From Eutreptiella sp. 'Long Island Sound 2002' (taxonomy: Eukaryota > Protista > Euglenida), in assembly GCA_964036045.1 (NCBI GenBank), contig OZ038378.1:155248001-155312000 (forward strand): a DNA stretch of 64,000 bases, in the 5' to 3' direction. Shown one piece after another: positions 1-64,000 of this stretch. How positions within the stretch are numbered: position 1 is the first letter of the stretch; the number at the start of each line of letters is the position of its first letter. The translations under genes and the position numbers were made by a program. Below the pieces are notes generated by a model. That model had not been told where the DNA came from, did not search any database, and saw only the letters and a program-made list of their open reading frames with translations.

Positions 1-512
1 CCGGGCAAGGGCCCATGCGGCTGAGTGTAGCGCAGGCGCAATACCGGCCACAGCAGGGGTCATTCGCCGGCACAACACTGGCAGCAATCGTGAGTCAGTA
101 ATGACTGTTATGCAACTCCTGCTCGGGTTTGAAATTTGCTGCATCGCTGCGGTGGAGAGCACCCAACAGCAAACTTGCCTCACAAGGTGCGGAAACAGGG
201 GGAGGGCCATAACAATCGTCGCGGTTTGTGAGCGAGACCAAAGGGTGGTCAGCAAGGACACCCCATGGACAAACGACGTTGATCAGTCAAGGCAGGTCAC
301 ACAGCAGACGCAGCACTGGACGGCGGTTGCTCTACAGGGGATCTGACCAGGGTTTGTAGAACCAGCCTCCTCCCCTATTGAGACTCTGGTTTCCCAAGCC
401 ATTGAATTGGTCGGTGCTTTGACTGTACCCATGCTTACACGGGCGTCCACGCAGCGATGCATTGCAACGCACGTAGTATCAAGGTCTTCAACTTTGCCCA
501 ACACCTTGATCC

Positions 513-555
513 CTGCTGCACTGCATTGCACTGCACTGCACTGCACTGCACTGCT
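513..555. repeat. (CTGCA)n pentanucleotide microsatellite
   Basis: ctgcactgcattgcactgcactgcactgcactgcactgc. Confidence 0.9.
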
Positions 556-730
556 ACAGGGCACTGGAGTCAAACAGGAAAATGTATGTTCAACTGCCGT
601 CTGATGGGTGGTATAACAAGATCGGATGGTTGGCTCAGCAGCAAAGAGTACGCTTGCACGAATGTGCAAGACTGAGGCTCGGCGACAGCAACCAAATGAG
701 CATTACTCAACCGCGTCTGCATACACATAC

Positions 731-1024
731 TTCTTTCGCGCGACGCAGCTCCGCCGCCTCCTCCTCCAGCTCCTCAATCCTCGACTGCAACGTCTCCACT
801 TGCTCACGCAGTCTCTCCGCCTCCTGCTCCACATCTGCTTCGCCCTCTTTGTCATCTGCAAAGAAATCCTTCGCCTCCGCCTTCTCCTTCAGATCCCGGA
901 TCTCGTCGCGCAGGCCTTGCACTAGGGCTTCGCTCTCGGTCTTCATCTCCTCCATGGCAGCCGTCAATCTGTCCACCTCCGTCTGCGCCTGCGCTGCAGC
1001 CAAATCATCGGCACCTTGTGCCCC
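731..1024 (-). CDS. Coiled-coil gene exon (GAQGADDLAAAQAQTEVDRL...ELRRAKE)
   Basis: catcAG acceptor, GAA|GTATGT donor, 98 codons. Confidence 0.85.
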
Positions 1025-4000
1025 CTGATGGACAAATCGGTGGAGTGCACACAAGGAACTGACTTGAAACCCGCACGGGTGTGGAGACTGGATGTCCCTT
1101 ACACCCCAGACCCAGTGGAAATCCCGCCTCCATAGTGCCTGTTGTGCAGTTCAAAGGCTATTGGCCGCTTTCCTTGGTAGGCATGCCCATCAGACAAGGT
1201 CCACAGCCAATCAGTGCTGTTGGCCACTGTGCGGCAAAGACACACAGACACGCACGCTTGGAGGGTACTGAGGGCAAAATACCTGCTCCTGCACATTGGC
1301 ATCTGCTTCACGGCTTGCGTTCATCTGCTGTAACTCCTCCTTCAAAGCCTGCGTTTCACTTTGTGACGCATCCAAATCCTCCTTCAGCTTTATCACCGCA
1401 CCCTTGGCCTTGTCCTTCACCTGAGAAAACGAATGTTCCGACTCCATGTGGATTGTGAAGCTCCGGTGCACAGAGGACATGGCTTCACATCCCGCACTTG
1501 TTGGCGTTCAATGCAAAACACATGCACCTCACGCTCGAGAGAGTGGGAGAAGATCTTCGTGCTACAATGGCCCCCATGCGGTGATGTGTACTCAGAACAT
1601 CGCCAATCACCCATAAATGCCCCCGGGGGTCAGCGAAGGCCCATCAGAAAGTCTTTCAACCCACGCTGGCATGAGAACAGCTTAATTGTCAAAAGTGAGC
1701 TGGACCAGCATTCGGCCCCTGAGGCCAGCATTGTTGTGAGTTAGGTATCCTCGGTGTGATGGCGGTGCGCAAACACATCCTCCCTGACACCCTGCACGCT
1801 GCTGCTGCCCACACGCTCTATGTGCTATGCTCCGAGCACCCTGTATGCGAGCTTTGCCGCCACACAAGCTGCGTCGGAACCTGTATGCTCATCCTCCCCA
1901 AACACTGCGTGCCATTTCTCCAAGCAAACTGTGTGATACTTCTCCCAACACCTACCCCGCCAACGAGAACTGTTCCCATCCCCACTACAGAGGACAGGAT
2001 GCGTCACGAGAGAAGAGCAATAACATCACCAACAACAACGCCATGCACTGACGAATACCTGTTGAAGCCTCTCGTCGCTGGCCTGCACTTGTTCAGTCAG
2101 CTGCCGCACACTGTCACGCAATGCGTCCCTTTCCGCGGCCAACTGCTCCGTCGACTCCTGAGCGGTAACGAAATGGTACAGAACAGCGAGCAAACTGCAC
2201 ACCAACACAGCCATGTCAATGGCCATACCCAACACGCCAGGCAGACTTCGGCATGACCTGCGTTGTCCGCGTGATTTGAAACAGGCTTACTTCGCCCAAT
2301 CCGCCAACACCCCAATCACGATGGAATGTCCTTCCCGATGCAAAGCCCTGTCTTTTGAGAGCGGGGTGGATGTACGGACTGTGCCCAAGTACACTAGTTT
2401 CGGAAGCTCTTGGTGGATGGCATTGTTGGACACAGCAACTCTTTTGGGCATTCCGTCCCTCCTGTGCTTGTGCCCGCACTGATGCAGTCTGACCGGACAG
2501 AACCTTCGGTCGAGGGCGGGGGATGCATGCCACTTCTCAACCTGCCATCAGAATACCCCCTTGCGATCCACAAACCACCCCCTCAACAACCCTCTAATGA
2601 TGTCAACGCACCGCAGGGTCTCACGCACTCCGCCGGGAAATACAACGTCGTTGAAACAAGAGCGTCCACATAGTGTATTGCATGCAGAACGATAAACCAT
2701 GTCTCAATGTTGTTGCTTTCCCCTCTGCAGCTGCACGTCCCACACACCTCCACAGGCTGCAGCATCGCCGCTCCACCCTCTCCCTTGTCACGCAGCTCTG
2801 CCGCCTCCTCCTCCAGCTCCTCAATCCTCGACTGCAACGTCTCCACTTGCTCACGCAGTCTCTCCGCCTCCTGCTCCACGTCTGCTTCGCCCTCTTTGTC
2901 ATCTGCAAAGAAATCCTTCGCCTCCGCCTTCTCCTTCAGATCCCGGATCTCGTCGCGCAAGCCTTGCACTAGGGCTTCGCTCTCGGTCTTCATCTCCTCC
3001 ATGGCAGCCGTCAATCTGTCCACCTCCATCTGCGCTTGTGCAGCGTTCTCCTGCCCATCATTGGGTGCGTTGCAAACTGTCTCCTGGAGACAAAATGTCC
3101 AAACCTACAAATGGCAAGCTCTGGTCCTGCCCCACCCAACTTACAGGTAAGAAACGCAACCACATCGTGCCTATGGCACCACACGTGTGCGCCACACACA
3201 TGCTCTTGAAGTGAGCCCAGAAGGGGAGCAAAGAGGACCACGGAAGAAGCGCTGGAGAATGCCCCATCAATTATGAAACGGGATGGGAAATTACTGGGAA
3301 TTTTCTCACAGAGAAGACGGGAACACCCAACCCAGGCTGAGCCGAGAAATTCCTTCACATTGCATCGTAGGTCTTCGGGGACTGTATTCCGATGGCACAG
3401 CACACTACAACAGACGAGCCCTGATACGCACACACTTCCTCGAGCGAAACCTGCGCATCAGCACTTCGCTGCCCATTTTCTTTGATCTGCTGCAGCTGTT
3501 CCTCCAAAGCCTGCGACTTCTGGAGTGAAGCATCCAAATCCTCTCGCAGCTTCGTCATGACGGCCCTGGCCTTCTCCCGGACCTGAAAAATGGTAAGAAC
3601 AGGGACCAGTCTGAGAAGCGTGGGGCATCGCATGTGTCACGGGGACTTTGGATGTCCTGTCTAGGCACTGGGCACTCCCTGCCACGTCTTCATGGCAACA
3701 TGGGGGCTCAGCCTAGAGGACAAGCATATGATATAGCACAGCCATCAAGGGCCTAGTGGACACAAGTATGATATAGAACAACTACCAAGGGCTCAACTGT
3801 ACACTTCCGTGTCTGGCTCCGCGGGTGCGCGTAAACTTCCCCAGCTGTTTGGTGCCCACCCATCCCACACCTTTGTGTGTTCATGGCATCTACAGGAGCC
3901 CCCTGCTCAATCGGCCCACCTTCCCTGCATAATCCACAACGCAGTACATTCGAGATGCAGTCTATTCTCCTGCGCTCGTGCGCAATACACATCACAACAT

Positions 4001-7000
4001 GGGCATTACTTGCAAGGACCCACAGGATGTGGCAGCTCTGCTGCTGCGACAGAACATATCAGCGAAAATAGTCAGAAAAACTTCCTATACCCAAGAAATG
4101 AAACATTCTTTTTCAACCCTCGGGCTAAGAACAGCCAAATCCTGTGTAGTCGTTGGTCCACTGCCCCCACAGGTAAAAAATGTTTTTGACCACCCTCTTT
4201 GTGAATTTCAGCCCGTCCTTTCGATGCAGAGCAGAGGATATCCCACCGGTGCTGCGCCGACCGCTAGTCGCACAAAGTGCAGCTCCTTGGAATGGCCTGG
4301 CACTGCCTCACATCACTAGCCTCTTGCGGTTGCAAATTCAGTGGCAGCTTGCATCACCCTCCCCATGGGGCCACGACAACCAGACCAAATGACTGGCGAC
4401 GGATGAGCATTGACGTATGGCAATTTGATGGGTTTCGAAGGGACAATTGGATTGGGAGTCAAATCACTTCTTGAGCGACAGTGGAAGAGCAAGATGATGG
4501 ATCACCAATGCCGCACCGATAATTGCGACAAAGGCAAAAACAAAGGCAAAAAGCAAAGACAAGAAAGAGCAGAAGAAGGGCACAAAAATCCCTAAAATGG
4601 GAAAAAAACAAAATGCTTAGATTAAAACCCCATACACGACTCACACACCCCACACTCAAGCGGATACAACATGGTGTAGACTGCTGTTTTGTGCTGGGGT
4701 TCCTCGGGTCACACCACATCTCAGTGCAACAGCAATCGCTCAGTTTGGAGATATTTTGTACTTTTGTGGCCTGATGCCACGTTGGTCGGCTGATGCCCCC
4801 AATGGCCCACAGAAACATCTACAGGGCGCTCCGGCCACAACATCAATAAAATCCGCCTCAGAAATTCGATTTTTTGACCCACAGCAGCCGAAAACGATAA
4901 AACCCTTTGTGGGTTAGCGCCGCCCCCTTGGTCTATACTGCAACCTGCTTGGGCAATAGTTGCCCCCTGTGCCCCATCACCACCACTACCGCCGCCATCT
5001 GACACCAGAAAGGCTCACCAGGCAGGTCTCTCAACCGAGGACTGCACCCAGCCCTCCAAATTTGCAGGGACGCCAGTGTGGCCTTGGGTGCAACAGGGGG
5101 GGCCTTGCAGCAGCAATGCTAGGCAAGCCCATGGACCACAGTGCGGGTGGAGGAGAGGGCTCAGGGCAGAAGGGCGGTGCCTGAGTGGTGCATGTGGAAA
5201 CTGGCATGCGTGTGGGAGGCGGCTGTTCATTGGGAGGACGGCGGCCGGTTCCACCTTGAAACGTCAAAATGTAGGAAATAAAACAGTGCCGGCATGTCAC
5301 GAAGGCACTGCAAAGTGACATTCTTGCCGATTTGACAGAAGCCAAACCACAAAACCAACCACCGTGGCCCAACACCTCGACAGACAAACCAGTTCCCTCA
5401 CAGTCATCACTGTCGCAGCAAGGCAGCAAAGGAAAAAAAACAGCGGCAGCAAATATAGGAAGCTTGACCTGGTTGAGACGCTGCTGGGACTCCTCCTCAA
5501 GCTGAGCGATCTTGGTTTGCAGCCCTTCCACCTCCTCTCTCCACCTCTTCTCCACCTCGTCATTCTGGGAGCTTGGGTGTTCCTTTGCAGCCTCCATCTG
5601 GGATGGGTCACAAGAACAACAAGGAAATGTAGGCCCTGCATCGCACGCCGGGACCCATCGCATGCCTAATGCTGGGGCAGGGGGTGGACGATGGCCTGCC
5701 CCAGCCCGTTCAACACAACACGTGCATGCACCTGCTGCTGGCTGGCTGCTTGGCCTGCTTTGACGTGCTGCAACTCGTCTTCCAAACTCTGTGCCTTCTT
5801 GAGAGAGGCATCCAAATCCTCCCTCAACTTTACAACAGCAGCCTTGGCTTTTTCCTTCACCTGATGCAAGAGACAAGAGGGCACACTGCTTGCAACAGAA
5901 GGGCTTGCAACACGCATGCCTGCTCTGGGGCATCTCAGGGAGAACGCCTGCAATGCCGTACAAATGCCACAGAATCTGGGTTTCCCTCTTTTCCCCAGGG
6001 GACATTGCTGGGCATTTCAGTGGCTTGCTTGACAACACTATTGATAAGCAGAGCCTTGAACAACAACAACATGGCGGGGCCTCCTGGATACGTTTGAAAG
6101 ACCATCAATCTCAGTGCTTTCATGCTGGTAAGGTTTGGAAACGGTGTCTTCTTTTTTTTTTCTTCCTAATTTGTAGACAGCGTGGTGATGGTAAACACTT
6201 GGACTCTGACTCTGCAATAGTTGATGGCAAGAATGGGGAGGAATTAAAAAAGCAACATAACCCCTGACGTTTCAGGATCCCCAGAGCGGGAGGAATCAAA
6301 AAGCGGGGCCCAAACTGGGGAGGACACCATAAGGCTACATCGTCCCTGCCATGTTGAGGTCCCTGGAGAGGAGTCAAAAAGGCTACATCACCCCTGCCGT
6401 CTCGAGGTCCTCAGAGCGGGGAGGAATCAAAAAGGCTACATATCTCAGGGGCCCGCAGCGGGAAGCAATCAAAAAGGCTACATGACCCCTGCTGTCTCAG
6501 GTTCCCAGCGTAGGGCGGAATCAAAAAAGCCACATAACAAGGCTACATAACAAGGCCCTCGCGCAGGAAAAAAATCACAATTGTATGACTTACAATATAC
6601 ACTTCTAAAAGCTGAGTTAGTGTACAGGTTGGCACTTCTGGGCATACACACTGGTTTGAGCTGGGAATAATTGGTTGCATTGATTGTCTCAAGCAGCCGG
6701 GGAAAAATATTGGTGAGAGTGAGACAGTTGTCCCTCTACTCACACATGGTGCTATTGCCCCTCGGCATCCCTCCCATGCCAGTGCCGGCATGCTTCACAT
6801 TCAGTGAAGCTTGGAGGGTGCTCTCCTCCAATGATGTGGGAAATGTAACACAGGGCCAATGGTTCTGGATCACTCAGTGTTACCCAACGGTGGTGTGCAG
6901 CATTACCACAGATTTTACCATTGGTTTTGTCCTTTGTTTGGAGCAAGTAGGGTGATGCTTCAGCCCTGCAGTGGGCCAATGCCTGGTTGTGGGTATGCTT

Positions 7001-10000
7001 TGGAGGGGCTTCAACTGGTTGGGCACATGCAGCACTCGTGCTCCAGACCAGGAGGCAGGCACCCACACCATGGCACAGCAAAGTTGAACGCAATTCAACA
7101 AAGCTGAATGGCAGCACGGCGCCCAGTGGACGATGAGCTGCTCGGACTCCGTGGCTGAAGCTTGTGCTGTTGCAGCTGCCTGGGTTTCGGCAGTGCAGGC
7201 TTGTGGGTTCCTCCCCCAAAGCCCACCCACCACCTGGGTGCGGCTATGCATAGTTGGTGTTTGTCAGATATTAAGGTTAGCTCAGTGGCATGTGGCGGAG
7301 ACATAACAGCTATGTTCTGGTAGTTCTGAGGTGGCAGGCAGGCAGGCACCCCCCGCAAGGGTATCCTCGATAACAGGGGCTGGCCCAAACAATCCTGCCG
7401 CAGCAGAACATGTGAAATACAGACCAGCACTTGCTGATGCAGAAAGCAAGCCCAATTTGTTGGCCTACAAATATGATATGCAGGCGTCTGTGGCTCCTAA
7501 GTGTTCTGGTTCCGTACAGACCAAAGAGCGGAGCCTCAGCATTTTGCACTTACGGTCGGGAAAACCCCGATTTAATGCGCCAATGAGGCTGCCATGCAAC
7601 TTCTCACTGAATGATCCTGCTGACGTGGAGAGCTCACGTGCACTCATTCCCTGAGGGTGAGTTGGGGTGCTCCCAAACTCCTACCAGTGCGCTTCGTCGA
7701 CCGAACGCTGTTGCACCATGGTGCACTTTCATTCTTTTTGCCACATTGGGAGATGCTCTCTCCTGATCAGAGGTGCATTTTCGGGAAAACCGTCACAATT
7801 CAGACTTCAAATCGCTATTTTACTGGCTTTAGCATTTCTCCAGGCTCCGGAGAATGATGTTCTGCGATCAAAACCACACACGCACACACGCACACGCATG
7901 CAGTCTCTTTCTGAACAGACACAGGAAGCAACCATTTCCGAAGCACTTAGCAAGAAGCTAAAGACACATGCACAAATTCACAAAGGGGGAGGGGGAGGGG
8001 GTGGAGAACACAGCCATGTCGCACTCTGACAAGAAAGCCCTTGTCATCCCGTCACCCTTATGTTCACTGGCGAATTGCAGCTTGACCTGCAACAGACGCT
8101 GCTGAGACTCCTCCTCCAGCGCAACAATCTTGCTTTGCAATTCTTCTACTTGGCCTCGCAATTGAGCTGCCTCATTCTCCGTCTGCATTGTGCCCTCCTG
8201 ATCATCAGCAACAGAATCCTCCGGCACAGCCTTCACATCCTGGGGCTCACCATCACTTTTGTTGCATTTGTTTGCCTGGCGCAACTGCTCCTCCAAATCC
8301 TGCACTTTTTGGAGCGCAGCATCCAACTCCTCTCTCAGCTTTAACACTGCCACCTTGGCCTTTTCCTTGACCTACAACAGGACAAAACGGGCACCGCAAG
8401 CCCAGAGAAAACAGCGTGCGGCTGTGACTTCGCGCCCAAATCTGCCCCGGATTGGCAAATCGCAATACAATTGGCGGCATGACGCTGCTGGTCCAATCCA
8501 TACGCAAATCCCTTGCATTCATGACGTGACATTCCCAACCGCAAGCAACAAGCACGCAACTGTTCACCCTGGGGAACCTGATTCGTGCGCTGCTGTGACT
8601 CCTGCAGCTGCTGGCGAAGTTCGCAGACTTCCTGATCCACACAGACGTAACGAACAGAAGACAATGGTCACAGAAACGCGCGCTGGGCAAATTCGAAAGC
8701 CACGTCACACATCATCATATCTGCGTGGACAGATGCGACACTACATTTCACGTGCTTGCAACTTCAGTCGGCGCTCGGAGACCACATCGGCAAAAGGGTG
8801 GAGGACATGCACTCCTTAACACTATGAAGCCCCCTCTGGCACAGGACCTGGCTCCCGCTGTCATCCTCGGAAGGAGGCTTAGGCCCTCGACAATTCTCGA
8901 GCTCTTGCTGGAGCTGTAAAACCTGGAATCACATGTACACGTTTTAAGAGATCAGAATACAATCACGATGCCGGGCAGGGCTGCCTTTTATCACAAGCAC
9001 ACAAACGTCTCATCCCAGGGATGGCTGAAAGCAAGGGATCGTGCAATGAGACTTGGGGCCCTCGAAACCGGCTGGGAGCAACTGGAGCCGGCCACAACAA
9101 TATTTCTCAGGGCAGCAGGACTTGTGCACAGTGTGACACACAATTTGCACACGCAGCATTCGCGCATGCCCCTTGGCCCCCCAATAGGCCCGCTAATAGG
9201 CCGCCAAGTAGGCCCCCTAATAGGCTCGCTAATAGGCCCCCTCCTAGGCCCCCGAATAGGCCGTGGCTCCTGTCTCAACACGATGGTGTTGTTGGAGCGT
9301 GGCAAATCGGGTGCAGGGTTCCAGTGTGCACCACGCATACCCTCCTGGGGCAGATAAATTCCGCCGAACCATGATTGCGCCCCACATACGGTATGGCACT
9401 CCACACCTTACCTACGGTTCGGTGCTTTGTGCCTCACAAGGCGAGAAATCTGGTCTACAACATGCAGGCAGTGTCCACAATGAGCAGATTGTGTCTACTA
9501 GTGGTAGACAGTATCAACAAGCCACGACAGTGTCCGGCAGCTGCTTGTGGCTGTTTGCTGCACACGGCATCCCAGCGTATGGCGCTTCATGCCCCACATA
9601 CAGTTCGGTGCTCCACACCTCACATTCAAAATATCTCATCCACAAGAACAACATCTACAACAGACAATTTATATCATTCACAGACCACGTCCATTGGCAG
9701 CATCCAGTATCCGAATGTTGTACGTGGCATCCTATGGCTTCACGCCTGCTATGTATGGTTTGTTGCTCCATGCCTCAGGACCATCCAGCATTGCACCCCA
9801 AGGCCACTGAGAGGTACCCGATGAGGTGATGGGTGTTGCAATGACAGGGAAAATCTCTTGACAACAGAGGCCTTGGGCCGGTTACCGACAGCCCCGGTAC
9901 TTGGACAGCACAAAGAAGAAGCAACAAGGGAAAGCAAGTACCAAAAACAAAGAATCATCACTGACGTGCCATACCCCCCATGCAGAAGCACGCCTCAGCC

Positions 10001-13000
10001 CCCAGGACATGATCGTAGCAATTGGGAACGTGTGCACCACTGATGTAACACTTGTTGATACGGACCCCCCTTGGGAGTGCTTCCCTTGCGCCACAGAGTA
10101 AGGGGAAACAACTTTCGTGCACACGGTCAAGGAACGAAGCAAGACAACAAAACAAATTCCATGCATGCTGGTTTGTTGACACCATCACCCTCTCAAACGA
10201 GAGAAACCAGAGGCAGGCGATAGGGTGTATCCTCAACAGCGGGAAGCCAAAAATTCGGCCTCCATGACGCTACAACCAACAGGACTCCTCCACTACACCA
10301 CTAATTTCTTCTAGCCTCACCGGTTACTCCATCAGCCGTCAAAGGCCTCCATGTGCCACTGGAGTTGTGCACTTGGCTGGACAAGATGCAACCCGGGCCC
10401 CAGTATGCTTGCGAAACTTTCACCGGGCCTTCAACCAAGGGGTCCATTCATCCTTCTCGGATAGGTCCGAATGTGGCAGATTTTGTGGTTGTGTAACTTT
10501 TTTGCTTTCGTCGTTGCACAATGGACGCATCTCCGCAACACAAATGTGCTGACTGACTTTCCATATGCCGCACATGTGACCGAGTGAATCCAAATAGGCG
10601 GCCACAAGTGCACTATTTGGGATGCATCGTAATAATGGTCTCCGTTCCTTCCCGCCTCGAAAAGAAATGCGTCGGATCACCTCCATCGGCCTCCCGGGCA
10701 AGCACTCAGGCAGATCCACCGGTGTTGCAATGTCAATGGCGATCCGGTTCATGCAAAGATAGGGCTTCACCTTATCTTGGTCACTTTTTGTAGTTTTTGC
10801 AATCAGTTCCTTCAAGGAGTAATTTCCCAAAGTGAGCTCGCGGTTGCTTGCGTGCAACTCCTGAGAAATAGAAAGGCAACGTTTACCATTAGGAACCGGA
10901 TTGCAAAGAGGGTTCGAGGGACCGCCTCCACTGGATGCCTTTTCAACAAATCAGAAAATGGCGGGGTCCCAAATGAGCACATGTTTTCCATGTTTAAATG
11001 TTGTCCATAACAGATGCAAAGCCACAGTGGAACCTCTAATGTGCGACATTGGTTGGCTCTTTTCAACAAAAGCAAAGAAAGCGAAAGGAGCAACATGTGC
11101 AAGGAAAATGAACGTGACGACAAAAGAAGCGGAAGGACATGCAACGACAAGAGCGGAGGCAGACGAAAAGAAGTGAAAGCCATGAGGAGACTCCTTGTTT
11201 TTGGTTCGAGAATGAGAGTGGAGAACCAAGACATCGGGCATTGGAACGAAACCCCAAACCACATTTCGTTTGCGTGTACCCTTCGGTGTGTGCGACACGC
11301 CACCACATCATGCATGCACACAGACAGCGAGGCATGCACATAGCATGGATGGAATACACTAGCATCTGCTCATCTTCTCATGTCCCTAACAGCCTCTCGT
11401 GCCCCATCCATCTAGTGTGCCGATCCAATCCATAGTAGGTCCACTAAATTTTGCAACGGTATGTGATGGATGGAATCATGTGCCACAGAACATTGATGCA
11501 ATAGACGCACGTAGGATCGGTGGAATATGCCGATGCAATGTACGCAAAAAAATTGGATTGATGCAATGAGAAAGGCGAGCCGAAGACTTCCTTTGATCAC
11601 CCCGACTGCATAGCAATATGCACCACGGAAGTTCAACGGAAAAAGACGGGCTGTTTGACACAAATTTGAATGCATATCTCATGAGCGACGCGGAAACTAA
11701 GACACAAGGTGCTCTAATACGCAACCAACTACAATATGCTACACTACAACGACATGCACCTTCATTGTTTCATGCAACGAGCTCACTTCTGTTTTCAGTT
11801 CGGCGTTCTCGGCCGTCAGGCTCTCCACCGAAGCCTTTAATTGCTCGACATCCTCTTGCTGCATAGAGAGGAGAGGCGTTGTCGGCCACCTAGTGGCTAC
11901 CTCACAACCTAGAGATACATGTAGAATAGTCGCCTACCGCTTCCAAAGCGTTGCATACCCTCACCACCTCACTTGTGCAACGTGCCATTTGCCATGTGTA
12001 TTTTGAATTATGTCGTCTTCCTAAGAATGATAATTCGTATTGATGCATTCCAACATTTAAAGCCTAGAAGGGAGGCCGTACGGGTAATCTAGTATGCCGG
12101 TCGGGAAGCGGGGAGGATAAGGGCCTAGGTTCCCTAGTACCTACCAAACATGCATAAAAAGGCCAAAGAGAGCCGTTGAAATGGAGTTGCAAACGGCCGT
12201 ATGGTTGGAGCTTTGAAGCACACGCTCCTAGGGCACGTGTGGAGCACCCTTGTAACCAGGTGGTTGGAATGAAACGCATAGAACATGGAGCACCAATGCA
12301 CCCCGGTCGTTAATGTCAAGTTTTCGAAGGGTAGCTGTGCTCTTGCATGATCACCGGATGGGCGTTTAAAAATTTTATTAGAGCTTTGTCGGGTATGCGA
12401 AGATAAAAGACATATGCATATGGTTTGAACAAACAGGAAAAGGGGTTTTAGCGCGGACTTGGCATCAAGGCACTTGCTACCAATCCTTTGTCCGTATCAT
12501 ATTGCACGCGACGGCTTTGTTCCCGCTACTTCGGAAATGTGAGAAATGTTCCACTCACAAAAATGAATGGCTATAAAAAGGATGTGTAGTGCGCTGAAAT
12601 TATCTTTTCTTTGGCAGGAGGCAAAACTTTGAAACGGTTTTTTTCCTGAGGCACCTAAACGGACCCCAAAGCGTGTTGCGACATCATTGGGATTGGATCC
12701 AGTGGCCCGGTTGTATTGCGTGTGGCCTTCTCCAAGCACACATGAATAAAGATTGTCGCTACCGTGCACATTCGCGTCACTTGCCCCCTCCCCCCTTTTG
12801 TCTCGGAGCGCACGGCACGAGAAAAATAGGTGACAAGTGAACCACTTTCTATACAAAAACGGAGACAATAGAAGCAACAAGCACTTCGGGATGGGCGGGT
12901 CACATGGTCCAAGACAAAACCACCTTTGTCATCTTGTAAAACATGACAAATCATGGTGTCGGGGTGCCATGGGTTACGGGCCCAAATGTCAAATTCCCGC

Positions 13001-13398
13001 CGCCTTGAGAAACCGGACAACCACCTCCTCGACACCGCTACGCTCTATCCATCGGTGCCGGCTTCCACTAGGCGGTCGGGAAACCCACCACAAACAGCTT
13101 TGCCCATAATGTACTCATCATGGTGCACGGTGCAGAGCGTCGCCCGGATCGCAATTCCTCGTACTACATGTGCAACATCAAGATGACACCTCACACGCCA
13201 ACCTAGTTCGTTTTTTTATTGTATTTAGTGATCGCCAACCCGTTTCCTTGCCCTGCAACCACCTTATTCTTGGTGAACATGGTCTTCAGCGCTTGAGTTC
13301 CCAACCCTTTGGATTGATTTCCGCGCAAGGTTTCTAGCTCGGCGGACAACGTCTTCACTTTGTTCTTCAACGCATGGTTGGTGTTCGTGAGCTCAACC
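731..13398 (-). CDS. Multi-exon coiled-coil repeat protein of unknown function (partial; start and stop not identified)
   Basis: 13 AG/GT-bounded exons join in one frame (~651 codons): 13263-13398, 11760-11858, 10771-10860, 8848-8913, 8578-8631, 8087-8371, 5732-5860, 5469-5597, 3451-3582, 2748-3050, 2059-2157, 1283-1420, 731-1024. The product is E/K/Q/L-rich heptad sequence with repeated modules VKEKAKxAVxKLREDLDAS and EVExLQxxIxxLEEE. Confidence 0.8.
1283..1420 (-). CDS. Coiled-coil gene exon (VKDKAKGAVIKLKEDLDASQ...NVQEQ)
   Basis: ttttctcAG acceptor, CAG|GTATTT donor, 46 codons, module A. Confidence 0.85.
2059..2157 (-). CDS. Coiled-coil gene exon (ESTEQLAAERDALRDSVRQLTEQVQASDERLQQ)
   Basis: gctcAG acceptor, CAG|GTATTC donor, 33 codons. 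Confidence 0.8.
2748..3050 (-). CDS. Coiled-coil gene exon (ENAAQAQMEVDRLTAAMEEMKTESE...LQPVE)
   Basis: gggcAG acceptor, GAG|GTGTGT donor, 101 codons; near-identical to exon 731-1024. Confidence 0.85.
3451..3582 (-). CDS. Coiled-coil gene exon (VREKARAVMTKLREDLDASLQK...SADAQ)
   Basis: ttttcAG acceptor, CAG|GTTTCG donor (an alternative in-frame donor lies 15 nt further), module A. Confidence 0.8.
5469..5597 (-). CDS. Coiled-coil gene exon (MEAAKEHPSSQNDEVEKRWREEVEGLQTKIAQLEEESQQRLNQ)
   Basis: cccAG acceptor, CAG|GTCAAG donor, 43 codons, module B. Confidence 0.85.
5732..5860 (-). CDS. Coiled-coil gene exon (VKEKAKAAVVKLREDLDASLKK...)
   Basis: catcAG acceptor, CAG|GTGCAT donor, 43 codons, module A. 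Confidence 0.85.
6254..6556. repeat. ~50-bp degenerate minisatellite family GGCTACAT(A)ACCCCTGCCGTCTCGGGG (related at ~35915-36010, ~36785-36825, ~58270-58400)
   Basis: aaaaggctacat recurs about every 40-55 nt followed by acccctgc..tctc.gg.tccc. Confidence 0.8.
8087..8371 (-). CDS. Coiled-coil gene exon (VKEKAKVAVLKLREELDAALQ...LEEESQQRLLQ)
   Basis: ttgtAG acceptor, CAG|GTCAAG donor, 95 codons, contains modules A and B. Confidence 0.85.
8578..8631 (-). CDS. Coiled-coil gene exon (EVCELRQQLQESQQRTNQ)
   Basis: atcAG acceptor, CAG|GTTCCC donor; ends in the SQQRxxQ motif seen before the VKEKAK exons. Confidence 0.7.
8848..8913 (-). CDS. Coiled-coil gene exon (LQQELENCRGPKPPSEDDSGSQ)
   Basis: ttttacAG acceptor, CAG|GTCCTG donor, 22 codons. 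Confidence 0.6.
9181..9264. repeat. 12-bp tandem repeat, 7 copies
   Basis: c(t/c)aataggccc(c/g) units. Confidence 0.85.
10771..10860 (-). CDS. Coiled-coil gene exon (ELHASNRELTLGNYSLKELIAKTTKSDQDK)
   Basis: ttctatttctcAG acceptor, AAG|GTGAAG donor, 30 codons, phase 0/0. Confidence 0.65.
11760..11858 (-). CDS. Coiled-coil gene exon (QEDVEQLKASVESLTAENAELKTEVSSLHETMK)
   Basis: ctctctatgcAG acceptor, AAG|GTGCAT donor, 33 codons. Confidence 0.8.
13263..13398 (-). CDS. Coiled-coil gene exon (VELTNTNHALKNKVKTLSAELETLRG...FTKNK)
   Basis: tgtAG acceptor, AAG|GTGGTT donor; starts in phase 2, ends in phase 0. Confidence 0.7.
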
Positions 13399-15216
13399 CT
13401 ACATCAAATGATAGCGCAATGCGGTCCATTTGAACCCATGCGCGCGCACAAATGATAATGGAGAGCAGCGGGGGCGTGCAAAAACCAAGTTAGTTCATAA
13501 ATGCATTCAATCCAGGTAATTAAACCCCAATCTCCACGTCCTTGAAAAAACATGTCGTCACGGTCATCCATTTAACATACTTTTCATTTGTTAGGGTAAG
13601 TAAATGTTGATTGATCGCTTCGGGGTTAGCCATGATACAAGTGCCGCATAATATGCGCCATGCTAGGGTGAAGACGGAATCAATGATAGACTAGATTATA
13701 GGAGAGGAACACGAGATTCGGACAAGGATTGGAAACCCGCGCTAAACCAAAACTAGAAATAAAGAAGAGCGCTTCAACAAGAATTTTTTTTTCCACCGTT
13801 GAACCATCCTTAATAATCCACAGCCACCAACTTCGCTTTTTCGAAAGACGGATCCTTCTCTGTCATGACCACCAACGTTGGTTGGCATGGCGTGGAAACA
13901 TGAGACCTATGGCAAATTGGTTCTATCCAGGTTGCATATGTGCGACAAAGCAAACCCGCGCAACAAGGGCCATGTGGACTTGTAGCATGCGAAAGCAAGA
14001 CTGTTTTGTGGGATCCGGTGCAAACATTGCAAGTCATTCATCGGAGTGGTTTCGATGTGCAAACGGCCTTTCATGCGTACTTTGATACTCTCCGTGTCAA
14101 TGCCAAATGCAACGAAGGAGCAACACAATATATGATCAGATTGCGGATGTCATGCACACTTGGCTCGGTTTGGATGGTCGTACACATACACGTTGCATAG
14201 GCTGTTCTGAAAGATGGGGGCAATGCGCAGCAGTCGAGCAACAAAACACTCCTCTACAATGGTACACCCACAAAGGCAAAAAAGCCGCGTTCGGCTTCTA
14301 GCTAGCGGAAAGTGTGTTCCACTTAGGTTCTTTGCTATATGTGACGAGGGATGTCATTGTGCAAGCAAATACCATGGAGAAGTGCTCAAGAGAAGAGATA
14401 GTCGTCTTGGTGCGCTAGAAGAATTGGGTGGCGTGTCTCAACCTATTCTGCGCGCTTGTGGATTTACGACGTGCGTACAAGCATCTATCGAAATGGCAAT
14501 GATTGCAAGGTGCGTTTTCCTTGCCTTGACCTATGTGTTGTGATGAAAACCGGAAAAAAGCTGCCGCAACAGTCTTTTGCGTCCGGGGGCCAACTTTGCG
14601 CCATCTTGGCCTCCATTGCAACTGCTATTGAGCGAATCCGTGCACTTGGCAACGCTTTATCCTTTGGAGGAAGTCGTTGAACCAAGGATTCATGGTCCAT
14701 GGGCCTGGCAGCGGTCTATGTGGACTTCCTCGATGGTCCGAGATGGATGTCGCCGCTCAAAGGAAAGGTTGTGTTCTGTTTAACATGGATTGTCAAATAT
14801 CCCGTAGCTCTCACTTTCCCTTCGTCCCTTGAAATGTTCCGGAGGGGGAAAAAATGGTGAACCACCCAATGGGGTTAGTGAGGTTAGCTCGTGGTCAGAG
14901 TTGTGTTCAATTTACAACGACCAACATAAGTGCCATCTGTGTTACAAGAGATGGTACGAAACATCATCACCTCCAAAAGAGATTGCAAAAAAAGAGTTCC
15001 TGGCCTTAGGCCTGACGTTTAATTCGGCATTCTCAATTGCAGCATCTTTTGTTCGGGGGGGCTCTCATTCCCATCTCATGAGAACCAAAAAAGCGAAAGC
15101 GGGAGGCATTGATTCGCGTGAGGCGGAAGTTGTCACGGCGGCCGACGGGAGCCGGGCTTAATACCTTGCCTTTCGTCGGTGTTGTGGTGTAAGATAGCGA
15201 AGAGTTAGCTCATAGG

Positions 15217-15238
15217 TTCTTGTCTGCTTCACCCGCAG
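15217..15238 (+). promoter_or_regulatory. Pyrimidine-rich 3' splice acceptor 9 nt upstream of the dPGM ATG (5'-UTR intron or spliced-leader acceptor)
   Basis: ttcttgtctgcttcacccgcAG|ctcgtacaaATG. Confidence 0.5.
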
Positions 15239-15247
15239 CTCGTACAA

Positions 15248-16024
15248 ATGCCTGCTACGCTTGTTCTGGTCCGCCACGGTGAGTCCACATGGAACCAAGA
15301 AAACAAGTTCACCGGTTGGGTTGACGTTGACCTCAGCGACAAGGGCCGAAAGGAGGCTGACGCTGGCGGCAAAGCCTTGAAGGACGCTGGTCTGGAATTC
15401 GACATTGCGTACAGCTCAGTCTTGAAGCGTGCGATCCATACGCTTTGGGCTTGCCTGAAGGGCATCGACCAGGCCTGGATTCCCCACATCTCCAGCTGGA
15501 GACTGAACGAGCGTATGTACGGAGGTCTGGCAGGGTTGGACAAGAAGGAGACCGTCGCGAAGCACGGCACCGAGCAGGTGTTGATTTGGCGACGCAGCTT
15601 CGACATTCCTCCGCCTGTTCTGGACAAGTCGAGCCAGTACCACCCTATCCACGAGGCAAAGTACAAGGATTTGGACCCCAAGGATATTCCTGATACTGAG
15701 TCCTTGAAGGACACTATTGCCCGTGTTCTTCCCCTTTGGGAGGGCGAAATCGCTCCTGCTCTGAAAGCTGGGAAGCGGATTATCATCGGCGCGCACGGAA
15801 ACAGTATTCGTGCAATCTGCAAGCACTTGGACAACATCCCTGAGGACGTCATCCCGTCCTTGGAAATTCCAACTGCCATTCCTCTGTACTACCAGTTGGA
15901 CCAAGAAACGTTGAAGCCTATCCCTTGGCCTGATGCGGTCGGGTGTTTGTCTGCCAAGTTCATTGGCGATCCTGAAGTCGTGAAGGCCGCACAGGAGAAG
16001 GTGAAGAACCAGACCAAGGCCTAA
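15248..16024 (+). CDS. gpmA: 2,3-bisphosphoglycerate-dependent phosphoglycerate mutase (dPGM), intronless, 258 aa
   Basis: Histidine-phosphatase motifs LVLVRHGESTWN, SSVLKRA, RLNERMYGGL, RRSFDIPPP, ESLKDTIARV, AHGNSIRA and IPTAIPLYY, in a single uninterrupted ORF. Confidence 0.97.
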   Translation: MPATLVLVRHGESTWNQENKFTGWVDVDLSDKGRKEADAGGKALKDAGLEFDIAYSSVLKRAIHTLWACLKGIDQAWIPHISSWRLNERMYGGLAGLDKKETVAKHGTEQVLIWRRSFDIPPPVLDKSSQYHPIHEAKYKDLDPKDIPDTESLKDTIARVLPLWEGEIAPALKAGKRIIIGAHGNSIRAICKHLDNIPEDVIPSLEIPTAIPLYYQLDQETLKPIPWPDAVGCLSAKFIGDPEVVKAAQEKVKNQTKA

Positions 16025-19000
16025 TATGGAAGTGCAAGATAGGTGTAAAATATGCATGTTTGACGCTGTGGGTGACAGGAAATTGTTGTCCTGGTAATAA
16101 CGACGACGGGTTGTCATGAATGCGGATTTGATTCCACGTCGCGTTTTAGAGGGAAGCCGAACTCGCCTTTCTGCAACACCTCAGTTTTGAGAGGGTTTGG
16201 TTCACCACGTGTGCCCACCACAAGCAGTATTATGGGTATAGCAAGCTCGAAGGTTTTTCCAAAAAGTTGCTCAACATTTCTTCAACAACGTGGGAGCAGT
16301 ATGCACAAGGTACATCCGTAAGTGTGTGGCCGTTGGTGGCGTTGAACATGGGATTGAACGAAAACAAGTGAACACCAGCAGCTTTTGGAAAAGGAAACAT
16401 GAGGCGAATTTTGGTGGGCAAGTTGGCCGAAAGCATGGACTTTGGGAAGGGCCTTGGGCGTTGGGAAGGGAATGATGTTTTGGGACTGTCTTCCACAAGA
16501 AGAAACTGTCACCAGAGTGCAAAATATGCACAATTTACAAGCCTTTGTTCACATGAAGACTAAGGCCCTCGATAATCAAAAGGTCTAGAAGGTCCAACAG
16601 TGCTTAGTTAATCTCTTTCAGCTAGCTGCCAACATTTTTGGCTGGATGTTCGCCCCGCCAACCCTCTCTGTGTGAAAGCCTCATGCTTTGCCAAACGTTT
16701 TGAAAGCTGCAAAAAGTGCACAAACAACTTCTGCAGACCTGGTGTTTGCTGTGCGTTGAATGAGCCCTGCTACCCTGGGAGGTTCAGCATAGCCTGACTG
16801 TAGGGTCACCATGGCTATTTGAGGTGAAAGTGGCTGCAAACCGCCAAAGCCACCTGTAGTACCTTCATGGTCCTTGAGAGCTTGCTCCCTGATGGGCCTA
16901 GACTTCCACTTTCTGTCAAATGCGGTTTGGCAGGGGATCAAGCCTCTACCAGGTGTATTTTCCTTGTTTCAATTGTGGGGGTTGGGACAAATCATCGGTG
17001 TGATGCTGATGTCAAAAAAAACCCGAAGGCAATTGCAGTCAAAAGCATTGGTTCAACTACGATGGGACAATATCTTTCACTGCATTGCGGATGAATCCCA
17101 TGGTTTTCACAGGGGCCAATTTTTGGGTTGTGGTACAGAAACTTGTTGGAGGTGACCAAGAAATCTTACCATGGAACATGTCCTTTGCACAAGTGACAAG
17201 GAGCACACCAGGAAACCAGGGGGCGGCCATACCTACAACCATGACCGCTTAGGCCCAATTGGCGGAGTGCATTTGATGTGTCCTCAGTATATGGTGAGTG
17301 TGCCAAGCAGTGCCACCAGTCAGTCAATGAGTTGTCTGAGTATTCAAAGCCCATATTTTGACAACAACGGTTGGTATTGGAAAATGTGCAAGGGCAATTG
17401 TCGATAGGATAGTAAAAGGATTGCAATGTGGCAAGAAGATCTGCAATTTTTTGTAGAAAGTTTGCCTCAGCTTTGCGACCTACAACATGGCACTCATCAA
17501 GGAGCCCAATGCATTGCCACCTATGAAGTGTTCTCCGAAGTAGGTATCATCCAACCCCATTTGTATCCATACTTTTGGCATTCATAAATGATGCATTTCC
17601 GTGTTGCATCAAACAATTTGAATGTATGAGGCTTTGGTCATGATCAATTTTACTGCTTTTCACCATCTACGTTAAGCTTGATTCAGATTTATGTTGCTGT
17701 GTTGGTTGGACCACACCACGGTAATAGAGGTATAACATTGGTCCCCCGAGTGTTGAGTCTAGCAGGGGAGTGTAATCGGACTGGGCAGGGTTTTAAATTA
17801 CTTTAACTTGACAGCCCATAACATTGATTTTGACCTGAAGTGGGAATTCGGGTTTAGTAATGGGCGCCGACAAGAGCGCATGCACAGTAAGATAGACGCG
17901 CGCACAGAGCAATAATTAAATGTTGAGATTTAAAGCAATACTTGGGATTTGGGTAATGGGAATCTCGATTTTAGATTAGTATAAAGCTGACGGCATAGTC
18001 AGTGGCTGCTACGTAGAGTTCTACAACAACCTCGACGGTGCAGAGATATTGAAGTAAAGATTCTAAGGTTCATTGTTGCTTTGCTGCATGTCTGTTGCTC
18101 GAAATACTAAGTACCAAAATATTTATAATACATATACAAGCGCTCATGAACTCTCTAAAGCATGAGGGTGACACGTGTGGGCATCGTGCCCGTGTTTTGA
18201 ATTGTGCCTAGTGTTTTTCGGTCATCTACCCTTGGGCAATCGTGGCCGTGTTTATTTGGTGGCCTAAGCGCGACACAAGGCAGTTATACAGCACAAGACA
18301 ATGGCAAGGCACAAGTCATCTTTTAAATTGTCTCACTATTCAAGTTCAAGGAAAAAAGTGCTGTGGTGGTTGTAAGGCCTGTTGTCACGGTTGCCCCGCG
18401 TTGCATTGCAGGACAGGACCGGTAGCCACTCGTGACAACAGTCCCATGGCCGAAGGCCATTGAGGTCCAGTTCATTTCATCGTCCCTGTGTCCCTGACCT
18501 CTATCCCCACGCTCCTGCATCATCTCTGTTGCAAGCACACTTCTATGTTACGTGCTCACTCATTTGCGGTTGTCTTTAACAGCTTTTCCAGTTGTCAAAA
18601 TTTTGGCACTTTCGCGTTGCACCGCTTTTTAGGTACCATCACTTTTGTAATTGTTTAAAAGTGTGATTTCACTTTGCCTTTAGTGGTAATTCTGAAAAAA
18701 AAACTACCAATTTTACCCGCTGGCGCCCACAATGCCATCTGCGACACGCGGGGACCGGACTCTGCGCGCAACAGCTCGCAATTCCGCCAACTACTTATTG
18801 CGGGTCTGCGGAATCCCGCTAATGATTTCCAGCGTTTTGGCGGTGGTTCGATTCCCACCGATGAGTGTTACTTCAGCGGCTGCGCGGCCAACGCGCAGAT
18901 CGCCAATATGGGTTCGATTCCCTCTAAGACAGATTGTGGAACATGCCTGCAGCTGATGCACTTTGCAGTTTTGTGACTGCTACATTCTTCTTGGGCATGT

Positions 19001-22000
19001 ATTTCTTGCCCCTGGCAGTCATTTTAATTGGGGGAGGTGAAGTAGGTCACAACCCTACCCTAGCATATTGCCCCTCAAGGGATCATTATATGACCCTATA
19101 TATGGGACTATTGTATATTTCATTCCATTCCTCTGTTAAGAATATAGGATGTGAGATAGATAAGGCAATCTTGGATCCTTTGTACTTATAAGAATTATTG
19201 GATGCTAGGCTGGATTTCTCATATGTGCATATCAGATATTTCAAGGGCTATTTGCACCCTATCTGTTTGCAGGGTACCATCAGTCTTCATCCATTGCCAT
19301 GTCTTCTTTGCCAAGCTCTGTTGCTGCCCAGACGACTGCGACCTCTGCTTTGGACCCCTTGGTCCGGTTTCAAGGCATAGGTACCATTGTTTTTGACTGT
19401 AGAGGCCCCGAAGGAGCTTCCTTGACCCAAACTTGTGTTAGACAATCGGATTTAGGTACAACCAAGCATACCCCAATGGTAAGCCACCCCTTAGCATCGC
19501 TAAATCCTACAATAAACATTACGTTTTCATGTGGAAAGTGTGAAAAACTTATGGTGGTACAACAACTAATCCCTCGTACAAAAACTAGCTCCTTTACCTT
19601 AGTTCATCAAAAATATCAACATTTGAGCGAAAGACAATGCAAAGGCTTATTGCGTTTTTTCAAGCCTTGGCTAAGGGTAGACCATTGGTAAAAATGAGAT
19701 CTTTTTTCTTTTTGTAACTTCACAACTATAAGTGCAGGTCTTCACCCAAGCTCGTATGCTTATGGCTAAAAACATTCGCAGGTTAGCAAAGGAGCATATT
19801 TGTATCACATTTACTCCGAGAAGTGAAATCTCGCACCAAACCTCTCAGCTCCGTTCTTCTCATAATTAGCCAATGGTTCCAAGACAACCCCATCCCCAAC
19901 CTCGATTCACTCGTTCCTACCTCCGACAGGACCCCATGGGACATCCCTCTCTCGGAATTCAGCACATCTTCTGATGCGTGGGGCACGGGGTCTAGTCCTT
20001 GGTGATTGACGCTGCTGTTGATTTTTTTGTCAAAGTCTTTGAAATTTTTCGAAATCACACCCATTTTGATTTGATTGACCAAAACCTTGCAATTTTCGTC
20101 AAACTTCAAGAGCCTTGATCTTCAATCCTCCATCCCATTGGCCCCTTGAACGAACGCTTGAACGACACAAGACCTCACAGTCGTTGACATGCTCGTTCTT
20201 CGTTGTACCCCATCATGGTACAAATGTTCGTAGGAACCTTGCTCGGGTTCCTGTGATGTGGTCTGAGTAGTCTACATTGTCTACCGACAAAATAAATACA
20301 TACACAAGTGGCAACCCATGCGTGAAACACACACCATGCACCGCTAATCTTGACCAACACCGTAACCCGATTTTCACAGAGTAAAAGCCCACAGGCCAAT
20401 GTCGCCTGCGTCTTTTGGTCTGGCGCTCGCGACGGCGCTCAGGGCTAGAAGCTGGTCCTCAACCTTGCAAAATAGAGGTATCCTAGAGCAAAATTGCTCT
20501 TGAGTTCACCTGAACACAACATTGCTGGGCGGAGTAGGCGAGAAACCCTCAAATCCGCGTCACTTCTACCCAAACAGTCAAACTTCCCAACCTCTTTTTC
20601 TCCAACAAACCCCCCACCAACAAAAAACCCTTTTCCCACCGACACACACTCCCAAAGCCCAAACCCCCAAAACACAATCTCATCCATCTCACCTACACCA
20701 CCTCAACCACACACCAATTCAGGAACACATTCAACATCATCCCCCCACCCCACACCCCCACCACCAAGCACCAATCTCCTGCCTTCAATCCCTGATCACT
20801 TGAAATTTATCCTTGTCCTCCACTATTTTGCACTTCCCTCCAAGCCAGCCCATCCAACCCTTAACTGACACTCATGCCTCGTCCCATGACGCCCTCGACA
20901 CCAACCTGCACTCACCAGACACCGGTTACCTTACCCTAAACACCTGTCACCTTCCACTGGCACCTGACTCCAGTCTTCAGTCACCCGTCGTCTCCACAAA
21001 ACAATAACCACCAGTCCTCACACCCCTTCGTCTACCCAACTGTCATTAGTTGAACGAATTTGGACACCAACCACCACGCACCATACCACATCCGCTGGAC
21101 TGCAGACGCCAGCCTCCATTCGCGTGACGCCTGCCTTCACTCCACCTCATAACTCAAGACACTACGCACGCCTGTCCCTCACCCCCAAAAAACCGCCGGC
21201 ACTCACACACCATCGTTCACCCTCCTCATCCCACCAGGCTTGGCCAAGTATTGATTGGCAGTTGTGATAATTGATTCAGAATTGGCCACAATATTTAAGT
21301 AGAATTTCAGAGCATCTAGGTCTTGGGGTGAGAGGCACCCAGGCTTAAACTTGGTGTAAATTTCACTGTATTTCAATATGTCCTACACAAATGATATTAC
21401 CTCTGCTCACTTGAGTGATAGGGGTGAAGCTAATGTAGAGCCTTCTGGATTGTTTGCATGATCACAATCATTTAGGTTTTAGTTTACCATAACTCTAGAT
21501 TTGTAAAAGAAATGTGCTCAAAGATCCAAGTCCAACAAAGTACAACGGATAGGGCTTTAGCCTGTTCTAACAACCCCAAGAAAGACATGATAGCCCCTTT
21601 TTCTCACTTGATGTACCTATGTGTTCATCAAGTTGATACACACATAGCTTCACAAACCGCATCACCTAGACATACACATGTCATGTACATAACCCAATGT
21701 TCAATACTCACATAGCTTGTGTAGTTTGTACACCAGCCATACAAACATGCTTCAACTTCATATTGTGCACAGACGTATGTATTTTGCTACTTGTCGGGAA
21801 AATGTACGGTTGCATGTATTGTTGTGTCTCTCTCCCTTCAATCTGTTGGGCTTCACACCCCTAGGCTCAGAAAGCAAGCTACACAAATAACATTCGTGCC
21901 TGGCTTCATCTTGTCCTAGTGACATGAGTGGTTGAAGTGCTAGCGTCGTTGGCCAATGGCTTGGAATGAATGGATGTGCCATAGGTCCCAAATTTGATTT

Positions 22001-24318
22001 GTACGTATGCACCTAATTTGTAATGAAAATTTTTTCCGTGTGCATGTGCACGTAGAACAAGCAAGATGAGAGCATAGATTGAAAACCCCGGGTTTTACTT
22101 TAATCTTTGAGAATCTTCTACTTACCATTCATGTTTTACACTGCACTCAATGATGCAAATGCTATGAATTATTGTGTTTTCCAATCCATTAAAAATTGAA
22201 TTGCTCCAAAAAAAAACACATTCTTTCAATGTTACTTCAATGTATCATACACAAAAAAATGCAACCAAACAAAAAAAAACAAAAAATCAGTTGACATTTT
22301 GGGTTTACCTGTTCCTCAATGAATATGCTGTCTACTATGTGACCATTGGGAGAACATACACTGTTGGGAGATGAGCAGCAACACCACCTGCACAAGTCGA
22401 GTGATCACAAACCTTTTGTTTTGCACGCCAACAAGTAGTGCGAAAAATTTGATACTAATGAGGATCCAAAAGACCCATCTTCAATGCCAAAGTCAAATCA
22501 GCTAGCTGATGAGCTGCATTGATGCTTATGTGCGCACGCACCATCAACTTACCCATCATCCCTTTTGATCCGGGAGCCCCCGCCCGGATAGCTGGGAGGC
22601 ACAAAGCAAAAAAAAATAATAATCCCTTCTGCTTCTCGCATGGTGTAGACTTCTGGGGTGATAAATGAAACCCAGTGAATCTTCTCACCAGAAACCCCCA
22701 ATGTGCAGCAACTGACAACACTGCCAGGTACCTGCTAAACTGGGCCCAAAATTGATCACAAATTCTCAATGTAACAAACAATACCCACCTCTCGTTGTCT
22801 TGCACATTGACACCACTGTTCAGGCACAACCTGCAAATCATTATTGGTTGGGTGAAACTCAAATAACCCCAAACAATGCTGTGCACCTGCGAAATCTGAG
22901 GTTGCTGATATTCAACCATCTGCATGGATGCTGAGATCTGGATGCTGAGACTCAGATGCATTGGCATCATGCAGCAGGATGTATGGGAGCTTTCGACACA
23001 TCATGTTATTCAACTGCAAATGAGCCGCTGCTAAATGGCAGGGTTAATGGTTGCATGATAAAAGGTGTGTCTAATGTGCCAACCAGTCACTCTCAGAGTC
23101 GGCCAAGGTGCAGATTGTGAAAACATTATCCGACTGTTTGTATTGCACATCTTGTTGGCCCTTGCCAACACTCCCCAAACAGCCCATAGCGGGGACCAAG
23201 TGCAGCTCTTATGCTGCCACAAAAGCAATGCATGTCGAACTGGATATACAGCAAACCTCACAGTAAGCCATGCCAAATGGAGGAGATGCATGTCATTGAA
23301 TTGTGGACCGAGACTGTGCCCTGCACTTGTGTCCTCGCTAATACTGAAAACCGAAAACCTGTCTGCACAGAAAATTGCAGAAAATGGTCCACTCTTCTAG
23401 ATAAATGTGGAGGCGCTCCCTTTGCAAGTAATTCCAATCTGGCATTGCATTGCGATCCATGCATGGGCGCGGCCGTGCATGTAACCCTGCATTCATTTCT
23501 GCAGCAACTCCATTTTCCATGGATGTTTCCTGCACATCCAAATACACAAACCTGAGCACATTCATACATCAATAAATTTGTATCCCAACACTTGCTTAAT
23601 GCCCAGGGCCAAAACTATCGTGAGCGCACCATTACCAATGCCTGACAAACCATGGGCCTGGAAATTCTGCACAGAAAAGAGAGTGAAATCTGTAGGTTAG
23701 CAAGCAGCCCCTTGGTCTTCTCAATGCTGTGCAGGAGAGTGTGTGTCTCGGTCATCGGAAGAAAGGTACGGTTTGGAGGAAATGGGTGAAAAAAGCCCTG
23801 CTTTTGTCCACTAACCTGAAACAATCCAAGGGAGCCAATTGAAAATGAACAATTATGTTGTTCCTGGCAACCTTCAGCATGCATACACATCTGTGGCATG
23901 GGGTTTTCTTCTTCTGAAAACTTTTTTTATTCAGAACCGGGTGACACAGGTTCGGCTTCAACAGGTTTCTCCCGACAGGCACATTCTCCTGGTGCTGTGG
24001 GACGGGGTCTGACAAAGACTGAACACCATGAACAAAAATCTCTGGGTTAGACATTGGGGTTCTCTTGGCAGTTCGATGCAGGCACCAGCTTCATTATGCC
24101 ACTTCAACCCGACACACTCCCAGACTGAATGGTGTGTGGATTTTCAAGAGACTGCAACTCAGAAATGGCAGATAAGCAGAGAAGACAAACCTGCAAGCAG
24201 CCTAAATGCAGGCAGGAACCCAACAAACACACACACATGACATCCATCCCTTACCGTCCGAATAATGAGTGCCGACCAAGGGACGAAGTGCCACACTTGC
24301 AGCCCAGTATGAATACAC

Positions 24319-24459
24319 TCAACCGTGCGTTTTTGCAACTTTGGATGGTGGCCCATCAAATGCCTCGGACTCAGATTTCTTCTTCAGCTTCTTCTTCTTC
24401 TTTGCACCGGAAGAGCCCTCCATGTTATCGTCTGCTGCGTCTGCTGCGTGTCCCAGTAC
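24319..24459 (-). CDS. NAT10: NAT10 terminal exon (VLGHAA...KKKKKLKKKSES...KTHG*)
   Basis: ctcttttAG acceptor, Lys-rich NLS-like tail, TGA at 24319-24321; phase-compatible with the previous exon. Confidence 0.75.
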   Translation of the reverse strand, partial: VLGHAADAADDNMEGSSGAKKKKKLKKKSESEAFDGPPSKVAKTHG

Positions 24460-27400
24460 CTAAAAGAGGGATAATACACATGAAATGACAGATGTAAGAT
24501 ATGACCCGGGATCATCCAAGAAAGAGGATTCACAACCTGCCATTGGTTGGCCACAAACCCCAAGCGATCCCAGGCAAGACCTCATACCTCCAGGACAGCT
24601 CTGCTTGGGTTTACCAGCTGCTTGTATCAAGGCTTTAGCGGGGAGACCTCGCTTACGCAACCCCATAAGCCTCTGTGGGCGCCGATCACCTGCAGTGCCT
24701 CAGACCAATGCATCCAGCAGAGACGTGGCTTCCTGTTTGGTTTATCCTGTGTGCTGGACCTCCGCAAACCAAACTTGCAGCGTAGTCTGGGCTCACTTCC
24801 ACACCAACAATTATGGCTTCGTTTAAAACTGGTCTGTCAGCACACCAGATGGCACACCTCCCTGCGCCGAGTGGCTACAGCACGTCCCTGCTGATGCAAG
24901 CACCAGACGCTGTACACAACTGAAAGCGGTGCCCTCCAGACCACTTTGTTTTGGACCACATCATTTCCCGGGGAGCTTCTCGACGCAGATAAAAATTGTG
25001 CGGCGTGCGACGTGACACATCCGCACAAGACAGACCATCCAACAGTGACAGTTTCCCCTCTGGCGCCTTCGGTAGTTGGCGGTGGAGAGGTGGGGATTGC
25101 TGGCGAGAGTTCGGAATCGGGGTTGCCTGATCTCCACAACCGATGGGGATAGTGACTGGACTCGCATGTGGAGATTGCACGGGGGGCTTCGGTTCCCAGA
25201 CCGGACACTTCCCCCTCCAGGCCTACTTGTGTCTTCTGCCAATTATTGTTTACCAAGGTACGCCTCCCTCCTGCGGGAGGATGACATGGGGTGTGGGATG
25301 ACCAAGCATGGGGCAGGGTGGGCTGGGCACTAAAACACTCCAAACGGTACTGGACCGCCCGTGTCTTGTGAGAAGGTAACTGACAGTGGCATCAGGGGAA
25401 ACTGGTGTGCACACCCAATACAATCCCAGGCCAGGGGTAATTCGCACGGGCATCAAGGATGGCGGCGCCACCCATATCCACCCAGTAATAACACTGCTTG
25501 CGGGGGGATGGGGGGCTTGGCAGCGGGTCCTTGATCTCAGTGGATTTGAGTGTGACGTTGCACCCCTAGACCCACCACACGCAATACGATTGCTTGATGA
25601 AGAAAAGGGAGAGAGGATTCCACTGAAGGACGACAAACAGCCGTACTGGAACCCGTTGACGTGCAATGATAAATGGGGCATCTGGATCCACGGAGGTACT
25701 GTGCAACAATTATTTGGTTTGGGCACCGGTCTCCAATCAGGATGAGCAAGACGCTGTACACAGCTTTCGAAAGCAAAATTCTGCACACCTTTTGCAAATA
25801 CTCACTGACTGACTTGAGCACTTTGTAAATGAGAGCACTTGTTTGACTGGTGCCCAAATCAAGTTCTGTTGTGGCCAAATCGTGTATCGATTTATGTTGC
25901 AGTCCTGCAGCAAAACGAATGTGGCTGAGACGCCCGACTACGTGTGGCAATCAATGATAATGCTTTACTTAGCTATGTATGGCAATACTCTGTGTGGCTA
26001 TGCCTGGCAATACTTTGTGTTCGGTAATTGTGGGATGATGCCGCACTCACATGGCTATGTACGGTAATACTTAGTGTAGCTGTCAATGGGGATGCTTTGT
26101 GTGGCTGCATCAGGCCGCGTCTGCTATGAAGATAGGGAGCGCGGGGGGGGGGGGGGGGTAGAAGGAGGCGGAGCAGAAAGGAGAAGAAGAGGGAAAAGAA
26201 GAAAGGAGAGCCCCAGCAAAGGGGACTGGACCCCTACGGAGAATTCCGCAGAGAGGGTGACGTGCGGTGGATCCCTTGGGGGTCAGAGAGCGAGGAGTGG
26301 AGTGTATGTGAGGGCAGGGGGTTGGAGGTGCAGGATGAGGCGTTGGGGGAGGGTATGTGGTACGTGGAGGTAGAGGAGTGGACAAGAGGAGGAAGAGGGC
26401 AAGGTGTTACGAGGTAGCCTCTGTCCTCCTCTTTGGAGCCAAAAGGGAATGCAGCAGGGCTCAAAAGGAATGGTGATGATGGTCGCGGTGGTGATGTTGA
26501 TAATGATAGCGGGGGAAAGAAGAAGGACGGTGAGGGTGAGGGTGAGGGTGAGGGTGGGGCTGCGGCTGAGGGTCAAGGTGAGGGTGGGTGGAAGCCTCCT
26601 CCGCCAACTCTGTAATTGGAGCCCAACAACAATGGGCAAGGGCGAGGGCAAGGACAAGGACGAGGAGTAGGTGCAGGCTGCCCTGTGGGCCCCTGAAAAC
26701 ATAAGATTTTGCGTAAATATGCATGTTTCGGACCTGTTTAAACTGCAGCCTTCCTAACTCCTAAAGATTGTGAATGTTGCCTGCAACATTTTGTGAAGGT
26801 CATTTGGGCACAGGCACGGACACACAATTGAGCTTAACCACGTTTCGTTGGTTTGTGCCTCGTTCCATGTTCTATTGTAATGGCGTTCTAATGAGAGTGT
26901 TCCAACTGCATTCACGCGGTATAACGGTGATCGCTTCGCCAGTAAAACGCCGTGAGGGCGCCAGGCAGAAATCTCTCAAATTTTAGTCCAGAGGCACAGT
27001 CAGTCTGGGGATGCCCGTGTCCAAAGCTGAGTGCTCAGAGTGGAAGTCAGAAGTCGAAGTCAGACTCGAAGGACATGGGCTTCAAGGGGGGGTCTGGGGA
27101 TTTGCTTGGGGGGGTTGGGTTGGGTTGGGACAGCGCCTCACAGCACCTCACACAGGGGTAGGGTCCCAGGTCACAACTACCACCCTTGCCGGACAGGGGG
27201 ATGCGCAACAACCGGCCACACGTCAATTAGGGCCCAAGCCTTGTCCTGTCATCCTTCAGGTCCGCATCCAAACGAAGTGTTTCGTGCGAGGACCACCCCT
27301 CTGACTCACGTTCAATGACATCCCCTTGCAGCCAACCAAACGCCATGGTACAGTGCAAAATGCACGGAATCACCCCACCTCCGCGGAATGACCAGAAGCG

Positions 27401-30400
27401 GGTCACACTACAACTAGCACACATTGCCACGCCTTCCCCCTTGCTGGGAACTTGGCGTGATGGGCTATTATACACCACAACACCAACCCAATGCACTTCC
27501 TCTGCTCCTTGTCCTGGTCCCCTCGTTGAAAAGGGATGCCACCTTCGGAGCTGGATACACACCCTGTGAACCCTGTGAGCAAAGGGCTTGTTGGCCCCCA
27601 GGTCAATGGTCACCGGCATGTCCTTTGCACTGCTTACAGTGCCAGGAAATGGAATGTTCTGGCAACTACTCTCACGGTGGTTAACAAAAACGTCTTCCAG
27701 GCGTTCTACTGAACCCTGAATATTTTCGTTTGCGTTGGTTAGAATACCGCAAGAACGCCCGTGTGTGAGAACACCATTAGAACACATGCAGGAATTCGTT
27801 ATTCCAGGCGCCACACACCGAAAAAAGGCCCTTCCACATTAGAACTAGAGTCCTTATCATTGCCAATTTCACCCCCCAGACACCACAGGGGGACTGGCAC
27901 AACCATCCCATGTGCACCAAGGACATGCTAATCTGGGTCCAACTTGGATGATGACAGGAAAGAGGTGAGGAAATTACTCATCGATATATTCGAATGGTGT
28001 TCGAATGGAGAGCGTCGTGATAGACCCGTTTGTTAGAATGTTAGAATAAGAGCGCCTTTCTGTCAGAACACCATCAGGCTTCTAGCAGGTCTCTAGGGTG
28101 GGAATGTGCGTGGGTGCACTCTGACACCATCTCACCACATCTCATTCTGAGGGGGTTGCCGCAGTAGTGAAAATGACATAGAGAAAAAGACCCGTGCAAT
28201 ATGCCACTCACCGAGAAAATACTGTGCACTCCGAACACCCACCAAATCAATTGGACCCAAACTCTGACCTGGAAAAGAAAACCCACGTCAACGGCCCATT
28301 TTGAATCACAGCACCTCCAAACCTCGTCCTTGCCCACTCCGTTTGCTACGCCTGCACTGCTTTGGGCTGACAGTTTTGGGCCTCTGGCTCTGTGGACTCT
28401 GCCGGGGTAGGCGTGCCTACCAGACCAGCGGTGTGTGCCCCTTTCAGGGGAGGGGGGGAGGGGGGTCAACATGTGTGACACAAAGCAAGTCATGCCCACA
28501 GCAAAGGGGCACACGGCAAAAGGGGATATCATCCACAAAACAAAGACGAAACTGTATGTTGTGGTGTGTGCTCGGGTCTCGTCAACCACCCAGACCTCCC
28601 ACTATACCACTGACCACGACCCCTTTCCATTACCCCATTCACCCAAACCCCTTCTGTACACCAGCCACCCCAACCCCCTCCTGCCCTTCACTGCAGCTTC
28701 CTGCTGCTGCTTTTGTTTTACAAACCCCCCTACATCGGCCAGTGCGGTGCGCTCCTTGCCGCTGCCCCGGTGCGCAGCTGCCTGGACCCTCCAGAGGCCC
28801 TCTCCCGTTGTCATCCGTGCCCAGGGGCAGGGGCAGGGAGCTGTGGGCAGGAGAAAAGGCTGGGAGCTGCTCACGAGGGCAATTGTGGGGATCTGCATCG
28901 ACTGTGGGATGAGCCCCCCTGAAGTGCTCTCTGTGGCAGGAGGTTGAGGCCCTGCGAGGAGGCATGGGGCATGGCCGGCCGTTGCCATTGTGATCGCGGC
29001 CGATGGATGATGCGCGACCATCAGCCCCAGAGATGTATTAGAAACGGGGGGGGGGGGGGGGTCTGAAGGGGGGGCAGGGGGTTGGTTGGGACCCCCTCCT
29101 CCCAGGGTCCCCCTATGGTCCCCGCCGAAGGCGGGCCACACTTTTTAAAGCGTAAATCCTCTTGACACCGAAGGTGCCGAAGCAAAAGTTTGGCTGTCAG
29201 CCTCAAACATTGGAAGGGGAAGAGGAAGGGGGGTCCACGCCCCCCCCCCCCCCCCTCCTCCTACGGTGTACGGCCGTTCTAATACATCCCTGGCCCCAGC
29301 CCCATCAAGGTTCCTGTCCAGCAAACACCCACACTCCCGTACACCGGCACCTTCTTTGTATCCCGAGCCCCCCGACTCGGTAATTAGGCCCCCAGGCAGA
29401 ACATGATACAAATCGGAGCAAACTATGGAGTCGCACAACGTGCTGTAGCACCTGCCACCGGGAGCATACCTAGGCCCATCAGCACAGCACTCTCTGAAAT
29501 ATTGAGTGCTACCCCACGATTGCCGTCGGGGGTCAACACCATGCGCTTTGTGAAGTACAACTGAGCAATGGCTGGGATGAGGTCATAGACCACCTGAGGA
29601 GCGTAAATCAGAGATGCAGAGCGGGGGGGGGGGAGGATTGCGGTCAGGGAGGGTCCAACCCAATGGCGAAATATTGCGGAAAACTTGCGGGAAACTGCGG
29701 GAAAATTGCGGCATTGTAACCAAACCAAACTGAACCTCCCGAAGCCTCAAGGAGCAACAATGCTGCACAGGAGCCTGAGAATGTTGAAACAGATCGAATC
29801 GTCCACGGGTATCAGAATTACGACGACAAGCGGCCACCAATATCACCATGAAATTGAAGCCTAAGTCCCTCTTTTTTTGGGGGGGGGCAGGAAAACATTG
29901 AAGCAGATTGTTCTGCAACAGTTGTTCGCAGATGCAAAGGGCACCAACACGCACGCAGGGTGGACAGGCTGAAGGCACTTGCGGAAAAATTGCGGAAAAT
30001 TGCGAAAAATTGCGAACAATCGCGGACCTCCATTCCCCCCCCCCCTGTGCAGAGAGATGCTTTGGGGGACCAGCATGATTGATGAGGTGGCGTGGGTCGT
30101 GATTGAGGAAGCGCGTTCCGCAGGCGTTGTGCATCTCTGGGGGTCGTCGTTGTGCATTCGGACGTACCTGGATCTCCACCGAATGTGCAGCATACGCAGC
30201 GAGCCTCTTGACGTCGTAGACTGTCATGCCCATGAGGTCAAGGTCCTTGGCCGTGAGCTGGGGTGTCCCGTCCACCAAACGCCGGCCTGTGGAGGGGTTA
30301 GGGCAGGACAAGACAGGGCACAGCAGGCCACGCAGTAAAGGGCAGGGCGGGGCAGGACATGGCAGGGCAGGAGAGCTTTGGTGCCTAGGCTCCCTGGGGG

Positions 30401-33400
30401 CCGCAGGGGGCTCCTGTCGGGTGGGAGCAGCGGCAAGGAGGAGGCGGGAGGGCCTTGCTCCTGGGGTCCTCTGGAAAACGTATCTGACAGCGCAGACACT
30501 CACATATCGTTTTGCGTCTCCAACCAAAAGGGGGGGGGGGGGTAAGGGGGCTCGAACGACCCCCCCCCCCCCTCCCCGCAAACCTTTTTCCCACCTCCCC
30601 AGAGACCACCAAGAATTAACAGCGACCATCCAGAGGCCACCAGGAATCAACAGCAACCATCCACAACCCGCCAGCAATATAGGCCACAATTTTTTCCCGG
30701 TGCCGAAACCTTTCAAGGAGCAGTTGTCAAGGAGGAGGGTCAACCCCCCCCCCCTCAGACCCCCTCCCGGGTCCAACCCCCCCCGCCCCCCCTCCTCCGC
30801 TCCAATCCCCCCCCCCCCTCAGACCCCCCCCCGGGTCCACCCCCCCCGCCCCCCCTCCTCCGCTCCAATCCCCCCCCCCCCCCCCTGCACAGGACAGCTC
30901 AACATTTCAATTCTTACACATGACTGCTATCGTCTCCGGTCAGTCCATGTACAGCTCTACCCATGCGGTGCTACCCACTCATGTACCTTCCCCAGGGTGC
31001 ACCCTCAAACGGGTGTGCCCCTGCAAACGTTTCCTGATGCCGGTGTCCCAACGTGCGGAATGTGCGGAATGTGCCAGAGACCACAGCGTCAACTCCACGC
31101 TTCCATTCGGTGATGGGGCGTGGCAGAAGGGGGACACATCTCCGGTATCCAACAAATTGTGACAGGCACCCCGAACTGGCCTTGCCAGACCGGCCCAGAG
31201 CATCATCTGAGAGGATCCAAACGTACCTTCACAATGCCACACGGACGGAGCAAGACGGGCGGGAAGAATGCCTCCTACGCACATGCCCATTTGCTACATG
31301 CGGCTGGTGCGCAGGAAACTAGGCAGAGAAAAAAAACAGTAAAAATGTCCGCATAATTCACAATGCAGCCCAATACCCTCACCCTGTAGCACCCACGGCG
31401 CACCTGCAGCGCGCAAAGGGCGTTCGCTGGCATAAAAACCTTTGTTCCCCTGCCTCCGACCCCAATACCCTGGTAGACTAGGCACATTCCCGTGGACGTT
31501 GGCCTGCATCCCTGGATAGCTAATACTAGTTGATACCACCCCAAGACTGATCGAGGATGGGCCGGGCGGCAATGCCGGTCTGCGACAGCAACCAGCATGC
31601 GGCTCGGCACGGGGACGGGGGCATGAGGTCGTGTCGCGTTTGTGGTGCCAACTGGGTATGCGTGAGCGATTTTGCTGGGGCTGTGTGACGGTGAGTGATA
31701 CCAGGGCCAGGCGTAGGTCTGCCTACCCATCTGGTCCATTGGGCAGGCTGGCGGTGGTACTGCCCTTGGGGTGCGACCTTTGATTGCCTGGAAAAGAAGC
31801 CGCCTGCGGGACGTGGGCGGACAGCGCCCCACCAAACCTGCCGCCATGGCAGATGTGATCTGATTGACCGCACCGTGTTCTGCTCATCAAAAGGTATGAC
31901 TGCGTGACACATGGCATGGGGCTGCTACTATGGGGCTGCTGCCTAACCGTTGGGGGCATGACTAGTTCCACCCACGAATACCGGGGGTTGGGGGGTTGGC
32001 ACAAGGCCTTGGCATTCGGTTGTTTGCCTTTGGCGGCAGCCACTGCTCATTCTGACCCTCTGTGGGTCTGAATGCGTTTTGGGTGTGTCAACGGAGCCCC
32101 CGGATGACTTGTCCTGTTTGACTACTCCGGGGGTCGGCTGTCCCAGAGATGGGCTGTTGCCCGTGCCGGTGACCAGGTGCATCCAGATGCACACTCCAAG
32201 TCCATGCTGGGTTTGCCGACTCCAGCACTGACTTGTGCGCACGGGTGTGTGCATCTGCGGGATAATTTTCCTGCCAGGGGCTTCTACAACCACAATGATT
32301 CTTTCCCTTTTGTCCTTTCCTTGTCCTCCTTCCGGTCTCTACGGGGTATAAAAGGGGCACGGGCAGGGCCTAGGGGGGCAGTTTCCCTAGTGCCCTCAAC
32401 CGTGATGTCATCGAAAGCCATGTTTGGCAATCGTTACACCCTTTTTTGGAGGATCCAAAGAGGGGAGGGGGGAAAAGAAAAAACTGACAAGTTCCTGACT
32501 GTTCTTGGTTCTGTCCCGCATGTACGTCCGACAGGTTTGACATTGATTCTCGTGTGCTGGATGCAGATTATGCCCCTTCAACCCTTGCTGCATCCTCTGC
32601 CACCTCAGCATCTAGCTCCAGCTCCAGCTCCGACTCCGACTCCGACTCGAGCTCAGACTCTAACGATGAAGCTACTTCTGATTCTGCTTGTCTGGTTGTT
32701 TGGAGGTCCCCGTCATGGGAGCCCTCTTGCTGGAGGGGAGGGGGATGGCTTGTTTTTAGTGGCTTGTCACAGGAGCCACCCCGGGGGGGGGGGGTCCGGA
32801 AAATGGGCTCGAACGACCCCCCCCCCCCCGCAAACCTTTTTCCCCCCACCCTGGATGGATGGTTGCTGTTAATTCGTAGTGCTCTCTGGATGGTTGCTGT
32901 TAATTCTCGGTGGTCAAAGAATGTACAGTGCACAGCCAACTCAAAGCAATAAATCCATATTGGGCAGTGGTGGGAGATGCTACCACCCTCGAGTTGCACC
33001 TGAAACTGTCAACCTAAAAAATTTTCCAGGACCCCAACTCAGGCTTCCACCTGCATTGGAAGAGGGGGTGGGGTGGGGGTCTGAGGGGGGGGGGAGGGGG
33101 GTTTGGACCCGGGGGGGGGGGGTCCTCTTTACATTTTTTTTGTTCTAATGCGTGTCTGGGGGGGGTGTATACAAGCTAGAATTTCTGCAATTCAAATTCT
33201 GTACTAAAATTTTGCACGCAATTTGTTTGGTGTTTTTAAGGATTTGTGCAAGTGTACATCTCACCATTTGTGGCAGCTCAAGGGAACGAATGTCTACAAC
33301 TTCACTGGGCAGCCCAATGGAAGCCACATGTGTAGTGCCGGGGATCAACAAATTAATCAAACTGCCAGAGCACATATCCGTTGTGAAGCAAAGCAGAGAA

Positions 33401-35302
33401 ACTCGTTGCATTCGCTGAATATTGCGAATGGAAAACTAACTCCACTGGGAAATAACAGCAAGCGCCCACTGTTTCTCTTGGGCAATTACTGGTAGCCATA
33501 CATAATTTGCTCATTTTTAAGAGTGGCACAGGTTTTGTCGCGCCACAATTTGCAGATTCATATTTTCCCCCGCACAGAATACCCCCCCCCCCTCCGGTAT
33601 TAGACAACAGCAGGGCAGACCGCACTTGCCGGACAATTTCAATAAAAAATTTTACTTTGACATCAGTTCTGTCACGGGAGCCCCCTTTCCAACCAAAGGG
33701 GGGGGGTAAGGGGGCTCGAACGACCCCCCCCTCCCCGCAAACCTTTTTCCCACCTCCCCAGAGACCACCAAGAATTAACAGCGACCATCCAGAGGCCACC
33801 AGGAATCAACAGCAACCATCCACAACCCGCCAGCAATATAGGCCACAATTTTTTCCCGGTGCCGAAACCTTTCAAGGAGCAGTTGTCAAGGAGGAGGGTC
33901 AAGCCCCCCCCCCCCCCTCAGACCCCCTCCCGGGTCCAACCCCCCCCCCTCCTCCTCCGCTCCAATCCCCCCCCCCACCCGGTAGGCCAGCCAATTCAGG
34001 TACAGGAACAGATGTGGTACGGACGCAGGTGTCCAACACTAGATGCCCGGCACAGGGGCGCCGGGCCACATGCCGCGTCAGCACCACTTCTCCTGCAGAA
34101 GACGGAGTGCCCCCCTGTCCGGCCAAAATACGGAAGGCACCCCTTTGCCATCATCGCCATCGAAAAACTAGCCCAAAGCCGCCAAAGCCAAAGCACCCAC
34201 CACTTGCCAGCGGGTGAAAAGCAGTGGTGCCCTCCCAATAAAAACACAGTGGTGGCGTGCACCTTCTGCATCGGTGTTCGCGGCGTACACGTCTTTTTGG
34301 TTTGACATGAGAGGATTCGGATTTTGGGTTGTGTCTAACGCAATGCTCAGGGCCAAATCAATCTTCATTGACCTCAGTGAATTGTTCAGCAGGCTGTAGA
34401 ACCTGCAAACAACATCGAGTCGGGTGTGGCAAAGGGCACCTCTAGACCTGACAACATTTCACCCATTCATCACATAGAGCACGCCCGTGGGCCCTGACAC
34501 AACCGAGCAGCCGGATCTGCCCGGATCCATCCCCGCTCTGCCGGGTCTGCCCCGATGGACATTCCATACCGCCCATGCTGCCGGGGTGGTTCACCAGGTA
34601 ATGGGGTCTGGACACATGTGAAGGACTGTGGTATGTTCTGAACTACTCTGCAATGGTTGCCAAAAAATAACACTTCTGGACAGCCATCCCAACACAAACC
34701 CCAACCCAATACATGGAAACATATGTTCTGCCGCAAATGCAATCACAACTCCTCCAGTGCACCCACCGAAACGAACAACCTTCATTCCACATTGCTGCAT
34801 TTCTTCAGGTTGCATGCACGTCAAACTATCAAATATCTCAGAACTACCCTGCTGCAGAGCTTTTCCAGCTTGCGCGTGCTGTGTGCTTGCTAGGAGCTGC
34901 ATCTGCATATTGGGCAGTGGATGTGTCTGCACCCTGTTGTACTAGCACATGTTGTGCATGGCCTGTGGATGATACTGCAGCCCGTTGTGGAGGCTTAAGC
35001 TTTTGCACAAATTTACCCATAGTCAAACAAACATGTTAGGGGTTCAACACAAGCAATACCTGTTTAGCCATGCCCCGTTGGTGTGGCCATTTGCATTTCA
35101 CTCAATGCTCAGCAATAGCAGCAGCACCAGTGGCACCATCAGCAGCAACAGCAGTAGGCAGCAGCACCAGCGGCAGCAACAATAGCAGTAGCAGCAACAG
35201 CAACAGCACCAGAGCACCAGAGGCAGTAACAGCAGCAACAACAGCAACAAAGGCAAAAGTGGCACCACCACCACCACCACCACCACCACCATCGACAACA
35301 GA

Positions 35303-35357
<55 letters not shown>

Positions 35358-38300
35358 CAAGCACAAGCAGCAACAACACCGGCAACAGCAGCAACACCGG
35401 CAACAGCGATGGCAGCACCAGTAGCCATGGCGAAGCAACCGCAAAGGCACGGAGGGCTGTTTAGTACAGTTCTGGACCCCAACCCCCAAACTCCCAGTTT
35501 CATTCGAAGCATTTTGAATTTGCACAAATCCTCTTCTACAATTCATCTTCATCAGAAATTAAAACATAGTGGGGTATTCCGGCAAACACACAACTGAACG
35601 AGCAAAGGCACCCGGCAAGCAACAGTGCAAGATCCAAGGCATCATCAACAACTGCAATTTGATGCATGGTTTGCATCCCATTGTTTGCATGCGGTCCTTC
35701 CTCCCCTCCTCCGTCCATCCATCTACACACATGGATAGAAAAGACATATGCATGTATGTTTTATGAACAACTTAATGAGGTGGGGTGATATGGGGGCCCA
35801 CAGCATAATCACAACTACACTTGGGATAACCATCATTGTAGTGGGTTAGGGTGCGCCTTGCCATTGCTTGCTTCCTTGCTTGAACACCCTGAGCCCACGC
35901 CTTAGAAATCAATCTGGCTACACATCCCCCTACCTTCTCGGGGTCCCCATAGTGGGGAGAGATCAATATATGGCTACATAACCCCTGCCTTCTCGGGGCC
36001 ATAGTGGGTGGCCACATGAACCCAGGCCAAGGTATTGGGAGAAGTCACCACTCAAATTAGAGCATTTTGGGGGGGAAGCACATTAGGCAGAACCAATTTT
36101 CCGAATTGTTCACTAGGGCCAAAACAATTTTCTGGGCGCCATTGGTGCCAAAATTGGTGGTTCCCCATTGCCACACATTGGTGCGGGTTGGGGGGTCTAA
36201 CACCGGTAGCAGTCTGCTGATTATTTATTGGTGCTTGTATGGGGTCCATTGGGGTTGAATGGGACAAGGAAGGGAGCTGGGTGTCTAGGTTTGGGCCAAT
36301 ACCCTTGGGGAGCGTGGGATCGGTGATAATAGGCTCATCACCAATCATGCGAATTCTACCTCCACACTTTCACTCAATTATCTCTTCTCTCACCCTCTGA
36401 ACTTGCTCAGGGTATTTACACAGAGAGTTCAAATCATGATCAAAGATATGTCCTTGGGTCATCAACAAGCACCACGTGCAGCGGCAAGAAGGGTGTAGAG
36501 GAGGATACAAGCCTACGGTAAAGAGTATATTTTCCTCCATCAGACGGGGCGGGCGACCCCTCGATTTGGACAGGGGGGTCCGGCTAGGCGGCCAAGAGGG
36601 AGGGGGGGGTCAGGGAGGGGCGTTTCTATTGTTGTGAGGAGGGGGGATTTATATGTATAATACTCTACACCTCCCCATAGGGCAGGTGCCTCAGCTACCA
36701 GAGCCATGCACTGGCTCAACACAGGCCCGTGATCGTTGGGCCAACTCACGGAGTGCCGGGTTCCCTGACCTCCCCTTACCTCTCCTCCCCACATAACCCC
36801 TGCCTTCTCATGGTCCCCGATGTGGGGAGCAATGAAAGTGGGTGCCTCTGGTGCCCATGGACCATCAGGCCCCTTCGGCATCCATGGACTCACAAGGCCA
36901 GTACCATTGGCAACTAACTGTTGGCCGGAGGCCCCTAGGGCAGGGGGGGGGGGAGGGGGCTCTACATCCTGTGACCCGTGGAGCCGCACCAGCCACCCCG
37001 GGCTCCATCAAAAACTCTCGGACAGCACAAAATTTGCAAGATCTGATCTATTCACACACACCCAAAACATCAATCATCATCTGAGGACTCAGACAGAGTC
37101 AAACACAACCCCAAGCTTCCAACTTCTCTCAGGAAATGTTGCCTCTCATGGCCTGCCTGCCGTGTGCATGTTGCGGTGTGCAAGTGGTTGGTGCAGGAAT
37201 TACAAACGGACCCCCAGGGGTGGTCTCAGTGGCCGGATTGCTTTGCTTTATCAGGCCAAGCCCAATGACCAAAACGGTAAGAGTATATTTTCCTCCATGA
37301 CAAACTCTCAAATAGCAGAAAATTTTCAAGATTTAGTTTATTCAGGCACTCACAGATCATCAATCATCATCCGAAGCACTTGGACAGGATCGAGGCGGAG
37401 GAATCTCACTGTGTGGGTGCTCACCTCCAAATTTCAGACTTCACTGAGCAGACCAGACGTGGTCTGCTATGGCCTGCTTGTCTGTTGCATGACACAAGTC
37501 GTAGTTGGGGGCATGACATACAGATCCTTAGGGCTGGTCTCAGCGACTGAATTGAATTTGCTTTATCGGGTCAACTGGGGTAAAGGTACGTACAAATCTG
37601 GGGATGATGTGGGATTTCCTGGGAGGGGACTGATCTGACCCCCGATAAAGCGGATTTCCCAAGTCAAATCAAACCAAATCATGTACGTATGTATGTGGCA
37701 ACTATGAATGAGGAAACATGGAGGGAGCGTCCAAAGAGCACAGAGGCAGCAGCAGGGATGCATCAGAAGGGGAGGGGCCTCAGAGGCGGCCCCAGAAGCC
37801 GTTAGACAGGCGGTTGGAGGGAGTTGCCAATGGTTACAAATGCCGTTGAAGCCGGCACTTGCCGTCAGGGGGACAGGGGCTGGGCATAGGCTGGGCGCCC
37901 TCGAGGGGGGGGGGGGGGGGGGGGCTCCCCCCCTACCAATGCATCCCTGGGCAGCAGCGAGCGTACTCAGGTAGCACTGCTCTTGCACTAGAACGAACTT
38001 GCTTTTGTTCGAAATGATCACGGGTAGACTCAGGCTGCGTCTCCGCCCCGGGGGGGGGGGGCGGCCGGGCCCGGTCCTTGTATGCGACACCCCCCAGCCC
38101 CCCCCCCCCCCCCCGAGTTTTGAAAGATAGCGGTGCGGGGGCCATGGCGCCAACGGCGTCAAAATTTTTGTCCCATGCTTCGTTGAAGGGGGTATTATGC
38201 CTTTAGTCCTTAAGACCCTTAAGATTTTCTTCCTGGCTAAGACAAGATATCGCTATTATCGCATACATACCTCTATACCCCCATGCCCCCAGACCGTGAG

Positions 38301-41300
38301 GTATGCATGTGATAGTAGTGGGTTGCGCGCAGCCCCCCCCCCCGGCCAAGCTGCCAATACCCCCCCCCCCACCCTCCCCCCCCCCCCACAAGTTTTGGCA
38401 GATCGCTGGGGGGGGGGGCAGTCACATCAGGAACAGTTGTAGTCGCCCCCCCCCCCCCCCCTCCCTCTGTCCACCTGCACACGCCCCTCGGCCAACCAAA
38501 CGCAAACCGTACCTTTTCTGAAAATCCTTCTGGAATTTGGGCAGCCAATCCCGACGCATCGCAGCGTTTCTGTCACAGGCCTTAATCATAATCATCGTAT
38601 GTTCCCCCGTCAAATCATTTTGCGCTGCCAAAAGGAAAGGCTCAGGGGTGTACAGCACCCGCCACATCCCAAAACACACGCGGCGGAGGTTCCAGTACCC
38701 CCCCCCCCCCCGTGTGACATTCCGTCGGGTTGTTGTTTCGTTACGGGGCCCTGGACAGTCACCCGTTCTTCCCTTCACATGTTGCGTCGGGTCGCTGCGT
38801 TCTGTCGGCCGCTGCGGCCGGTGCTCTTGCTGGTGTCGTTTCCGCGTTCGCGGAGCCCAGTCGTTGGTGTGCTGGGGCTGTGCTGGATGTGGTGGGGTGT
38901 GCCGTTTGCGCGCCAGCAGCGCCCAGTAGTTGGCGTATTGGGGGTTGTGCTGGTTGTTGTGGGGGTCGTTTGACTGCTTTTGCTGTCCACACGCCTCTGT
39001 CCACAGGCCATTTGTAGCCTGCCTCGCTGTGTTTCTGTGAGGCCCAGGTGCCCTGTCCCCCCCCCCCCCCTCCTGTGCCCAGCGAACAATAAAATCCTCA
39101 CAAAATAAAGTCCGAACGGAAGTGTTCATTGGACCATTGGACAAGGCATTCGGTAGACACGGGGGGTGGGGGTCCAGGATCACTGTCCTCCCAACGCGGG
39201 CTGTACGGTAGCACACGACTGTGCACCATCGTGTTGTGTGCGCCGTGTGCACCCCCTGTGCCGTTTGTGCTGCGGGGGTGCCGCTGGCACTGCCCCGCTT
39301 TGCGTGCGGCTGCCAGAGCCCTCCCCCGTCTGTAGCAGTTGCCGGGGCCTTCATTCCTGCTGGGCTGGTTTTGAATCTGAAATTTGGGGGGGTCCATGGA
39401 CCCAGGGCCCACCAAAAAGCATTAAATTGTCCTGAGCAGGAAATACCTGCAGAACCAAAACCCCAGGCTCAACGATCAGTAGTGCAGTCCTGCAGCTACT
39501 GTCGCATGGTCGACCAGGCATACGCACGTGTGCCAGTGCAAGTAAAAAAAAAAGACGCATCTGCCCCTCCGTTATGGGAACCCCCTGTGTGACATTCCGT
39601 CGGGTTGTTGTTTCTTTACGGGGCCCTGGACAGTCACCCGCTCTTCCCTTCGCATGTTGCGTCGGGTCGCTGCGTTCTGTCGGCCGCTGCGGCCGGTGCT
39701 CCCGCTGGTGTCGTTTCCGCGTTCGCAGAGCCCAGTCGTTGGTGTGCCGGGGCTGTGCTGAATGTGGCAGGATGTGCCGTTTGCGCGCCAGCGGCGCCCA
39801 GTAGTTGGCGTATTGGGGGTTGTGCTGGTTGTTGTGGGGGTCGTTTGACTGTGTTTGCTGTCCCCACACCTCCGTCCTCAGGCCGTCCACAGCCTGCCTC
39901 GCTGTGTTTCTGTATGCGTAAGGCCCAGGTGCCCTGCTCCTCCGCACGTTGTCCCGGCCGTTGACCACACATGCAGTCCTGCAGTTAATGCGGTTCAGTC
40001 GACCAGGCGTACACACATGTGCCAGTGCATGTCAAAAAGAGAGACGAATCTGCCCCACCGTTATGGGAACCCCCCCCCCCCCCCGACGGTGCACCTGATT
40101 CGCAGATGCAGCGGAGTGGCTTCCCGGTACAGAGGGGGGCCCATCACGGCTGTGGATCAGTACCCGCAAGGGCCAACTGCTACTCCTGGATGCACACGGG
40201 CGAGACATCGCTGTACACCGCTGTGCATGCCCCCTGACCCCTGCATCGCCCTCCCTAACCCCATATCCAAGAGACTGCAGGCCCCGCGACAGTGTATTGT
40301 GCCCCTGCAGCAGCGACTGCCCCTCCTTTGACAAAAACCGGGGGGGAAACCAACAAAACAAAGAACAGAGATGAAGCAGCGCTGCGAAACCGCAGGTGCG
40401 GGGGCACGAGCGCGGGGGGTACATGTCTGTTGTGTGACCGGCTGGTTGGCTGAGGACAGACGGGGGGGGGGGGGTGAACGGGGGATGGGTGCGGTTTTGT
40501 GGGGATGGGCTGTTCTACTCCTCACAACCGCATGCTGCCGCCCTCGTGGGGTCCACTCCTCTGCCAAGGACTGACAGGCCCCAGTCCAGTCATTCCACGA
40601 CCGTGAATTTCGTGGGGTGCTGTCCACAACTGAACTGGGGATTGTGACACAGGGCCAAGGGGTTTCGGACAGACTTGCCACCAGCGTCTGCCAGCTCAGA
40701 CATGATCGGATGGGGCAGGGTCCTACTGAGTCACACGCCGGACGCAGCACGTTCCTACTGAGTTTTGGTGGTGCAGGGGGGCGGGTATTAGTGAGTGGCC
40801 TTTGGTACGGGGCGGATTGCAACTGAGAACCCGATTTCCTGCCAGACACTAGTGGCATGTTTGGTTTGGGATCACCACAATGCCGGTGCAGACGTTTGAG
40901 AGGGGGCATTCTTCTCATGAGACCTGGTGCCCCAAACCCGGGGATCGGTCCAGGGCATCTGGCACACATCTCTCCTCATTGGAAATGCGGGCCCTTCCCC
41001 AGTTCCTGTCCAATGGTGTGGCAGCACCTCACGCACCCGATTGCATTGGGGACGCTCGAGCACTGCCCAGCCCCATCGCGGCCTTGACCAGGAGGAGTGG
41101 CGGCGGGGGGGGCAGGAGGGGAGGGGGGTAGGCACAAGGCCTCGGTATTTGGTTTGCCTTTGGCGGCGCCTCTTGGCCTCTCGCCACCGCTCATTCTGAC
41201 CCTCTGTGGGCCCGAACGTGTTTTGGTTGTGTCAACGGAGCCCCCGGATGACTGGTCCTGTTTGACTACTCCGGGGGTCGGCCGTCCCGGAGACGGGGCT

Positions 41301-44300
41301 GTTGCCCGTGCCGTTGACCAGGGGCATCCAGATGCACCCTCCGAGTCCATGCGGGGGTTTGCCGACTCCAGCACCGACTTGTGTTGGGGGGGCGGGGGGA
41401 TCCGGAATGTTTTAGGTACACAGCAATACCAAAGAAACGCTGACCCTTGCTGTTGCGGGTGGGTGGGTGCCATAAACACAGACTTGCCACTGGCGTCTGC
41501 CAGCTCAGACATGATGATCGGATGGAGCAGGGTCCTACTGAGCCACACGCCGGACGCAGCACGTTCCTACTGAGTTCTGGTGGTGCGGGGGGGCGGGTAT
41601 TACTGAGTGGCCTTTGGTACGGGGCCGATTGCAACTGAGCACGCGATTTCCTGCCAGACACTAGTGGCATGTTTGGTCTTCAGGCGGGTGATTGGGAACT
41701 TTGGAGGACAACCAGTTCCCAGTGCCACGTTTTGTATGACCTGCTTCGTGGTTGAGGTCGATTCTGGGGGAGGGGGTTTTTCTGAAAGGGGGTGCACCTC
41801 CACTACTCACGGCTGCAGCTCCTGCTCCCGTGGCGTCCACTGGGGACACCTGCGCATGCACAACCCAAGGGCCCAGGCACCCAAGCGGACCCGATGTGGG
41901 GCATGCCACACCCGCAACACATGCACCAACGCACGGCCGTAGGGGGTACCTTGCCTCACATAAACGGGGGTAAAGCCACTTTTCTGCCAGAATTCAAACA
42001 AAGGCAGTGTGACCCCAAAACTTGTGCAGATGTAATCCGGGTTCTCTGTCAAGCGACGCTTGGCCAGGGGTTGCAAGAGGTGGGGAAGCTGTGCCCGCTT
42101 TGTCAGGACCTGCATGCGAGACCATGCGAAGGAAGGAATGAGGGGCACTGCGGGCACTGGACTGCACAGCAGTGGCAGCGTCTTTTAATGTCCCGGCCAC
42201 GGGGGGGGGGCAACTACCAACGGTCCTGATGCGACCCCCCCCCCCCGCTATCTGTCAAAACTCGGGGGGGGGGGAGTTGGGGGGGGGGTCCAGTATAAAC
42301 ACATAGTATGAAAAAAAAAAAAATTGGCGCCTTTGGCGCCGGACAGTTTTCTCTAGGGACACTTGTTGGGGGCTGACCCGGCACCACTATCTTTCAAAAC
42401 CCGGGGGGGGGGGGGGGGGTCGCATACAAGGACCTGGCCCGGCCGCCCCCCCCCCGGGGTCCCGGCTGCTCTTGTGACGGGAGGGTTAAGGGATAGCGGG
42501 TTAGGGCCTGCCTGTGCCATGCCCTATCCGACCCCTGGCCCCCCGGTATGTTGCGGCGCGGCGGAAGGACGCCCGCCGTGGGCTATGTGCCCTCCTCTGA
42601 GACCCTCCCGCGGCCGTGCTGCGGCCCCTGGACTGCACAGCAGGGGTGATGACAAGGTGGGCATGTCCCCCAACAGCCCCCCTGTCCCCCCTATCCCTAC
42701 AACGATTCCGATTCCGATACCAGCAGCCCCACCAGTAGCCCAGCAGCAACTGTCACCCAAACATGAGCTTGGTCAAAAGGCTTGTCACAGTGCCAATGCC
42801 TTGATTTCTCGTCATTACATCCTCGGCCTGCAGGCCCCCACCCCCCGGCCTGCAGGCCCCCACCCCCCGGCCTGCAGGCCCCCATCCCCTGGCCTGCAGC
42901 CCCCCCCCCCCCCTACCCCCCGCAAGGGGATCACGTCATTCGCAGCCGCCTGCCGGGCACGCAGTCCGTTGTGGCTTCGGGGGAGGGGGTGCCTTTGAGC
43001 CTTTGTTCCTGGAACCCCCCCTTTGTCCCGGTACAGTGTGACTGAACACTGGAATGCTGCAAAAGGGTGGTCTGCAAAGGGCTGTTTGAGGGTGACCTTC
43101 TGGACCATGCCAAAGAAATAGGACAGCAATAGGTCCGCTTTGAGGGCGCTTTGACCAAGGAAGCAAAGCAGTGAAGGTCCATTGCAACTGCGAGCAGGGG
43201 GAGCTGCTGCCAATGAGGGGGTCTGGAACACAGGCTCGAAGGACTAGACCTGATTTCCCCGATTGAGACTGGTACCGATTTTTGGGGATAACAAAGTTGG
43301 CGAACCAGATTTGCCTGCCATTTGTGCAACATCACTTGTGGGAGCAATGTCAGATGTCCTGCGATGCTTTTGGTTTGCCCGGCCCTCGGAGCGCAAGTAG
43401 AGGGGCCACCGCAACACGCCCAGAGACCTTCCCATACCGATGCTGAGTTGCAAGAAGGTGCTCCATGGTCCGGGCCAATCAAAACCCCTTAAATCCCCTT
43501 GAGCTGTGCCATCCCCCGTCGCTCAAATCACCCAAAACTGTCTGATTAAACATGTCCAGCGCCGCATCACACCGTGGGCGGCGGCGGTACTGGACAATCA
43601 ACACAAACATGCTTCTTCAACAGGATTACCGGGGGGGGGGGGGGGCATTGGTGCGGGCATATTTGGGTAAGGCAAAATTCGGTGAGGGGAAAATTTGGTA
43701 CAAAATCTTAAATACCGTGGAAAAGTGTGGTACAAATGTTCCAAATAATGGGTGATGCAGGAATCGAGCCGGGGGCTTGCAGTTTGGAGGTACAGTACTT
43801 CTATAACTCAGCTGTGTACTTTCCCTGCTACTCACCTGTGAAACAGTGTTCAAAGTGAAAACATGATGTCCCCAACAATTCAGACCCTCAGAACCTTGTA
43901 ATGGAGAGAAAATGTGCACAGGTACAGAGAAGAACGTGGCTTCGGACCTTAAATACCACGGCAAAATGTGGTACAATTTTGTTGTGCCACGTTCCGCTGT
44001 TCCGAATTCCGCACCTGCCAAATCCCCCCCCCCCCACGCGGTATCAGGCAGGAATACCATGTGAAAAGCAACGGCGTATCCCGCGGGGGGGGGGGGGTCG
44101 ACATGGGTGACGTGCCCCCGCATCCCAACATCGCTCCCCTTAGCCCAGCAAAGGAATGCAGAAGCTCAACTGGCGCTCCTGATCGGCAACGCAATGTTGT
44201 TGCATTTGCGGTGTTGATGTGGGGGAACATGCAATCAAACATTGGGTATTGTTGTGAACTTCCCGTGTTCTGCAGCACTCTTCCAACGCACAGCCCATCT

Positions 44301-47300
44301 CTGTACCCGTTTTGCCGTTGCATTGTTCCGGTCACATTGGCAACAGCGATGCCATTCAAGCGCCGAGGAGGAGGACTGCTCTCGGACTCAGAATGTTGTG
44401 ACAATGGGGCCGTGGTTCGACATCGTTGTGACACTCTTCACACTGCACTGCCCTCAGACTCCACTGCACTCGGAGCTAAGATTCTACACATACAGTGCGA
44501 CCCACCTGCTGCACCGAGGGCATACTTCATTCGGCTCAGGTGCTAGAACACGAGCTCCAATCACACCTCTTTGCCTTCCGAGAATTCCTCCGCATCGTCA
44601 TCCCCCTCAAACGCCCCACCCTCCTCGGCGTCCTCGTCCTCAAACATAATCTTGCCGTTGTAGTACTTCAGCAGCAGGTCCAACGCCTTCGAGCCATACT
44701 TCATCCGCTGGTAGTCGGGACTGACCGCGATCCGCACAATGCGGACGCCAGACAACTTTGAGAAACTGCCGCAACGGGAGAGCCCGGGGCCGCCGGGAAC
44801 ACAGAGGGTGTGGCCCCCAAAGACCCTCACGGCACCCGCCAAATCCGCAACGCCCGAGGGACAGTGGTCCGCGCTTGGGCGCCCGGGGGCCATGCCACGT
44901 GCCGGTGACCCATCGCCCCCGCGCGCCCGGGGGGGACCGCAGCGGTAGTGCGTACACGGCCACACGGTGCAGCCCACGTGGGGGGGCTCGTCCCCCATTT
45001 TGCGTCTTTTTGTTGCCGCAGGGGTAGGCCTCCCGAGAGACCCTGCAATGCCCCAAGCGCGGGCAAAGGGACTGTGCATTTGGGGGGGCGGGGGGGGGGG
45101 GCGGTTCGACAACCCCCCCCCCCGTGTGACATTCCGTCGGGTTGTTGTGCCTTTACGAGGCCCTGGACAGTCACCCGTTCTTCCCTCCGCATGTTGCGTC
45201 GGGTCGCTGCGTTCTGTCGGCCGCTGCGGCCGGTGCTCCCGCTGGTGTCGTTGCCGCGTTCGCTTCCCCCTCCCCCCCCGTCCCCTTCTAAGGGCCGTCT
45301 GGGGGGAGGGGGGGGGGTACGCACCCAATACAAGTCAAAAGGCACTTTTCCAATTTCAAGCGGATTTTCGGAGTCAAAACCTGCCTTCGGGCACAAGAGC
45401 CCCTTTACCACGCCCCCCCCCCCATACCCCAAACCCCCACCCACCGAAGACAAGACCCATGGGGTAGGCTCTACCGCCGAGCAGGTGTTGTTGGTGCCTA
45501 AGAACTGAGGGGGGGGTCGCCAGATAAGAGAGATCAGGGAGGCACTGAAGAGGAGGGCCGCAAAGACATAAACACGGATGACCTGAGCCGAGCTATTTCC
45601 CAAACACGAGTCGAGGGTTAGGGTCACTGACCTTTTTGGATCAGCTGGACGCCCCCCCACGCCCACACAAGGGCAACCGGGCTTTCAATTGAGGGGGTGG
45701 GGTGGATAGAGCCCCCTGGCTAGACCCCCCCCCTCCTCCAAAAAGGGCTCAATTGACAGGAACCCCAAAATCCTACAGAGTCTGACCCCCGGGCCTCGGA
45801 GGTGACCCAGACCCAAAAATCGGCAAAAAAAGAAAATGGCATTTTTGGAATCAGCGCGTCGAGGGGGTTCAGAAAAGTCATCATTTGCCATTGGATTTGG
45901 TGAAAAAAATTTGACCATTTTTCACGGTCAAAAAAATTTTCGGCACCTTTTGGCGCCAGAGTTCATATTAACTGGTCCTGTCAATCGAGCCCTTTTCCCA
46001 GAGCCCCCCCCCCCCCCCCCCTCCGGTTTTGGGGGGCTCTATTGACCCCCCCCCCCACCCCCAAATGCATGCGCATCGGGTGCATGCACATCCCTTTGCC
46101 GCCGCGGGTGCTGCCCCCCGTCCGTGCAACGCCGTGATGCGCCCTTTGGTGCGGTCGTGATGGTCCTGTGCCGCACGGGCGCTGCGCTGCGCTCCATCGA
46201 CATCGCGGGCGCGCCCATTTAGCGTCGCCCCCGTCGTCCGCCGGTGCGACGGTCCCCGCGGCGCATCACCGCACGCCCACGGCGGCGTACCCACGAATGC
46301 AGACGCCAACACAAGCGCAGGGGACGTACCTCGGCTCTTGAAAGTTCTGTGCGATGGCGTAGGGCACCAGATCACCGCTGCTGCGCTTGCCCTCAGACAT
46401 GTGCGCCTCCATTTGGGTCACACTGACGGCGCCTTCTTCGCACGCTGCGAGAGAACCGGCGACAACTCTTGGCACACGGCACCGGCACAACACAATTCAC
46501 ACGGGACACGCCCTCAATGCGTCGGTCGATGCCCCTCGTCCCCCCGGTCCACAGCACAACTCCCGGTCACGATTGCCGCAACGGAAACGCCCCCCAACGC
46601 CGCGCCACACCAGAGCACCGCCGCGCGGCGCGGGCGAGCGGGCGACGCCGCCGTCGCGGTGTGTGTCCGGGGGGCGCCGGGGCGGACGGGGGGCGGGCAG
46701 AGGGCGGGGCACACGGGTCAACGGCGCCGGGCCCCGATCGACCGCCGTTTTGGTGCCGTGGTCTCGCTTTGGCGTGGGGGTGCGGTCTGGGCACCCCCGC
46801 GTGCCCCTGCGGTCGCTGAGCGCAGGGTGGCCCCCGTGGCTGCCTCTGCCTCTCGCCCACACACACACTCTTCCCAAGGCCCGAAGCCCCCCCCCCCCCC
46901 CACACACACACGGGGGGTCACTCCGGGTGTGTTCTGCGGAGGTGCGGGCGGAGGGGGGGGGGGGGGGCAGACCTGCTCCGCTCCATTGCCCCGTGGCCGT
47001 CGGGGGTTGTGTGTGCCCAGCGCTCGGGGCCTCGGCGGTGGGGCCTGAGGGCCCAATAGTGTGAGCGCCGAGGGGGCGATAGGGCCATGGGCTGGGCCCC
47101 CGGGAAGGGCACGCCGGCCGAGGGCACTCCTTGGCTGACCCCCCCCCCCCCCCTGAGGGGCAGCGATGTATTGGAACGGCCGTGCGCCGCAGGAGGAGGG
47201 GGGGGTACCACCCCCCCTCCCCTTTGGCTGTCAGCCTCAAACATTGGAAGGGGACGGGGGGGGGTACCCCCCCGACACCAGCAGGAGCACCGGCCGCAGC

Positions 47301-50300
47301 GGCCGACAGAACGCAGCGACCCGACGCAACATGCGAAGGGGAGAACGGGTGACTGTCCAGGGCCCCGTAACGAAACAACAACCCGCCGGAATGTCACACG
47401 GGGGGGGGGAGGGGAAGAGGCCGCCAGAGGAGGCCACGCCCCCCTCCTACCGGAAGCGCGCGTCGCTGGGCGGCAGGGGACCTTGAATCACGCAGATGGG
47501 CTCCGGCATTTTGGTGGTGGAATGGTCGACTGGCGGCAGCAGCACAAACAAATGATGGGCCGGGGCGTCGGACATCAGCTGCAGATCGTTCGGCTGGTTC
47601 TTGTAGTGCGAAGAGATGTACAGGCTCATCATCTGCTGGAGGAGGTCCTGTGGGCAGCCAGGGGACCGGGGGTTTGGTGGTGCGCTGGTTCAGATGCCGA
47701 GCGGCCGGGCAGAGGGGCAGACAGAACCGTCCGCAAAGCGCCGCCGTCCGACCCCCGCAATCTGCACCGCCTGCCCCGGTGCACCGCCCGCCCAACATCA
47801 CCGCCTCCGGCCAGGGAGCGGGGGCAGACGGCTGCACCTCCCGCCCTCAAGCGGCTGACAAGACGCGGGCTGCACAAGAAGACCCGCTGCGGGTTGGTCC
47901 AGGGAAACGAGGCGGCACTGGGGCCCGTTCATGCGCCTGCCCCCACACCCTCTACTCCCCTGCCCCCTATGCCCCACCGGGACGCTCCTGAGATGGGCAG
48001 CAGAGGACGCGGGGGTTGGGAACGAGGGGCGGGGTGTTTGGGGCAGGCTATTGCTTACCACAGGGGGGGGGGGGGGGGGCGTCTCCTCGCTCTTAGACGC
48101 GACCCCCCCCCCCGCCCTCAGTAGAAGTGGGCCGAAGGCCCCTGGGGGGGGGAGTCTAGCCGCCGAGGAGGGCTTCTCTAAGGGACTAGCTAGTCGCTGC
48201 TAGTTGCTAAGGGGGGGGGGGGGGCTGATCAAAATTTGCCTGTAGCCATTGACCCTTGGTAACTAAGTGGGCCCCTAGGGCAGAGAGGGGGGGGGGAGGG
48301 AGGGAGTCGCGTACCCAAACCGAGGAGACGCCCCCTGTGTTGCTTACGGACCCCCGGGGGGGGGGGGGGTTGCCAGCCCCCGGCCGACCCACCCCCCCCA
48401 CCCACATCAGAAAAATTTTCCTCGGGCATAAAAAGAAATCTCTTGAAGGGGCCGGAAATTTGAGGCCGATTTCAGGGACACAAACTGTTCTTTGGCCTCT
48501 GACCCCACCCCCCCTCCCTGAGCAATAGCCTGTGGTTAGGGGCAAGGGGAGAGCAGGAGGAGAGTCAGGGGGATGCCTCTGCCACCCGGTGGTAGGGCCT
48601 GGGTAGGGGCAAGGGGAGAGCAGGAGGAGGGTCAGGGGGATGCCTCTGCCACCCGGTGGTAGGGCCTGGGTAGGGGCAAGGGGAGAGCAGGAGGAGGGTC
48701 AGGGGGATGCCTCTGCCACCCGGTGGTAGGGCCTGGGTAGGGGCAAGGGGAGAGCAGGAGGAGGGTCAGGGGGATGCCTCTGCCACCCGGTGGTAGGGCC
48801 TGGGTAGGGGCAAGGGGAGAGCAGGAGGAGGGTCAGGGGGATGCCTCTGCCACCCGGTGGTAGGGCCTGGGTAGGGGCAAGGGGAGAGCAGGAGGAGGGT
48901 CAGGGGGATGCCTCTGCCACCCGGTGGTAGGGCCTGGGTAGGGGCAAGGGGAGAGCAGGAGGAGGGTCAGGGGGATGCCTCTGCCACCCGGTGGTAGGGC
49001 CTGGGTAGGGGCAAGGGGAGAGCAGGAGGAGGGTCAGGGGGATGCCTCTGCCACCCGGTGGTAGGGCCTGGGTAGGGGCAAGGGGAGAGCAGGAGGAGGG
49101 TCAGGGGGATGCCTCTGCCACCCGGTGGTAGCTAAACAGCGTGTCCCGATTGACGTAGTACAACTCGCACTGGTCCGGGTGAGGGCAAAGGGACTGCTTG
49201 CTCTTCAGAGGGGTATCCATGCAGAGGACAGTGTTCAGCCATTTCTCCACGGGGTCCCGGGGGGCATATCTGTAGACAGCAGCAATGCACGAGAGGCGGA
49301 GGTTGATGCTGAGGCGGAGGTCGGCAGAAGCGACGCGAATTGGAGGCCGCATCTGCGCTGGCGATGATCAACCAAAACAAAACAGCGATAATCCAGCCAA
49401 AATGCCACGCTGGCATCGTAGCAAGGCCCACAAATCGTGCAACGTACACACTTGCAGTATCCAATCTGACGCAGTACACATGTCAACTTTGAGAAACAGT
49501 CTCCACACTGTCAGTTACTGCGATGGAGTTCAACGCATACAACTCCTTCCCAGTTGATGACATCCGAATGGAAAACAAATCTACATCTTCAGAGCCCAGA
49601 CGATGGCAAACCACTCAGCAGCCCGCCTGGCGATGCGCTAGGCAGGCTATGAGGAGCTGCTGCAGTTTTGCAGGGTCTAACTAGCACAGCGTCCTTTGAC
49701 ACTGGTATTCGGGCAGCTCCACCAGAGCAGCAGCTCAAAAGGAAAGCATCAGGTCTCCCTGTGCCCCACATAGAGCCCTGTTTGGACAAACCAGGGACCA
49801 GTTTCCAGCGACATCAGTCAGTGCCAATCAGGGCTAAGCAGTGCCATCTATAAAACCTCTCAGTGCCATCCGGAATTTATGTTTTGTGGATTGTGACTGA
49901 CAAGCAATGGAGGAGAGGAGACATGCGCACCCATAGTTCCGACTTGTGGCCGGCATAAACACACCTACACTTTGCCCCCTTGCGGAGGAGGCCCCATTCC
50001 CGTGCCCGTTCAAACACATCGCACTTCCCGGCGTGCTCACCGGATACAAAGCCACTCCAAAATTGCCGCAAAATGGTCCAATAGCCCAATTCGCAGACCC
50101 CAGTCCCAGAACCAATGGTCTACATCCCCGAGCTCAGATCTCGTCTGAGTGCCCTTCCCGCTCGCCATAACCCGAGGAAACGCACACTTTCGCGGACAAC
50201 AAGATCGTGTGAAACGCACAGATGGTGTGCCAGTTGCGAGGGGACCGCCCACGTAGAGCACCGCATACCTGATGGGCTCTGTCAACTGGAAGTGCTTAAA

Positions 50301-53300
50301 TTGCCGGCCACCCCCGACCGCTGTACTTTTGCTAATGTTTCTCGGGTTTTTGGAATCAGCTTTGGCCACATCTTCACTGATTCCTGCGGTGTTGGCGGCC
50401 TCTGCCTTCAGCTTTTGCATCAGCTTCACAGAGAGGGATCGACCTTCACAGGAACATGGGGCTGCCGTAAGGCAATGTCGTGGTGGCCGTGGTGTGCTGC
50501 ACGTGCTCTTGAGGATGCCCCTCTGCTTAACGCTCGGCTGAGATATGCTGACATCCTGAACCTGACCCTTTGGGGGGGGGGGCGGAGGGCGGAAGGATCT
50601 TTCGGGAGGCTCAAACGAGTGCCCCCCAACCCCCCCTGGTTTTCTCGTCGGGCGAATCATGTCGTAACCCCGACCGGCGTAACCCCTTGTTTTCCCTGCC
50701 CCAGCAAATGACAAAGCAAAATGGACGTTACAAAGTCGTGGTGCCAGTGCACAAAATTGCAATGGCAGTGCACCACCGCCATGTGCAACCCCAGAACAAT
50801 GTCGCAGACCTACATAATATCACACGGTGCTTCTGTTTGCTGGGGTTCTGCTTAGGCCCGTAGTTTTCCATTGGGATAGGACAGCTGCGACGTAAACCAT
50901 TGCAGCAGAGCGGTTCGGTGCGATTTTGAGTGGGGTCTGTGCAGGAATTGGCGGTTACCACAAAGTGGCTGAACTTACTGGGCGGGAAGAAAATTACTCT
51001 GCGGGGGGGGGGGGGGGGCGACACGGAGGCCCATTTTCCCAACCCCCCCCCTCCCCCTCCTTGGCCGCCGTGACGGTAGGGGGGGTTCAGGGCGGGGGTG
51101 CCCAACCTGCCGTGCCGGGGGTGGGGGGGTCAACCCAACATCTATGGCTCAAAATGATACCCACGTCGCGCTGATCATTTTGACTACTCAAATGTGGGGG
51201 GGGGGGATTATTGGTGGTAAAAACTTTTTCGGGCCACAATTTGTGCTCCTGCGCCTTCAGCGCCAACATCCATTCTTACACAAAACAAAGGGCCCGGCAC
51301 GGAACCCCATTTCTCCAACCCCCCCCCCCCTCCCCCGGCGGGCGCCCCCCCCCCCCCCCCCCGCAGAGCAATTTTCAAGTCACCCTGGGCACTAGTGATG
51401 CAATATGCCAAACAGAACGCCAAGAGAAGCGAGGGAGGGGCCCAGGTTTGCCTCTCCCTCTTTTGTCCATCCGGCTGTATTTTCTCTCACTGCGCATTCT
51501 TTGCCCTGCACCACATGTGGACGTGTGGAGTGGCTCGCCTGCTCTGCTCTGGGGTTGGGCGAATGTTTGCTGGTGTCCTTGGAAACCGCACCGGTCGTGC
51601 TCCAGCCCCCTGCCTTGCTGCACTGCTTCACCAGACGTTTGGATGTCCCTCTGGGCAGGGGTTGCACTCCCCAGGAAGCGAGTGCACAGGGGATTGCAGC
51701 GTCAGTCAGCTCACAGCAGAGTCAGTCGTGCAGGCAGTGAACATCCTGGTGGCTAACTCTATGTAATGTCTGGTCCAGGCTCCCCATTCTGGCAAGTACA
51801 GCCGCCCTGGTCCAGAGAACTGGTGTTGTGCAGGCAACGCCAACCACAATACAAGGCTGGTCAGTTCCCGCAGGTGTGGGGGCGCCTCGTGTGGCCCCCG
51901 CCTCCCGGTCACAAGTGCATCAGGGACGGGGGCTGAGGGCAGATGAACAGGGGAAGCAGCTTGCAGTCCCCCGAGGAGGGCCCTTTGTGCTGAAACGGTC
52001 CAACAGAGCGCGTAGTGAGGCCAAGGGTTGGGCAACAGCTTCTACCGGCTGCTGGGGCATTGTCACTGGGGTCATCACGACTGTGAAACTGAAAATGGGT
52101 GCAGAATTTCGAATTTCGGATTAAAAATGGTCCGTGACCGGCGCGATGGCACTTGGAATGGTCTGCCTGCATGTTCATTCCTTCACGGAAAAGGGTCTGC
52201 TTTGGAGGGGATGCTGCGGTTCCTCATGTCCAAGAAGTTCTGAAGAATGGCTGACTCAACCCCTCAGACATCATTTGCTCCGAAAGTGGAATTGATGTCG
52301 GTATTTGTGTATTGGTTGGCGATGGCGACCACAATGGCACATGTGGGTCCCCCCAACGGCGCTGTGTGCCCTTCGTCACTCTTGGTACTCACTCCTATTG
52401 CGCTGGGGGCAGGGGCCGGGATTGGCTGGGCATATCACTGATGGGAAGGCGGAAACCCACTAAAATGCAGCCCCAAGCCCCCAATTCACCAGTTTTACCC
52501 CCCGGTTGGCTCTGGTTAGCCCCCCCCCCCCCCTCCTTCCCCCCCCACTTCTGAGAACCGATATGCGAAAACGGTGTTTCAGTTTTCCTGCTTTCTGTTA
52601 TTTGCGAATCTCCGCCAGAGGCCGAGGGACCAGGCCGGATGGAAGCAGTAGAAGGAACCCCCCCCCCCCCCCCCACGGCTCTTTCCGTTCAAGCACCCGG
52701 GGCTTAGTCAGCGAGGGTTCTGGGGGTCCCGTCAGTTGAATCCGGGTGAGGGCGGTTCCGAACGAGTCTTCACCGATCCACCCCCCGTGCGGAACCCTTT
52801 GTCCTCGGCCCTGTTTCCTGTTTCGAAGACGCCTTGACGGCCTTTGGCGCCGCCATATGTATGGCCAGTAGCTATTGACCCTTGGTAACTAAGTGGGCCC
52901 GGAGGGCAGGGAGGGGGGGGGGGAGTCGCGTACCCGAACTGAGGAGACGGCCCCCCCGTGGGCCATACTGACTTCTGGAGCGGGGCCCAGAAGCGACATT
53001 CTTTGAAGCGGTTTGCGCAGTTGAACGGGTGCCACTTTTCGCCGCCAAACAACATTGAATGCCCAAGTTTGCCCAGCCCACAGCCGTCAAGTCTTCGGCG
53101 AGGTGCACGTGGTGTATCCGCACACTTGGGGGGTTCCAACACCACCGAACCAACTTCCACAACAATTCCACGGCAGGCTTGGGTATGGGCACATGTACAC
53201 CACATGGCAATCACCACCGTCACCCCAAGCCACTCGAAAATGCAAGTGTTTGGCCATCAGGCGTCACGCCCTGGCAACTGTTTTGCACCCCAAGACTTGC

Positions 53301-56300
53301 TTCCAATATTATGGCACGTCTCGGGCCGGCTGGTTTCCTGACATAAAGCCTGACACAACCTCCCATCCCAATGCCCTAGGCTGTGAATGCCTTGTACCCA
53401 TTGGTCCCTGATTTATCAAAAAAAAATAAAGCAGAATTGTCTGAAAAACACCCGCCGAATGCACTGGGGCAAGAGCCGGATGCAGACAAAATTTGAGGCA
53501 AATTTCCTCGACCAGTTTCGGAAAATCTCATCATCAGTTCCTGACATCAAGCCTGACACAACACAGAACACCAGAACACCCACGGTACGCGTCTGAGACA
53601 ACCATGCATCGCCCAAAATCCAGGATGCCGATCATGACAGCCCCGGCCTGTGGTGGCAGAAAGCAACTCATCTGCTGATTATGTGGGGCCCGGAACGGGG
53701 ATACGCCCAACACACACCTGTGCCCTCGTACCCGCTGACGGTACTGGCCATGAAGATCAGGTACGGACCGAACATCTTTTCGACAAGAGGAAGGGGGATG
53801 GCGGCGGCTTCATCCACCACCAACATCTCCGCTTGGGCGAAGAACGAAGAGTCCTGACAAGAGCAGGGGAGAATGCAGGGCGCGTTTCATGGGGAGGGCG
53901 TGTGGCAGATTTGATCACCGTTTCAAAAAGTGGGGTGGTGGGGAGCATGTGGAGGTGGGGGCATGGAGTGAGTGCTGGGGAGGGGGCTTGGGCTATGGAA
54001 CGGGGAGAGGACGAGGCGCCCATCGGAGGAATGGACGTTTAGCCCTCGCTGTTCCCGATCACTCGTGCTGTCCTGATCTTGGGAGAAGAATATTTGGCAC
54101 CGGCCGCATCGCAGTAATGGCCGATGTCGTCACAAAGGCTAAAAATAGGGTGTGACGTCTTTGCTACCAGCATCCCAAGAAGACACAAAAAAATGCCCCT
54201 GTTTGTCAAAAAGAGCCATTCCAACCGCTGTAGACACCCCAAACAATTAAAATGCGAATCTTTTCCATGCATTTCCCTCCACTATTACGGTGAAGAATGC
54301 AGTATTACAGATGCAATGACCTCTGTTGGTCGTATTTGGCCCTGTTGTTGGTCATTTTTGGTGGTTATGTTAGGATCCTGGCAGCAGTGAGGTCATACCT
54401 GATTGTTAGCCCTTGTGACCCCTTGATGGGGACTGATACTCAATCAAAACTGTGCAATTCCTTTCTACACATGTTTCTTTTTAGTCTCTTACCCTCAAAA
54501 TAAGGGAGGTGTCCTTAGTTGCCTGCCAAACCCCGCCTGGTAACCATGACCCAATAATAATGATAATTAAAGTTCTCCTAACAGGAATAAGAATGATAAG
54601 AATACGAATAATAATCATAAGAACAATAATCATAAGAATAACAATAATAATAATAATAATAATAATAACGAGGTGGGCATATGCTTAGTTATATAAATAG
54701 ATGAATGTGTAAATAGATAAATTGATGGGTGCACAAGATGGATTGATAGGTGCATGACAATCATGGGGTCTACCTGAGGGCTAGGGAAGGGCTGATGGTA
54801 GGTGGACCTGAACAAACGGCTTACCGTGCTCTGCTTCCACAGGCTAGATCTAATGGGGCTGTGCCTTCTATCGAGATACGAGGGATATAGGTTGTTCCAG
54901 TGTGGTGGTATGGCATAGATGAGATTGGAGATGGATCCGATCCGGAGGTCAGGTCTAATGGTGCTGTGCCTTCTATCGAGATACGAGGGATATAGGTTGT
55001 TCCAGTGTGGTGGTATGGCCAGGGGGGGGGGGCGTTTCTGCGAAATGTGAAGTCATGCCGTTTTGCCTAAAATTGGCCACTTCGAAAAAAGGGGGGGGTT
55101 TTACCCCTTTTGCGCGCAACTGAAATTTTCCAAAACGCGCCGCGGGGGGTTACCTTGGATGTGCACAAGTGCGTATTTGCCCATTTTTTGGGCATGCAGA
55201 AGGAAATTTGGGGGTGTCTTGCTTCAAAAGTGACGGATCTTTGCACGCTTACTTGATGCTACTGTTGCACATATCAGGTGTGGCAGAGACGCGGTGGCCT
55301 AAGGGGTTAGCATACAACAACGGAGGCCTCCACTCTACCTTCTCACCAATGCAATGGTGGTTGTAGCCGCCCACACCCCCTGCCGGGGGGGGGGGGCATG
55401 GACGATTTCTCTTGGGCGCGGCCCAACACCGAAGAGGGTGCCTCATAGGGTGCCCAATCCTGCCAGACGTACGTTTCGTCACGTTTCGCGTTTCGCGTCA
55501 CCGCTTCATGGGGTGCCCAGTCCCACAATACGGTCGTTTCGAATTGTTTCGCGTTTCGGATCACCGCTTCATGGGGTGCCCAATCCCACAATGCGGTCGT
55601 TTCGAGTCGTTTCGTGTTTCACGGGGTGCCCAATCCCGGAACTTCGGTTGTGCCAACAACAAGTACATTGTCTGTTACGCTATGGTTGTGTGTTGTTGTG
55701 TGTCTCGCGGCAATGCGCGGAACCGCATGCACTTCGCACCCCCCCCAAAACAAAAACTCCCTAGCGGTAACACCCATCTACCACTTTCACTTCAATCTCT
55801 ATTTCCTCAATGCACCGCTTGCACTGCGTTGGTCCCAAGCCCCGCGCCATAGCGTAACGTCTCATGCACCTGCTTGTGCACCTCACGTCATCTTCTACTT
55901 CCGCTGCCTTTTGGAGTCCCTACTCGACTTCCGTTCTGGTGCTTATCGCTTCTGTGCCACTGAAGCTGCCACGGGTGCCTTCCCACTTTTCACTTGCTTG
56001 CCTTGCCCGCGGGGTTGCTTGGTGGTCTTCTTGTACACTTTCTTGTGTCCTGTCGCAACGACCACTTTGGCACTGCTGTCCGAACTGCTGCTGTCGGAAC
56101 TAGACTCCGACGATGTAGAGGACGTCCCACCACTACTAGAATTGGTCGTTGACGAAATATCCGTGTCGGAGCCGTCTGACTCATCGGACGCGCGACGCTT
56201 TGGACACCAATCTTCATCGGCCTCACTTGTAGGTCGTTGTGTGCCATATTTGTCCCCTCCTTCATCACCCGTGGTTGTGGCTTGTCCCATGCCTTCCCTT

Positions 56301-59300
56301 GCTTCCTTGTTCACATGAATGGTAATCCGCCGAACCTTTTCTGCTTTCTCCGCCTTTGTCTTCCGAGCACGCCGGGCAATCTGCTTCTCCACAACCCAAT
56401 CACTTACTTCAATTGTTTCGGGGTCCAAGCCGGGATGCACGAGCCGCAGGTGGTACTTGATATTCAATGTGAATGGGGATGTGGTGCACATCGGAACCGG
56501 ACACTTCCTTGGGACATTGCCCTTCTTTTCCAATGCCTTCTTGTACTTGAAGCTATACCGGTAAGGGCAGTTGGTGGACACCTTCGTCCCATTCAACGTG
56601 GTTTCGCAAGTCCCGGTGGAACGACCGCAAAAGCCACATGGCTCCGCTTTTCCACGGTGGCGTGCATCCGCCACGGCGTCACCTTTAGCAATGTGCTCTG
56701 CCACGTGGTCCGACATTATGCGCAAGGGCACCGCCGCATCACAAAAGAGGCAACATTGTACATCATCTGCAAGCCGCAAGTCGCAAGCCTTCACTCCATC
56801 GTATGGCTCTGCTACGATCACGGGGCAGTACTTGATGTCTTGGGCCGCGGCATCGATGAACGTATTCAAAATGTTCGGGTCTACTTCCCATCTTCCCTCA
56901 TCGGTGATGTCCAAGTCCACAAAGGTGGTGCTCGCTGCGTCCACGTCGATGGTGGGACCAAACCTACCACTCCATTGCAGTGCCACTTCCGCGTTTGGCT
57001 GGGAAAACGACAAGAATTCTCCACTAAGCTTCGCACCTTGGGTGTGCTTCAAGCCCATGGCCGACGGATGTGCAATCGTTGTGCCTTCCAAAGTACACTG
57101 CAAGCTGAAGACCCCTGCTGATGTGCACTTACCCCTTGATGGCAAATTGTACGTTACCAACGTCGCAAACGGCGTTCCGGGCGCAACCGCATCTGCGGGC
57201 GGGGGTGCAACACGTGGTCCTGGACACCGTCCTTCACCTCTCACCCTTCGCAACCGCTCCGTAGAATCATGCTCCAAATTGCTGTTGAAAACCTTGTTGA
57301 TGTACGGGGCCATGTGGACGGTGGACCCCTCATTTAGTTTGACATATGCCGCCGACCGGTCCGGCCCATCTGCAATTTGCAAGAATGACTCCCAAACATG
57401 ACCTTCGGGGACTTCAGAGCTTGAGTTGCCTCGCACTGCTGTTTCCGGTACTTCTTCCACCACCAAAGAGACATCTCTCTCCTCGTCAACTTCCTTTTGT
57501 AGAGACCGGCCTTTTGGCTTCAAGAGGGTTGCTCCTTCCGAAAATAACTGATTGAATATACCAATGCTACCTTGTGTTCCAATGTTGGGGTGTTTAGCCA
57601 GAATCTTTTCCGCTTCATTGATACATTGCCGCCACACGGCACCCAACTTGATGTTTTTCACTTTGCAATCGCCCTTGTATCCAGGTGGTTTTAGACGAGC
57701 CACTAGGTAGCGAGTACGAGTCTGCTTCCATTCCGGATTATCCTCGAACACTTTCATCACACTCATAATGGTCCTGAGGCGAGTCATCAACTGTGCCATG
57801 TCAAAATTACGATTGTGCTCCATGCACCGCAATAAAGAATAAAGGTCCTCATTGGGCTGCGACCCTAGCAACGTGACTGGCCTCGGGTGTGTTCATTTGC
57901 ATCCACCATATCACGTACAGGACGCCTTGAAAACTGTATTGCAAATGTACGTACAAGGCAGTGGTGATGAACTTGGTCCCAAACTTGTTGTAGTTGAACA
58001 TGAGCAAGAGTGCCGACGTCCCCAGGAATAGTAATGTGGTCGTAAGAGAATTCTCCGCTCCAAAGTAGCCATGGCATAGACAATCAAAAATGCAGCTAAG
58101 GAGAATCAAGTCAGGCTGGACGCGCGCCAAGACATTTGCAACATCTTCAGTGGATTGGAGGGCAACACCGACACGTGTGATGCATCGCAAAAGTTGCAAT
58201 CCATACTCAACATGCTGCTTATCCTTTGGATTGAACATGGACTGATTCGGAAATTGTACCCCAGCGGCATCCCCACCGCTTCAGAGCGGGGGGGCAAAAT
58301 CGGAAGTGGCCCACTTGTGGGCAAGGTGGCTACGTAACCCCTGCCGTCTCGGGGATCCCCACCGCTTCACAGCGGGGGGGCAAAATCAGAAGTGGCCCAC
58401 AAGTGGTCAAAAATGCTATATAGTGGTAGTGTGAGGTGCGCTAAGCAAACCCTTCCCCCCAAAAAAGGGGGGGGTTTCGGTTATGTGAAAACCCTACTTT
58501 TGCCTAAAAATTTGGCCAACGAAAAAAGGGGGGGGTTATGTAAAACCCCCCATGCTGTCGTTCTCCGCAGAAACGCCCCCCCCCCCCCTGAGTATGGCAT
58601 GGATGAGATTGGAGATGGATCCGACCCATAGGTCAGGTCAGGCGTCAAAAGTTTCTTGTGTTTTTCATCCATTTTTGAATTTTCCACAAATTCTGAGTAT
58701 TTTGAGTATAGACACATAGGGGGAAAAAATTACCCACTCAGGAGGCCAAAAAATTTTTTTGGCGCCTTTGGCGCCAGCACTTTCCCCCAAAATCTCATAT
58801 TGGAGAAAGACAAGTTTGAAAACTTTGGGGGATCTGGGGGGGGAGGGGGGGGGTTTGGCACAAGGCCTTGGCGTTGGTTTGTTGGCGGCGCCTACTGGCC
58901 TCTCGCCACTGTGTCCGGGTCTTGAGTCCTGAAGATCCACCAAAGCCGCTGTGTTGGCCCACCGTTTCTGTTTCTCCATCGGTGGCGGGTTGTGGCACCA
59001 ACACATTTTGAAGGATCCAAACGGCATTAATCTTCAACTTTGCGCTTCAACTTTGGGGGAGGTGGGGGGGGTGTTTGGCACAAGGCCTCGGTATCTGATT
59101 GTTTGCCTTTGGCGGCGCCTATTGGCCTCTCGCCACCGCTCATTCTGACCCTCTGTGGGCCCGAACGTGTTTTGGTTGTGTCAACGGAGCCCCCGGATGA
59201 CTTGTCCTGTTTGACTACTCCGGGGGTCGGCTGTCCCGGAGACGGGGCTGTTGCCCTGTGCCATTGACCAGGGGCATCCAGATGCTGGGCCTCAGGGAAA

Positions 59301-60221
59301 GGAGAGCGAGGGGGTGGAGTTCAGGGAAGGCCCGCAGGAAACGGATTGGGGAGGGGGGGTGTACCTGAGGCGAAATGTATTGGATTGTCTGGCGGTGCTC
59401 TTTGAAGATGTTGATGCGCACCACCGCTTTGTTGAACTCTTTGTTGGTCGACTGGTGGATCTCGAAGTCCTCTTTGTCAGCGTACCCCATCTCCTCCAGC
59501 CCCTTGACCACGAAGAAGAAGAAGGCCGTCAGGTTCTCAGGGGCGGGGGAGGTCACAAAGATGTTGGCAAAGCCCTGCTGCACGGCCCCGGCCACGGCCA
59601 TTCCTTTGAAACGAAGAAGCACAAGGCAGAGCGGGGGCCACGGGGGGGGGGGACTACAACCGGTCCTGATGCGACCCACCCCCCAAACTATCTTTCAAAA
59701 CTTCGGGGGGGGGGGGCTGGCGCCGGACAGTTTTCTCTAGAGACACTTGTTGGGGGCCGACCCGGCACCGCTATCTTTCAAAACCCGGGGGGGGGGGGGG
59801 GGGGGCTGGGGGGGGGGTCGCATACAAGGACCCGGCCCGGCCGCCCCCCCGTCGCGGGGGCTGCCGCCGGATTTGCTTTGTTCCGCCAGCGCGTCCCTTG
59901 TCTGTTGTCGTTGACCAATTCGAAAGCGGCAGATGGGGGCCAGATCGCCGTAAAGGCAGCCGACCGGCACCCCCCCCCCCCCCCCACACAAACGCCTCAT
60001 CTCAAACAACTCCCGACGTCAGCACACATTCAGCCACCTCCCGCACTCAGCACAACACGTCCCAAGACAGGTCGGGCACTCACCAAAACACTCATCAGCA
60101 CAGGAAACCAGCAAGACAGGTCAGGTAACAGGTCGGTAGGTACATTTGTATGTTAGTGGTACCCATGCAGCCTCAGGGCGGGGCGGTACCCAGGCCCAGT
60201 CACGAACTGAACGGTTACGAA

Positions 60222-60288
<67 letters not shown>

Positions 60289-60315
60289 GGGTTGTGGTTG
60301 TGGTTGTGGTTGTGG

Positions 60316-60370
<55 letters not shown>

Positions 60371-60384
60371 GGTTGTGGTTGTGG

Positions 60385-60433
<49 letters not shown>

Positions 60434-60448
60434 GGCTGTTGTTGTTGC

Positions 60449-60502
<54 letters not shown>

Positions 60503-63382
60503 GGTTGTTGTTGTTGCTGTTGTTGCTGTTGTTGCTGTTGTTGTTGTTGTTGTTGTTGTTGCTGGCCACAACCCCGCGCCCTCCTCTCCTCCTGAGTCGG
60601 ACGTGGGATGCGGCTGGTTCTTGAGTTCTGGTGCGAGTGCAGCGGATACTGCCAAGCGAAATGGCACAGAGCTGATTCCTCACGGAACTCAGTTTGCCTG
60701 ATTCACGGCCAAAGGACAACTTTGTGGGGGTGTCCAGAAGAGGGCCAAATCACTGTGGGTGTGCGCGCGCACCACAATGCGCACGCCCACGTGGGTGTGC
60801 GCGCGCGCACCACAATGCGCACGCCCACGTGGGTGTGCGGGCGCACAACAATGCGCACGCCCACGCACAACAGCGAGGCAGGCGAGATCTTGCCGCAGGG
60901 GCCGTCTTGCACAGGGACGCACAGGAAGGTGGGTCACACGTGCCTCCACGCGTGACTTGGGTGCGGTGTGTGAGAGGGCGTGCAGGGCAGCAGCTGCGCC
61001 TGTAGCGCTTTGCACTTGACAGTGTCAGCGGTGCTCCCATGAACAACAGCCTTCACAAGGCCCTCTCGAACATGAGACTCATGGTTTCTGCAGCTCATTA
61101 TTATGCAGCAGGATATCAAATCCAGTCCGTCGGGAATCAACCGCCTTGGCACACACACAAGCGCGCGCGCGCACGCACGCACCCACGCGCGCACGCACAC
61201 ACACACGCACGCACAGAGGCCGTGAAGGCTACAAATCTGGCGAGGCGTGTGGACATAGCCGTAGAGAGGCGATACATCAAACGGCACAGCGTTCCATTGC
61301 CTCGGCAACGCCACGCCCCCTTTGCAGAGGGGTGAGCACCCGAACAAGGGCCCACCCCCAAAGCAAACCCCCACAAAGATACCCAAAGCGGCGGATTTGC
61401 CGCGTCCTCGTGCGGCGGTCACAATGCACGTCGTCCGCATGGACTTCTCCTTCTCCACGACCACAGACATCAAGTCCATAATGATGCGCGCCTGCCAACA
61501 CAACAGCGAATGCAGGTCAGCTGCCTCAGTCATGCCCCGCCTGCCTGGGCATCACGCAGCCTTCCGGCGTTCTTCATGTGCACGCCGCATGCGCCCCCCG
61601 CCACATACACCGGCCCCACCCGAGTCGCATCCCAGCGACACCTGCTTTGGTGCCGGCTTCCAAAGCCTGGGCCCTATGACTGCCCGGGGGCTTCACGAAA
61701 GCGGCCGTCAAACGGCCTAAGAACTTGGGGTACTCGTGGTCGCTTGGGGGAAATCCTTTTCTTCGAAAACCGATTGGGGGCCACCGCGGACGGATGCTGG
61801 TTTGATAACCCCCCCCCCCCAAAATAAGAACCACCTGGGGCTTTCCACCAAGCGGGGCCAAAAATAAGAACCAGCCAGCACTGATGGTTAAGCTGTGAGC
61901 CTAGGAACCGCCCCCAAAAATAAGAACCAGCCAGCACTGATGGTTAAGCTGTGAGCCTAGGAACCGCCCCCAAAAATAAGAACCAGCCAGCACTGATGGT
62001 TAAGCTGTGAGCCTAGGAACCGCCCCCAAAAATAAGAACCCCCCCTGCTACCACCAGCAACTGGGCGAAAAATAAGAACCCGTTCCTATTTTTGGGGGGG
62101 GGTTTAAGATGGATCGGGGTCCCACGGACTATGCCCCACACAACTCTGCCATCGACCCCTCATCAAGTCCGTATATTGGGAGCAGGCGATTGCTGAAGGA
62201 CCCCCGGGGGGCGGGGGTTGTTTGGGGCCCTGGTCGGCCCCCGCCGACAGACCCCCCCCGTGTGACATTCCGTCATGTTGCTGTTCCTTTACGAGGCCCT
62301 GGACGGTCACCCGCTCTTCCCTTCGCATGTTGCGTCGGGTCGCTGCGTTCTGTCGGCCGCTGCGGCCGGTGCTCCCGCTGGTGTCGTTTCCGCGTTCGCG
62401 GAGCCCAGTCGTTGGTGTGTTGGGGCTGTGCGGGATGTGGCGGGATGTGCCGTTTGCGCGTCAGCAGTGCCCAGTAGTTGGCGTATTGGGGGTTGTGCTG
62501 GTTGTTGCCGGGGTTGTTTGACTGCTTTTGCTGTCCCCACACCTTCGTCCTCAGGCCGTCCACAGCCTGCCTCGCTGCGTTCCCCCCCCCCCCCCACATC
62601 AGAAAAATTTTCCTGCGGCACAAAATGAAATTTATCAAAGGGGCCGGAAATTTGAGGCCGACTTTGGGTACACAAACCCTCTTTTTTGGCCTCTGACCCC
62701 CCCACGGGGGGGGGGGGGTCTCCTTAAGCAATGGCCCGATTGGAGGCCAGCGGGGCAACGGTGGTCACAAAGTACTGTAGGCCAGGTACACCAATCCCCC
62801 TGCGCCTTACACACCACTGAAGGGGTCAAAGCGGAGGGACAATGGGCTAATAAAACCACTTCTTTTTGGCTTTGCAGGGGGTCCCTGATCGCTTTTGGAA
62901 AAAACAAAATTGGATGCCCATCCGTACGGGGGTGTGGGTGGCTGTTTGCGCCTTTCTCAGGGGGGGGGATCACCGAAGGTCGGGGGCTGCAAGCGAAATC
63001 TTGAGCCCCACAACTGGGCCATGTCTGCAGAGCACCTGTTTTACTTGGCACCCACGGCCCAAATTTCATCTTTTTTGGCCTTGAATTCTGGATTTAGGAA
63101 AGCCGCATGTCAATATCAGGCAGAGCTAGAGCACACTGAAGCTCGAAGCGATGGAATGGCGTTGTGGCTCACAGACGTGCCTTGGGCTCGTTTGTTCCAC
63201 ATTTATGGGGACGGGTGTCGTAAGATATGAATATTGATACTTGGGGGACGACTCCTGCTGAACTGCAGCATTGAGATTGGTGTCAGCAACACACAAATCA
63301 GCACCTGATCTGCAGTGGCTGCAAGCTTGACGAGCGGCCCGATGATCTTATTGTCTTTCAGCGCGTCTTGCGTGCTCTTGAG
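24319..63382 (-). CDS. NAT10: RNA cytidine acetyltransferase NAT10/Kre33 (3' ~761 aa, 16 exons; 5' part not identified in window)
   Basis: Exons 63305-63382, 61383-61491, 59365-59603, 53718-53853, 50269-50443, 49113-49269, 47482-47647, 46330-46444, 44567-44765, 41950-42109, 38513-38624, 34263-34402, 30168-30286, 29470-29593, 25789-25904, 24319-24459 total 2286 nt, and all junction phases are compatible. Motifs: TAARGRGKSAALG (Walker A), IFVTSP, DEAAAIP, STVSGYEGTGRSLS, SHYKNQPNDLQLMSDAPAH, RIVRIAV, LTGEHT, and a Lys-rich C-terminus. Confidence 0.97.
25789..25904 (-). CDS. NAT10: NAT10 exon (LQHKSIHDLATTELDLGTSQTSALIYKVLKSVSEYLQK)
   Basis: ctgcAG acceptor, AAG|GTGTGC donor; GLQ.K motif. Confidence 0.9.
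26525..26590. repeat. (GGTGAG)n hexanucleotide repeat in a purine-rich tract
   Basis: ggtgagggtgagggtgagggtgagg. Confidence 0.8.
29028..29292. mobile_element. MITE-like element, 16-bp TIR (15/16 match), TSD not clean
   Basis: CAGAGATGTATTAGAA...TTCTAATACATCCCTG; terminus related to the 37753 MITE and to a partial copy starting at 47161. Confidence 0.7.
29470..29593 (-). CDS. NAT10: NAT10 exon (VVYDLIPAIAQLYF...ESAVLMGLG)
   Basis: ctcctcAG acceptor, TAG|GTATGC donor. Confidence 0.9.
30168..30286 (-). CDS. NAT10: NAT10 exon (...MTVYDVKRLAAYAAHSVEIQ)
   Basis: ccacAG acceptor, CAG|GTACGT donor; tRNA-binding-domain motif D.KRL..Y. Confidence 0.88.
30530..30887. repeat. Dispersed repeat family Y (near-identical copy ~33690-33975, partial ~32780-32915)
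   Basis: aagggggctcgaacgacccc...gagaccaccaagaattaacagcgaccatccagaggccaccagg...gccgaaacctttcaaggagcagttgtcaaggaggagggtc. Confidence 0.9.
31997..32260. repeat. Dispersed repeat family Z (other copies ~41130-41385, ~58857-58905, ~59077-59290)
   Basis: ggcacaaggcc...gccaccgctcattctgaccctctgtggg...gtcaacggagccccccggatgac...gcatccagatgc. Confidence 0.88.
34263..34402 (-). CDS. NAT10: NAT10 exon (FYSLLNNSLRSMKIDLALSI...)
   Basis: tttgcAG acceptor, AAG|GTGCAC donor; continues the DF.RRF..LL motif. Confidence 0.88.
35110..35430. repeat. Compound (CAG/CAA/CAC)n trinucleotide repeat
   Basis: Direct reading; includes pure (CAC)n and (CAG)n tracts. Confidence 0.95.
37753..37949. mobile_element. MITE (197 bp), 11-bp TIR, perfect 8-bp TSD
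   Basis: CAGGGATGCAT...ATGCATCCCTG flanked by ggcagcag (37745-37752 and 37950-37957). Confidence 0.9.
38513..38624 (-). CDS. NAT10: NAT10 exon (QNDLTGEHTMIMIK...WLPKFQKDFQKR)
   Basis: tttggcAG acceptor, AAG|GTACGG donor. Confidence 0.92.
38712..39055 (-). repeat. Dispersed repeat family R (other copies 39587-39950, 45124-45263, 47273-47400 inverted, 62260-62580)
   Basis: Shared tgtgacattccgtcgggttgttg...gtcgctgcgttctgtcggccgctgcggccggtgctc; one end is constant and adjoins a C/G run, the other end is variable. Confidence 0.9.
40672..40866. repeat. ~200-bp duplication (second copy ~41478-41676)
   Basis: acagacttgcca..gcgtctgccagctcagacatgat...tttcctgccagacactagtggcatgtttggt. Confidence 0.85.
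41950..42109 (-). CDS. NAT10: NAT10 exon (LPHLL...DYICTSFGVTLPLFEFWQKSGFTPVYVRQ)
   Basis: atgcAG acceptor, AAG|GTACCC donor. Confidence 0.95.
42198..42458. mobile_element. MITE family W copy, perfect 8-bp TSD
   Basis: CACGGGGGGG...CCCCCCCGGG flanked by gtcccggc (42190-42197 and 42459-42466); body shared with 59639-59853. Confidence 0.85.
44567..44765 (-). CDS. NAT10: NAT10 exon, GNAT core (FSKLSGVRIVRIAVSPDYQRMKYGSKAL)
   Basis: cggcAG acceptor, GAG|GTGTGA donor. Confidence 0.95.
45686..46067. mobile_element. MITE-like element with imperfect long TIRs, no TSD found
   Basis: CAATTGAGGGGGTGGGG..ATAGAGCCCCC versus GGGGGCTCTATT..CCCCACCCCCAAATG. Confidence 0.5.
46330..46444 (-). CDS. NAT10: NAT10 exon (CEEGAVSV...GKRSSGDLVPYAIAQNFQEP)
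   Basis: ctcgcAG acceptor, GAG|GTACGT donor. Confidence 0.92.
47482..47647 (-). CDS. NAT10: NAT10 exon (DLLQQMMSLYISSHYKNQPNDLQLMSDAPAHHLFVLL...)
   Basis: cacAG acceptor, AAG|GTCCCC donor. Confidence 0.95.
48044..48532. mobile_element. MITE-like element with 12-bp TIR, no clean TSD
   Basis: CAGGCTATTGCT...AGCAATAGCCTG; internal modules shared with ~52865-52950 and ~62585-62710. Confidence 0.55.
48537..49131. repeat. 67-bp minisatellite, 9 copies, overlapping the 3' end of a NAT10 exon
   Basis: gcctctgccacccggtggtag at 48575, 48642, 48709, 48776, 48843, 48910, 48977, 49044 and 49111 (exact 67-bp period). Confidence 0.97.
49113..49269 (-). CDS. NAT10: NAT10 exon (YAPRDPVEKWLNTVLC...VNRDTLFSYHRVAE)
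   Basis: ctacAG acceptor; a GAG|GCATCC GC donor keeps the gap-free alignment to the conserved SYHKASEAFLQRLM (the in-frame GT alternative ends at 49122). Confidence 0.92.
50269..50443 (-). CDS. NAT10: NAT10 exon (RSLSVKLMQKLK...QLTEPIR)
   Basis: gtgaAG acceptor, CAG|GTATGC donor. Confidence 0.92.
50978..51387. mobile_element. MITE-like element with internal inverted repeats, no TSD found
   Basis: GAAAATTACTCTGCGGGGGG near the left end and CCCCCCGCAGAGCAATTTTC near the right end, each 11 nt inside CTGGG / CCCTG termini. Confidence 0.5.
53718..53853 (-). CDS. NAT10: NAT10 exon with Walker B (AEMLVVDEAAAIPLP...STVSGYEGTG)
   Basis: ttgtcAG acceptor, CAG|GTGTGT donor. Confidence 0.95.
54585..54668. 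repeat. (AAT)n-rich microsatellite
   Basis: aataataataataat tract with degenerate upstream units. Confidence 0.85.
54850..55019. repeat. 105-bp tandem repeat; the second copy is interrupted by the P-like element and resumes at 58591-58640
   Basis: ctaatggggctgtgccttctatcgagatacgagg...gtatggcatagatgagattggagatggatccga; copy 2 stops at gtatggc and continues as atggatgagattggagatggatccgac after 58598. Confidence 0.9.
55442..55640. repeat. Subterminal ~62-bp tandem repeats within the P-like element
   Basis: gggtgccca(a/g)tcc core occurs four times; tcaccgcttcatggggtgccca... units at ~55498 and ~55560. Confidence 0.85.
55943..57871 (-). pseudogene. P-like transposase fragment 2 (catalytic Glu region plus C-terminal Cys/His clusters and Ser/Lys-rich tail), 642-codon open frame
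   Basis: LLGSQPNEDLYSLLRCMEHNRNF resembles the P-transposase SQDxLExxFSxxR...N motif. It is followed by CLFC-x11-H-x3-H, CGFC-x6-C-x12-C and CPVPMC-x11-H-x4-H. Confidence 0.75.
57849..58270 (-). pseudogene. P-like transposase fragment 1 (GTP-binding insertion region)
   Basis: FNPKDKQHVEYGLQLL resembles the P/THAP9 motif NPxDKMxVxxAxQ. It is 5'-truncated at a minisatellite and frameshifted relative to the next ORF near 57870. Confidence 0.7.
59365..59603 (-). CDS. NAT10: NAT10 exon (GFANIFVTSPAPENL...HRQTIQYISPQ)
   Basis: tcaaAG acceptor, CAG|GTACAC donor. Confidence 0.95.
59639..59853. mobile_element. MITE family W copy, perfect 8-bp TSD
   Basis: CACGGGGGGG...CCCCCCCGTC flanked by gcgggggc (59631-59638 and 59854-59861). 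Confidence 0.85.
60222..60563. repeat. (GTT)n microsatellite, ~340 bp, with GTG/GCT variants
   Basis: Direct reading. Confidence 0.98.
60755..60870. repeat. ~35-bp tandem repeat, about 3 copies
   Basis: gtgggtgtgcgcgcgcaccacaatgcgcacgcccac. Confidence 0.8.
61383..61491 (-). CDS. NAT10: NAT10 exon with Walker A (TAARGRGKSAALG)
   Basis: ttggcAG acceptor, G|GTATCT donor. Confidence 0.95.
61861..62040. repeat. 56-bp tandem repeat, 3 full copies plus partials
   Basis: aaaataagaaccagccagcactgatggttaagctgtgagcctaggaaccgccccca starting at 61861, 61917 and 61973. Confidence 0.92.
63305..63382 (-). CDS. NAT10: NAT10 exon (LKSTQDALKDNKIIGPLVKLAATADQ)
   Basis: ctgcAG acceptor, CAG|GTGCTG donor; matches the segment preceding Walker A. 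Confidence 0.85.
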
Positions 63383-64000
63383 CTGCAGAGTGTGAACGCT
63401 CGGATGCAACGGATATTTGACCTATCAGCAGATGCCTCATAAGCTGCAATGTCTGGATTGTCTGCAGTACGATTCCTCGGGTGCTCAGTGCGATTTGTCG
63501 ATTGTTCACTCCGATTCTTGGGATTTGGGGTAGAATCCCAGAATGTGGGACACTTGCCTGAGTTGACAAACCCACAACCCTCATGCACGGCAGCACAAGC
63601 ACCAGTGCGACGAAGACAAAAAGATATGACACGTTTTACTGGAAACAAACAACGTCATGAACCAGGGCACGACTGTGGCTACGGAGCTTGGGGTTCCAAA
63701 AGAGGGTGTACATCCATCTTGACTCGTGATGCGCTGCTGACTTTGTCGGACTGGACATCTGCTTTTGTGGACATTTTGTGGGTGCTTGCAAACGGGCCCT
63801 TCTGAACATTTGCTGCCCGTGTCGTGATGCATTTCTGCCTTGGGAAATGTCTGGGTCTTTGGAAAACATACCACCGGGGGAGTAATTTGAGGGGGCTTTT
63901 TTTTGGGAGGGCTAAATTTAGGGGGGGGGATTTGGAACTGGTCCTTAGAAATGAAGGAAAAGTTTGGTATAAGGTCCCTTGCCGTTGCTTCCTAGTGGAT

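Follow-up and report, generated by a model that had tools for sequence, protein, structure and literature searches.

A minisatellite that repeats a splice donor of the NAT10 gene in Eutreptiella

The window, a 64,000-nt stretch of the genome of Eutreptiella sp. 'Long Island Sound 2002', carries on its minus strand a member of the NAT10/Kre33 family of RNA cytidine acetyltransferases, and one intron of this gene contains a tandem array in which the intron's own 5′ splice site is repeated. The gene was assigned to the family by its GNAT_acetyltr_2, helicase and tRNA-binding domains, which are colinear with those of solved Kre33/NAT10. The exon upstream of the array (49113..49269) matches chains of yeast Kre33 and human NAT10 (E 4e-15) and is ~63 % identical to the human NAT10 chain, and the downstream exon (47482..47647) matches PF13718 (GNAT_acetyltr_2, E 6.5e-24) and Kre33 (E 1.4e-20). 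The homology searches were run exon by exon, and exon joins were computed only for reading frames and junctions. The closest full-length relatives are kinetoplastid NAT10s, followed by a cluster labelled Euglena mutabilis, which is 78 % identical.

The UniRef protein P0295, which bears the species label Eutreptiella gymnastica, is exactly reproduced by the window from residue 245 to residue 1005, in 16 exon blocks. The gene spans at least 39 kb of the window (24322-63382, minus strand), with 16 exons for these residues and introns of 574-5,511 nt, 14 of the 15 being slidable GT-AG introns, mostly in the context AG|GT...CAG|G. One of them also houses a trinucleotide microsatellite, TGT/ACA, with ~114 copies and 90 % matches at 60222-60561. 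NAT10 is single-copy in the assembly, and the genome search found neither a second NAT10 copy nor an array-free allele, although a second allele may have been collapsed during assembly. The features around the array, in the direction of transcription, are the following:

49113..49269, minus strand: NAT10 exon, residues ~490-542, ending ...LFSYHRVAE (exact match to P0295 490-542; junction solver)
49116..49121, minus strand: unused GT site, in frame, CGG|GTGGCA, 9 nt upstream of the GC donor and present in every unit
49107..49112, minus strand: GC donor in use, GAG|GCATCC, the first of nine identical copies, in the only canonical pair that fits the transcript-derived protein
48577..49112, minus strand: eight identical 67-nt units, each 45 nt intron-like and 22 nt exon-like, with the donor at the end
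48533..48576, minus strand: ninth copy, partial and older, the original 5′ intron part up to the MITE
48044..48532, minus strand: 489-nt MITE with TIR CAGGCTATTGCT, directly after the array (inverted-repeat detection)
47648..48043, minus strand: remainder of the 1,465-nt GC-AG intron, with a C-rich tract and CAG at 47650-47648
47650-47657, minus strand: acceptor side of an in-frame, unused CAG...CTG pair that fits the nonconventional-intron code, TGG-CAG ... CTG-CCCAC|A
47482..47647, minus strand: next NAT10 exon (DLLQQMMSLYISSHYKNQPND...), start of the GNAT domain (exact match to P0295 543-597)

Among the ~11 tandem arrays listed in the window, the one at 48533-49131 is the strongest by a wide margin, and it is recognized by TRF as a single array with a period of 67 nt, 8.9 copies, 99 % matches and a score of 1184. 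It is 599 bp long, in phase, and bounded by the unique exon on one side and by the MITE on the other. Each unit contains the last 19 nt of the exon and the initial ~42 nt of the intron; the exon's last 19 nt form the last 19 nt of the 22-nt part, whereas the 45-nt part holds GC, CTGAC, a C-rich tract and CAG. When the units are registered to the exon end, the first eight (49112-48577, minus strand) share 100 % identity, and the ninth differs from them by one substitution (C14T) and two 1-nt indels. The junction ...CTACCACCGGGTGGCAGAG|GCATCC is present nine times across the array, and in a genome-wide search the 67-nt unit was found nowhere else in the 2.28-Gb assembly. With head-to-tail units of a size between 10 and 100 nt and of high identity, the array is a minisatellite.

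Much of this had been proposed in the first-pass annotation. Its identification of the gene as NAT10 is backed by PF13718 and the Kre33/NAT10 chain matches, and the exons that it placed at 49269-49113 and 47647-47482 are exactly right when compared with the transcript-derived protein. The 67-nt unit of 45 + 22 nt is confirmed by TRF and by the unit alignment, the exon end is indeed the first copy and is followed by eight more (nine donor copies were counted), and the GC donor, the CTGAC branch-like motif, the pyrimidine tract, which is C-rich, and the CAG are present in each unit. It had also described a diverged last unit after identical ones; the ninth, partial unit has three differences against none in units 1-8. 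The structural reading, a serial duplication of a NAT10 donor, was correct. The account of the unit stood as far as it went, but it had missed that the organism is a euglenid, a group with intron rules of its own, the GT that lies 9 nt upstream of the GC, and the fact that CAG|GC is a transposon terminus.

Transcript-derived proteins reveal which of the nine donors is used. P0255 (833 aa, from a 4.6-kb JGI contig) was recovered by a word search that used the part of a kinetoplastid-like relative around the junction, and its 90 % cluster also contains P0294 (718 aa, 3.0-kb contig) and P0295 (1,005 aa, UniRef). Single-exon searches did not find the own-species fragments, only a full-length kinetoplastid-like query succeeding, and a scan of the JGI contigs for a nucleotide-level cDNA did not find an own-species contig. 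P0255 carries the domains PF05127, PF13718 and PF13725. Since the contigs of P0255 and P0294 are far shorter than the >39-kb gene span, they represent spliced transcripts. P0255, P0294 and P0295 all read ...LFSYHRVAEDLLQQMMSLY..., i.e., YHRVAE|DLLQQ, and therefore splicing leads straight from the first donor (49113|49112) to 47647 in three of three transcript-derived proteins, without a micro-exon; no micro-exon inclusion was seen in the three assembled transcripts. This join of 49113 to 47647 is the outcome that had been named beforehand as refuting a functional reading of the array. The assembled transcripts represent the dominant isoform only and may derive from a strain in which the array is absent, and the array may give rise to minor NMD-sensitive isoforms.

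For the array-bearing intron, the junction solver, run against P0295, admits AG-AC, GG-CA, GC-AG or CA-GG borders, of which GC-AG is the only canonical pair; the intron is therefore a 1,465-nt GC-AG intron (49112-47648), presumably of the U2 type. It is the sole exception among the window's 15 introns, the other 14 having a GT-AG solution. The same border is favored by the protein family, in which all of 100 NAT10 relatives have 16 residues between [FYW]H and [SAG]HY[K/R], with an invariant E at position 4. Three in-frame cut options exist within 9 nt, and only GC-AG reproduces the 16-residue spacing. One of the other two, the GT site, pairs contiguously with U1 from -3 to +3, two wobbles included, and its U1 complementarity is better than that of the GC donor in use. 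This donor is rejected: it would delete VAE, including the invariant E, and VAE is present in three of three transcripts.

The remaining option is of the nonconventional kind known from euglenids, for which the code is N3-CDG at the 5′ end and CH'G-N5-6|R at the 3′ end (PMC12501133). The real borders do not follow this Nomura code, as positions +4 to +6 read TCC (CAT, ATC or CCC if slid), with 7 nt between the CTG and the exon; when tested as in Gao et al. (10+U7+10), they show a terminal pairing of 0.0 kcal/mol. The pair TGG-CAG ... CTG-CCCAC|A reaches a terminal pairing of -6.9 kcal/mol, with weak pairing just inside CAG/CTG. A nonconventional intron with these borders would delete VA and give YHR-E-DLL with a 14-residue spacing, and it is contradicted by 100 of 100 relatives and by three of three transcripts.

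At its 3′ end, the array-bearing intron reads ...cccccggtcccctggctgcccacag, i.e., a C-rich polypyrimidine tract and CAG. This is the pattern of conventional introns in E. gracilis (PMC11170887), the intron statistics quoted here being those of E. gracilis and E. agilis, close relatives rather than the species of the window. The U1 of this genome begins UAACAUACCUG, which makes CAG|GUGUGU its ideal donor, the one also reported for E. gracilis. The GC donor in use can form base pairs with this U1 at -2, -1, +1, +3 and +4, and GCATCC has a C at +5, whereas a G at this position is the only prominent donor feature of E. gracilis GC-AG introns (PMC11170887). U1 snRNA genes are found at a minimum of 42 loci above the Rfam cut-off (e.g., C2:172194675-172194843); several of them are locally clustered, on C5 near 4.92 Mb and on C18 near 46.1-46.5 Mb, and the inspected copies all start with UAACAUACCUG. 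A U12-type intron, judged by an RTATCCTT donor, a branch site TCCTTAAC at a distance of 10-26 nt from the acceptor and genomic copies of the minor snRNAs, was also considered and rejected, as the donor shares only ATCC and the branch consensus is absent near the acceptor. U12, U6atac and U11 were not found genome-wide, against 42 matches for U1, a weak negative in which the best candidates alone were scored.

The MITE that adjoins the array belongs to an extremely abundant family, with 4,634 first-look candidates genome-wide, and eight other genomic copies can be aligned with it from exactly CAGGC onward, with unrelated flanks. The intron-like part of every unit closes with ...CCCAGGC, and CAGGC is the first 5 nt of the MITE. 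Since the other copies align from CAGGC, the "CAG acceptor" of the unit lies within the first five bases of the MITE. No trace of the unit is present in the sequence downstream of the MITE; as the start of the MITE lies inside each unit and no such trace follows it, the MITE insertion precedes the tandem duplication, and on the sequence evidence this order of events can be taken as established.

The history of the locus then comprises three steps. The MITE entered the GC-AG intron of the single-copy NAT10 gene ~44 nt in; a 67-bp segment, from exon position -19 to MITE position +5, was next duplicated in tandem; and amplification or homogenization produced the eight extra identical copies, leaving the distal ninth copy as the older version. 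The first duplication may have arisen by slippage or from a break at the MITE end that was then repaired.

Several further observations concern the MITE. Its ends and flanks (CCA-CAG ... CTG-CCCCA|A) fit the euglenid nonconventional-intron code, though the element lies inside a conventional intron. A candidate target duplication, CCCCTAAC / CCCCAAAC, is imperfect (8 bp, 7/8) and needs the left end to lie 2 nt further out. A second, more diverged copy of the family, whose TIRs have 1-2 mismatches, occupies 62183-62738 in another NAT10 intron, and a perfect 56-nt tandem repeat of 3.3 copies (61858-62040) lies ~140 nt from it without abutting. A tandem duplication adjoining a MITE was not seen as a recurrent pattern within the window.

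What the additional copies would do, if used, can be predicted. Splicing from a downstream GC donor without further splicing would add 67n nt and yield ...YHRVAE-ASP-stop. The units could also be spliced individually, as 45-nt GC-AG or 54-nt GT-AG mini-introns, leaving micro-exons of 22 nt (GC donor) or 13 nt (GT donor). In E. gracilis, GT-AG introns go down to 41 nt and GC-AG introns to 44 nt, and sizes peak below 60 nt (PMC11170887), so that mini-introns of 45 and 54 nt would be admissible in size. In silico, the frame is kept with zero, three or six micro-exons only, and inclusion of all eight shifts it; with these exceptions, inclusion leads to a premature stop or a frameshift, as is expected of a poison exon. 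The frame arithmetic of the earlier annotation, in which one micro-exon shifts the frame and three give a stop-free 22-aa insert ending in YHRVAE, thus holds. From -19 to beyond +45, the nine donors do not differ in sequence, and their predicted local accessibility is equally low. An RNA structure favoring the first donor was rejected, the predicted accessibility being the same for the nine copies. With identical donors and equal predicted accessibility, the preference for the first copy has no explanation in the sequence, and the exon context upstream is all that sets this copy apart.

Taken together, the array is probably a young intronic minisatellite that straddles a splice junction, is selectively neutral or slightly harmful, and has no evolved function. 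Repeats of this kind are common in the group: in E. gracilis, tandem repeats make up 9.85 % of the genome (PMC11252322) and 3.2 % of the bases in introns (PMC11170887). In the assembled transcripts, splicing connects the first donor (49113|49112) with the usual acceptor (47648|47647), so that the entire array goes out with the 1,465-nt intron. The first donor presumably wins because it alone stands in a real exon context, while use of the decoys would be minor and would end in premature stops and degradation. Being unique and very young (its units are identical and postdate the MITE), the array cannot be a conserved regulatory device. Three proposals of the first-pass annotation are not supported by these results. 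A poison-exon or tuning cassette is unsupported, with the clean isoform in three of three transcripts and an array too young and unique, and the conservation of such a cassette is missing from eight identical, post-MITE units found once in the genome. A recursive-splicing cassette likewise finds no support in an array too young and unique to be an adapted device. Intron gain is contradicted by the absence of a new intron from the mature mRNA, whose product aligns colinearly with all 100 relatives, with no segment added or removed.

A different view of the same locus is that downstream donors, or the 45-nt and 54-nt mini-introns, are used in a meaningful fraction of the pre-mRNA, giving degraded mRNAs and a lower NAT10 output, in which case the array would be a mildly harmful mutation or a tuning device. 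We consider this unlikely. Nine identical donors without a predicted structural difference would invite such use; the CTGAC, which precedes a C-rich tract and CAG|G by 33 nt, corresponds to the conventional 3′ splice-site pattern of E. gracilis, in which introns of 41-60 nt are common (PMC11170887); all aberrant paths other than those with zero, three or six micro-exons are out of frame or stopped; and NMD-like loss of mis-spliced mRNA has been reported in Euglena (PMC12501133). However, three of three assembled transcripts carry the clean isoform, a young and unique array is no conserved regulator, the only usable branch A of the 45-nt GC mini-intron lies 12 nt from the donor, and the GC donor is without the +5 G that is prominent in E. 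gracilis GC-AG introns. That the units are truly spliced as 45-nt GC-AG or 54-nt GT-AG mini-introns, with a ladder of 22- or 13-nt micro-exons mostly destroyed by surveillance, is quite improbable. If it were true, the locus would present a live birth of introns and micro-exons from a duplicated exon-intron junction and a transposon terminus, and a natural nine-way contest of identical donors, with a reduced output of an essential gene as its consequence.

The clean mRNA of the three transcripts is compatible with a stepwise (recursive) removal, in which the first donor is spliced to the CAG of a unit, the resulting junction GAG|GCCC serves as a fresh GC donor, and so onward until the same mRNA is reached. 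A GC follows the CAG of each unit, so that the juxtaposition of acceptor and donor (CAG|GC) exists, yet the regenerated GAG|GCCCUA forms just three base pairs with U1 (at -2, -1 and +1), an intron of 1.5 kb needs no such device when other NAT10 introns reach 5.5 kb, and the array is too young for an adapted one; we give this path very little credence. There is similarly scant reason to suspect that the array, its copy number or the perfect identity of its units is an artefact of assembly or polishing and not real in the organism. Direct support for an artefact is lacking, although short-read polishing of repeats can yield perfect identity and may have exaggerated that of the units. Against it, the array measures only 599 bp, is in phase and is flanked by unique exon and MITE sequence; mis-joining from another locus is impossible, the unit being absent elsewhere; and the ninth copy has real differences.

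Related arrangements are known from other systems. Zhuo et al. reportedly described in 2007 (PNAS) human genes in which tandem arrays give rise to alternatively spliced introns, and spliced repeat products are said to have been observed. The NAT10 array resembles those in having donor-like and acceptor-like signals in each unit and hence many potential introns, but its three transcripts show no repeat splicing and it lies wholly within an existing intron. Eperon et al. (1993) are reported to have found that duplicated 5′ splice sites compete in mammalian model substrates, the one nearest to the acceptor tending to win when all are occupied. There, as here, identical tandem donors compete for one acceptor, whereas the NAT10 transcripts use the farthest (first) donor.

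Among euglenids, the intronic minisatellites (VNTRs) of E. gracilis (Gao et al., 2024, PMC11170887) are alike in their head-to-tail units of tens of bases, their high identity and their more diverged edge copy; the NAT10 array differs in that it starts inside an exon and multiplies a functional donor, not anonymous intron sequence. In the Rogers model, introns are gained by tandem duplication of an exonic AGGT (reviewed in PMC3488318). Here too, a tandem duplication provides a second donor and an acceptor-like site, but the NAT10 segment spans an existing exon-intron junction, its CAG comes from a transposon end, and no new intron appears in the mRNA. The nonconventional introns of euglenids (PMC12501133; Gao et al., 2024) belong to the same organism group, and a code-obeying in-frame pair lies near the NAT10 borders; the real borders, in contrast, are GC-AG with a terminal pairing of 0.0 kcal/mol, and the product predicted by the code is absent from the transcripts.

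As it stands, the locus is a curiosity, a repeat of an ordinary kind in an unusual place. It is also a natural experiment, in which nine donors, identical over no fewer than 19 nt on the upstream side and 45 nt on the downstream side, face one acceptor in a single-copy essential gene, and it could show how the euglenid spliceosome picks a 5′ splice site by exon context. In addition, a MITE terminus (CAGG...) can provide a ready acceptor-like signal, which bears on transposon-derived introns in euglenids.

Follow-up and report, generated by a model that had tools for sequence, protein, structure and literature searches.

The transposon copy described here, from a window of 64,000 nucleotides (the whole stretch analysed) of Eutreptiella sp. 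'Long Island Sound 2002' (contig OZ038378.1), is in our judgement, at close to nine chances in ten, a P-like element that was internally deleted and moved in trans, of a family whose transposase core has the fold and architecture of P transposase. It is a real transposon insertion, far beyond chance, since a genome-wide first look gave 1,082 candidates for its left end, the 40 that were scored are each 96-100% identical to that of the window, and five further copies with both ends in hand (L002, L011, L012, L034, and L060) also carry 8-bp TSDs. The family is a young, high-copy cut-and-paste DNA transposon, and its enzyme is part of a large protein family without a name in standard domain catalogues. 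Of note is the presence in a euglenid of a P-like core with an 8-bp TSD and CA...TG ends, without a THAP domain or recognition at the Pfam level. A reading made from the sequence alone had already placed the element in a protist, in agreement with the 3,309 occurrences of the Euglena spliced-leader 24-mer in the genome (reversed control, 0).

This sequence-only reading had set the limits at 55012-58598, which is correct if the TSDs are counted in; the element proper is listed in Table 1 with its other features. The G/C-run TIRs that it described (CA-G11 and C13-TG) are present, and the repeat finder pairs 55022-55042 with 58566-58586 as a perfect 21-nt inverted repeat; the TSD was likewise found where expected, with 7 of 8 bases identical between left and right. 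The empty site proposed from the 105-bp tandem unit could be reconstructed: 54836-54914 matches 54941-55019 at 92% with a spacing of 105 bp, and 54908-54955 matches 58592-58639, again at 92% (repeat finder), so that excising the element together with one TSD copy restores unit 2. Unit 1 is intact and reads ggtatggc-atagatgag without interruption; the right TSD, thus, acquired its G to A substitution after the insertion. The window copy was inserted recently.

Table 1. Features of the transposon copy and of its target site (positions in the window; empty strand cell, no strand).
Feature	Position	Strand	Remarks
Transposon copy	55020-58590		3,571 bp; inverted ends, TSD, and empty site
TIR at transposase-gene 3' end	55020-55042	+	CA, G11, CGTTTCTGCG
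TIR at transposase-gene 5' end	58566-58590	+	CGCAGAAACG, C13, TG
Left TSD	55012-55019		ggtatggc
Right TSD	58591-58598		agtatggc, one substitution relative to left TSD
105-bp tandem repeat, unit 1	54836-54940		Empty-target-site reference; ggtatggc at 54907-54914
Tandem unit 2, first 79 bp	54941-55019		Ends at insertion point; resumes at 58599
Tandem unit 2, last 26 bp	58599-58624		Within repeat match 54908-54955 / 58592-58639
40-nt subterminal repeat, first copy	55061-55100	+	80% identity to second copy
40-nt subterminal repeat, second copy	58498-58537	+	Direct, not inverted, relative to first copy
63-bp subterminal tandem repeat	55443-55620	+	2.8 copies; CACCGCTTCA in two of them
85/86-bp subterminal array	58266-58410	+	Two units left; CACCGCTTCA in each unit
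642-aa ORF	55943-57871	-	Opens with third-catalytic-residue motif
Third-catalytic-residue motif	57827-57871	-	LLGSQPNE; start of 642-aa ORF
Cys/His clusters	56681-56755, 56597-56638	-	C-terminal domain of 642-aa ORF
C2H2-like finger	56432-56518	-	C-terminal domain of 642-aa ORF
129-aa ORF	57849-58238	-	One of two minus-strand frames
Insertion (GBD-like) domain remnant	57849-58270	-	Frame AAGVQFPNQSMFNPKDKQHV..., stop after frameshift
Frameshift site	57877/57878	-	8-bp deletion against two longer copies, immediately before Glu motif
Internal-deletion junction	58266-58270	-	Short microhomology, 85-bp repeat unit / gene

Both minus-strand frames noticed earlier (129 and 642 aa) are real, and the frameshift suspected near 57870 turned out, on alignment to longer copies, to be the 8-bp deletion of Table 1. 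The same alignments bear out the loss of the N-terminus with its catalytic Asp residues, whereas the THAP domain that was supposed to have gone with it is not detectable in the family (see below). Aligned to L029 and L015, the internal deletion measures about 1.9 kb and takes in the promoter region and about 450 N-terminal codons; both catalytic Asp residues are gone and the E motif alone of the triad is kept. The remnant of the insertion domain is the counterpart of residues 351-487 in the L029 core, and the 642-aa ORF terminates in a Ser/Lys-rich tail. The copy is non-autonomous, as its transposase cannot be made; with the N-terminal half deleted and the frame shifted before the Glu motif, it is immobile by itself. 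The 8-bp-deleted form occurs in the window, L007, and L011, and is absent from L015, L010, and L029; L011 also aligns unbroken across the deletion junction of the window copy, and the flanking DNA is distinct at each of the three loci. A frameshift common to three loci and a junction common to two, each with flanks of its own, argue for a derivative that moved in trans. Among the copies scored, none of the window's subfamily is fully intact; an intact full-length relative, L028, has a single long ORF, and full-length relatives encode DDE transposases of about 1,200-1,570 aa.

Across the family, 30 of the scored left ends have a mean pairwise identity of 97.3%, and TIRs are 23-25 bp long with a run of G11-G17, certain copies reading CAAG.../...CTTG. 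The sequence-only reading had tied kinship with P to TSDs of 7-8 bp; their length is 8 bp in all six insertions checked, the window included, and none is TTAA. Kolobok, whose TSD is TTAA, was rejected on these six TSDs. The 85/86-bp array counts about 25 units in L029 and is far longer (~5.7 kb) in L016. A separate sister family, without close DNA identity to the window element, is found 3.6 Mb downstream (C1:158939564), where the encoded protein is 37% identical to residues 17-620 of the window ORF.

Since the window copy lacks the core, we modelled with AF2 the paralogous core encoded by a longer family member (L029:3430-5184; pLDDT 92.1, pTM 0.86), to which the protein of the window copy is 90-91% identical. 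Foldseek against the PDB put P transposase (6pe2/6p5a) on top with an E of 2e-11, the next matches being RAG1 (2.9e-4), Transib (7.7e-4), and Hermes (4.5e-3). With VIA-align, model residues 69-529 superpose on residues 128-565 of 6p5a_A at a Z of 24.0 (rmsd 4.7, 396 of 442 residues aligned), including the all-helical insertion domain (model helices 319-479), which has the fold of its GTP-binding counterpart in P; the best runner-up reaches Z 11.2 (Transib 11, RAG1 10, Hermes 8.0 with an rmsd of 7.6), and sequence identity to P in the structural alignments is 10-12%. A profile of 91 family members, run against 177,635 PDB sequences, also returned 6p5a first (E 0.0022); its HMMER alignment sets the DE motif of the family on P D230, the first catalytic Asp, D..H..K..R (D.PH..K..R) on P 339-348, and KQxV.LA on P 398-404. 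Here DKQxV falls on K398-Q399-K400-V401, in line with the NPxDKMxV motif that the sequence-only reading had cited for P elements. Fold, PDB profile, and TSD length, thus, agree in supporting the P/THAP9-type assignment first made from the letters of the window.

The near-invariant columns of the family are D, D-G, D..H..K, D.Q.V, and G.D..E..F...R; D279 and E496 of the model are near-invariant and both lie within the region superposed on 6p5a. The catalytic triad of P transposase is D230, D303, and E531 (PMC7776569), and the ranges and end offsets of the structural alignment make D279 and E496 of the predicted structure consistent with D303 and E531. Among the residues that contact GTP in P (K385, K400, V401, S409, F443, D444, N447, and D528; PMC7776569), V401 has a near-invariant equivalent and that of K400 is N or H; the D528 equivalent, assigned by spacing to the third position ahead of the catalytic Glu, is Asp in fungal relatives and Q or R in euglenid copies.

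Domain models gave a fainter picture. The nearest clusters in the ESM Atlas carry PF21787/21788/21789 (score 0.97). In Pfam scans of the euglenid proteins (E up to 0.1-1) and of 48 public-database relatives (E up to 0.01), no protein of the family reached the gathering score for the P-type models PF21787, PF21788, PF21789, or PF12017; the window ORFs, the longer paralogues, and L028 had no P-type match, and PF21787 (P-type RNase H) was sub-threshold in 4 of the 48 relatives (best E 8.5e-4), no other family being recurrent. A genome scan with PF21787 was empty, and its controls gave no match either. There was no match for the window ORF among PDB sequences with phmmer, nor for the L028 core in a word-indexed protein search; a profile of 12 euglenid sequences had low-complexity matches alone in the PDB, where it took the broader 91-member profile to reach P transposase, and the window had no Rfam match. 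Pfam found no THAP domain in the full-length L028 ORF (E<=1), in N-terminal fragments from broken paralogues, or in the 48 relatives, whose Cys/His modules are of other kinds. A model of the first 501 aa of L028, with a pLDDT of 76.5 and a disordered linker at 79-174, obtained only weak or coiled-coil matches in Foldseek and VIA-wide. We counted the sub-threshold Pfam scores, the empty PF21787 genome scan, the missing THAP domain, and the Q or R at the D528 position against P kinship, and set beside them the use of a paralogous locus for the model, the second Asp and Glu equivalences drawn from alignment ranges, and the want of an intact subfamily copy among those scored.

Compared with known systems, the window family has the 8-bp TSD and CA...TG TIR ends of Drosophila P, THAP9, and Pdre, and the long helix, HTH, and split RNase H with all-helical insertion domain of the P superfamily, in the same order; as with P elements, internally deleted non-autonomous copies are more numerous than long ones and are moved by transposase acting in trans. 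P transposition is further marked by GTP dependence and a 17-nt staggered cleavage of the donor. Unlike P, the family has other Cys/His modules at the N-terminus, where a THAP domain was sought and not detected, and three Cys/His clusters in a long extension at the C-terminus; the protein has 1.2-1.6 thousand aa versus 751 aa, the TIR 23-25 bp with its G-run versus 31 bp, the 85-bp and 63-bp subterminal tandem arrays have one 10-mer in common in direct orientation, and L028, with its one long ORF, gives no hint of an organisation like the four exons of P. A family profile search at E<=1e-3 collected 2,067 cluster representatives. Hypothetical proteins of Agaricomycetes (among them Pluteus cervinus TFK58748.1, Coniophora puteana XP_007771747.1, and Arthromyces matolae KAG6836745.1) are 20-25% identical in the core and have the same invariant catalytic-core columns, their Glu motif being GTDRLE, with Asp at the P D528 position, versus GSQPxE in the euglenid copies. 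The nearest public protein, P0001 (ENA assembly ERZ25074135), is 34-35% identical and alike in C-terminal architecture; neither DNA similarity nor G-run TIRs were found in 18 kb.

The family could be a separate lineage of superfamily rank, as yet without a name, having only the ancestral plan of RNase H plus helical insertion in common with P, like Kolobok or hAT, in which case the 8-bp TSD and CA...TG ends would have arisen in parallel and a need for GTP would not follow. We find this unlikely: the low sequence identity to P, the Pfam P-type models all below threshold, the lack of a detected THAP domain, the large additional modules with Cys/His clusters at both protein ends, and a D528 equivalent that is not Asp in euglenid copies all favour it, but the match to P spans nearly the whole resolved chain, with the HTH and insertion domains, leads the next transposase by 13 Z units, and comes with collinear motifs, P-specific ones among them. 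The choice between such a lineage and P is largely a matter of where the superfamily line is drawn.

Two established groups that also make 8-bp duplications are far less probable homes for the element. hAT elements have 8-bp TSDs and ends that are often CAG...CTG; the window element has this TSD length and termini beginning with CAG, and Hermes is among its structural matches. Hermes, however, stands at Z 8.0 and a Foldseek E of 4.5e-3 versus 24.0 and 2e-11 for P, the hAT dimerisation domain and BED finger appear in no Pfam scan, and the second Asp is followed by D..H, not by the C..H that Yuan and Wessler are said to have given in 2011 as the hAT type among superfamily motifs; a place in hAT is, thus, very improbable. 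Equally hard to credit is membership of the Kyakuja-Dileera-Zisupton (KDZ) group, which the Agaricomycete origin of the nearest named relatives might suggest, KDZ elements being abundant in mushrooms: PF18758, presumably the Pfam model of KDZ transposases, is missing from all Pfam lists of the euglenid proteins (E up to 0.1-1) and of the 48 relatives (E up to 0.01), and the only recurrent Pfam signal is that of PF21787. A direct comparison of folds would need a KDZ structure, and none is known. The Zisupton TSD is likewise 8 bp (PMC12730594). Hermes and Zisupton resemble the window family in being DDE cut-and-paste elements with this TSD, and differ from it by the weak Hermes fold match and by hAT and KDZ Pfam domains that were not found.

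Taking the window element as P-like, its kinship suggests how it would move. In full-length relatives, the transposase core is built of a helix-turn-helix followed by a split RNase H that an all-helical insertion domain interrupts; the enzyme would bind the G-run TIRs, and probably also the subterminal repeats with CACCGCTTCA, pair the ends, and excise the element. The CA...TG ends would then be joined to the target with an 8-bp stagger, whose repair would yield the TSD. The target of the window copy was unit 2 of the 105-bp tandem. The DNA-binding part and both Asp residues were lost with a deletion that reaches from the 85-bp array in the 5' subterminal region into the gene, the 8-bp deletion then shifting the frame right before the catalytic Glu motif; the transposase of longer copies probably moved this defective derivative in trans, a course familiar from internally deleted P elements.

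Most of the known P-type transposases come from animals. It is possible, and we propose it tentatively, that the euglenid families and the more than 2,000 cluster representatives form a deep, unrecognised lineage of the P fold in which THAP was swapped for other zinc modules and the euglenid members lost the GTP-contact Asp. These representatives are mostly unnamed Agaricomycete proteins. If this is true, the P superfamily reaches Euglenozoa, the euglenid branch may need no GTP or use a different cofactor, and Pfam-based surveys greatly undercount the superfamily in fungi; only 11 P copies were reported in a fungal survey (PMC5751038), and a P element review treats the THAP domain as belonging to P transposase architecture. 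Taken alone, the window copy is an ordinary dead derivative, valuable for its clean delimitation and its internal empty-site control. The family, for its part, is a means of annotating a large share of the unclassified repeats in the 2.3-Gb host genome; counts of P-like elements that rely on domain models probably fall seriously short in fungi and protists, and the euglenid enzyme offers a natural variant for asking whether GTP dependence is universal in the P fold.

The decisive test of kinship with the Drosophila P element transposase was structural, on a predicted model. We folded the catalytic core taken from the open stretch of L029, another copy of the window copy's own family that is 90–91% identical to the window remnants; the model reached a pLDDT of 92.1 and a pTM of 0.86. 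Foldseek against the PDB returned the P transposase strand-transfer complex first (E 2e-11), followed by RAG1 (2.9e-4), Transib (7.7e-4), and Hermes (4.5e-3). With VIA-align, P transposase scored Z 24.0 (396/442 residues; model 69–529 to chain 128–565), a span comprising the two RNase H halves as well as the HTH and insertion domains, against 11.2 for Transib, 9.8 for RAG1, and 8.0 for Hermes. The P/THAP9-type affinity suggested by the sequence-only reading is thus matched by the top structural hit of a same-family core.

Sequence comparisons independently point to the same kinship. Neither the window ORFs nor longer paralogues matched any Pfam family, and word-indexed searching across 5.8 billion proteins gave no match. 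We used as an intact reference the uninterrupted 1,573-codon frame of L028, a locus of a paralogous family (35% identical); in the 2.28-Gb genome itself, the 642-aa ORF had 5,900 first-look candidates, which yielded 75 scored matches, one of them at C1:158939564 with 37% identity. The alignment of euglenid paralogues shows the motifs DE(V), GTDGDxRR, DPxHLxK..R, DKQxV, and LLGSQPxE..F/Y...R; its profile, run against 1.84 billion representatives, retrieved 2,067 proteins at E<=1e-3 (340 at E<=1e-30), the named ones being hypothetical proteins of Agaricomycetes and one protist transcriptome. Over 91 sequences, the near-invariant columns are D, D-G, D..H..K, D.Q.V, and G.D..E..F...R, and the corresponding profile ranked P transposase first among 177,635 PDB sequences (E 0.0022), aligning the family DE with P D230, D..H..K..R with P 339–348, and KQxV.LA with P 398–404, a stretch that includes the GTP contacts K400 and V401 (PMC7776569). 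The nearest ESM Atlas clusters bear P-type Pfam domains, and PF21787 appears below threshold in 4/48 relatives, among which no other Pfam family recurs. The closest public protein (796 aa, 34–35% identical to the euglenid transposases) shares their C-terminal architecture, with DRMNV in place of DKQxV; its locus, L062, shows no DNA similarity to the euglenid copies and no G-run TIRs nearby, and its source is probably another euglenid-like organism.

The window copy measures 3,571 bp without its target-site duplications (TSDs). All the features reported from sequence are present, the interval 55012–58598 then given for the element, at C1:155303012–155306598 in the genome, taking in the TSDs. 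Its left end reads CA-G11-CGTTTCTGCG and its right end CGCAGAAACG-C13-TG; a repeat finder detects a perfect 21-nt inverted repeat, and the inverted likeness of the two ends is lost past ~25 bp. The element is inserted into unit 2 of a tandem repeat with a 105-bp period. The uninterrupted first unit matches the left flank at 92% identity and, in its continuation, the right flank at 92%; unit 1 is thus a built-in empty-site reference that fixes both boundaries, in agreement with the earlier proposal. Since unit 1 carries g where the right TSD has a, the single TSD mismatch is a post-insertion change.

Positions of the features discussed (window coordinates unless a locus or contig is named)
Feature	Position	Strand	Detail
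Tandem unit 1	54836-54940		
Unit 2, left of insertion	54941-55019		
Left TSD	55012-55019		ggtatggc
Window copy	55020-58590		
Last Cys/His cluster	56432-56518	-	C-x4-C-x12-H-x4-H
8-bp deletion	between 57877 and 57878		
Deletion junction	~58266-58270		
Right TSD	58591-58598		agtatggc
Right flank matching continuation of unit 1	58592-58639		
G-run + TTTGGCACAAGGCC	58826-58870; 59056-59100		
G-/C-runs, 10-20 nt	59640-59990		
TSDs of five other copies			gtaccaac; gtgtcgta; gccccgac/gccacgac; ccttcaac; actggagc
85-bp array	L016:1-5770		genome C2:141886000-141891770
85-bp array	L029:402-2557		
Extra N-terminal domain	L028:2744-3640	+	
Extra N-terminal domain	L014:7686-8600	-	
Extra N-terminal domain	L030:3814-6915	-	N-terminus
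Closest public protein (L062)	ctg9326, 336256-354646		ENA ERZ25074135
Spliced-leader 24-mers (examples)	C1:29492-29515; C1:113346-113369		

The window copy is an ordinary dead derivative. Relative to L029, it lacks ~1.9 kb, a stretch that begins within the 85-bp array and ends at the codons directly preceding NPKDKQHV, with a few bases at the junction common to the repeat unit and the gene; the loss of the N-terminal part had been recognized from the sequence. The frameshift described there is, by comparison with longer copies, an 8-bp deletion splitting the 129-aa and 642-aa ORFs. The same 8-bp-deleted form occurs at two other loci (L007 and L011), each with its own flanking DNA, and is absent from L015, L010, and L029; moreover, L011 aligns gap-free over the 5′ deletion junction of the window copy. 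These shared lesions at separately flanked sites argue that the defective derivative transposed after it was damaged, with transposase supplied in trans. Elsewhere in the family, copies have lost other internal segments while retaining their ends, some being only ~1.5 kb long.

The family is large and young: the left 301 bp of the window copy has 1,082 first-look candidates in the genome, the 40 scored are 96–100% identical to it, and mean pairwise identity among 30 of these left ends is 97.3%. TSD length, proposed as a check, is 8 bp in all five other copies with both ends inside the fetched locus. Of 34 end flanks, in which paired flanks of a single insertion are counted separately and are hence non-independent, 62% have C adjoining the terminus and 50% have G eight bases out; the target preference G......C is weak.

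Mechanistically, the element is predicted, from the modelled core and the alignments, to be of the P cut-and-paste type. Fold and catalytic triad (both on the family core model or profile), TSD, and terminus agree with the P superfamily, while a THAP domain and a match above the Pfam threshold were not found. P elements have a THAP domain, which the sequence-only reading had placed in the lost part, whereas Pfam finds none in the full-length L028 ORF, the N-terminal pieces, or 48 relatives; a review of P elements restricts THAP domains to animals. Instead, the family N-terminus bears C-x-C...H...H and, in a conserved module, YPF..H....W plus C...C..C; in the model, a 47-residue helix comes next, placed where P has its leucine zipper. 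Foldseek and VIA fold searches with the N-terminal model returned uninformative matches. P D528, a GTP contact three residues before the catalytic Glu (PMC7776569), corresponds to Asp in the fungal relatives but to Q or R in the euglenid copies. The C-terminal extension, most of the window 642-aa ORF, contains three Cys/His clusters, the last weakly matching a C2H2 finger (ZNF64, E 0.062, family profile). An extra domain of ~250 aa (~25% identity between families), perhaps a captured accessory domain of protease-like or other type, stands at the N-terminus of full-length paralogues; it has no Pfam match and shows W-Y/F-x-D downstream of a stretch rich in aromatic residues.

Comparison of the window copy with longer copies gives the layout, in gene direction, as TIR, ~200 bp, an 85-bp tandem array, the transposase ORF, a 63-bp repeat (2–3 units), and TIR. 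The array varies enormously in size, from two units in the window copy to 25 in L029 and ~5.7 kb of units in L016; its unit holds a short palindrome around CTGAAGCGG. The 10-mer CACCGCTTCA occurs 4 times in the 64-kb window (0.15 expected), each time inside the window copy on the same strand, twice per repeat type (85-bp and 63-bp), making it a candidate transposase-binding site.

To the right of the insertion, a G-run followed by TTTGGCACAAGGCC occurs twice, ~230 bp apart, and seems to represent another family of short repeats; runs of G or C are frequent through this stretch. Genome-wide, the 24-nt Euglena spliced-leader sequence has 3,309 occurrences (reversed control, 0), dispersed on both strands and not solely in tandem clusters; the count is in keeping with a euglenid host, and the dispersed copies may be SL-RNA genes or retroposed copies.

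In the papers searched, P-like elements had not been described from euglenids, nor had the Agaricomycete protein family related to their transposases. A Pfam-based census of fungi (PMC5751038) counted just 11 P copies; the euglenid/Agaricomycete clade, therefore, seems to escape such surveys. The main value of the window copy is as a cleanly delimited example.
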